32,000 bases of DNA from Candidatus Saccharimonadota bacterium (lineage in GTDB: Bacteria > Patescibacteriota > Microgenomatia > UBA1406 > GWC2-37-13). The stretch spans positions 870,001 to 902,000 of the forward strand of contig MGBH01000001.1 in the NCBI GenBank assembly GCA_001790095.1. Direction: 5' to 3'. Positions 1-32,000 of this stretch are shown here, in pieces. The notes under the pieces were generated by a model. That model ran no database searches. It was not told the origin of the DNA and saw nothing but the letters and a program-made list of their open reading frames with translations. A program made the translations under genes and the position numbers. Position 1 is the stretch's first letter. Every line of letters starts with the position of its first letter.

Positions 1-2440
1 TCTCGCCGTTTGTCATACCGGTTGCGACCGTATAATGAGCATCACTCTGATATGTTCCCAGTGTCTCAGGGTCAGCTGCAGCGTTGCTTCCAAAATACAC
101 ATAATATCCGTCAAGTCCTGTCTCTGTATCAGTCACTCCGGACCAAGAAAAATATGGATTTCGATAATTGTAACTTTGTCCAGAAGTTAAGGATGTGCCA
201 CTATTGGAAGAATAACCCGAAACGCTTAAACTTCCCGTATCAGGAGCAGTTGTATCTGAGTCATAGTTTATCGTAAAGTCAGATAAGGTCGGACTGTCGG
301 TCCCATCCCCAGTTAATACAGCTTTTATCTGAATAAAGCGTGAAGGACTTGAGGTAACCACTCCTCCTGAGATCTCTTCCCAATTACTCCATGTAGTCTG
401 ATTACTTGACGTACGTGAATAATATACTATATTTGTACCTGCCGGCTTTGTCTCTGTATAAGCGAATTCACCAAACGCGGTCGCATAAGTTAAATCATAG
501 ACCGGCGAGCTCCATGCACCTGTTGTTTGATACACGTTACCGGCAGGTGGAGTATATTTCCAGAATCCTCCATCATATCCTTGATAAGCATAGACCTTAC
601 CTTCATAATAAGTCAAACTTCCACCCCACCGTATCATGGCTGGCAGATCCGCCACACGCTCCCAGATGCTTTTGCTTATTGAATAGCGGTAAAACCTCCT
701 CCCCCAAATATCATTTTCTCCACCCACCTGTGCATAGATATAATCGCCTCCATCATAAGTCATACCTCCTCCGTAATAGGATCCAACAGGTAGTGACGGA
801 AGCTCTTCCCAACCGTTGGTAGTCTCATGATATCTCCAAAATCTGCCTCTTTGATATCCTTGCATTACGTACGTATACATACCAGCCTGTGCCATGCCTG
901 AGCCGCGATAAGTACCTTCCGGTACTAAAGCTTTTTCAATCCATGTATTTCCAACCGCATCATAACGATAAAACTGAGCTCCCCCTCCTCCACGAAGCGC
1001 CCAAATAGTATTGCTACTTGATGAAGCTATCATGTTTGAGCCGTCACCTAATGTAAGCGTAGGACTTGTCAAACCACTCGTTGTCCAATTATTTGCAGCA
1101 GGAGGATTATATCTATAAATAGCATTACCATTACTTCCCCTATTAAGATATAATGCATTATTTACGTACGCAAGAGATGTACCATAATAGCCAAGAGTTA
1201 CTCCTGCTGCAGGAAGTGTAGTCCACGTATTTGTTGCGATCGTGTATTTATAACAAGTCTGAGTATTTTGGCCACGACACATATAGATATTTCCTTCTCC
1301 ATCTGACTCTATACTCTTGCCCGTTGCCCATGCATTTGCAGGAGGCCCTGCCACTGCATTGCTGTAGGAGTTGTTTGAGGGATAATAATAAACAAACTCG
1401 CTTAGACCTATCTGCATAATGATTCTGCTGTTTTCCGAGTCATATGCCAGCGCACCATAGGATGTAGAATATGGTAAGTCCGCTTTTGACTCCCATTGAT
1501 TATTTGTTGCATTATATCTATATAGTGTTTTTGTTCCCGCCCCCCTCATAGTATAAATATCTTGACCTATCATAACTGCATTTACTGCGGTCGACAAAGA
1601 TCCATCAAGCGGAAGGTTTGCCCGCTGCAGCCATGAGGGAGAAGGAGTAGTCACATCAAGGCGGTATAATCTGTCCGGACTACCCCAGTCAGTGAGAAAA
1701 TAGAGGTATTGGCTTCCATCGTATACCAAATCACAATATGTTTGACAATATACGCTTGCTGGAGTAATCGCATCCCAACCTTTTGTGCTTATAGTATAAC
1801 GCCATAGATCATAATAACCATTGCCGCGCCATGCATATATGGTGTCATTACCCACATATTCGAGCCTTGCTCTTGCACCCATATAAGCCGGAGTATTGGT
1901 AAGATAGCTCCATGTATCAGTCGGTATGTCGTACTTCAAAAAGTAACGGGAAAGATTGGTAGTTGATGTACGGGTAGCAAATACCCATATAGTATCTGTT
2001 CCGTTGGTCGTTGCGTCAACAACCTCATAGGGCTGCAAAGGCATGTAGGATAATTCCTTCCACTCCTTCGTATCGGAGTCATATCTCATAAACTGCCCTA
2101 TTGCTCTATTTCTGAATGTGTAGAGGAACTGATTCACTTTTATCATTTTGTTGACAGGATATACGTAGTGATTGAGGCTTGCAGGACCTGTTGCATCCCA
2201 AGATCCAAGATCAAGAGATAGTTTAAGATTCCCTGAAGAAGTTGCAACATCAATTTCGTTATTTTCGAATTTTCCAGCCATCCAGTCAGACTGACTGGTG
2301 ATAGCCCGTGCAGCTCCTAAAGATGGAGTTGCGTATTTTGGCCCCCATACCAATATCCCCTGCAAAAGGACAAGCAGGACTAACTGAAGAATGATTATTC
2401 TTCGTCCGTATTTTTTAAATCGTTTTATGATTTTTTTCAT
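1..2440 (-). CDS. secreted Kelch-like beta-propeller repeat protein (C-terminus runs off the window start)
   Basis: Absent from the ORF track because it stays open to position 1. ATG at 2440-2438 gives MKKIIKRFKKYGRRIIILQLVLLVLLQGILVWG (signal/TM). The frame was checked by hand at both ends (positions 61-2 read ...LGTYQSDAHYTVATGMTNGE) with no stops seen. Repeated ~50-aa units rich in Y/W/G (e.g. YRYN..NxW, IYxxxG) are typical of Kelch/propeller blades. The start lies 2 nt after the stop of the upstream gene. Confidence 0.6.
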   Translation of the reverse strand, partial: MKKIIKRFKKYGRRIIILQLVLLVLLQGILVWGPKYATPSLGAARAITSQSDWMAGKFENNEIDVATSSGNLKLSLDLGSWDATGPASLNHYVYPVNKMIKVNQFLYTFRNRAIGQFMRYDSDTKEWKELSYMPLQPYEVVDATTNGTDTIWVFATRTSTTNLSRYFLKYDIPTDTWSYLTNTPAYMGARARLEYVGNDTIYAWRGNGYYDLWRYTISTKGWDAITPASVYCQTYCDLVYDGSQYLYFLTDWGSPDRLYRLDVTTPSPSWLQRANLPLDGSLSTAVNAVMIGQDIYTMRGAGTKTLYRYNATNNQWESKADLPYSTSYGALAYDSENSRIIMQIGLSEFVYYYPSNNSYSNAVAGPPANAWATGKSIESDGEGNIYMCRGQNTQTCYKYTIATNTWTTLPAAGVTLGYYGTSLAYVNNALYLNRGSNGNAIYRYNPPAANNWTTSGLTSPTLTLGDGSNMIASSSSNTIWALRGGGGAQFYRYDAVGNTWIEKALVPEGTYRGSGMAQAGMYTYVMQGYQRGRFWRYHETTNGWEELPSLPVGSYYGGGMTYDGGDYIYAQVGGENDIWGRRFYRYSISKSIWERVADLPAMIRWGGSLTYYEGKVYAYQGYDGGFWKYTPPAGNVYQTTGAWSSPVYDLTYATAFGEFAYTETKPAGTNIVYYSRTSSNQTTWSNWEEISGGVVTSSPSRFIQIKAVLTGDGTDSPTLSDFTINYDSDTTAPDTGSLSVSGYSSNSGTSLTSGQSYNYRNPYFSWSGVTDTETGLDGYYVYFGSNAAADPETLGTYQSDAHYTVATGMTNGE

Positions 2441-2442
2441 CT

Positions 2443-3129
2443 TTATCTACCCAATGGCAAAGGAGGAGGTAGGATAACTGCACCTCCCTGATCTCCCGGA
2501 TCTATATATTTCCCTTCTATATACATGCCTAAATTAAAATCAACCATTTCTCCACCTGGTAACCATCTGTTAAAGTTGTTTTTGAAATCTGTAAATCCAA
2601 CCGCAAGCATTCTAAAACTCATTCTGTTTTTGGTTAAAAAAGAAGCTAACTTTTTGCCCATAGTCGCATCTTGCCAGTATCCATAAATAACGGCCATTTT
2701 CTTTCCGCTCATCACCTTTTCAAACTGTTTGACCCAATCATTCATCATTACCTGTGTCTCATATGCTCTTTTATAATCTTGATAAAGGGGGATATTGACC
2801 GCTCCCTTTATGTGGCTTGCTGTATATTCCTCTTCTGAGCGATAATCAACTATTATCCAATCACTATTTTTATCATCAATTACCTTCTTCACCACAAACG
2901 GATCAATATATTGATCAGTATCACTACTCAAGAACTCTTTTTCTAGATCCAGGTGATTTTTTTTGTTTAGTTGAAAAGGATTTTTGATCGTTATTTTTTT
3001 ATTTAAAGCCAAAATAAAAACAAGAGTTATGGCAAAACTTATCAAACTAATACTTACTAAAAACAGCCCATTGCCCCTGCCCGATGACACCAATTCCTTA
3101 TTCTTTATTCTTTGTACTTTCTTTTGCAT
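2443..3129 (-). CDS. membrane-anchored rhodanese-like domain protein (catalytic Cys apparently absent)
   Basis: N-terminal TM (LFLVSISLISFAITLVFILAL). Rhodanese-like core DWIIVDYRSEEEYTASHIKGAVNIPLY. The expected active-site loop reads AVIYGYWQDATMGKK, with G where the Cys normally sits. Confidence 0.55.
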   Translation of the reverse strand: MQKKVQRIKNKELVSSGRGNGLFLVSISLISFAITLVFILALNKKITIKNPFQLNKKNHLDLEKEFLSSDTDQYIDPFVVKKVIDDKNSDWIIVDYRSEEEYTASHIKGAVNIPLYQDYKRAYETQVMMNDWVKQFEKVMSGKKMAVIYGYWQDATMGKKLASFLTKNRMSFRMLAVGFTDFKNNFNRWLPGGEMVDFNLGMYIEGKYIDPGDQGGAVILPPPLPLGR

Positions 3130-3141
3130 ATTTGATATGTA

Positions 3142-3447
3142 TTATTTAATATTCAACAATTCCCTCGTAATTTGCAACAGCTTTTCTTTTGAGATTAGCT
3201 TATCATTCAGCTTCCATCTTAACCCGTGCCCATCCTCACTCCTTCCCCAAGGAAGCACTAGATGCTCCCCGCTTATTACCTGCCGGGACAATGCAGAAAA
3301 AACGCCTCCCAAAGCCTTGCCTTCTTTACCTAACTCCTTTGATGTAGCAGTTGAGACGATGATACCATCCTCGCTTTTTGCTAATAAAAAAAGAGCTCGA
3401 AGTTGACTCGGGCTTAATCGATAAAGGCGGCTCTCGGTAGGACTCAT
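3142..3447 (-). CDS. small hypothetical protein, possibly winged-helix DNA binding
   Basis: 101-aa ORF, first gene of the 3447->1 minus-strand string. The helix-turn-helix-plus-wing pattern (SPSQLRALFLLAK...LGGVFSALSRQ...LVLPWGRSEDGHGLRWKL) was judged by eye only. Confidence 0.4.
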   Translation of the reverse strand: MSPTESRLYRLSPSQLRALFLLAKSEDGIIVSTATSKELGKEGKALGGVFSALSRQVISGEHLVLPWGRSEDGHGLRWKLNDKLISKEKLLQITRELLNIK

Positions 3448-3503
3448 TTTTATCAGTATATATACATATATATATGCATGTCAAGTACTTCATGTAAAGA
3501 ATG

Positions 3504-3521
3504 CATCTTGTGCACAAGATG
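3504..3521. promoter_or_regulatory. perfect 18-bp palindrome CATCTTGTGCACAAGATG (candidate operator)
   Basis: Exact inverted repeat 57 nt upstream of the ATG at 3447. Its core TGTGCACA recurs at 3572-3579. Confidence 0.35.
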
Positions 3522-3743
3522 TAATAGTTGTATATTGTCTACGATATCTATCGTATCTATTTGATCTATACTGTGCACATATATCTATTTTATGTACTAA
3601 GTGCATTTTATGAAGAGTCTGAAGAAAAGTGTTCTTTTGTCAATTGTTTGTTGATATGTATTGATATGACAATCCAGAAGTATGATACATTTATTTATAC
3701 AGAATCTTATCTTTGGGATGTTTTTGTAAGTGGGATGTCTTCT

Positions 3744-5024
3744 CTACAATATGAACTCTGTGTCCTTAAATTGTGAAGATTCAAAGGGTCCAATGATTGC
3801 AAAGTTTAGTTTTTTTGACATAAATATCTCACCCGCAAGAGCAATGATTTCTTTTTTTGTCACTTGGTTAATCTTTGCGATAGTTTCGGTCGGTGTTTCT
3901 ATCTTTTTTTCATGAAGCTCTTTTAAACCATAATAATGAGCTACGTTAAATGAGTCTTCAAAAGAAAGAAGAAGCCTACCCTTAAGCATCTCTTTGGAGC
4001 GTGCTATATCTGTATCCTCAATCTGTCCATCTGTGATCTTTTTATGTTCGAGTATGGTCGCCTTGACCGCTTCTTTCACTTTATTGATATCTTTTGTCAC
4101 TCCGGATTGCGTGACAATGCTTCCTATGTCTTGATACTGCTCCATACCAGTACTTATGTAATAACATAGACCCCTCTTTTCCCTAACTTCCTGAAATAGA
4201 CGGGATGAGGCACCTCCGCCCAAAACTGTCGCAAGAACTTTGAGTACCGACCGTCTCTTATCACCTATACCAAACGTAGGAAATCCAAGGCAAAAATGGG
4301 CTTGCTCCGTTTTTTTTGAGGTTACATGGATTGAGGGCTTTGTTTGATTGTAATCAAATGGAGGAAACCCAACTGTCTTATGTCCTTTCCAAGATCTAAA
4401 TTTTTCATCGATAATCTCAATATACTTTTTTGAACCACCAAGTCCTCCAGCTACGATCAAAACAGAGTTCTGCGGCTGGTACAGATTTTTCATATAGTTT
4501 ACGAACGTGTCTCTATTAAATGAAGTCACTGTCTCTTTCGTACCTGCGATATCATACCCAAGAGGATTGTTAGGATAAATGACGTTTTCAAATATCTCCC
4601 CTATCCTCCGAGACGGCATATCTTCATACATATTGATCTCCTCCACGATCACTCCTTTTTCTTTTTCAATCTCTTGATTATCAAAAAATGATCTAAGGAG
4701 TAAATCTGACAGGATATCAATCATCTTTGGAAAGTGATCAAGGGCAGCCTTTATATAATAACCTGTGTAATCTTTTGAGGTAAATGCGTTCCAGTGACCG
4801 CCCATACCCTCAATCGTCTGAGAAATGATCTCAGGATTGGGATAATTTTTACTACCTTTATAAAACATGTGTTCAAGAAAATGAGCAATCCCGTTATTTT
4901 TTGCATGCTCATATCTACTTCCTGCTCCAACTAAAAGAAGAGCAGTCAATGTGGGGAATGCCTTTGTGTCAATGAAAAGTACTTTTAAACCATTATCCAA
5001 CACGTGTATGTTTGGTTTTTGCAT
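3744..5024 (-). CDS. M16 (pitrilysin/insulinase) family zinc peptidase
   Basis: HxxEH zinc motif in GIAHFLEHMFYKGS and two-domain M16 length. Start trimmed to the ATG at 5024 (MQKPNIHVLDNGLKV...), because the longer track ORF (to 5135) overlaps the divergent gene at 5089. Confidence 0.85.
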   Translation of the reverse strand: MQKPNIHVLDNGLKVLFIDTKAFPTLTALLLVGAGSRYEHAKNNGIAHFLEHMFYKGSKNYPNPEIISQTIEGMGGHWNAFTSKDYTGYYIKAALDHFPKMIDILSDLLLRSFFDNQEIEKEKGVIVEEINMYEDMPSRRIGEIFENVIYPNNPLGYDIAGTKETVTSFNRDTFVNYMKNLYQPQNSVLIVAGGLGGSKKYIEIIDEKFRSWKGHKTVGFPPFDYNQTKPSIHVTSKKTEQAHFCLGFPTFGIGDKRRSVLKVLATVLGGGASSRLFQEVREKRGLCYYISTGMEQYQDIGSIVTQSGVTKDINKVKEAVKATILEHKKITDGQIEDTDIARSKEMLKGRLLLSFEDSFNVAHYYGLKELHEKKIETPTETIAKINQVTKKEIIALAGEIFMSKKLNFAIIGPFESSQFKDTEFIL

Positions 5025-5088
5025 ATGAAGCATTGTATATAAAAGAGAGTGCAAACACAAGTATATTCCTTCATAGTACAATAGATAT

Positions 5089-5712
5089 ATGAGATCAATC
5101 ATCATGCTTACAGGTATCATTATATTTTCATCCATAATAGGAGCATTACTTATCTATATTCCATATAGCAAGACTCATGATCAGTTAATCCAACAAAACA
5201 GACTCTTACAGCAAGAAAAGAAGTCTCTCCAGGGAAAGCTTGACGATGAACGGCAAAAAAGAGCAGAGATGATCAAGGAAACCAAACAAAACGATGAAGA
5301 AACTCCTCAAACAGGAGGTGTGTTTTATAGCTTTACCAAGACCCCCCTTTCAAAAACAGAAACTCAGATTGATGTCTTTTTGAAGGGTGAAAAAGACATG
5401 ATGATAGACGCAACTGATCTTGTATTAAGTCACACCCCCACCATTGTTATAAAAGAAATAAAAAAGGGAACAGCCTTTCCATCATATCCTAGATCTATGG
5501 ATTTAGACGGCCGTATTACTATAACTGGCATCGCCATTCCTCAAGGAAATAGTTTTATGTATGGCAAAACAAATGAGCTTTTTGTAAGTTTGATCGTTGA
5601 GAAGATAAGCGGTGATGGCGTGATCACTCTTATAGAAAAAGATACACAAGCGTATATAAATGGTGCTCCCATATTGGACTTTACCCGTAGTTTCAAGCAA
5701 ATTAGCTTATGA
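5089..5712 (+). CDS. membrane-anchored coiled-coil protein with cohesin-like beta domain
   Basis: N-terminal TM, then a Q/K/E-rich coiled coil (QQNRLLQQEKKSLQGKLDDERQKRAEM). The C-terminal beta-rich segment (IDATDLVLSHTPTIVIKEIKKG...ITITGIAIP...LFVSLIVEKISGDGVITL) resembles cohesin modules. Stop overlaps the next ATG (ATGA at 5709-5712). Confidence 0.45.
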   Translation: MRSIIMLTGIIIFSSIIGALLIYIPYSKTHDQLIQQNRLLQQEKKSLQGKLDDERQKRAEMIKETKQNDEETPQTGGVFYSFTKTPLSKTETQIDVFLKGEKDMMIDATDLVLSHTPTIVIKEIKKGTAFPSYPRSMDLDGRITITGIAIPQGNSFMYGKTNELFVSLIVEKISGDGVITLIEKDTQAYINGAPILDFTRSFKQISL

Positions 5713-7175
5713 GTGATAATCGCACTATTACTTTTGCATTTTATCTTGTCTTTGGGCTTTTTATATTGCTTCTTCTCATCGTTTACTTTGTATCACTCCC
5801 TTTGAAAAGCCGCGCCTCCGCAGGCACCATAACTATAAAGATCCAAGCGCAGGGAAATCATAAGGATAACGATCAATTAGGTGCACAAATAGATTTTTAT
5901 AATGGCCCAGACAAAGTATATGAAGAACCAAACGCAACTTTTACTTATCTAAATAATACATACACAACAGACATTGTCCTGCCGTCTGATTTTAACTACC
6001 AAGACCGATATGCGCTGTTTATCAAACCTGAGAAACATCAGGGACGGATATTTTGCACTACCCAAGTCACTGGCTCCATATGTACTGTTCCGCAGTTTAT
6101 CTTTTTTGCCAATGGCAACAGCATCGACCTTTCTCCTTTTCTTTTTTATGCAGGAGATGTTCTACCTGCAAATGGAAAAATCGATGCGCTTGATATGTCA
6201 CTTATCATGAAAGATTTAGGAAAGACAGCTCTCGAAGCACAGTCAACAGACCTAAATAATGATCAGATCGTTGATGTTGTAGATTATTCACTCGCTCTTT
6301 ATTCTTTATCTCACAATATATCAGATGATCAAATTAAGCTTATCGCTCCCCCGCCCATAACATCGTCAATTCAGCCCATCACACCAACCGATACTGCATC
6401 TCCATCTCCTACCCTTGCTTCAACGCCTACTCCATCTCCCTCCGTTGCCCCATCTCCCATCGTAACACCTACTCTCCTCCCTTCCCCAACCCCCCTTCCA
6501 ACAGCCACACCTATCCCAAGACTAGGGAAAGACTGTGTGAACGGCACAGATAAGATCACGCAGTCAATCAACAGTGACTGGGAACTCAACGTATTACCCA
6601 TTCCTTATCGTGATACAAACAGTCAGTATAGATGTGTCCCTGCTGAACATATAGTCCTTCATTGGAGTGGGAGTTCATCCTTTCGTGGAAATGGAGCTAC
6701 CTGGGGGACTTTAAACACAAGAAATCGTATGTGTGGACTGGCAATTGATAATAAAGAGATACTGCAGATGTCCAATTTTTATGATGACAAGGTTACGTGG
6801 GAAGGATGCTCTGCACTTGATAATGCGATAAATATCGAGATAAACGGAACGCAGTTTGACCTTTGGTACAACAAGGCTTGCCAGATTGTAAATCCGACAT
6901 CAAACAATGCGCTCTCCTCCGGTGAATTAGAGAAGAAAAAGCAGGAGACTGCAACAGAGTATGGAATCTCACCTAATGTCCTTGATTGGGAAAATGAAAG
7001 ATATGTCTCAATCATGGAAGAACAGGAAGAAAGGGTGCTTAGCGCAATACAGTATCTTTTTATGTACTATGATATTCCGAAAGAAAATGTTACCGGCCAT
7101 TTTAATGTAGATTCAGGAACAGGAAAACCTGATCCCGGCCCGCGCTTTCTTGAATGCATTAAGAAAAAGCTATAA
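5709..7175 (+). CDS. cell-surface N-acetylmuramoyl-L-alanine amidase (Amidase_2/PGRP type) with dockerin-like repeats and Pro/Thr/Ser linker
   Basis: N-terminal TM. Two EF-hand/dockerin-like repeats (GDVLPANGKIDALDMSLIMKDL; DLNNDQIVDVVDYSLALYSL). PT/S linker (PITPTDTASPSPTLASTPTPSPSVAPSPIVTPTLLPSPTPLPTATP). C-terminal amidase_2 motifs: HIVLHWSG, NIEING, GHFNVDSGTGKPDPGPRF. Confidence 0.7.
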   Translation: MSDNRTITFAFYLVFGLFILLLLIVYFVSLPLKSRASAGTITIKIQAQGNHKDNDQLGAQIDFYNGPDKVYEEPNATFTYLNNTYTTDIVLPSDFNYQDRYALFIKPEKHQGRIFCTTQVTGSICTVPQFIFFANGNSIDLSPFLFYAGDVLPANGKIDALDMSLIMKDLGKTALEAQSTDLNNDQIVDVVDYSLALYSLSHNISDDQIKLIAPPPITSSIQPITPTDTASPSPTLASTPTPSPSVAPSPIVTPTLLPSPTPLPTATPIPRLGKDCVNGTDKITQSINSDWELNVLPIPYRDTNSQYRCVPAEHIVLHWSGSSSFRGNGATWGTLNTRNRMCGLAIDNKEILQMSNFYDDKVTWEGCSALDNAINIEINGTQFDLWYNKACQIVNPTSNNALSSGELEKKKQETATEYGISPNVLDWENERYVSIMEEQEERVLSAIQYLFMYYDIPKENVTGHFNVDSGTGKPDPGPRFLECIKKKL

Positions 7176-7176
7176 T

Positions 7177-8097
7177 ATGAAGATAAAAAGCATAAAAGTA
7201 TCCGGCTCCCTTATATTAGCCGCATTTGCCCTTGTTTTTACCGGTATCCTTGGAGGTGTTGCTCCCATATTTTTGAAAGTAGCTTTAAGGGAGTTTACCC
7301 CTTTTGAGATCGTATTTACCCGTTTTTTCTTTGCATTCATAATCCTTTTTCCAATACTTCTTGCAAAAAAAGGTTTTCGCGTGTATAAAAAAGACTTCGT
7401 CCGTATCTTATTTGCATCGCTTTTTTTTGCAGGAAATATATTTCTTTTTATTTTTGGCCTTCAATATACAACAAGCATATCGTCTCAGCTCTTATACCTT
7501 CTCACTCCTACTCTTGTCATCATCCTTTCTTTTTTCTTTTTAAAAACACGCGTACAGATTCATCATCTTATAAGCATAATAACTGGTCTTTTAGGCGGAG
7601 TCATACTGATTGGAAGAAATACTACATCCGTTGAACTTATAAACTCACTTGGCACAGCATATGGGAATCTCATCGTTTTGGGAGCGGTATGTTCGTGGGC
7701 AGGATATATCATGGTCACTAAAAAACTGAGCTCTCTCTATTCACCTCTCTTTCTTCTTGCCTGCAACTGTTTTGTGACTGCGGGCCTTTCCGTATTTTTC
7801 CTTTTGAGGCAGCATAACAATATCTTTTCAATATACCATGGAGCTTCTTTGCAGGCTATACTTAGTTTGATTGCGCTCATCACCCTAAACTCCATTGGCT
7901 TTTTCTTTTTGTTTCAATGGGCGATAAAAAGAGTATCTCCTTTTATGGCATCAACCACTACCTATTTCGGACCCCTCTCTGCTGCTTTTTTTGGGGTATT
8001 GCTGTTGGGTGAAAAAATTACAATTCCTCTTATAACCAGTGCCTTTTTTATCTGCATTTCTGCTTTTTTTACGTTCGTTAATAAGATTAAGACTTAG
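7177..8097 (+). CDS. EamA/DMT family transporter
   Basis: About ten hydrophobic helices with the two-EamA-repeat layout. ATG at 7177 follows the upstream stop (7173-7175); the track start at 7150 is a TTG inside the previous gene. Confidence 0.7.
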   Translation: MKIKSIKVSGSLILAAFALVFTGILGGVAPIFLKVALREFTPFEIVFTRFFFAFIILFPILLAKKGFRVYKKDFVRILFASLFFAGNIFLFIFGLQYTTSISSQLLYLLTPTLVIILSFFFLKTRVQIHHLISIITGLLGGVILIGRNTTSVELINSLGTAYGNLIVLGAVCSWAGYIMVTKKLSSLYSPLFLLACNCFVTAGLSVFFLLRQHNNIFSIYHGASLQAILSLIALITLNSIGFFFLFQWAIKRVSPFMASTTTYFGPLSAAFFGVLLLGEKITIPLITSAFFICISAFFTFVNKIKT

Positions 8098-9301
8098 TTC
8101 TCTTTTTCTCTTCTAAATATGCCTCCATCATGTCAAATAGCTTATCAATGAGCACTGGATCAGTAACTTTAATCTGGTAACGTGTACCAACCCAATCCAG
8201 AAATTCCTTTCGTTGTGCACGCATTCTCTTATAATGTGCGGTTTCTCTGAAAGTTACATGTTTATGACGATCTTTAATGTGTACAATTTTTTTTCCTTGG
8301 CCAAATAAGTCTGGAAATATGGACGATTGAAGAAATAACCGATAAACATTATGACTTAATGGATATGTTTTATGAAGCCAACCCAAAATCCAGTCTTCTA
8401 TAGAACAAAATGTGGGTGTAGTCGAATCTGTACCATCATCTTCTTTATATTCTCTAATAAGATCAAAAAAATTATCCATAGTATCAGGCTTTATCTGCAT
8501 AACGCCAATATCAAAACTTAGTGCAAGAGCTCCCAAGACTTGAAGTCTACTCTTCTCCTCTTCCGCCAAATTTAATTCATTTAAGAATTTATCTCTTTGT
8601 CTTTCTGTTTGAGCATACTGTGTGCTATAAACAATATATTTAAGTTTTTTTACGGTTGTTGGAAGATGTTTTTCATCAAAAAGAGATGGATATTTTTCAG
8701 CAAGTAATTGTATATATGATCGATATGGCGAATTTTCAGCAAATATCCTATGTTCTATCCTTCTCATAGACTCACTTTCATGGTTGGCCTTTCTTTGTAT
8801 TATGGTAGCTTTTTCCTCATCATAATAATATCGACCAATATCATGTAGCCCAAGCCCTGCAAAAAGAAGAATTATGTCTTCTTCTTGCCCATTTAACGTA
8901 TTCTCTACCGTTTCGTTTTGAAAATGGCTATTATCTAGTTCAAGGACCTGACTATCGACATGTTTTACTGACGATCCATTTATAGTGTATGAAAAGTGAT
9001 CCGCTGCATTTATTAAAACTGCTCGTCCGTCAATCGTGAGCCTCCTTATAGAAGGAGCGGCTGCCATGACAGATGTAAGTATGGGATCTATATGGCTAGT
9101 TCTATCATGGTAATGGCTTCCGAGATTAGGATGTTCTCTTTCTACAATACTATAAATAAGTCCAAGAGTATCTCGAAGGCGCTCTCTTGACTCAGTATAA
9201 GGATATAGGTAATTTAGAAGATTCTCTCCAGGGAAAAGAAGCTCATGTGCCTGGGGTAGTTCGGGAACTGAAGCTTTGCGACGTGTTGATTCTGGGGCCA
9301 T
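8087..9301 (-). CDS. HD-domain phosphohydrolase-like protein
   Basis: HD signature LLFAGLGLHDIGRYYYDE with upstream His residues (HYHDRTSH). No closer family recognised. The 3' end overlaps the convergent transporter gene by 11 nt. Confidence 0.45.
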   Translation of the reverse strand: MAPESTRRKASVPELPQAHELLFPGENLLNYLYPYTESRERLRDTLGLIYSIVEREHPNLGSHYHDRTSHIDPILTSVMAAAPSIRRLTIDGRAVLINAADHFSYTINGSSVKHVDSQVLELDNSHFQNETVENTLNGQEEDIILLFAGLGLHDIGRYYYDEEKATIIQRKANHESESMRRIEHRIFAENSPYRSYIQLLAEKYPSLFDEKHLPTTVKKLKYIVYSTQYAQTERQRDKFLNELNLAEEEKSRLQVLGALALSFDIGVMQIKPDTMDNFFDLIREYKEDDGTDSTTPTFCSIEDWILGWLHKTYPLSHNVYRLFLQSSIFPDLFGQGKKIVHIKDRHKHVTFRETAHYKRMRAQRKEFLDWVGTRYQIKVTDPVLIDKLFDMMEAYLEEKKRTKS

Positions 9302-9352
9302 TTGTATATTATAGTATAGACCTATAATATTTGCAATGACTCCTGTGGTAGT

Positions 9353-9724
9353 TTAGAGCTTGTTTTTTATATCGTCAATGTCTTTATGTATTTGTTTTTT
9401 TAGCTCATCCATACTGCTAAAAGATTTTATTTCTCGTATAAAAGAATTAATTGAAAATGTTACCTCTTCTCCATATATGTTTTTATTAAAGTCTAAAATG
9501 TGTATTTCCAAGATGGGTACTGTCTCTTTATGTAACGTCCGTGGTCCAAAATAAAGTGCTCCTTGATATGTTTTGTCTTTATAGATGACCGTTGAAGAAT
9601 AAATACCCTGTCTCATAAGGCTTGGAAGGATATGGGGATCAAGATTCACTGTTGGAAATCCTATCTGTCTCCCATTCTGAGCTCCCACTACTACTTTTGC
9701 CTTATACCATGTTACGTTAGTCAT
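9353..9724 (-). CDS. ribF: monofunctional riboflavin kinase (RibF C-terminal-domain type)
   Basis: GAQNGRQIGFPTVNL, GIYSS..., LEIHILDFNKNIYGEEVTF and FSSMDELKKQIHKDI match the riboflavin kinase domain. Only 123 aa, so no FAD-synthetase domain. Overlaps the upstream transporter stop by 8 nt. Confidence 0.85.
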   Translation of the reverse strand: MTNVTWYKAKVVVGAQNGRQIGFPTVNLDPHILPSLMRQGIYSSTVIYKDKTYQGALYFGPRTLHKETVPILEIHILDFNKNIYGEEVTFSINSFIREIKSFSSMDELKKQIHKDIDDIKNKL

Positions 9725-10622
9725 TTTTGAGCGTTGCTACCTTATAGATGGAAAATAGAACCACGATCGTCCCTAATATTTGAGTAACTGATAGCGGGTT
9801 CTTAAAATATACAAAATCGATAATCACAGCCGAGGCAGGAAAAACAAGCTCGCAGATCGCACTTACTTTCCCCTCAGTTTTTCTCAGACCAAAATAATAG
9901 ATAAGCTGTGCGACCATACCGGTTGTCAGAGTGATCGCAAGCAAAGTCCCCCACTGTGATAGGGTTACATTTGCCAAGGATGCGGTCTGCCCAAAAATAA
10001 CAAGAATGATAAGGGCAAAAATGGGAGCTACCAGAAAACGAAGATATGTCGCTGTGATAAATGAAACCTTTCTTAAAAGTATCTTAGAAAATGAGGTCGT
10101 TGATCCCCACATGACTCCAGCCAGTAGAGCAAAGATCGCTGCAATGAGAGTATCATTGCCGGGCGTAACATTTATGCGAAGATCTTTAAATGTGACAAAA
10201 TAAGATGCGACTATGGCAAGGATTGCCCAAACAAAGAATTTCTTTGATATTTTTTCTCTTAGTAAGATCGCGGCCATACTTATGGCCCAGATAGGTTGAA
10301 GTTGCTGCAAAAGCACGACCACAGAAAATTGAATGAAGTTAACCTTAGCTAGGGCTGCAGTATAAAAGATAGTTCCCAGAGCCCCGGAGAATAATCCAAG
10401 TATCCCCACGACCAACCACTCTTTTGCGTTAAGCACCCTTATTTCTTTTAGCACACGCTTCAAATAGAAAGGTGTCATGAGCACAAGACCAACTACATGC
10501 TCCAAACAAACGACTGTTGCAGCGGGTAATGAAAAAAGACTTCGGCGAAGCAACCCATCAACACTCCATAAAAAGGATGCAATCATGATAAAAATTGGAC
10601 CTGTTTTATTGGCCTTTTTCAT
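9717..10622 (-). CDS. EamA/DMT family transporter, candidate riboflavin importer (ImpX/RibN-like)
   Basis: Polytopic EamA-type protein. ATG at 10622 (MKKANKTGPIFIMIASFLWS); the track extension to 10706 runs through the riboswitch. It lies immediately downstream of an FMN riboswitch and is translationally coupled to riboflavin kinase. Confidence 0.7.
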   Translation of the reverse strand: MKKANKTGPIFIMIASFLWSVDGLLRRSLFSLPAATVVCLEHVVGLVLMTPFYLKRVLKEIRVLNAKEWLVVGILGLFSGALGTIFYTAALAKVNFIQFSVVVLLQQLQPIWAISMAAILLREKISKKFFVWAILAIVASYFVTFKDLRINVTPGNDTLIAAIFALLAGVMWGSTTSFSKILLRKVSFITATYLRFLVAPIFALIILVIFGQTASLANVTLSQWGTLLAITLTTGMVAQLIYYFGLRKTEGKVSAICELVFPASAVIIDFVYFKNPLSVTQILGTIVVLFSIYKVATLKND

Positions 10623-10642
10623 AAAAAAACCCCTTTCGGGGC
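10623..10642 (-). terminator. FMN riboswitch expression platform: GCCCC-GAAA-GGGG hairpin + U7 abutting the start codon
   Basis: The minus strand reads UGCCCCGAAAGGGGUUUUUUUAUG. CCCCGAAAG is complementary to CUUUCGGGG on the 5' side of the aptamer P1. The GGGG could also act as the ribosome binding site. Confidence 0.5.
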
Positions 10643-10656
10643 AAAAAAATAACAAC

Positions 10657-10776
10657 ATTCTTTCTTTATACCCGACTATAACGGTCGCTGTGGGAGTTAC
10701 ACCCACTCATCCTCGCCCAAAGGGCGGGTCGTAGAGTATACTACCGATCATGAATTTCATAAAACCCCGAAAGAAT
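10657..10776 (-). promoter_or_regulatory. FMN riboswitch (RFN element)
   Basis: The minus strand reads AUUCUUUCGGGGUUUUAUGAAAUUCAUGAUCGGUAGUAUACUCUACGACCCGCCCUUUGGGCGAGGAUGAGUGGGUGUAACUCCCACAGCGACCGUUAUAGUCGGGUAUAAAGAAAGAAU. It matches RFN blocks CUUCGGGG..UGAAAUUC..ACCGGCGGU, AGCCCGC, GAU..GGUG.AAUUCC..AGCCGACAGU and AGUCUGGAU..AGAAG. P1 is UUCUUUC/GAAAGAA. Confidence 0.85.
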
Positions 10777-10823
10777 TATGTAAAGAATACGTAATATATT
10801 TAAAATATGCAAGTAGATTTATA

Positions 10824-11744
10824 CTATGTATGCAGTCTTACGGATTTTTTTCCTTCAATCGTATAACTTTTCAACTCATTCCCTACGTGCAGTCTTGTAT
10901 CTGTTTGATATATTTGTATTATCTTTTGATAGTTTGTACTTACATCAAGTGTAAGTTCAGCTACAGTATCTAATAGCTTTAGTTCTTCGCCTTTAAGCTC
11001 TGATTCCTTTTCAAATTGCTTGTCAAAAAATGCTGGATAATCCCACGGAAGAAGCTCTACTCTGTTTAAAGATGCATAATCCCGAAGAAGGTCTGCTCTG
11101 ACAAACCACAGTCCTTTAATACCGATAAGATGAACCCCATAAAGGTTTGGATCTGTTTTCTTTTTCCTACAAAGCTGCCATGCTTTTCCTGAAAGAATAA
11201 ATTCATCGTTTGTAAGATCAAAATGATTTAGGTTTGAAGAAATGTTATGATGTGCACGTTCTTTTTTACCTATCTCACTGTCAACCATAATCCACCTTCT
11301 ATCCTTATCACTCCAGTATTCACATATCCAATGATCACTAAAAAGACCCTTACGGAAATATGATGCAAATCCACAACGCAAACGTGCTGGAATATGATGT
11401 GTACGAAGTATCGAGCAAAGAAGTATGGCAAAGTCTCTGCATGAACCGATAAAACGTTTTTCTGGAGTCCGCTCGTTCGTAAGAGATGATGGATCTAATT
11501 GGTGAATAATGTGAAGAATGTCTTTAATATATCGAGTGTCTGACTCGTTTTTCCTTTGTTCAGGAAGTATCAGATTATAAAAGGGGTGCAACCCATCCCT
11601 GTGAACTATAAGGCCGTGTACAATATCACATAGGTCAGGGATTGATATCGGCAAATCTTTATAGAGGTATTGATATTCTTGCGGATCAGTAAATATACTG
11701 TGAGTGCGATAATAGAGGAGCTCTTTACTCTCATCAATATGCAT
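10824..11744 (-). CDS. transglutaminase-like cysteine protease superfamily protein
   Basis: Core Cys-His-Asp arrangement: GSCRDFAILLCSILRTHHIPARLRCGF, DHWICEYW, RWIMVDS. Confidence 0.7.
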   Translation of the reverse strand: MHIDESKELLYYRTHSIFTDPQEYQYLYKDLPISIPDLCDIVHGLIVHRDGLHPFYNLILPEQRKNESDTRYIKDILHIIHQLDPSSLTNERTPEKRFIGSCRDFAILLCSILRTHHIPARLRCGFASYFRKGLFSDHWICEYWSDKDRRWIMVDSEIGKKERAHHNISSNLNHFDLTNDEFILSGKAWQLCRKKKTDPNLYGVHLIGIKGLWFVRADLLRDYASLNRVELLPWDYPAFFDKQFEKESELKGEELKLLDTVAELTLDVSTNYQKIIQIYQTDTRLHVGNELKSYTIEGKKSVRLHT

Positions 11745-11752
11745 AAATAAGT

Positions 11753-11825
11753 GAGCCCACTGGGACTCGAACCCAGAACCAACAGCTTAAAAGGCTGCTG
11801 CTCTACCAGTTGAGCTATAGGCCCT
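11753..11825 (-). tRNA. tRNA-Lys (anticodon UUU)
   Basis: 73-nt cloverleaf folded by hand: GGGCCTA TA GCTC AACTGGTA GAGC A GCAGC CTTTTAA GCTGT TGGTT CTGGG TTCGAGT CCCAG TGGGCTC A. No encoded CCA. Confidence 0.9.
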
Positions 11826-11890
11826 GTTGAAAACTTAATAATTGTATCAATCTAAATACGTATTATCAAGGAAAAACTCATGAGTTTGCC

Positions 11891-13732
11891 TTATGATTCT
11901 CTAATATCCCTCAATCTTCTACTCTCAACTCTTCTGGTTGTGGTTGAGAGCCATTGTTTGCGAATACGAAGACTCAAAGGGGTTACCTCAAGCAACTCAT
12001 CGTCAGCGATAAAATCAAGGCTTTGCTCTAAGGTAAGCGTGGTTGGTGGAATGATGGAGACTGATACTCCCTCACCTGATGATCGATTATTAGTAAGCTG
12101 TTTTGCTTTACATATGTTTACTTCAATGTCGTCAGATTTGTTGGCTACTCCAACCACCATGCCCTCATATGTCTCTGTACCATGTCCAATAAACAACGTC
12201 CCGCGATCCTGAATCTTTCCTATTGAATAATTAAAGGCTGTACCAGGTTTGACAGCCACAAGCGCGCCATTGCGAAGCATCTCCATCTTTGTGCCTTTGG
12301 GTTCATATCCTAAAAAATATGAATGGATCTGGGCAGTACCTCTTGTTTTGGTGAGAACGGAGTTGCGAATACCAAGCAGATTTTGACTTGCTATCTTGTA
12401 AACAATTCTCGTGCGTGAAGATTCTTTTTTCATGTCAAGCATTGAAGCGTGTCTTTTTCCCATTTCCTCAGTGATAAGGCCAAAAAATTCATCATCAACC
12501 TCAATAGTTACTTCTTCGTATGGCTCACAGATCTCACCATCTATCGTTTTATAGATGACCTGGGGTTTTGAAACTTCCATCTCATATCCCTCTCTACGCA
12601 TAGCTTCAATAAGCATAGCCAGATGTAGTTCTCCGCGACCAGCCACGATGAATTTTGCCGTATCACGATCATCTTCGACCCTTAATCCTAAGTTTGTTTC
12701 GATCTCTTTCATGAGTCGTTCTCTAAGCTGTCTTGATGTGGAATATTTTCCTTCTTTCCCGGAAAATGGACTAGTATTTGGACCGATCGTAACTTTTATC
12801 GTCGGTTCTTCAACTGCAATAGTTGGTAAACTTTGCGGAAAAGCCGGGTCACAAACGGTCTGACCGATGGTAAGATCCGGTATTCCAGCTATGGTTGCGA
12901 TATCACCTGATGATACTTCGTCAACCTCTACACGATTCAATCCTTTTGTCGTATAGAGTTTTTGCACTTTATAAACTCCAATTGTCTTGTTGTTGTCAAC
13001 AAGAGCTACCGATTGGTCTTTCTTTAAGCTACCTTGATTTACTTTTCCGATACAAAGTCTTCCAACATAATTGTCATAATCTAATGTAGATATAAGCATT
13101 TGAAGGGGTTTGTCTTTATGCTTAGCAACATCCGGAAACTCCCGGATGATCGTATCAAAAAGTGGAATAAGATCGCCTTTTGTATCTGTAGTATATGTAT
13201 CAGGAAGTTTGTAAAATGCCTTACCATCACGTCCAACCGCATACAGTGTGACAAATTCTAAAGAAGTATCGTCATCTGCAAGCTCTAAAAATAAGTTTTC
13301 TACTTCATTCATCACTTCCTCAGGTCGTGCATCTTTTTTATCTATCTTATTGATGACAAGTATGATCTTGAGACCTGTTTGAAGGGCTTTTTTTAATACA
13401 AATTTTGTTTGAGGAAGAGGTCCTTCAGCTGCATCAACCAGAAGGATGGCACCACTCGCCATATTGATAGTCCGTTCTACTTCTCCACCAAAATCAGCGT
13501 GTCCTGGAGTATCAATGACATTGATCTTTGTATCTTTATAAAAGATAGAGGTGTTTTTTGCGAGGATTGTTATCCCCTTTTCTTTTTCAAGTTCGTTTGA
13601 GTCCATGATAAGCTCTTGACTCATTTCCTTTTGATTGTCGCGAAATGAATGTGTTTGCTTGAGAAGTGCATCAACAAGCGTAGTTTTGCCGTGATCCACA
13701 TGAGCGATAATGACAATGTTTCTGATTTCCAT
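11891..13732 (-). CDS. typA: translational GTPase TypA/BipA
   Basis: G1 AHVDHGKTTLVD, DTPGHADFGGEVER, NKIDK, and full-length EF-G-like architecture with the BipA C-terminal region. Confidence 0.95.
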   Translation of the reverse strand: MEIRNIVIIAHVDHGKTTLVDALLKQTHSFRDNQKEMSQELIMDSNELEKEKGITILAKNTSIFYKDTKINVIDTPGHADFGGEVERTINMASGAILLVDAAEGPLPQTKFVLKKALQTGLKIILVINKIDKKDARPEEVMNEVENLFLELADDDTSLEFVTLYAVGRDGKAFYKLPDTYTTDTKGDLIPLFDTIIREFPDVAKHKDKPLQMLISTLDYDNYVGRLCIGKVNQGSLKKDQSVALVDNNKTIGVYKVQKLYTTKGLNRVEVDEVSSGDIATIAGIPDLTIGQTVCDPAFPQSLPTIAVEEPTIKVTIGPNTSPFSGKEGKYSTSRQLRERLMKEIETNLGLRVEDDRDTAKFIVAGRGELHLAMLIEAMRREGYEMEVSKPQVIYKTIDGEICEPYEEVTIEVDDEFFGLITEEMGKRHASMLDMKKESSRTRIVYKIASQNLLGIRNSVLTKTRGTAQIHSYFLGYEPKGTKMEMLRNGALVAVKPGTAFNYSIGKIQDRGTLFIGHGTETYEGMVVGVANKSDDIEVNICKAKQLTNNRSSGEGVSVSIIPPTTLTLEQSLDFIADDELLEVTPLSLRIRKQWLSTTTRRVESRRLRDIRES

Positions 13733-13854
13733 ATGCTTATATATGAATACATTCTTCGCGTAATATTAGTTAGCTGAAGAAAAAATATCCCTTACTGCTT
13801 AAGTAGTCTATTATACTATTTTGCTAGACAATAAACAATCTTAAAAGATAAGAC

Positions 13855-16011
13855 TTATAAACTCCAAATAAATATGGAGCGAAGAAGCCGAAGAAAATAG
13901 GATGAGTTTGAGGAATTTAGCTGCATTCTATTATTAGTACGCACGATTTGGTCACGTGAAGTCGCTGATTGCGATAGGTAAACTCCTGTAGTTAATACGT
14001 ATGGGATCCTCCATATAGCAAGCGCTAGGATTAAGAAAACTATGATACCGATAAGCAGGTTTGGATCTATGCCCTTTTCTCTTTTTTGGACTACTAACTC
14101 ACTTCTTTTAAAGCCAACCTTAGACTTTAATAGCTCCCAAATCGTAAAAAGTAATGCAGAGACGGAAATAAAGTATCCTATATGTTCAATCTTGCTCCGC
14201 TCAAATCTAAGATAGAAATCTCCCTCAGCTTTAACTATCATAGCATCAGGAGCTGCTCGATATAGAGCTAATCTATGCCCTTTATCATCGTATGCATGCC
14301 AGTTAGGAAAATAGGGAATTCGTACATAAACATATGACTTTTCAGTGGTATTTAGTCTTATATGATATCCATTTTGTCCACCAGATATGATCTGCGATGG
14401 TATAGAGGAAGAACTTGCTTGCAAGGACGCTTTTTCATCCATCCACCACTCTTCAACAAACTCTTTCCATTTTGTATGATCAATAAAGACTGGCTGTTCA
14501 ATAATATGGACTAAATCCGGAGAAAAAATATAGAGATAAAATGTTTGTGTAAATTTATTATCATTCACGATGACCGGTAAAGTTAGTTTTTTTTGAGAGA
14601 TAAAAGAGAGAACAGATGGTGATATAGGTTTAAGGCTCAATAACCAACTAATCCCTAGATCCTTCACGTGTTTGGAAATGAGTTTTGATAGGGGTGGATA
14701 TGTCTTTGTTCCCCAGATAAAAGATGAAGTGTCCAGTTCTTTTAAGAGGCTGTTCACAAAAACGCTTTGACCTGTAGACTCAACAAATCCCCCATTTAGA
14801 ACTTCTCTATCATTAAGCATGAGCTGTGAATACATATAATGAGGAGAACGTGCCCGAATAAAGAGACTGTCCGTATCAACAACCACAAGACCTCTTCCTT
14901 CTGGCAAAGATCTTATGAGAATCTGCATCCCAGGAACATGTACTGTCTTAAAATAAAAGGTTTCCTGGATGTTCACGATCAAACTCAACAAAAAAATAAG
15001 CAAACTAAGTACAACGCCCATTGTTTTTCTATTCCAAAGAGATAATGCCTGCGATATGATTATCCCCATCCATAAATAGACAAAGATAAACAGACGATAT
15101 ATATGCATCGGATATGAATCGTTATTAAAAGATAATCCGTATTTACTTATGACCATAAATAGAAGAAAAACAATGAAAAGTGAAAAAATGACACGTACGT
15201 TCGTAGATTTTTTTATATAAATAACAAATAGCGATAAGAGAAAGGCAACAAGAAAAATACTGCTTAATAATAGTGGTTTTTTGATAATAACTCCCGTTTG
15301 ATATTGAAAAAAATAGAGATAGGGTATGATCCAAAAGGCACATATTAAAATACTCAAACAGACGTGAATAATATATTGTTTTTTATTATCATGAAAGTAT
15401 AATACAAAATACGCAAGCGAACTTATTATTGCAGCTAGTGCAGTGACTAAGTGACTTACCATAATAAGGCTAAGACATATGCTTGATATAAGGAGAAACG
15501 GGTAAGAAACACTTCCCTTTCTCAAAAAATACAAGTACCAGAAGTAGAAAGGAAGAGCAAAGAAATTACTCACCAACCCTATCGCAAACGTACTGTAGAA
15601 ATCACCTCCTACATGTCCTTTTATTATAAAAAGCATGATAAATATCCAGATATAGGCCAAGATCCTTCCTCTATGCGAAGCGATAATACTTTTCAAGAAG
15701 AAATATATGCTAAAAGGTAGTGAGATAAGTGTTGATGATATGATGATTTTATATGATAGCTCAAGATTGTGGATGATCTTAGTAAGACCTCCAACCAACC
15801 AATGAAATAACGGAGGGTAAAAATATCCCTGAGGATATCCACCAAAAGCCAGACGATTCCATCCCTGGAACCAAGGCCATAATACCTCTCCATGGGAAGA
15901 AGCATTAAGGTGCAGCTGCATATCCCAAGCAGATAAATCAGAACGCCAAAACAACACCAAGTACGTTCCCATCGCAAAAGCAATACATATCAATATGGAT
16001 TTTCTGTACAT
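13855..16011 (-). CDS. large polytopic membrane protein, GT-C-like (putative glycosyltransferase)
   Basis: About 12 or more TM helices in the N-terminal two thirds, then a soluble domain and a C-terminal TM. N-terminal loop motif AWDMQLHL...GGYPQGYFYPPLFHW. Family assignment is tentative. Confidence 0.45.
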   Translation of the reverse strand: MYRKSILICIAFAMGTYLVLFWRSDLSAWDMQLHLNASSHGEVLWPWFQGWNRLAFGGYPQGYFYPPLFHWLVGGLTKIIHNLELSYKIIISSTLISLPFSIYFFLKSIIASHRGRILAYIWIFIMLFIIKGHVGGDFYSTFAIGLVSNFFALPFYFWYLYFLRKGSVSYPFLLISSICLSLIMVSHLVTALAAIISSLAYFVLYFHDNKKQYIIHVCLSILICAFWIIPYLYFFQYQTGVIIKKPLLLSSIFLVAFLLSLFVIYIKKSTNVRVIFSLFIVFLLFMVISKYGLSFNNDSYPMHIYRLFIFVYLWMGIIISQALSLWNRKTMGVVLSLLIFLLSLIVNIQETFYFKTVHVPGMQILIRSLPEGRGLVVVDTDSLFIRARSPHYMYSQLMLNDREVLNGGFVESTGQSVFVNSLLKELDTSSFIWGTKTYPPLSKLISKHVKDLGISWLLSLKPISPSVLSFISQKKLTLPVIVNDNKFTQTFYLYIFSPDLVHIIEQPVFIDHTKWKEFVEEWWMDEKASLQASSSSIPSQIISGGQNGYHIRLNTTEKSYVYVRIPYFPNWHAYDDKGHRLALYRAAPDAMIVKAEGDFYLRFERSKIEHIGYFISVSALLFTIWELLKSKVGFKRSELVVQKREKGIDPNLLIGIIVFLILALAIWRIPYVLTTGVYLSQSATSRDQIVRTNNRMQLNSSNSSYFLRLLRSIFIWSL

Positions 16012-17399
16012 AGTAGTATTTGACCTATCCCACCCATCAACGTCCTATTTTTAATACGGATCGTGATTGGTATGGGTTCATATGTCTCAACCAATATTGG
16101 CACAATTTGTGGCACAAACGACGCGTCTTTTCTACTAAACTTTCGTTTTGTACCAATAAATACATCAATATCATCATCTGCATAATTAATAACCATATAA
16201 TTCATTTTTTGCTTGGGATTCATAATGGTCCTGTACTCATAAATGGAAGACTGTTTCTGCATGAAATAAGGAAGTGTAACGGTAAAAGACTTATTCGATG
16301 CTGTTACGTCGAGTTTTTTTATTTCTTCACAGAAGAGGGGAGTTTTTAAAAAATAATGATTCTTATTTGAATATTGAGGGAAGATGTATTTACCTTCGGT
16401 CAACAAAAAATAGGGAAAATATAAAAGAAACACTATTATAACAGCCCAGATCTTATGGTTTTTTAAATATGGCAAAGATATCTGTATACCTCGTGCAGTA
16501 ATAAGAAATACAAGAGGTGTTAGGATGTACCAATGACGAAAATACGTGAACGTTAAAAATGTATTCATCCCTATCCATGCAAAAAGTAAATATACATACA
16601 CCATCCCCCCATCTTTTCTTTTCAAAATATCATAGACACCGATGCAAAAAAATGCAAACCACGGACCCCAGAAGTAGAACAGTTGAAAACATCCATGAAA
16701 AAGCATAAGAACAAAATCTTCAAGCAGGATAATATCAATAAGTCTGTTGTCGAGGAAAACATGGCCAGCAACTAAATGATAAGGAATAACACACAAAACA
16801 GGAATAATAAAAGCAGCTATATGAAGAAGCTTCATTCGTTTTGTGATTATAAGGAAAATGAAAATCAAAAAAAGTAATTGAAAACCCACAAGACGGGTTA
16901 ACACCATGAGCCCAATCAAAATACCAGTAAATACTGACATCTTCCATGAAGGCTTATATAAAAAATCATGCAGATATATGAGCATTAGTGAAAAAAGAAA
17001 AATAAAAAGAGCTTCACTGTAAAGCGAAATGGCATAGATAAGATTTAACGGAAATAAAAGGAAAAGTAAGATATAGATATGTTTATCTTTTAATGTAATT
17101 TTGTCTTTACCGTAACGCTCTATAAGAATATTGAGTACAAATCCGGTACAAATAATGAAGATTATATTCATGAGCCTTGCAACATGTGGTTTATCAAACA
17201 ATGAGAGCAAAAGAGGGTATAGAAAAGGATTTGTTGACTCAAATAGTATAAACGCTCCCCTCTCACGTATTGCCGTAGCCTGTACCCAGTAAAAAGTCTC
17301 ATCCCCAAACAATCTAAAAGAAGGTAAAAAGAAGATGGATATAAGCGTGAAACCTACGAAAAACGCGGCATACCATATAAGCTTTTTTTTCAGATTCAT
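15990..17399 (-). CDS. polytopic membrane protein, GT39/GT83 (PMT/ArnT)-like glycosyltransferase
   Basis: Multi-TM protein with an acidic first-loop motif (FGDETFYW), as in GT-C enzymes. Overlaps the downstream GT-C-like gene by 22 nt. Confidence 0.5.
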   Translation of the reverse strand: MNLKKKLIWYAAFFVGFTLISIFFLPSFRLFGDETFYWVQATAIRERGAFILFESTNPFLYPLLLSLFDKPHVARLMNIIFIICTGFVLNILIERYGKDKITLKDKHIYILLFLLFPLNLIYAISLYSEALFIFLFSLMLIYLHDFLYKPSWKMSVFTGILIGLMVLTRLVGFQLLFLIFIFLIITKRMKLLHIAAFIIPVLCVIPYHLVAGHVFLDNRLIDIILLEDFVLMLFHGCFQLFYFWGPWFAFFCIGVYDILKRKDGGMVYVYLLFAWIGMNTFLTFTYFRHWYILTPLVFLITARGIQISLPYLKNHKIWAVIIVFLLYFPYFLLTEGKYIFPQYSNKNHYFLKTPLFCEEIKKLDVTASNKSFTVTLPYFMQKQSSIYEYRTIMNPKQKMNYMVINYADDDIDVFIGTKRKFSRKDASFVPQIVPILVETYEPIPITIRIKNRTLMGGIGQILLCTENPY

Positions 17400-17457
17400 C
17401 GTCTTTTTTATTGTAGAAAACAGAATAAATTACTAGTATACTTTATTTATTACTAAA

Positions 17458-18018
17458 ATGTTTATTTCCAGAACATATTTACCCACAGCAGTTATTGTGT
17501 TATTGATTACTGTGCTTATCGGTTCTAAACAGCTTCTATTCCCTAACCCTTACAAAGATGCCTATGTACCAGAAGATGGATCAGTACTTGGCACTTATGA
17601 CTATCCACCTGCGTGTAATAAATCTATGGGTGATGCCAACTGCGACCGCTTTGTTAATAATTTGGATTATGTAATATGGAAATGTGAGTTCTTAGGAAAT
17701 GGTGTTTGCACAAGTCCTGCATCAAATAAAAAGGCGGATTTTAATGCAGATAATAGAGTAACACTCGTTGACTATGAGATTTGGAGAGCAACAAGCACAA
17801 ATCAAACCGTAACAAACACCCCCATCCCTCCAACAGTCACCAAAACCCCAACAGTCACAAGAATCCCACCCACTATTACGCATTCTCCTCCATTTACCAC
17901 TATAACGCCGTTTGCAAGCATATTCCCTCCCATTGATCCACCACCCGGAACAGGGTGTAACTGCGTCAAGACAAAGGGTACGCAGTGTCTAGACTGGGTG
18001 TGTCCTGTTACAGAATAA
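17458..18018 (+). CDS. small membrane-anchored/secreted protein with dockerin-like repeats, Pro/Thr linker and Cys-rich tail
   Basis: N-terminal TM. GDANCDRFVNNLDYVIWKCEF and DFNADNRVTLVDYEIWR resemble dockerin/EF-hand repeats. TNTPIPPTVTKTPTVTRIPPTITHSPP linker. C-terminal CNCVKTKGTQCLDWVCP. Confidence 0.45.
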   Translation: MFISRTYLPTAVIVLLITVLIGSKQLLFPNPYKDAYVPEDGSVLGTYDYPPACNKSMGDANCDRFVNNLDYVIWKCEFLGNGVCTSPASNKKADFNADNRVTLVDYEIWRATSTNQTVTNTPIPPTVTKTPTVTRIPPTITHSPPFTTITPFASIFPPIDPPPGTGCNCVKTKGTQCLDWVCPVTE

Positions 18019-18256
18019 TACTTTTAATACTAAATCGTTACTCGATCAAAACCTATAATAATTCTGGTATAAAATACCATATATACTATAAGCTAAGTAT
18101 TTTAATCTTCTTTTCAAGACTACCTATACCTATAATAAATAAATCAAACGCAGAGCTTTCTGACAATACATAAATAGATAGCCCTCTATTATAAGAGTTC
18201 TGCTTTTTAATAAAAAATAATGTGGATAACTTGTGGACTAAAAAGTGAGGGGGTTG

Positions 18257-18361
18257 TTCGGGGACTTGGACTCGAACCAAGATACGCAGATTCAGAGTCT
18301 GCGGTCCTATCCGCCTCGGCTCGACAATTACTCGCCTCGTCGAGACGGGCCATTAGACGAT
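18257..18361 (-). pseudogene. aberrant tRNA-Gln(CUG)-like copy: no 5' acceptor strand, 40-nt insertion in the D-loop
   Basis: The minus strand reads ATCGTCTAATGG-[40 nt, 18349-18310]-TAGGACCGCAGACTCTGAATCTGCGTATCTTGGTTCGAGTCCAAGTCCCCGAA. It is identical to the neighbouring tRNA-Gln from position 7 through the variable loop. Its T-stem is differently but still correctly paired (CTTGG/CCAAG), and its 3' acceptor TCCCCGA has no complementary T[CT]GGGG[AG] upstream. Confidence 0.5.
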
Positions 18362-18366
18362 ATTTG

Positions 18367-18437
18367 TTCCGAGACTACGACTCGAACGTAGATACGCAGA
18401 TTCAGAGTCTGCGGTCCTACCATTAGACGATCTCGGA
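18367..18437 (-). tRNA. tRNA-Gln (anticodon CUG)
   Basis: 71-nt cloverleaf folded by hand: TCCGAGA TC GTCT AATGGTA GGAC C GCAGA CTCTGAA TCTGC GTAT CTACG TTCGAGT CGTAG TCTCGGA A. No encoded CCA. Confidence 0.9.
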
Positions 18438-18677
18438 ATGAAGAAAAATTTCTTTCATTTTTTTTCTCCCAGCTCGTGATTTTAAATATTTTTCTCTTAA
18501 AATAGCATCTGTCTCATTTAAAAAATCTTCAACATATATTATACGCCACGGACGATACTTTCTCGTATATATTGACTTACCACTATTATGCTCTAGAAGC
18601 CTTTTTTCAACATTATTCGTATATCCAATATAGCTTTTCTTTACCACTATGCTCCTCAATATGTATATATAATACAT
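18423..18677 (-). CDS. GIY-YIG nuclease superfamily protein (small UPF0213/YhbQ-like)
   Basis: MYYIYILRS...KSYIGYTNNVEKRLLEHN...E..LK matches the GIY-(10-11)-YIG, R and E/N pattern. 84 aa. The last five codons and the stop lie inside the 5' end of tRNA-Gln. Confidence 0.8.
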   Translation of the reverse strand: MYYIYILRSIVVKKSYIGYTNNVEKRLLEHNSGKSIYTRKYRPWRIIYVEDFLNETDAILREKYLKSRAGRKKMKEIFLHSEIV

Positions 18678-18686
18678 TTGATGTGT

Positions 18687-21299
18687 CTAGTTTTTGATTA
18701 CAAAATTAAGAATTTTACCCTGTACGTATATTGTTTTGTATGTTTTTCCTTCCAGATACTTGTTCACCTTTTCATCTTTTAGGGCTTTTTGTTCTGCCTC
18801 TGCTTGAGATGCTTGAGATACGAGAGTGATCACCCCACGCACCTTTCCGTTTACTTGGACTGGAATATTACGATAAGAACTCATGAGATCTTCTTGCTTG
18901 ACGCTTGGCCATGGGCTAATACATATAGAGGTACTTTCTTTATATATCTCCCTCCATAGCTTCTCAGCCACAAATGGAGCAAAAGGAGACAATATTTGCA
19001 AGAACTTCTTGGCTTCAGTATAAGGCAAAGCCATACTCCCCTTCTCCCACTCATTTAAGAACTCCATCATCGAGGCAATTGCGGTATTAAACTTTGTTTG
19101 AGGTATGTCTTTCTCCACCTTATGGATGGTTTTATATAAAGAGTTGATAAGTGTTTTAGTACCTTCATCATCACCTCGTCCGTCTATCTTAGCAGAGTTA
19201 TGATATATCTGCCAGATCCTGTTTAAAAACCTATATCCTCCTTGGAGAGCCGCTGTGGACCAGGAAATCTCCATATTAAAAGGTGCCATAAACATTTCAT
19301 ATATGCGAAGAGCATCAGCACCGAACTCTGCCACTACATCATCTGGGTTAATGACATTGCCAAAAGACTTACTCATCTTGCGATGATCCTCTGCCAGGAC
19401 CATTCCGACATTGCGCAACTTCAAAAATGGTTCCGAGAAGTCTAAAAGCCCTAAATCCTGCAGTGCCTTCACCCAGAAGCGTGCATAAAGCAAATGCAAG
19501 ACTGCATGCTCCGCACCACCTAAGTACCAATCAACCGGTAACCAGTGTTTTAAATCTTCTTTTTTCCATGGAAAATGTATCTCGTTTTGGTCGTCAGAAG
19601 AGGCAAATTTCAAAAAGTACCAACATGATCCCGCCCAGTTGGGCATCGTATCTGACTCCCTTCGTGCGGATAAACCGCACTCAGGGCAAGCCTCTTTTAC
19701 CCAATCTGTCATTTGTGAAAGCGGTGACTCTCCAGTACCAGTTGGTTCGTAACTTTTGACATAAGGGAGTTTAAGAGGAAGAGATTGTTCAAGTATTGGG
19801 AACCATCCCGCCATCTCTCCTTGTATACTTTGATCTACTTTAGATATAGATTGATGTTCTTTTTGAAAGGATTTACCTGCTTTTGTATCCCACCAAGATA
19901 TGCCCTTTTTTGCGCAGGATTCACAAAATACCATAGGTATCGGCTCACCCCAGTATCTTTGACGGGAAAAAATCCAGTCACGAAGGTGATAGCTTGCAAC
20001 TCGTTTACCCCAACTATTCTTCTCAATATAATCCATTGTTTTTTCAAGACCCTCAGCAAAATCAAGTCCGTCCAAAAATTTCGAGTTCATCATTTTCCCT
20101 TTCATCCCCTTCACAATGACTTGATCCGCCCGCTCTATAGGTGATCTATCTCCATTTTTTCCTTCAACCACACGAATGATGGGAAGCTTAAATTTTTGTG
20201 CAAATTCGAAATCCTTATAGTCATGTCCTGGACATCCCTGTACAGCACCTGTTCCTACATGTCCCACTACAAAATCTGAAACCCAAACCGGTACATTCCA
20301 TCCTCCAACATGATTGTATGCGTAAAGACCTGTAAATACTCCCGTTTTCTCTCTTCCTTCCGCTTGTCGGTCAATATCCGTTTTTTTGATCGATTTTTCA
20401 TAGTAATCTGTTACATTTTTACGCTCTGTTGCTGATACTTTGATCTTTCCTTCTATAATTTTTTTAACCAAGTGATGTTCGGGCGCAACCACAATAAAAG
20501 TCATGCCAAAATTAACCGGAGCCGTGGTAAAACAGATTATTTCCCCAATTGGGATTTGGTCATTGGAATTTACAATTTTATAGGTAATATTTATCCCTTC
20601 TTTTTTCCCAATCCAGTTCCTTTGCATCGTAAGTATCCCCTCCGGCCAGTCCAAACCATCTAAGTCTTTGAGCAATCGATCTGCATATGTGGTGATCCGG
20701 AAGATCCATTGAGGTAGGTCTTTTTTTGTGATAGGTTTACCGCACCGTTCGTGCGTACCATTTGGCAAAACCTCCTCTTCAGCCAGACCCGTCTTGCAGC
20801 TTGGACAAAAATTGATTGGTGTATTTTTCTTATATAGAAGCCCCATCTTAAAGAACTGGATAAAAAGCCACTGAGTCCATCGATAGTACTCTGGATCTGT
20901 CGTTGAGAACTCGCGACTCCAATCGTAGGAAAGTCCGAGAGACTGCATCTGACGCTTAAAGGTAGCAATATTTCCCGGCACAATATCTAAGGGGTTTTTT
21001 TGAGCTTTTATCGCCGCATTTTCAGCTGGAAGCCCAAACGCATCCCACCCCATAGGATGAAGCACGTCATACCCGCTCATTTTAAAATATCGGGCTAAAA
21101 CATCTGTACCTGTATAGATCCTCACATGCCCCACATGAAGCCCTGAGCCTGAGGGATACGGAAACATGGAGAGACAGTACATTTTTCCTTTGCCCGCTGT
21201 AGCTTGAGGGGAGGAGGGTTTTTCCGTTAAATATACCTTTTCTTTATTCCATAAATCTTTTATCTTATCTTCAAACTCTTTTGGCAAATATTTTGTCAT
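18687..21299 (-). CDS. leuS: leucyl-tRNA synthetase (bacterial type)
   Basis: HVGH (HIGH) in PYPSGSGLHVGHVRIYTGTDVLARY and KMSKS in RKMSKSFGNV. The editing-domain insertion is present. ATG at 21299 (MTKYLPKEFE); the track start at 21317 is a TTG. Confidence 0.95.
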   Translation of the reverse strand: MTKYLPKEFEDKIKDLWNKEKVYLTEKPSSPQATAGKGKMYCLSMFPYPSGSGLHVGHVRIYTGTDVLARYFKMSGYDVLHPMGWDAFGLPAENAAIKAQKNPLDIVPGNIATFKRQMQSLGLSYDWSREFSTTDPEYYRWTQWLFIQFFKMGLLYKKNTPINFCPSCKTGLAEEEVLPNGTHERCGKPITKKDLPQWIFRITTYADRLLKDLDGLDWPEGILTMQRNWIGKKEGINITYKIVNSNDQIPIGEIICFTTAPVNFGMTFIVVAPEHHLVKKIIEGKIKVSATERKNVTDYYEKSIKKTDIDRQAEGREKTGVFTGLYAYNHVGGWNVPVWVSDFVVGHVGTGAVQGCPGHDYKDFEFAQKFKLPIIRVVEGKNGDRSPIERADQVIVKGMKGKMMNSKFLDGLDFAEGLEKTMDYIEKNSWGKRVASYHLRDWIFSRQRYWGEPIPMVFCESCAKKGISWWDTKAGKSFQKEHQSISKVDQSIQGEMAGWFPILEQSLPLKLPYVKSYEPTGTGESPLSQMTDWVKEACPECGLSARRESDTMPNWAGSCWYFLKFASSDDQNEIHFPWKKEDLKHWLPVDWYLGGAEHAVLHLLYARFWVKALQDLGLLDFSEPFLKLRNVGMVLAEDHRKMSKSFGNVINPDDVVAEFGADALRIYEMFMAPFNMEISWSTAALQGGYRFLNRIWQIYHNSAKIDGRGDDEGTKTLINSLYKTIHKVEKDIPQTKFNTAIASMMEFLNEWEKGSMALPYTEAKKFLQILSPFAPFVAEKLWREIYKESTSICISPWPSVKQEDLMSSYRNIPVQVNGKVRGVITLVSQASQAEAEQKALKDEKVNKYLEGKTYKTIYVQGKILNFVIKN

Positions 21300-21329
21300 A
21301 TGATAGTAGTATACCAAACCTTAAACCAT

Positions 21330-22364
21330 TCACCCAGAGTCGAATTTATCAAGCAGATTCATCGCTTCTCTTTTTTTCTCTTCTGTTACTTTGACCACAA
21401 CTACCCCTAAATCGTATTGTCCGTATAGGACAATTGAATCAAGAGGTGCAAGAAGGATACTGGGCAAGGCTATAAGATCCTCTTCTCCTTGGATGACTAG
21501 TTGTTGAGTATGTCTATCCTTAAACCATCTGTCACGCAATACTCTTACTTGTTTTATCACAGATTGGCTAATAGTTCCCGGTGTATTGCGATATTGTCTT
21601 ACATTTTTAACTTTTAACTTTGAACTTTGAACTTTTGAAAGGGGCTCTCTACGACTCTTATAATCAATCACTGCCACTGATGGCTGAAATCCTTCTCTCC
21701 ACAAGCTTCCCGCAATGATATCTCCTATAGCAATAACCATGGATGGGTTGTTCTTTTCAATAGTATGTATTATCTTGTGTACGATTTCCTTTCTTTGATG
21801 ATAAGTACCGCGGATTAGGTCGCCCAACGGCTTTCTTAATAAGGTACGAAGTCCATCTGGCAATAAAAGTGGCGCTTTGTCAATAAGCCACTTATAATAA
21901 TTATTTCCGCTTCTATCTATATCCCCATAGCGTATCCGATCTGATGAAATCACCTGCCCGTCCCCCCCTTTTACAAGAGGAACAACGATTACGTTTAAGG
22001 GCTTCATATGAGCTTCTTTCCTTTTTTTATTTATGAGTAAGGCTCCGTTTTTTGTTGCTGATGTCACAAGTATTGCATCAACACTCATATCTTTAAGTGA
22101 ATTACCATACACGTTCGTTAAAGATATTAGTTTTATTTCTTGAGAATTTTTTTTAATGGTGGATATATATTCACGTATTCCTTTTTCACGAACTGCGTAT
22201 GTTTCAATGGTGCTTGCAAGTATTTTGTGCCTATATAACAGCTCTGTGGTGATACCTATCGTCACTTTTTTACCTATTGTTAAGGCTGTTTTGAGAAACA
22301 GTTCGTGCCCAGCATGAAAATGGTCAAATGTGCCACCGAGAATAATATGATTGTATTGTTTCAT
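21330..22364 (-). CDS. fusion of archaeal-type phosphopantetheine adenylyltransferase (N) and DUF359/GTP-dependent dephospho-CoA kinase-like domain (C)
   Basis: N-terminal nucleotidyltransferase motif GGTFDHFHAGH plus SSDRIR. The C-terminal half (LRKPLGDL...VIAIGDIIAGSL...PSVAVIDYKSRR...NTPGTIS...VIQGEEDLIALPSILLAPLDSIVLYGQYDLGVVVVKV) matches, from memory, the DUF359 pattern. Confidence 0.65.
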   Translation of the reverse strand: MKQYNHIILGGTFDHFHAGHELFLKTALTIGKKVTIGITTELLYRHKILASTIETYAVREKGIREYISTIKKNSQEIKLISLTNVYGNSLKDMSVDAILVTSATKNGALLINKKRKEAHMKPLNVIVVPLVKGGDGQVISSDRIRYGDIDRSGNNYYKWLIDKAPLLLPDGLRTLLRKPLGDLIRGTYHQRKEIVHKIIHTIEKNNPSMVIAIGDIIAGSLWREGFQPSVAVIDYKSRREPLSKVQSSKLKVKNVRQYRNTPGTISQSVIKQVRVLRDRWFKDRHTQQLVIQGEEDLIALPSILLAPLDSIVLYGQYDLGVVVVKVTEEKKREAMNLLDKFDSG

Positions 22365-22373
22365 GGTATTTAT

Positions 22374-22445
22374 GTCATCCCGGCGAAGGCCGGGATCCAG
22401 GTGCTTGGATTCCCGTCTTTCCCAAAGGGAAGTCCTTGACTCACG
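22374..22445. repeat. GC-rich intergenic element made of three consecutive hairpins (REP-like)
   Basis: Hairpins are CCCGGC-GAAG-GCCGGG (22379-22394), ATCCA-GGTGCT-TGGAT (22395-22410) and CTTTCCC-AAA-GGGAAG (22417-22432). They sit in an otherwise AT-rich divergent intergenic region. The element resembles the GTCATxCCCGCGAAxGCGGGAATCC-type palindromic elements seen in many environmental genomes. Confidence 0.4.
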
Positions 22446-22494
22446 GAGATAACAAATATGTGTATTTTATCATGCTTTCATATACAATGAATAC

Positions 22495-23004
22495 ATGAAT
22501 TTCATGATTACCCCGCTAACATATGCCGAACTTCCTTCTTTTTTTCCGGTTTTCTCCTCAGTTTTATCCAACGAGTTTCCCAGTTATAGTAAAAAGACCG
22601 TCCGTTATCTATTAGAAGAGATGTATACGCCGACCAATTTTACGTATTGGCTTAAAAATAGACTTAAGACCATCTTTGTTGCAAAAAATGAAGCGCAGAC
22701 AATAATCGGTTTTGCGGTCATTGATGAGCCGTACGGAGGAGTATCTCTATGCCGTTGGCTTGGAGTAGTAAAAGAGTATCAAAAAATGGGTGTTGGGAGT
22801 GCTCTTGTAGAGATGTGGATAGAACAAGCTATCAAAACAAGATGCCACAAGGTAGAACTTGCAGCTCAACCAACCGCAAGGGAGTTTTATGAAAAAGCAG
22901 GACTTACCCTTGAGGGACTACGAAAGAAATCATATTTTGGCATTGATCAATACGTGTTTGGGAAAGTGGTCGCAGATCCACAAGCAAATAAACTGCTTAA
23001 TTGA
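22495..23004 (+). CDS. GNAT family N-acetyltransferase
   Basis: Motif A: VVKEYQKMGVGSALVEMWIEQA (Q/RxxGxG/A). 169 aa, with the typical C-terminal FYEKAGL. Confidence 0.8.
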   Translation: MNFMITPLTYAELPSFFPVFSSVLSNEFPSYSKKTVRYLLEEMYTPTNFTYWLKNRLKTIFVAKNEAQTIIGFAVIDEPYGGVSLCRWLGVVKEYQKMGVGSALVEMWIEQAIKTRCHKVELAAQPTAREFYEKAGLTLEGLRKKSYFGIDQYVFGKVVADPQANKLLN

Positions 23005-23009
23005 AGTTA

Positions 23010-24158
23010 TTATCTTACTTCTACGTTTTCTTTTATTCTGTTTGAAATAACATTGACGGGAACATGCAGTTCATAGACTATATCAGAGGAGCCCCATTGT
23101 TTTACCTTAATTACAATTGTGCGTTGTCCAACTGTAGAATAAGTACACTCAAAAATCTTATAATTATATGGTTCTATAGACGTATTAAATGAACTCCTTG
23201 GATAATCACAGCTTATTTGATACTCATAATTATCATTAACACCAATGCTTATGTTGGTTACTGTTTCTAATTTTAATTTTGTACTCGTAGATATCGTATA
23301 TGGTTCTCTTACGTTAGTGTGATCTACTTCAGACCCTAGGATAGCCTCAATATAATTATCAAAATAACTATTATACTTATTGCTATTATTACCATAAAAA
23401 GAACTGGCATTAATATAACCTGTTCTTCCCCACATTTCTCCTTCTTTCAATAAAAAAATTTTTGGTACTCCACATATCCTTGATCCTTGAATATATCTGT
23501 AGGTTTGTTGTTCATCATTTAGTTTTTGAAAAATAACTGAATCATTTACACATACATATGGAGCGTTACAAACATAGATTCTTCCCGCATTGTTCGCATA
23601 GCTCCAAGAAGGTTTTCCAGCGGGATTATTATTACTTATCTCATAAATTTGCAACTTATCCCCAATGCATGGACCACCTTTTGTACCTGGTTGCGGTAAT
23701 AGGTTAGTATTTTGATTTATATTGTTTGATGGGATCGTTGGATAACTAAATAAGATAGAAGAGGTAGGATTAACAGATGGCGTTGGTGTAAGCGTTATGA
23801 TTGGTAATGAAGTAGAAGTATCGGTAACTGTAGGCACTCCACTCTCCTTTATCTCACACACATACATGTTAGGAGTATTATTTGTTGAGGTATAGATGAC
23901 AGTCTGCACAACACACGCTTCTCCTGCATTGCATTTACTAAGATCGGAAGTTGTACAGATTCTACATTGTTGTAATGAAGGATATGCAGAAGGAGCAGAG
24001 GTACCCATATAACAATAAGGACCTTCAGCTCTGGACTTAACAGAAAGAGTATAGGAAGAGAAGTATCTATATACTAATACGATACTAACAAGGATACTAA
24101 TAATAAGAATTCCCATTAATGTTGATTTAGGAAGACAAAGTTTGGTTGATGGATGCAT
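23010..24158 (-). CDS. membrane-anchored/secreted Cys-rich hypothetical protein
   Basis: Start taken at ATG 24158 (MHPSTKLCLPKSTLMGILIISILVSIVLVY); ATG 24116 is also possible. The longer track ORF runs through a G/C palindrome downstream of the rbp gene. TM anchor, multiple Cys residues, short PT linker, no recognisable domain. Confidence 0.45.
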   Translation of the reverse strand: MHPSTKLCLPKSTLMGILIISILVSIVLVYRYFSSYTLSVKSRAEGPYCYMGTSAPSAYPSLQQCRICTTSDLSKCNAGEACVVQTVIYTSTNNTPNMYVCEIKESGVPTVTDTSTSLPIITLTPTPSVNPTSSILFSYPTIPSNNINQNTNLLPQPGTKGGPCIGDKLQIYEISNNNPAGKPSWSYANNAGRIYVCNAPYVCVNDSVIFQKLNDEQQTYRYIQGSRICGVPKIFLLKEGEMWGRTGYINASSFYGNNSNKYNSYFDNYIEAILGSEVDHTNVREPYTISTSTKLKLETVTNISIGVNDNYEYQISCDYPRSSFNTSIEPYNYKIFECTYSTVGQRTIVIKVKQWGSSDIVYELHVPVNVISNRIKENVEVR

Positions 24159-24223
24159 AAATACAATATAGTTAAATCTGTACGGATTGTAAAGGAGTGT
24201 CACATAATTTAGTTGGATAACCA

Positions 24224-24237
24224 CCCCCCTAGGGGGG
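24224..24237 (-). terminator. CCCCCCTAGGGGGG palindrome downstream of the RRM protein gene
   Basis: Pure G/C inverted repeat 25 nt after the stop at 24262, in AT-rich surroundings. No U-tract follows, so terminator function is uncertain. Confidence 0.3.
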
Positions 24238-24261
24238 GATGGAAATCCAAACAAATTATAC

Positions 24262-24567
24262 TTATGCTTGAGGTGCGTCCGTTGGGGGCGCTGTACTTAC
24301 CGTATTGTTTTCTCTTGGAGGTCGAGCCTCAGAGACTACTAACTTTCTCCCCATGTGTTCTTGTCCATTAAACATATCTATCGCTTTTTGTGCTGCTTCT
24401 TCTGTATCAAACTCAACAAATCCAAACCCTTTTGAACGTCCTGAGTCTCTAAATCTGATGATAGTAGCTGTGATAACAGTACCGGCTGAAGCAAAGTGAT
24501 CTTTCAGAGCATTGTCGTCTGCATCATATGATAGATTGCCCACATATAGTTTCTTACTCATTGACAA
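24262..24567 (-). CDS. RRM-type RNA-binding protein (glycine-poor bacterial Rbp)
   Basis: RNP2 KLYVGNL and RNP1 KGFGFVEF. 101 aa. Preceded by a strong SD, AAAGGAGGUGA, 7 nt from the ATG. Confidence 0.9.
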   Translation of the reverse strand: MSMSKKLYVGNLSYDADDNALKDHFASAGTVITATIIRFRDSGRSKGFGFVEFDTEEAAQKAIDMFNGQEHMGRKLVVSEARPPRENNTVSTAPPTDAPQA

Positions 24568-24728
24568 ATCACCTCCTTTAAAGAATCGCTTACAAAATAG
24601 TAATAACCGTAGGTATTGTTGATAAACCCTCTATTGAAGATAATAGAGAAAAAACCGAGGCTAGAAAAAAAAGGGATAAAATAGCTCACAAAGAGTCTTG
24701 CAAACGAAAAATTCACTAACTTTAAAAG

Positions 24729-24757
24729 AGTATAGCATAAGTATAAAGACGTGTCAA
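24729..24757 (-). promoter_or_regulatory. sigma70-like promoter of the RRM protein gene
   Basis: Minus-strand TTGACA (24757-24752), 17-nt spacer, TATACT (24734-24729). Implies a 5' UTR of about 150 nt. Confidence 0.5.
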
Positions 24758-24773
24758 ATAATATCAATGCTCT

Positions 24774-25979
24774 ATGAAAATTGATATACTGAAAATACCA
24801 CCTATGTTATTTAGTCGTCTGAAGATTGGAGGATGTATGTTGTTTGCGTTTTTAATAAGTGCTTTTTTCATGCGCTATATAAGTTTCTCTGAAACTCCCC
24901 TTTCTTCGTCCATTCCAACCTCCAACCTCATCACACAGTTGTCAGAAAAACCCCTCGCTCCTGTCTTTGACGCACAAAAACTCCAAGATGATGTCGTAAA
25001 AATACAAACAGTTATTACAACTATTCCTCGTTTTTCTCTTATTTCTCATAACACTACTCCAACTGTTACTGAATCACCCGTTTCAAATCAATCATCAGCC
25101 AATAGCTCGGACGGAATGGGTTTTGTGAGGCTACCCACTACCCGCCCTCCTGTATCATCAAGCAGTTTTTCTTCATATTCCTCAATAATCCGTCCTACCT
25201 CTTCTCGCTCGCCAACCTCAATACCCCCCACTACGACTAAACCTAAACCAACTAAAAAACCAACCGCAATACCCACACCAACAGATGAACCAATCAAAAT
25301 ACAACGTCCGGGAAAAAATTATGAAGAGATGCTTTCTTATGTATCAAAACGCGCCTGTGTTCCTCCTGCTATGTTTAAAGCGATTGGACAAAGTGAAAGC
25401 GGCGGCCGCCTCAACTCATTATCGGAAAGTGACTTTGTTTTGTTCAACCGCTATAACTGGTGGAACGAACCATCTACTTCTCAGGCAAAGGTCTGCTATG
25501 GTATTGCATACAATCATCATACCGGTCTCATACCGCAAGACGCTCAGTATGCAGGAGCACGCTGTATGGGCGCAGAACCTCCCAGTGTGTCCACGATCGA
25601 CATACAGTCGCTTGGATTTCTCTCCATCTCTCAATGGGAAGAAGACTCATATCGTGATCGTGTCATAAAACTTATGCAGACAGATAAAATTGACAGACGG
25701 ACTATATTTGATACGCATATGATTGCAGGACTCCATTTTAAAAATGTTAGTACATATAGGGACGACGATTGTGAAGACTGGGAAGCAAAATACATCGCAA
25801 AAGTAGCATGTAAATATCTTGGAAAATGCCACTATAACTTTACCACTAGAAAAGGAGATTACTGTCAGGAAACATGCGACAATTACAATAAATATACGAC
25901 AGGAAAAAAAGCAAACTGTACTAATGTCTCCTCATACTTCGTAAACAATGGAGATGATGGAAAATGTACGTTTAAATAG
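24774..25979 (+). CDS. membrane-anchored S/T/P-linker protein with Cys-rich C-terminal domain (possible lysozyme-like/transglycosylase fold)
   Basis: TM near the N-terminus and an S/T/P-rich spacer (SSSSFSSYSSIIRPTSSRSPTSIPPTTTKPKPTKKPTAIPTPT). AIGQSESGG resembles the catalytic E-S motif of SLT domains, but the rest of the motif set is not evident. The start may be an internal Met. Confidence 0.4.
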   Translation: MKIDILKIPPMLFSRLKIGGCMLFAFLISAFFMRYISFSETPLSSSIPTSNLITQLSEKPLAPVFDAQKLQDDVVKIQTVITTIPRFSLISHNTTPTVTESPVSNQSSANSSDGMGFVRLPTTRPPVSSSSFSSYSSIIRPTSSRSPTSIPPTTTKPKPTKKPTAIPTPTDEPIKIQRPGKNYEEMLSYVSKRACVPPAMFKAIGQSESGGRLNSLSESDFVLFNRYNWWNEPSTSQAKVCYGIAYNHHTGLIPQDAQYAGARCMGAEPPSVSTIDIQSLGFLSISQWEEDSYRDRVIKLMQTDKIDRRTIFDTHMIAGLHFKNVSTYRDDDCEDWEAKYIAKVACKYLGKCHYNFTTRKGDYCQETCDNYNKYTTGKKANCTNVSSYFVNNGDDGKCTFK

Positions 25980-25984
25980 GCTTT

Positions 25985-27112
25985 TTATTTTGTCACCTGG
26001 AACGATTTGACTTTTTGAAGTAGTTCTTTTGCCTCCTTATTTTCCTCAAAATGTCTACGGACAGGTTGGAGTAATTGATCGAGAAGTTTAATAACTGCTA
26101 TCTTTAGATCCATCGGGTGAACCTGTTTTGCGGCAAATGCCGTTTCAAGTTCGGCATATGTCTTAAACGATACAGTCCCTCCAAACTTTGCAGGCCTTTC
26201 AATAACAAACTCCGGCCGACTTACCCCTAAGGTAGCTTCGCTACGGCAAAGTAAAGTGGGGTCGAAAGACTCAAAAATGATATATTTACAATATTCAAGT
26301 ACTGGATTTTCTTTTATATCACCCTCCAGACAATAGGCTTTATTGATTTTTCGTTTTATATCTTCAGTCGTATCGGTCATGAAGATGGCATTGTCAGGAT
26401 TTGATTTTGACATCTTATTCTCAACCGTTCTGGTAGCACGGTCAGCGCTTGCCGATGGCGGCTTACCCAAACCCATAAGCATATGATGCGATACAACCAC
26501 CGGTTTCCAGTATCCAAGCTGTGGTCCAATTTCACGCGCCAACATGTTTACTTTTCTCTGATCCATTCCAAGCTGCGTAATCCTTGCTCCTAATCGAAAA
26601 ATATCTGCTATCTGCATACAGGGATATATTATCTGGGCCGCAGTTAATTGTTCTGCTGAATCTTGTCTTCCCATAAATTCAGCTGTCCGGATAAAACGCG
26701 CTAATTTGTTTGTCATACCGACTCGTATCACCAGTTGCCAGTAATCGGAATCTTTTACCATATCTGAGGCCCATAGAAACTCCACTTTTGAAAGATCCAT
26801 TCCTGAAGCTCGCCATACTTCAATGAAATATTTTCCTGTTGTCTTGAGCTTTTCCAGATCGCCACCCATTTTATTGTTGGTCAAAGCATGCCAATCTGCT
26901 ACCCACATCTTAAATTTCACGCCCGCGCGTATCATCTTGTTTACATTGATTGCACGAAGTAATCCTTGTGCAATATGTATCTGACCTGATGGCTCAAAGC
27001 CATCATAGGCGATTAATTCTTCTTTACTTTCAAGTAAAGCCTTTAATTCATCCTGAGAAATGATTTCTTCTCCCACTTGGTTTATCAGATTAAGTCTGTC
27101 TTGTGTTTCCAT
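25985..27112 (-). CDS. tyrS: tyrosyl-tRNA synthetase, archaeal/eukaryotic type
   Basis: YDGFEPSGQIHIAQG (HIGH region), ADWHALTNNK, YPCMQIADIFRLGARITQLGMDQRKVNMLAREIGP, KMSKS. Confidence 0.9.
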   Translation of the reverse strand: METQDRLNLINQVGEEIISQDELKALLESKEELIAYDGFEPSGQIHIAQGLLRAINVNKMIRAGVKFKMWVADWHALTNNKMGGDLEKLKTTGKYFIEVWRASGMDLSKVEFLWASDMVKDSDYWQLVIRVGMTNKLARFIRTAEFMGRQDSAEQLTAAQIIYPCMQIADIFRLGARITQLGMDQRKVNMLAREIGPQLGYWKPVVVSHHMLMGLGKPPSASADRATRTVENKMSKSNPDNAIFMTDTTEDIKRKINKAYCLEGDIKENPVLEYCKYIIFESFDPTLLCRSEATLGVSRPEFVIERPAKFGGTVSFKTYAELETAFAAKQVHPMDLKIAVIKLLDQLLQPVRRHFEENKEAKELLQKVKSFQVTK

Positions 27113-27143
27113 ATGTGTTTATTATAGTTTATTTTTGAGAAAA

Positions 27144-28208
27144 TTAACTCATTTTTTGAGCAAATTGCTCATGAACTTGTAATATCATCTCTTGAGGGAT
27201 GCCGGGAAAATTCCTCATCGGTTCAGTCGGAGCAAGAATCGTCTTTCTCAATCTTCCAAATAGCAGGTTAAGCGGCCCATCGTGAGGAGCTGAAATACCA
27301 GCACAAATAAATCCATTTTCTATCAATACATCAGTATATGCGCTTAAATGCGGATCAAATGTACTGAGAGGTAGCAGATCAAATGGGCTTTGATTTTCCT
27401 CAAAATCAAATCCGTTCCCTGCTTCATCCAACGCTAATAGATTAAAAGGAATGGTAAATTTCCGACTCAAGCCTACATTTCCATTGGATGAGAACTCAAC
27501 TTCTGTACAAATCTGAGTTTCAAACCCATTCATATGCAGCAGGCTTTGAATAAGAGGAATGTTTACCTCTGGTCGATTGGGCAAAGCAATGAATGCTGGT
27601 CCAACTCGAACAGACTTATGGCTTTCTTTTTCAAGAGAAAGAAAGCCAAACAACTCTTGACGGTCCGGGCCAAAAGGTCCTGGATGATGAAATGCAGGTA
27701 GAAACGCATGTGGAATCATCCCAACTTTTTCCGGACAAAGAAGTGTAGCCTGCGAGCCTTGTCCGCCTTCAATACCTTCAAATGAAGCAGCCATACGAGT
27801 CTCTGCCACTAAAGGTCTGTGTTCATCCGTATCCTGTTTCCATTCTTCAATCAACCGTCTCATAAGCAATGAGGCGCCAGATCCTTCTGTCGCATTTGCT
27901 GCACGCCCAATCTCAATAGTATGTGGACTGAAGACAAGAGCAGCGCATGCATCTGGTCTTCCTTCTTTTTCAATAAACACAGGTCTCAGTCTTCCTGTCT
28001 CAAAATTCTGCTGAATCTGATCAACAGATGCGCTTAAATTGTGACGACCGTATGTTTGGTGTAATACATCTCCCATCCACTGCGCGCTCAATCCTGCCCC
28101 AAGTTCATGTAATCCTACAATGCTTCTTCCGTCTTTTAGATTAATAGGAAGAGGTTCATGTAAAACTCGACCTATCGTTTGTATATCAAATCTTTTAACT
28201 TCTATCAT
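27144..28208 (-). CDS. hypothetical protein, possible GNAT-like fold in the N-terminal half
   Basis: 354-aa ORF, visibly less AT-rich than its neighbours. The only weak cue is AANATEGSGASLLMRRLIEEW, reminiscent of acyl-CoA/GNAT motif A. It is the first gene after the Tyr leader units, 31 nt upstream of tyrS. Confidence 0.5.
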   Translation of the reverse strand: MIEVKRFDIQTIGRVLHEPLPINLKDGRSIVGLHELGAGLSAQWMGDVLHQTYGRHNLSASVDQIQQNFETGRLRPVFIEKEGRPDACAALVFSPHTIEIGRAANATEGSGASLLMRRLIEEWKQDTDEHRPLVAETRMAASFEGIEGGQGSQATLLCPEKVGMIPHAFLPAFHHPGPFGPDRQELFGFLSLEKESHKSVRVGPAFIALPNRPEVNIPLIQSLLHMNGFETQICTEVEFSSNGNVGLSRKFTIPFNLLALDEAGNGFDFEENQSPFDLLPLSTFDPHLSAYTDVLIENGFICAGISAPHDGPLNLLFGRLRKTILAPTEPMRNFPGIPQEMILQVHEQFAQKMS

Positions 28209-28235
28209 ATTATGTGTTTAATTATTAATAAAACT

Positions 28236-28259
28236 AAAAAACCCGCCTTCTTGGCGGGG
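28236..28259 (-). terminator. intrinsic terminator 2 (attenuator of leader unit 2)
   Basis: Minus-strand CCCGCC-AAGAA-GGCGGG followed by UUUUUU, 28 nt upstream of the ATG at 28208. Confidence 0.7.
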
Positions 28260-28281
28260 TTTGTGTTGTTGATTTAAACCA

Positions 28282-28359
28282 TCACATTATCACCCGCCGA
28301 TAGAGCAGTTGATAGTAGTAATACGAAACTTGTCTTGCTAATTTACTCTTATTTTTCAT
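28282..28359 (-). CDS. Tyr-rich leader peptide 2 (MKNKSKLARQVSYYYYQLLYRRVIM)
   Basis: 25-codon ORF with 5 Tyr codons, including UAU UAC UAC UAU. Codons 21-23 (CGG CGG GUG) duplicate the 3' arm of terminator 2. Confidence 0.55.
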   Translation of the reverse strand: MKNKSKLARQVSYYYYQLLYRRVIM

Positions 28360-28368
28360 ATTTGGTAC

Positions 28369-28394
28369 AAAAAAAATCCCCCGCTTAGCGGGGG
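28369..28394 (-). terminator. intrinsic terminator 1 (attenuator of leader unit 1)
   Basis: Minus-strand CCCCCGC-UAA-GCGGGGG followed by A+U8. Confidence 0.75.
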
Positions 28395-28419
28395 TTATTC
28401 ATGCAAAATTACCTCCCGC

Positions 28420-28464
28420 TTACAGCTGGAAGTAATAATATGTTGAGGAAAAATGTGTTTTCAT
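28420..28464 (-). CDS. Tyr-rich leader peptide 1 (MKTHFSSTYYYFQL)
   Basis: 14-codon ORF with UAU UAU UAC. The stop codon is followed directly by GCGGGAGG, a near copy of the terminator 1 3' arm. The ATG lies 9 nt after the -10 box, so the mRNA is essentially leaderless. Confidence 0.55.
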   Translation of the reverse strand: MKTHFSSTYYYFQL

Positions 28465-28473
28465 GATTTTTTT

Positions 28474-28501
28474 ATTATACACCCTCTTTTCTTTTTGTCA
28501 A
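28474..28501 (-). promoter_or_regulatory. near-consensus sigma70 promoter driving the leader/tyrS operon
   Basis: Minus-strand TTGACA (28501-28496), 16-nt spacer, TATAAT (28479-28474). Confidence 0.6.
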
Positions 28502-28521
28502 TACCATTTATCTTATAGTAT

Positions 28522-30606
28522 TTATTTTAAAACCACACGTCCGTCTACTGCGAATGACTCCCCCTCAACAATCATGAGAGGATTGATATCAAGCTCCATT
28601 AGCTCAGGATTTTCAGCAAAAAGTTTGCCTATCAAAGAAGCTACCATAAATAATTTACTTATATCAATTGGTTTTGATCCACGGAAACCGACAATAAGCT
28701 TCTTCATCTTAGTCGCCATAATATTTCGTTGAAAGACAGCCTCATCAAATGGATACACAAATCGTGCAACTTCCTGCAAAAGTTCAGCATATACTCCACC
28801 TAAACCAACCAAAACTACCGGTCCAAATATATGATCTCGCTTTGCTCCTACAATTAATTCATGTCCCTTCACTTGTTTCTGTACATATATATGCTCATCA
28901 CCAGTGACGCTCGTTAGATCTTTCCAGGCTTTTATCAGCTCTTCTTCATCATGTATACCTGTCACAATACCTTTTACGTCTGTTTTATGAGTGATGCTAT
29001 CTGAAGCTATTTTTGCCACAAGAGGATATCCAAGCTCTTTTGCCTTTTGTATAAGCTCATCTTTATTTGAGATAAGATGGAGTTTCACTGTTGGCACTCC
29101 AATCTCCTGTAGCAAGTTCATTGACTCACTCAAATTCAGTAATTTTTTTCCGTTTGGGATTTGGTCCACCAAATGGCGGATTGGAATTTGATTGGGATTT
29201 GAAATTTGAGATTTGGAATTTTTCTCTTCTTCTAACCAGTCTTTATATGCAATGATTTTTGCAATCGCAATGGGTAAAAAATCATAGCTTGAAAAACTCG
29301 CTATTTTTTTTTCTTCAAAGAAAGTATGGGAATGACCAACCGACTTTTCACCCATAAATATGGGGTAGATTGGAGTATCAAACCAATCCTGAGCATCAGC
29401 TATGACTGAAGCTGTTTCCTCGATCTCAGTGTTTGCCTGAGGAGTAAGTAGGATGACGACTGCTCCCGTTCGTTTTTCTTTCATGGTGGCGCGGATTGCT
29501 GATTTATAGTGAAAAGCAGAAGCATCTCCTAAAAGGTCTATTGGATTATGAAATGAAACTCTTCCTGATCCCATTGACTTGACGATCCCCTGTTTTACTT
29601 CCTCGGTGATAGTGACAAGTGACATGTTTCGCTTTATCAGCTCATCTGTTAATAAGACACCAACTCCCCCTGCGTTTGATAAGATCAAAATATCTTTGGA
29701 TATTGGGGCACGTTCGTATGCATACAGCTTCAATAAAGCCATAAATTCAAACAGCTGTTTTGCACGGATAGCGCCGCATTGTTCAAAAACGGACGAATAA
29801 ATTGCATCATCCCCCATCATACTTCCTGTGTGTGACACTGCTGCCTTTGACCCTTCTTCCGTGGATCCTGATTTGAGGATAACAACTGGTTTCTTGCAAG
29901 CAACCTCTCTTAAAACCTTCATAAAACGTTTACCATCCTTCACGTCTTCCAAATACATGGCAATCACTGCGGTATTTTTTTCCTCACTTAAGAATTCTAA
30001 AGCGTCACATTCATCAAACGCCGTCTTATTTCCAAGACTTATAAAGTAGGAAAACCCGAAGTTTTTATGATCTGCCATATAATCCACCATCAAACTTCCC
30101 AATGCTCCTGATTGAGAAATACATCCAATATTGCCAACCGGCGCAGAGTGTTTTAGAAATGTCACGTTCGTACCCGAGACAGTGCTTACAAATCCAATAC
30201 AGTTTGGTCCGAGCAGGTTCAAGTCGTATTTTTTTATTTTTTGAGCTAAGACCTCTTCTTTCAAAGCGCCCTGTTCACTCGTTTCTTTAAATCCAGCCGC
30301 AAATATAACTACATTTTTACACCCATTTTCTTTTACCTCATCAAGCATCTTGAGAGCTATATCTCCCGGGACGGCTAATACAACCAGGTCAACCTGTTTC
30401 CCAACTGATGCAAGGGAGGGATAGACCTGTTTGCCAAGAAGCTCTTTGTATTTCGGATTAATAAAATATACCTCTCCTTTGTATCCTTGGTTAAGAAGGC
30501 TTCTTGCCACCAAATAGCCTACTTTTTTTACATCCTCAGATACTCCAACGATGGCAACAGAGCTCGGATTAAAAAAAGATTGAAGAGACATATGTAAAGT
30601 ATACAT
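28522..30606 (-). CDS. ADP-forming acetyl-CoA synthetase (fused alpha-beta; CoA-binding + ATP-grasp)
   Basis: N-terminal FFNPSSVAIVGVSE...GYKGEVYFINPK CoA-binding domain, GPNCIGF, QSGALG, central ligase-CoA domain and C-terminal ATP-grasp (GYPLVAKI...HKTDVKG). The start could also be the Met at 30591. Confidence 0.9.
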   Translation of the reverse strand: MYTLHMSLQSFFNPSSVAIVGVSEDVKKVGYLVARSLLNQGYKGEVYFINPKYKELLGKQVYPSLASVGKQVDLVVLAVPGDIALKMLDEVKENGCKNVVIFAAGFKETSEQGALKEEVLAQKIKKYDLNLLGPNCIGFVSTVSGTNVTFLKHSAPVGNIGCISQSGALGSLMVDYMADHKNFGFSYFISLGNKTAFDECDALEFLSEEKNTAVIAMYLEDVKDGKRFMKVLREVACKKPVVILKSGSTEEGSKAAVSHTGSMMGDDAIYSSVFEQCGAIRAKQLFEFMALLKLYAYERAPISKDILILSNAGGVGVLLTDELIKRNMSLVTITEEVKQGIVKSMGSGRVSFHNPIDLLGDASAFHYKSAIRATMKEKRTGAVVILLTPQANTEIEETASVIADAQDWFDTPIYPIFMGEKSVGHSHTFFEEKKIASFSSYDFLPIAIAKIIAYKDWLEEEKNSKSQISNPNQIPIRHLVDQIPNGKKLLNLSESMNLLQEIGVPTVKLHLISNKDELIQKAKELGYPLVAKIASDSITHKTDVKGIVTGIHDEEELIKAWKDLTSVTGDEHIYVQKQVKGHELIVGAKRDHIFGPVVLVGLGGVYAELLQEVARFVYPFDEAVFQRNIMATKMKKLIVGFRGSKPIDISKLFMVASLIGKLFAENPELMELDINPLMIVEGESFAVDGRVVLK

Positions 30607-30636
30607 AAATTATGAGGGTGTAGTATATAGATATAT

Positions 30637-30846
30637 ACGAACCTGATGATTATCCCCCTTCGTTCACGTTCGTCTTACAGTTATCCGCCGCATCTTCCTT
30701 CTCGCCTTTTCAGTTCTATTCGAACACGGCTCGAAGAGCAATGCTTGGCGGATTTGGTCTCAGTATTTCTAAAATTTCATTTTAGAAACTGATCCCAAAC
30801 AAAACGCGCCCTGCCTTTCACCAATGTGGGAAAAACAGGGCGGCGC
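30637..30846. ncRNA. unassigned GC-rich, highly structured non-coding block (candidate ncRNA or 5' leader)
   Basis: No ORF. Helices seen by hand: ACGAAC/GTTCGT (30637-42 with 30668-73); ATCCGCC/GGCGGAT (30683-89 with 30747-53), which encloses GCATCTTC..GAAGAGCAATGC and TTCGA-ACACGGC-TCGAA; a 13-bp hairpin at 30761-30791; and GCGCCCTG...CAGGGCGGCGC at 30806-30846. Strand is undetermined. Confidence 0.3.
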
Positions 30847-31023
30847 TTAAAGTGTCTCAATCATTTATCCAGGACTATATCTTTTACCGTTAAACCATGA
30901 CATCCTGAATAAGGTTATAAGGTCTAAGATGATACTCATATATTTTAAGATTTAATTGTTAAAGGTGCGATTTTGAAGAGTGTGAGAGCTTTTTTCAAGT
31001 TGGCCTTATATAAGGCTATGTTT

Positions 31024-31063
31024 GTTGAGTTGGTTTGACCGTTTGTTTACTCAACCTTTTTTT
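31024..31063 (+). terminator. possible plus-strand intrinsic terminator
   Basis: GTTGAGT (31024-30) pairs with ACTCAAC (31049-55), followed by C+T7. The loop is long (18 nt), so this is weak. There is no plus-strand CDS upstream of it. Confidence 0.3.
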
Positions 31064-31433
31064 GAAAAATTCCCCGCCTTCTCTTCTTGATCCTTAAGAA
31101 ACTGCCTATGTATTGTTTGCTTATTGTTGAAAACTTTTCTAGATAAAGTTTTCACTCATCCCGGGTTTGCTAAGCAAATTTTGAAAAAGCGTTTCTTGGA
31201 TCTAACTTATAATATTTTTTGAAGAGATTTTAATTTTTCTCTTCATAATATCAGAATAAAGTATATTTTTAATTTTGTCAAGGGGTATTTTATCTTATAG
31301 TTAAAATACTAGGGTCTTTGAAGCTAAAATACAAATATAGTTCGTCAAAAATACTTAATACCTATAATAAATATTATGTTTTTTGAAAAAAATATAAACT
31401 CTTATTTATTCTCTCGTTTGTTACACTAAATAT

Positions 31434-32000
31434 ATGACTAGTATCTTGACTCTTAAAGCATTAAGTAAACGTATCCGCTACCAAATCCTTTCTTCAACTA
31501 CTGCGGCCGGGTCTGGTCATCCAACATCGTGTCTCTCAGCTGTTGAGCTCATGACTACCCTCTTTTTCGGAGGGTTTCTGAAGCAAGATATACAAAATCC
31601 CCAAAATTATGAAAATGATCGGGTTATTTTTTCCAAAGGCCATGCTGCTCCCCTTTTATACTCTTTATACGAGACAGCGGGGGTGCTCACTCAAAAAGAA
31701 CTGATGACACTCCGCAAGTTTGATTCGCGCCTCCAGGGCCATCCCACCCCTGAGTTTCCATGGGCTGATGTAGCAACGGGCAGCTTGGGGCAAGGATTGT
31801 CTATCGCTGTTGGCATGGCTCTTGCTTTAAAAAACTTTCGGTCACTACTTCCTAATATATATGTTCTCCTGGGTGATTCTGAGCTTGCTGAAGGACAAAA
31901 TTGGGAAGCACTTGAAATAGCCTCATATTATAAACTCAATACTATCGTTGGCATTCTTGATATGAGTCGTTTAGGCCAACAGGGACAAACTATGCTCGGA
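31434..32000 (+). CDS. tkt: transketolase, N-terminal (TPP-binding) subunit, 3' end off window
   Basis: Hand translation from the ATG at 31434: MTSILTLKALSKRIRYQILSSTTAAGSGHPTSCLSAVELMTTLFF...FSKGHAAPLLYSL...RLQGHPTP...ATGSLGQGLSIAVGMAL...LLGDSELAEGQNWEA. Open to position 32000, so absent from the ORF track. Confidence 0.9.
   Translation, partial: MTSILTLKALSKRIRYQILSSTTAAGSGHPTSCLSAVELMTTLFFGGFLKQDIQNPQNYENDRVIFSKGHAAPLLYSLYETAGVLTQKELMTLRKFDSRLQGHPTPEFPWADVATGSLGQGLSIAVGMALALKNFRSLLPNIYVLLGDSELAEGQNWEALEIASYYKLNTIVGILDMSRLGQQGQTMLG

Follow-up and report, generated by a model that had tools for sequence, protein, structure and literature searches.

The window analysed here (the whole stretch of 32,000 nucleotides) probably carries a two-gene operon for riboflavin salvage, controlled by an FMN riboswitch of the OFF type. 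This reading is supported by the aptamer match, mutually exclusive leader folds, an antiterminator that is conserved and covaries, homology of the transporter to ImpX, the domain content of the kinase and the loss of riboflavin biosynthesis; from these we infer FMN binding, actual termination, the direction and substrate of transport, and the kinase activity. Weighing against it are a U (U10670) as the equivalent of A99 and a P2 with 2 of 5 pairs mismatched, a terminator stem of just 4–5 pairs, the fact that EamA proteins are often exporters, the report of ImpX from riboflavin prototrophs only, and an FMN adenylyltransferase that was not found in the genome.

The source genome is closed (one contig of 1,216,931 bases, 1.22 Mb) and 98% complete. 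The features of the locus are as follows (SD, Shine–Dalgarno).

10784–10812, minus strand: candidate promoter (TTGCAT, 17-nt spacer, TATTCT), read from the sequence and absent from the consensus-scan list
10655–10778, minus strand: predicted FMN riboswitch aptamer (RFN element, P1–P6); RF00050, full model 1–138, 73.1 bits (gathering score, 66.2), E = 6e-15
10765–10773, minus strand: switching strand CUUUCGGGG (P1 5′ strand and J1/2), from the MFE fold, shuffle test and covariation
10643–10654, minus strand: U-rich spacer (UGUUGUUAUUUUUUU region), weakly paired, in the ligand-free MFE fold, with the A-rich 3′ strand of P1; role presumed
10629–10642, minus strand: putative terminator or SD-sequestor hairpin GCCCC-GAAA-GGGGU, a terminator-scan match with four G-C pairs out of five (−8.6 kcal/mol)
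10623–10629, minus strand: U7 tract, from the sequence and the terminator scan; also the 7-nt spacer from the GGGG SD-like element to the AUG
10620–10622, minus strand: AUG of the transporter, directly 3′ of the U7 tract
9717–10622, minus strand: transporter gene, 301 aa, two EamA stretches (PF00892 twice, 117 bits)
9353–9724, minus strand: predicted riboflavin kinase gene, 123 aa (PF01687, Flavokinase only, 106 bits, profile positions 8–123 of 124)

The Rfam scan covered the whole window, and the minus strand was read over 9200–11000. A preceding sequence-only reading had placed an AU-shifted RFN element at 10776–10657. The covariance model recovers it above the gathering score, with every helix of the P1–P6 six-helix junction aligned to RF00050, and the aptamer is indeed AU-shifted. 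When the entire genome was searched with RF00050, this was the only RFN. The candidate promoter would begin transcription at about 10778–10776. The sole promoter-scan match near the leader (10804–10775) was discarded, as its start would fall in P1 and be incompatible with the aptamer. A longer transporter ORF starting at a GTG (10706) reaches into the aptamer; since the alignment of the relatives begins at the ATG at 10622, the latter was taken as the start. The transporter gene overlaps that of the 123-aa kinase by 8 nt, as had been described; the common stretch, read from the sequence, is ATGACTAA.

At low FMN, CUUUCGGGG would pair with CCCCGAAAG, the small hairpin would be blocked, and RNA polymerase would read through, with the GGGG SD-like element exposed. 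The ImpX-type EamA importer would be made and admit riboflavin, and the translationally coupled riboflavin kinase would trap the vitamin as FMN. At high FMN, the ligand would close P1 and withdraw its 5′ strand from the linker. The GCCCC-GAAA-GGGGU hairpin and U7 would then end transcription just before the AUG, and in transcripts that are nevertheless read through, the same hairpin would mask the SD.

Expression platform

CUUUCGGGG (10773–10765) is complementary to CCCCGAAAG (10641–10633), and this pairing is present in the unconstrained MFE fold of the leader. At −19.1 kcal/mol (z = −7.6), the duplex is more stable than any obtained with 300 shuffled linkers; the whole-leader fold has a z of −3.6. 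When the antiterminator was enforced, the fold came to −52.9 kcal/mol, equal to the MFE; the alternative fold, constrained to contain P1 and the hairpin, came to −46.7 kcal/mol before ligand energy. Hence, closing P1 and releasing the hairpin would require 6 kcal/mol from ligand binding. The two folds, as modeled, are mutually exclusive, which is the arrangement usual for an OFF riboswitch. This is the switch that the sequence-only reading had proposed from the complementarity of the P1 5′ strand and the hairpin.

The hairpin that had been described was found at 10642–10629, with the U7 tract (10629–10623) touching the AUG at 10622. The sequence has what an intrinsic terminator calls for, at minimal size: a G+C-rich stem (4 of 5 pairs are G-C), a GAAA loop and U7 directly after it. 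With its 4–5 pairs, the stem is at the minimum for an intrinsic terminator. In the whole genome, the 12-mer CCCCGAAAGGGG is present a single time, against 0.02 expected occurrences, and therefore belongs to the leader; being unique, it is not a generic genome-wide terminator.

Among 18 related leaders that have a linker, 16 contain a complement of the RFN 5′ strand there, a level reached by at most 2.3% of shuffles. The two sides covary: CAGGG RFNs pair with CCUGA, and CGGGG RFNs with CCCCGA. Leaders of the relatives are of two types. In one type, with eight leaders, the ATG follows immediately on the P1 3′ strand; the leaders of the other have a CCCCGA-type hairpin and a U-run. The compressed platform of the window had been called unusual; with eight relatives lacking any platform, this did not stand. 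CCCCGAAAGGGG and the U-run are kept in five leaders (L008, L009, L011, L015, L043). In five more (L013, L062, L070, L078, L082), the hairpin and U-run lie well 5′ of the start codon; because of this distance, these hairpins are taken to act as terminators.

Purely translational control, with the hairpin acting only as an SD sequestor, U7 only as the SD-AUG spacer and no termination, is unlikely. It would be consistent with the very short stem (four G-C pairs and a G-U), with GGGG being the only SD-like element, 7 nt from the AUG, and with the eight related leaders that are plainly translational. However, homologous CCCCGA hairpins with U-runs (U6–U8) lie 35–100 nt before the start codon in relatives, where they could not mask an SD, and the U-run is conserved even when its distance to the AUG changes, e.g., in L009. 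The earlier reading had left the choice between transcription (U7) and translation (GGGG). Both elements are present, and the comparison of leaders favors termination of transcription as the probable main mode of action, supplemented by SD sequestration. By the same comparison, the window hairpin is the terminator element of the relatives, apparently compacted so as to cover the GGGG SD-like element as well.

The A99 position of the aptamer

Crystal numbering was transferred to the window through the RFN of F. vincentii impX, and the list of contacts was taken from PMC6298564. In the F. vincentii RFN, G10, G11, C30, C31, G32, A48, G62, G84, A85 and G93 fall on the expected letters, and A99 is the A of GGAUG. 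Seven of the eight ligand-contact positions (G10, G11, G32, A48, G62, G84, A85, A99) are conserved in register in the window. The exception is A99, whose equivalent is U10670, followed by A10669; all of the about 29 relatives examined have A there. J6/1 thus departs from the norm, reading G-UAUAAA in the window and G-AU(G/A)AAA in the relatives. A99 makes base-specific hydrogen bonds to the isoalloxazine (flavin) ring (PMC6298564, PMC12219259), and it is the only base-specific contact to that ring (PMC6298564). P2 is weak, with 2 non-standard pairs or mismatches among 5 pairs present in relatives.

An exact 22-mer of the variant junction had no match in metagenome contigs. A 16-mer gave at least 120 matches in such contigs, mostly by chance, with five real RFNs among the matches listed. 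An identical GGGUAUAAAGAAG junction was found, on unrelated contigs, in RFNs of 95–101 bits and in one of 72.7 bits, and those of 95–101 bits carry their own terminators. For this reason, the U at the A99 position looks like a recurrent natural variant that is apparently tolerated. Perhaps the neighboring A (10669) could assume the role of A99.

We consider it decidedly unlikely that FMN is no longer sensed, the aptamer being either a specificity variant or a copy in decay, and that the operon is constitutive or responsive to another flavin, e.g., riboflavin. A U where the relatives have A would fit such an aptamer, as would the weakened P2. FMN-riboswitch variants of changed specificity exist 5′ of transporter genes (PMC6298564), and where the variant was found in other RFNs, these again lie before transporter genes (an ECF S component in L135, another EamA gene in L115). 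On the other hand, the five G positions that contact phosphate and ribityl, as well as the two stacking A positions, have kept their register, and it is at exactly those positions that the known variants differ (PMC6298564). The junction shared with RFNs of 95–101 bits, as well as the intact antiterminator and switch logic, also speak against it, and riboflavin shutting off an importer and a kinase would make little physiological sense. That the J6/1 variant itself (U at the A99 position, GGGUAUAAAG) alters aptamer specificity, instead of being a tolerated polymorphism, is very improbable. In our sample, the variant was found only before transporter genes, namely this operon, the EamA gene of L115 and the ECF S-component genes of the L135 group; if it did alter specificity, switches that carry it would sense a flavin other than FMN. 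An OFF switch that responds to FMN is retained as the preferred reading.

Transporter, kinase and riboflavin salvage

NCBIfam and the protein atlas gave no specific name for the transporter, only generic EamA/DMT; its best NCBIfam match was a generic carboxylate/amino acid/amine transporter model, below threshold. EamA/DMT importers under RFN control (ImpX) had been cited as established, and this precedent was tested by means of the impX primers. A tblastn search of the transporter against a plasmid collection returned one record, F. vincentii NZ_CP084075.1 (2.1 Mb, labeled as a plasmid; locus L218), in which an RFN of 118.2 bits (2270–2385) is followed by an EamA ORF (2444–3382). The published impX cloning primers (PMC4418817) match L218 at 2025–2044 (+) and 3399–3419 (−), with 3 mismatches each, and enclose exactly this RFN and ORF. 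The window transporter is 38% identical to the bracketed ORF over 294 aa (E = 4e-59). Hence, ImpX is an EamA protein, and the window transporter is a predicted riboflavin importer of the ImpX-type EamA/DMT class. The wording ‘RFT2, a distant homolog of ImpX’ (PMC4418817) can be read as making ImpX a non-EamA protein; the primer-bracketed locus rules this out. ImpX complements an E. coli ribB mutant, a riboflavin auxotroph, at low riboflavin (PMC4418817), and COG0697 genes are listed with those that often accompany FMN riboswitches (PMC6298564).

The 123-aa protein is the sole flavokinase in the genome. It matches only the C-terminal third (residues about 173–300) of the bifunctional RibF models of NCBIfam, and it aligns to the kinase domain of T. 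maritima RibF and to human and yeast RFK, with GFPTVN and LEIHILDF conserved. It is thus a monofunctional riboflavin kinase, as predicted from its domain. The pairing of an EamA/DMT transporter with a kinase lacking the FAD-synthetase domain, recognized earlier from the translations, agrees with the two PF00892 matches and the Flavokinase-only PF01687 match.

RF00050 matches were obtained in 11 of the 41 genomes of the order, eight of them above the gathering score. Lying 3′ of the RFN were the same transporter and then the kinase (G002, G005, G037), a transporter–kinase fusion of 417 aa (G003), the transporter alone (G020, G022), ribE-ribH-ribBA-like genes (G007, G010), or an ECF S component and ATPase (G008, G012). 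The transporter is present in 17 of the 41 genomes, flavokinase in 21 and lumazine synthase in 3. All 17 genomes with the transporter have flavokinase. The four with flavokinase but no transporter include two with an RFN-controlled ECF component and one with an RFN-controlled rib operon.

At least 487 relatives of the transporter were found in species-representative genomes, and the loci of the best 80 were analyzed. Most of these 80 bear Patescibacteria names; some are labeled Gammaproteobacteria/Pseudomonadales, probably wrongly. The closest relative among the matches listed comes from a MAG labeled Candidatus Roizmanbacteria. Of the best 80 loci, 19 have an RF00050 match that reaches or exceeds the gathering score, immediately upstream of the transporter gene and in the same orientation. 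In 58, a flavokinase gene is no more than 2.5 kb away, in the order transporter–kinase (25), kinase–transporter (26) or other layouts (7). The two genes adjoin in 51 of the 80 loci, in both orders. In-frame fusions occur at four loci beyond the 58, and EamA–flavokinase fusions were found in five genomes (L009, L037, L065, L072, L073). Only two close fused clusters were returned when the C-terminal part of this fusion was used in a word-based search.

It is scarcely credible that the EamA protein exports flavin or carries an unrelated substrate, the riboswitch linkage being incidental, even though many characterized EamA proteins are exporters and NCBIfam offers only the sub-threshold generic match. 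An OFF switch suits an importer and would not suit a protein that removes surplus flavin, homology links the protein to ImpX, whose import function is validated (PMC4418817), riboflavin kinase is adjacent in 51 of the 80 loci and fused in five genomes, and the genome has no other recognized source of riboflavin.

Searches of the closed, 98% complete genome for lumazine synthase, DHBP synthase, GTP cyclohydrolase II and riboflavin synthase found none of the four. The gene content supports a riboflavin auxotroph that would rely on salvage, with the transporter seemingly its only source of riboflavin. Flavin salvage in the absence of biosynthesis genes had been suggested, with obligate import under FMN feedback; the four absent rib families, the lone RFN, the single 123-aa flavokinase and the homology to ImpX all lend it support. 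In surveys, ImpX and other facilitators were found only in riboflavin prototrophs (PMC4418817, PMC6593275). ImpX would now be extended to an auxotroph.

A search for an FMN adenylyltransferase was likewise negative. Across the 41 genomes of the order, the window genome among them, no FAD_syn match exceeded the cut-off; no match was obtained for the eukaryote-type FMNAT family (PF01507) in the window genome, or for ThyX. The genome has three cytidylyltransferase-like proteins: NadD, a PPAT fusion inside the window, and a near-universal protein of 174 aa (G000:C1:166161-166685). The last was considered as a RibL-like FMN adenylyltransferase and rejected. It is found in 40 of 41 relatives regardless of flavokinase, and its best matches are sugar/glycerol-phosphate nucleotidyltransferase families. 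In the absence of a recognized FMN adenylyltransferase, the reconstructed flavin pathway is incomplete at the step from FMN to FAD. The gap extends over the order: FAD-dependent thioredoxin reductase (TrxB) is present here and in 38 of the 41 genomes, FMN adenylyltransferase is recognized in none, and half are without flavokinase.

Comparison with known systems

An FMN riboswitch with an ImpX-type importer is a type of system already known, and the kinase partner is typical of the lineage. Knowledge of FMN riboswitches themselves is unchanged by these findings. For Patescibacteria/CPR, our literature search found no paper that deals with FMN riboswitches or with riboflavin transporters. The operon offers a concrete, testable account of FMN supply in one group of ultra-small uncultured bacteria, in which a regulated facilitator would act with a trapping kinase.

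The riboflavin transporter ImpX was reportedly predicted by Vitreschak in 2002, and the riboswitch of Fusobacterium impX is that of PDB 3F2Q. As for ImpX of Fusobacterium nucleatum/vincentii, the RFN here lies directly 5′ of a permease of ~300 aa with two EamA domains. Both have the design of an OFF switch, and the proteins share the 38% identity over 294 aa given above. Unlike ImpX, which is described as usually monocistronic and confined to prototrophs (PMC4418817, PMC6593275), the transporter here occurs with a kinase, with which it would be co-transcribed and translationally coupled. Its host has no recognizable riboflavin biosynthesis, and the transporter is the only recognizable source of the vitamin. 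RibN is also an EamA-domain transporter, being among the PF00892 proteins (PMC10557607). Reported only from Proteobacteria, it is controlled by an FMN riboswitch in the α-Proteobacteria (PMC4418817). RibN of the α- and γ-Proteobacteria is likened to the window transporter by the shared domain alone; the demonstrated relative is ImpX.

Like the FMN riboswitches of B. subtilis ribD and ypaA (ribU), the leader is predicted to free a terminator or sequestor when FMN closes P1. Complementarity of the G-rich 5′ part of the RFN to the left arm of the terminator was reportedly described in 2002 by both Vitreschak and Winkler. Unlike in the B. subtilis leaders, the platform here is a GNRA hairpin of 4–5 bp, and one element would serve as terminator, SD mask and SD-AUG spacer.

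PnuC and the ribosylnicotinamide kinase NadR pair a facilitator-type importer with a kinase that phosphorylates its substrate inside the cell. The transporter and riboflavin kinase of the window would form an import-and-trap module of the same kind, a facilitator-type importer with an intracellular substrate kinase. They differ from PnuC and NadR in belonging to other protein families and serving another vitamin, and in some Patescibacteria, importer and kinase are joined in one polypeptide.

Fusion of the transporter to the flavokinase

At five loci the ImpX-type EamA transporter and the flavokinase domain were found in a single ORF of 417–424 aa, with a linker of fewer than 10 residues between the last membrane helix and the flavokinase domain. 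One of the five fusions comes from the same genus as the window.

EamA–flavokinase fusion ORFs
L009:196-1449, minus strand
L037:846-2102
L065:2501-3757
L072:2501-3775
L073:2501-3775

Among the best 80 of at least 487 transporter relatives in species-representative genomes, many TPA-assembled MAG contigs (L017, L019, L020, L022, L023 and others) are titled 'uncultured Gammaproteobacteria' or 'Pseudomonadales' and encode a Patescibacteria-type transporter, 51–60% identical to that of the window. These labels are probably wrong.

FAD supply and other RFN-controlled genes in the order

When the window's genome and its 40 relatives were compared, a flavokinase was detected in only 21 of the 41 and in none of the eight genomes of family f3. 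No FMN adenylyltransferase domain scored above the cut-off in any of the 41, and an FAD-dependent thioredoxin reductase was present in 38.

In two relatives, G007 (locus L004) and G010 (L005), genes for riboflavin synthase, lumazine synthase and a DHBP-synthase-like protein lie downstream of an RFN. Hence, riboflavin biosynthesis is not wholly absent from the family; the 6% contamination of G007 is a caveat on the origin of its locus. In two further relatives, G008 (L010) and G012 (L012), the P1 3' strand of the RFN directly adjoins the start codon (ATG) of a gene for an ECF S component, and an ABC ATPase gene follows. The S component is about 190 aa long and gives an ECF_trnsprt match of 29 bits, slightly below the cut-off.

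Neighbouring genes in the window

7150-8097, plus strand, second EamA transporter gene (315 aa; weak YddG-like matches)
10824-11744, transglutaminase-like gene
11752-11824, minus strand, tRNA gene (anticodon loop CUUUUAA)

The second EamA gene lies 1.6 kb from the riboswitch-controlled transporter gene, on the opposite strand. It is only a distant relative of the latter, and no RFN was found at it. As read from the alignment, the tRNA anticodon would be UUU (Lys). The tRNA gene is located upstream of the transglutaminase-like gene, and the riboswitch promoter region comes next.

A recurrent junction variant of the RFN

The position equivalent to A99, the flavin-ring-contacting base of the FMN aptamer, was mapped through the impX RFN of Fusobacterium vincentii (L218, NZ_CP084075.1, 1867117-1872995). 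This record, 2.1 Mb long and with a single annotated feature, evidently represents a chromosome; its label in PLSDB reads 'plasmid pSB055A'. The window has U at the A99 position, within the junction variant listed below.

10668-10670, minus strand, RFN junction variant GGGUAUAAAGAAG

The variant is recurrent, being present also in L112, L115, L131, L135 and L203. Transporter genes lie downstream of the FMN riboswitches that bear it, and these riboswitches are otherwise canonical, with scores of up to 101 bits.

Follow-up and report, generated by a model that had tools for sequence, protein, structure and literature searches.

Tandem tyrosine-codon leader-peptide attenuators predicted upstream of a GNAT-like gene and tyrS in Candidatus Roizmanbacteria

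Leader-peptide attenuation has been described or predicted for His, Trp, Phe, Leu, Thr, Cys and Pro, among other amino acids. A locus of Candidatus Roizmanbacteria raises the question whether tyrosine belongs to this list. On the minus strand of the window (the whole stretch of DNA analysed, 32 kb in length), a promoter is followed by two successive units, a gene for a 354-aa orphan protein and tyrS. In each unit, an ATG mini-ORF with a run of Tyr codons precedes an all-G/C hairpin with its U-tract. A preliminary description of this DNA had proposed that the units are attenuators of the trp/his/pheST type in a CPR-like genome; the host assignment agrees with this, and all elements of both units were found in place on the minus strand. 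On the basis of sequence comparison and folding models, we consider it quite likely that the leader acts as two serial ribosome-mediated transcription attenuators, both sensing the supply of Tyr-tRNA(Tyr).

The leader is preceded by a sigma-70-type promoter (28501-28474, minus strand), in which the -35 box TTGACA (28501-28496) and the -10 box TATAAT (28479-28474) are separated by a 16-nt spacer. Previously characterised as near-consensus, it matches the sigma-70 consensus in 12/12 positions and is the sole such site in the 32-kb window. With only 9 nt from the end of the -10 box to the unit-1 ATG, promoter geometry indicates a probably leaderless, or almost leaderless, unit-1 mRNA. In relatives, TATAAT or TATACT is located 7-12 nt (mostly 8-9 nt) 5' of the unit-1 ATG in 11/11 leader loci. 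Shine-Dalgarno sequences are absent before the mini-ORFs, which is normal in this genome. Compared with shuffled sequences, the 246-nt leader has a folding z-score of -3.9.

Leader ORF 1 (28464-28420, minus strand) has 14 codons and encodes MKTHFSSTYYYFQL; its YYY is specified by UAU UAU UAC (28440-28432). The terminator of this unit, CCCCCGC-UAA-GCGGGGG (28394-28378, minus strand), forms 7/7 G-C pairs and is followed by a tail of A and U8 (28377-28369). A copy of the terminator 3' arm, AGCGGGAGG (28420-28412, minus strand), hereafter region 2, has two pairing options. It can pair with the Tyr/Phe codon stretch, forming a 1:2 hairpin, or its AGCGGG can pair with CCCGCU of the terminator 5' arm, forming an antiterminator. 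Computed folding energies are -15.9 kcal/mol for the antiterminator domain and -13.6 kcal/mol for the terminator. Counted from the first nucleotide of the respective codon, the pairing core GCGGG (28419-28415) begins 15 nt downstream of the last Tyr codon and 3 nt downstream of the stop codon. First units of relatives contain orthologous ORFs of 14-21 aa, with YYY as codons 9-11 in 8/10, and RNAalifold applied to unit-1-type leaders recovered both the 1:2 hairpin and the terminator.

Leader ORF 2 (28359-28282, minus strand) has 25 codons and encodes MKNKSKLARQVSYYYYQLLYRRVIM, in which YYYY is specified by UAU UAC UAC UAU (28323-28312). Region 2 of this unit, CGGCGGGTG / CGGCGGGUG (28299-28291, minus strand), lies inside the ORF, repeats the terminator 3' arm and starts 16 nt after the first nucleotide of the last Tyr codon. 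The terminator CCCGCC-AAGAA-GGCGGG (28258-28242, minus strand) has 6/6 G-C pairs and a U6 tail (28241-28236). Here the antiterminator consists of region-2 GGCGGG paired with the terminator 5' arm CCCGCC through 6 G-C pairs (shuffle p = 0.001); its domain has a computed energy of -16.0 kcal/mol vs -11.5 kcal/mol for the terminator. When folding is constrained by a ribosome footprint, the antiterminator pairs with a probability of 0.99 if the ribosome is at the Tyr run, and of 0.00 if it is at the stop codon. The motif (S/G)(Y/F)YYYQLLY(G/R)(G/R) is kept in the second unit of 9 loci.

We wondered if the same anatomy occurs in other genomes. The comparative set comprised 22 units from 12 loci, i.e. 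the window and 11 distinct relatives' loci (L-numbers below label relatives' loci). In all 11, Tyr-run mini-ORFs with terminators occupy the corresponding position before the orthologous gene pair, so the conservation on which the preliminary description had made its reading depend is present; protein identity of the 354-aa gene across these relatives is about 46-56%. Every unit (22/22) has an ATG in frame with the Tyr run and a frame open to or beyond region 2, and each is followed by a terminator (22/22). The distance from ATG to the Tyr run is a fixed 8 or 12 codons in 17/22 units. Tyr is the sole residue repeated at least three times in 21/22 units, unit 1 of L013 having merely Y-S-Y. Within runs, units differ by UAU/UAC or Tyr/Phe changes, and the synonymous differences pointed out earlier thus recur among relatives. 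Peptide N-termini and lengths vary; RNA spacing and arm copies are conserved. The mini-ORFs and terminators are missing from gene calls, and in L017 the leader is swallowed by an over-long gene call.

Since MAFFT alignments put the terminator arms out of register, arms and region 2 were extracted unit by unit, with shuffle and permutation controls. In 15/22 units, region 2 and the terminator 3' arm have identical 6-nt cores; in 6 more, the cores differ at a single position. There are three arm variants, in which region 2 changes together with the terminator arm (GGCGGG, GCGGG(G) and GGAGGG), a three-strand covariation that bears out the arm copy near the stop codon noticed before; the GGAGGG variant has perhaps two origins only. 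Region 2 fits its own terminator arm better than the arms of other units in all of 20,000 permutations, and per-unit shuffle p-values for the antiterminator pairing are mostly <0.02; the 22 units are homologous, and these statistics overstate the number of independent observations. In 19/22 units, the computed start of region 2 is 14-18 nt after the first nucleotide of the last Tyr codon. Measured from the stop codon, its position varies (-24 to +5).

By computed energies, the antiterminator domain equals or exceeds the terminator in stability in 20/22 units, window units included; non-competitive pairing had been named as a finding that would speak against the model. The switch was modelled by folding under a 28-nt ribosome footprint; an earlier fold with all RNA upstream of the ribosome masked was too generous, hence the repeat with the footprint. 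With the ribosome at the second Tyr codon, the terminator 5' arm is predicted to pair with region 2 at P ~0.5 or higher in 21/22 units, and with the ribosome at the stop codon this pairing has P ~0 in the same 21/22 units. L009 is the non-switching unit in this model, owing to a region 2 located 24 nt upstream of the stop codon. In the stalled state, full-length equilibrium often still prefers the terminator, so the model depends on co-transcriptional kinetics. Untranslated RNAs are inconsistent among units in their predicted folding; in several relatives the 1:2 hairpin is predicted to tip the leader toward termination without leader translation. Spacing, covariation and footprint folding (21/22 units) together support in silico the trp/his/pheST-type logic proposed in the preliminary description.

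The following model, in which we infer mini-ORF translation, the transcription start, kinetics and the response in vivo, can be put forward. Judging from promoter geometry, RNA would start just 5' of the unit-1 ATG and a ribosome would load at or very near the 5' end. When Tyr-tRNA is ample, the ribosome would pass YYY or YYYY, reach the stop codon and cover region 2; the terminator 5' arm would then be free to form the G/C hairpin, and with the U-tract RNA polymerase would terminate. When Tyr-tRNA is scarce, the ribosome would stall in the Tyr run. Its leading edge would then reach ~12 nt beyond the codon in the A site, short of region 2, which starts 14-18 nt downstream. Thus exposed, region 2 could pair with the terminator 5' arm ahead of transcription of the 3' arm; no terminator would form and readthrough would result. 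Unit 2 would repeat the same decision, so that the 354-aa gene and tyrS would be reached only past both checkpoints, and two checkpoints in series would multiply the dynamic range.

An independent sign of what is sensed here comes from relatives which keep the 354-aa gene and tyrS without a leader peptide. There are six of these, and computed comparison places a Tyr T-box or T-box-like leader at the orthologous position instead. In L008, L011, L014, L019 and L020, the leaders are Rfam T-boxes (95-107 bits) with specifier GAA-N-UAC; these T-box carriers are relatives more divergent than the leader-bearing ones. L018 contains a sub-threshold T-box-like element, then a Tyr leader unit, and in L019 a tRNA-Tyr gene lies within the operon. 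Since a Tyr T-box replaces the leader in these relatives, the substitution shows that the leader position senses tRNA-Tyr charging. In the window leader, no T-box (RF00230) was detected at the gathering threshold or at E <= 1, and relaxed-threshold Rfam searches gave chance-level matches only. Rfam Phe, Trp, Leu, His and Thr leader families gave no window score at the gathering threshold: Phe_leader reached 20 bits (threshold 55), Leu_leader 18 (50) and Trp_leader 18 (41), all with E >= 0.2.

As for the regulated genes, the earlier statement that the operon ends in tyrS is correct: an archaeal/eukaryal-type tyrosine--tRNA ligase of 375 aa is encoded downstream (27112-25985, minus strand; NF006330, PF00579), scoring 363 bits against NF006330 (cutoff 220). 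The first regulated gene is the 354-aa orphan ORF (28208-27144, minus strand), for whose product 28 homologs were found and no family or PDB sequence match in Pfam, NCBIfam and PDB profile searches. Its predicted structure has pLDDT 90, and Foldseek matches the N-terminal ~190 residues to GNAT structures (E 6e-6, target-normalised TM score 0.5-0.67), so the N-terminal half is GNAT-like, with no match to GNAT sequence models. The C-terminal domain, modelled separately, has no significant fold match; the protein may have a Fem-like double-GNAT architecture. The 354-aa gene adjoins tyrS in every locus with downstream DNA at hand, and the linkage of this GNAT-like family to two different TyrRS types is conserved. 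The GNAT-like gene is often paired with an ArgE/DapE-type deacylase. The host organisms are thought to be without amino acid biosynthesis.

A further TATAAT box is located 8 nt upstream of the tyrS ATG (27126-27121, minus strand). It might represent an internal promoter of leaderless type that gives basal tyrS expression. TATAAT 7-9 nt before the tyrS ATG is conserved in at least 11 loci, and the same box-to-ATG geometry occurs at 5/21 window genes vs 4.3% of all ATGs. The preliminary description had treated a transcription start downstream of the leader as evidence against regulation by it. No consensus promoter was found in the window sequence between unit 2 and the 354-aa gene; tyrS, with a box of its own, may in addition be transcribed separately. 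Since tyrS has this conserved -10-like box, the attenuators may chiefly control the GNAT-like gene.

Could such units arise by chance? In the window, all-G/C hairpins followed by a U-run comprise only the terminators of unit 1, unit 2 and an FMN riboswitch. As the FMN riboswitch carries its own terminator, control by intrinsic terminators works in this genome. ATG mini-ORFs of 8-45 aa with YYY number just these two on both strands of the window. An inverted-repeat search for inserted GC-rich elements found none at seed 9. A generic leader-peptide screen of the window and all loci (~170 kb) recovered these units alone, and no leader peptides for other amino acids.

These data bear on the idea that the hairpins serve as plain terminators or insulators behind the acyl-CoA synthetase gene and that the mini-ORFs are there by chance. 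Short ORFs are plentiful in AT-rich DNA, and YYY occurs 11 times over the six reading frames of the window, i.e. 8 times beyond the leader runs. Against this, unit 1 is separated from the upstream gene by a consensus promoter, the units are also present in loci with another upstream gene, the ~170-kb screen finds nothing else, and covariation and spacing statistics point the same way; given the comparative data, coincidence is very unlikely, with hardly any chance of being right. Slightly less improbable, and still highly doubtful, is an RNA-only sensor, in which the UAU/UAC run binds the tRNA-Tyr anticodon as in a minimal T-box, or the terminated transcripts act as small RNAs. The ~95-125 nt promoter-to-terminator units do resemble small-RNA genes, and attenuator-derived small RNAs that act in trans are known (rnTrpL, PMC7968998). 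An RNA-only function is at odds with the ATG and open frame present in 22/22 units where off-frame stop codons are common, with the fixed ATG-to-run distance in 17/22 units and with a -10 box placed for leaderless translation. In addition, no T-box or other Rfam model matches the window leader, and no conserved UGGN bulge for the tRNA 3' end is visible in unit alignments.

The mini-ORFs might instead encode functional peptides (RiPP-like precursors or substrates of the GNAT-like protein), with leaky terminators setting the peptide:enzyme ratio, an alternative already mentioned in the preliminary description. This would agree with the unit-2 motif YYYQLLY(G/R)(G/R), well conserved in peptide with synonymous differences, and with an uncharacterised acyltransferase-like protein as the adjoining enzyme. 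It does not explain why the enzyme and tyrS of six relatives are preceded by a T-box or T-box-like leader in place of the peptide, or why N-termini and lengths are free while RNA spacing and arm copies are conserved. The GG or RR residues are the translated antiterminator strand, and none of the RiPP enzyme families searched (Pfam, NCBIfam) was detected. A role as RiPP precursors is thus unlikely, and we give functional peptides in general only a slight chance. Somewhat better, though small, are the prospects of ribosome-mediated attenuators whose signal is not Tyr-specific, such as translation speed, Tyr together with Phe, or a ribosome-targeting compound. Many units have Phe codons next to the Tyr run (FYYY, YYYF, YYFYY), and the Phe-Tyr-Phe leader AroR of Corynebacterium glutamicum is reported to respond to Phe, not Tyr (PMC11802643). 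On the other side, Tyr alone is repeated at least three times in 21/22 units, T-boxes at the orthologous position have a UAC specifier, and the operon holds tyrS and, in L019, the tRNA-Tyr gene. Serial attenuators responding to Tyr-tRNA(Tyr) are consequently the reading that we adopt.

How do these attenuators compare with known systems? A cognate-codon ORF, an intrinsic terminator, an exclusive antiterminator and a cognate-amino-acid gene downstream are all found here in silico. Like the E. coli pheST, trp, his and pheA leaders, the present one has exclusive 1:2, 2:3 and 3:4 pairings and ribosome position as the predicted sensor. As with pheM, whose leader controls the aminoacyl-tRNA synthetase operon pheST in E. 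coli (PMC1262725, PMC11802643), the attenuator precedes a synthetase operon. Unlike the E. coli leaders, it has Tyr codons, two complete same-amino-acid attenuators in series, a probably leaderless first ORF, no Shine-Dalgarno sequence, a CPR host and an orphan GNAT-like protein as first regulated gene, and shares no sequence or Rfam similarity with them. Leader-peptide attenuators of trpS and leuS were predicted in Streptomyces (Seliverstov et al. 2005, PMC1262725); these too are synthetase attenuators outside Proteobacteria found by comparative genomics, in another phylum and for other amino acids. The same paper lists tyrosine genes as T-box regulated and reports that no conserved regulatory RNA structure was detected in front of actinobacterial tyrosine operons. 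With the Tyr T-box (B. subtilis tyrS, RF00230), the leader shares the tRNA-Tyr charging signal, terminator/antiterminator output and genomic position; the sensor would be a translating ribosome in place of direct tRNA binding.

Further parallels concern the leader ORFs. The Salmonella mgtCBR leader contains two short ORFs, mgtM and mgtP, which sense ATP and proline (Lee and Groisman 2012, PMC3641672), Pro-tRNA being sensed through Pro codons of mgtP. It resembles our leader in having two short ORFs, each in an attenuation-like switch; here, however, a single amino acid would be sensed by both units, each equipped with a canonical intrinsic terminator. Mycobacterial polycysteine ORFs are likewise leaderless single-codon-run ORFs at the 5' end of polycistronic mRNAs, with stalling as the signal, but they unmask a downstream ribosome-binding site and act on translation (Canestrari et al., bioRxiv 10.1101/834739), whereas intrinsic terminators are present here and no Shine-Dalgarno sequence to mask. 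The aroR leader mentioned above is also a Tyr-containing leader peptide that attenuates an aromatic amino acid gene; it differs by its single Tyr codon and a biosynthetic gene in place of tyrS. The preliminary description knew of no tandem Tyr-leader attenuator in a CPR-like genome. A described Tyr leader was found neither in Rfam nor in the searchable literature, which holds few subscription-journal papers; as to the tandem arrangement, mgtCBR provides a precedent for successive leader-ORF attenuators (PMC3641672). The same literature, with its few subscription-journal papers, yielded nothing relevant on T-boxes or attenuation in CPR/Patescibacteria. Sequence features and folding models thus support the assignment of the leader to the ribosome-mediated attenuators as a previously undescribed, Tyr-specific member.

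It is tempting to speculate on the origin of this arrangement. In one Roizmanbacteria lineage, a Tyr attenuator could have arisen de novo, undergone tandem duplication and taken the place of an ancestral Tyr T-box, with L018 as a surviving hybrid; its primary target would be the uncharacterised two-domain GNAT-like enzyme, in a role related to tyrosine supply or Tyr-tRNA. We offer this scenario tentatively and rate its chance as somewhat below even. If true, it would represent a natural exchange of a tRNA-charging sensor for a mechanistically unrelated one on the same gene. T-box, leader peptide and hybrid at one orthologous locus make a tractable case of regulatory-RNA replacement.

A conserved Tyr-codon attenuator would fill a gap in specificity, as tyrosine genes are listed as T-box controlled in searchable sources. 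Ribosome-coupled control appears to operate in reduced CPR bacteria as well, on apparently leaderless mRNAs devoid of Shine-Dalgarno sequences. Finally, two independent sensors of Tyr-tRNA and the linkage to TyrRS mark the GNAT-like family as tyrosine-related, which provides a lead for this CPR orphan.

The leader lies on the minus strand, downstream of a gene for an ADP-forming acyl-CoA synthetase. We read the sequence of 28100-28700 and re-checked all coordinates; every element listed in the preliminary description is present. A promoter (TTGACA at 28501-28496, 16-nt spacer, TATAAT at 28479-28474) precedes two units, each composed of a mini-ORF with a run of Tyr codons, a G/C hairpin and a U-tract. 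Unit 1 encodes MKTHFSSTYYYFQL, ended by a stop codon (28464-28420), and its hairpin CCCCCGC-UAA-GCGGGGG (28394-28378) is followed by A and U8. Unit 2 encodes MKNKSKLARQVSYYYYQLLYRRVIM, likewise with its stop codon (28359-28282), and its hairpin CCCGCC-AAGAA-GGCGGG (28258-28242) is followed by U6. Then come a 354-aa ORF (28208-27144) and a 375-aa ORF (27112-25985). The latter had been called tyrS and is indeed a tyrosine--tRNA ligase, of archaeal/eukaryal type (NF006330, 363 bits against a cutoff of 220). The host was rightly described as CPR-like, the 354-aa protein being identical to proteins deposited for Candidatus Roizmanbacteria.

These elements stand out in the window. The 12/12 consensus promoter occurs only once, at the leader. 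All-G/C hairpins with a U-run are limited to units 1 and 2 and the terminator (10642-10629) of an FMN riboswitch. YYY alone is not rare (11 occurrences in the six reading frames); ATG-initiated mini-ORFs of 8-45 aa containing it are, on both strands, only those of units 1 and 2. The FMN riboswitch (73 bits, 10629-10778, minus strand), whose terminator likewise consists of a G/C hairpin and a U-run, lies upstream of the 9717-10706 gene, so terminator-based riboregulation is in use in this genome.

We wondered if similar leaders occur in relatives. The 354-aa protein has 28 homologs, whose named members and loci belong to Candidatus Roizmanbacteria except for one MAG labelled Gammaproteobacteria. 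DNA around 20 further loci (L002-L021) was compared; L004 and L007 are the same in sequence, and L005 and L006 come without upstream DNA. Tyr-run mini-ORFs with terminators precede the gene in 11 distinct relatives' loci (L002, L003, L004, L009, L010, L012, L013, L015, L016, L017 and L018), where the adjacent-gene protein is 46-56% identical to that of the window. Most of them carry two units and L009 carries one. Encoded peptides include MKNVVSAKYYYLQP, MKIDFTVTYYYFRP, MKKTLCVNMAYYYLS, MNKSQIIKQSSFYYYQLLYGG, MNNIKIFLTAHSLYYYNYYPAGGVY and MKKFTVTSQYYFYYSKLSLAGSIVKKS. Their N-termini vary freely; the ATG, open frame and Tyr run are retained, with 8 or 12 codons preceding the run in 17 of the 22 units. 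Changes within the runs are UAU/UAC or Tyr/Phe. Screening about 170 kb (window and loci) for mini-ORFs that contain a run of one residue and are coupled to a strong terminator returned only these units and one T-box terminator.

Several relatives have GC-rich, hairpin-forming, MITE-like repeats inserted either between units 1 and 2 or behind unit 2, ahead of the gene (L002:3717-3840, L016:1708-1800, L003:3704-3845, L017:1625-1770, L004:987-1110 and 1247-1400, L010:313-455 and 580-700). Examples are ...GGATCCCGGCCTTCGCCGGGATGAC and GGCTCCGTTTCCGAAAC...GGATTACGGAGAC. The insertions leave the units undisturbed, and a repeat search at seed 9 found no inverted repeats in them. A similar element lies in the window at about 22372-22440 (minus strand), upstream of the gene at 21330-22364. 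The public gene call L017:1845-2978 (377 aa, GNAT-like) has its start within the leader, past the unit-2 stop codon but ahead of the terminator; this over-long call is an annotation error, made because the leader went unrecognised.

For each of the 22 units, terminator arms were extracted and the best helix with the 5' arm was sought between Tyr run and terminator. The antiterminator strand, hereafter region 2, had been described as a copy of the terminator 3' arm. This proved general: the 6-nt core is identical in 15 units and one position off in 6 more, and in all of 20,000 permutations the fit of region 2 to its own terminator exceeded that to the terminators of other units, although homology among the units means that such copy and spacing statistics overstate independent observations. 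Three arm variants, CCCGCC/GGCGGG, CCCCGC/GCGGG(G) and CCCUCC/GGAGGG, are tracked by region 2, the last of them occurring both in second units of the L002 kind and, separately, in L018. In 19 of the 22 homologous units, region 2 begins 14-18 nt after the last Tyr codon's first base, whereas its position measured from the stop codon varies between -24 and +5; it is thus the spacing to the Tyr run that is conserved. In ribosome footprints, the leading edge lies about 12 nt beyond the first base of the A-site codon. Region 2 thus starts just past the leading edge of a ribosome with the last Tyr codon in its A site. The first unit of L013 (3731-3842) is degenerate, MRNLNNNSYSYSDPKPGGGCC having only Y-S-Y plus an NNN run, and its contiguous region-2 helix, at 4 bp, is weaker than in any other unit; decay or a change of specificity may be under way.

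Folding bears out the proposed competition between alternative structures. In the window, unit 1 has an antiterminator domain of -15.9 kcal/mol and a terminator hairpin of -13.6 kcal/mol; for unit 2 the values are -16.0 and -11.5 kcal/mol. In 20 of the 22 units the antiterminator equals or exceeds the terminator in stability. The switch was modelled on the transcript before the 3' arm exists, with a 28-nt ribosome footprint kept unpaired. In 21 of 22 units, the predicted probability that the 5' arm pairs with region 2 is about 0.5-1.0 for a ribosome on the second Tyr codon and drops to about 0 once the ribosome occupies the stop codon; for the two window units it falls from 0.86 to 0.00 and from 0.99 to 0.00. 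The sole exception is L009, because its region 2 sits 24 nt ahead of the stop. When the full-length RNA is folded to equilibrium, a stalled ribosome often does not eliminate competition from the terminator, so the outcome must be set kinetically, as in classical attenuators. Unit-1-type leaders also contain a conserved hairpin that pairs Tyr/Phe codons with region 2 and has the stop codon in its loop, which completes a 1:2, 2:3, 3:4 arrangement like that of the trp attenuator.

At the same position, five other loci (L008, L011, L014, L019 and L020) carry a T-box above the Rfam gathering score (95-107 bits), with the specifier loop GAA-N-UAC, a Tyr codon. In L021 these motifs can be made out by eye, although nothing reaches the gathering score. 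The leader of L018 (1092-1514) is a hybrid: a truncated T-box-like element (40 bits, below the Rfam threshold, UAC specifier context) with its terminator comes first, next a Tyr leader unit, MGKISKQNLYHFYYYPSGGLY, in which region 2 and the terminator arms belong to the GGAGGG type, and then the GNAT-like gene. In L019 a tRNA-Tyr(GUA) gene (1647-1731) lies between T-box and GNAT-like gene, apparently inside the T-box-controlled transcript. T-boxes with a Tyr specifier are independent evidence that tRNA-Tyr charging is the signal. The peptides could alternatively be substrates of the adjacent enzyme; this is disfavoured, since leaders carrying only a T-box or T-box-like element contain no Tyr-run mini-ORF. 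A rough neighbour-joining tree of the 354-aa family, of unrooted quality, places T-box loci on deeper branches and the leader-peptide loci, L018 included, in one derived clade, suggesting that the leader peptide took the place of the T-box.

The unit-1 ATG lies 9 nt behind the -10 box, so its transcript should be leaderless or nearly so. First units of relatives likewise have TATAAT or TATACT 7-12 nt (mostly 8-9 nt) ahead of the ATG. Shine-Dalgarno sequences are almost absent among window genes, and mini-ORFs without a ribosome-binding site are thus normal here. Together with a -10-like box 5-10 nt ahead of the ATG in 5 of 21 window genes (against 4.3% of all ATGs), this scarcity suggests that leaderless mRNAs are widespread in this genome. 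An AT-rich motif (TTTTATTAAT(T)TAATTTTTT-like; about 28212-28235 in the window) is kept 5-25 nt ahead of the GNAT-like gene ATG in most loci, even where a repeat element parts it from the unit-2 terminator. It is no match to the -10 consensus and could act to enhance translation in this genome, which lacks Shine-Dalgarno sequences.

Neither Pfam and NCBIfam models nor PDB sequences gave a match to the 354-aa protein. In its AlphaFold model (pLDDT 90) the N-terminal half adopts a GNAT fold (Foldseek E 6e-6); the C-terminal 159 residues, modelled alone (pLDDT 85), gave weak GNAT-like matches, the best not significant (E 0.08). The protein is clearly linked to tyrosine, and with either a Tyr T-box or a Tyr leader in control of its gene, it probably has a tyrosine-related function. 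In every locus with enough downstream DNA tyrS lies behind the gene, either immediately or separated by about 0.6-1.1 kb; in L011 and L018 this interval contains an M20 deacylase gene. M20-family genes follow the 354-aa gene in L011 and L018-L021, and the one scanned (L011) is of ArgE/DapE type. The linked TyrRS is archaeal-type in the window and L008, bacterial-type in L011 and L014. Acetyl-CoA synthetases of two types, ADP- or AMP-forming, adjoin in five loci. A TATAAT 7-9 nt ahead of the tyrS ATG is kept in at least 11 loci (27121-27126, minus strand, in the window), so tyrS may have a separate basal promoter. If it does, the main target of the attenuators would be the GNAT-like gene, and what they contribute to tyrS would be an inducible component of its expression.

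In mechanism the element agrees with the trp, his, pheA and pheST attenuators. In front of synthetase genes, such attenuators are known at pheST; those of Streptomyces trpS and leuS are predictions from a paper that assigns tyrosine genes to T-box control (PMC1262725). The aroR leader of C. glutamicum, with Phe-Tyr-Phe, responds to Phe, not Tyr (PMC11802643), and leaderless sensory ORFs for cysteine in mycobacteria act on translation (bioRxiv 10.1101/834739). Rfam holds no family matching the window leader. Full-text literature search, whose incomplete coverage does not prove absence, returned neither a Tyr-codon leader attenuator nor T-boxes or attenuation in CPR bacteria. Tandem leader-ORF attenuators as such are already known from Salmonella mgtCBR (PMC3641672); there the two ORFs sense different signals, whereas the window units share one.

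Conservation, arm copies, spacing, predicted switch and Tyr T-boxes together give computational support to the reading as Tyr leader-peptide attenuation. With considerable confidence, we regard the element as a predicted ribosome-mediated transcription attenuator with a leader-peptide mechanism, and file it as a Tyr-specific addition to that class. It stands out in having two serial units for one signal and a first ORF that is probably leaderless, and in alternating with a Tyr T-box among relatives, one of whose loci is a hybrid. While the mechanism is classical, its Tyr specificity, its host lineage, the suggested replacement of a T-box and the orphan, tyrosine-linked enzyme are new.
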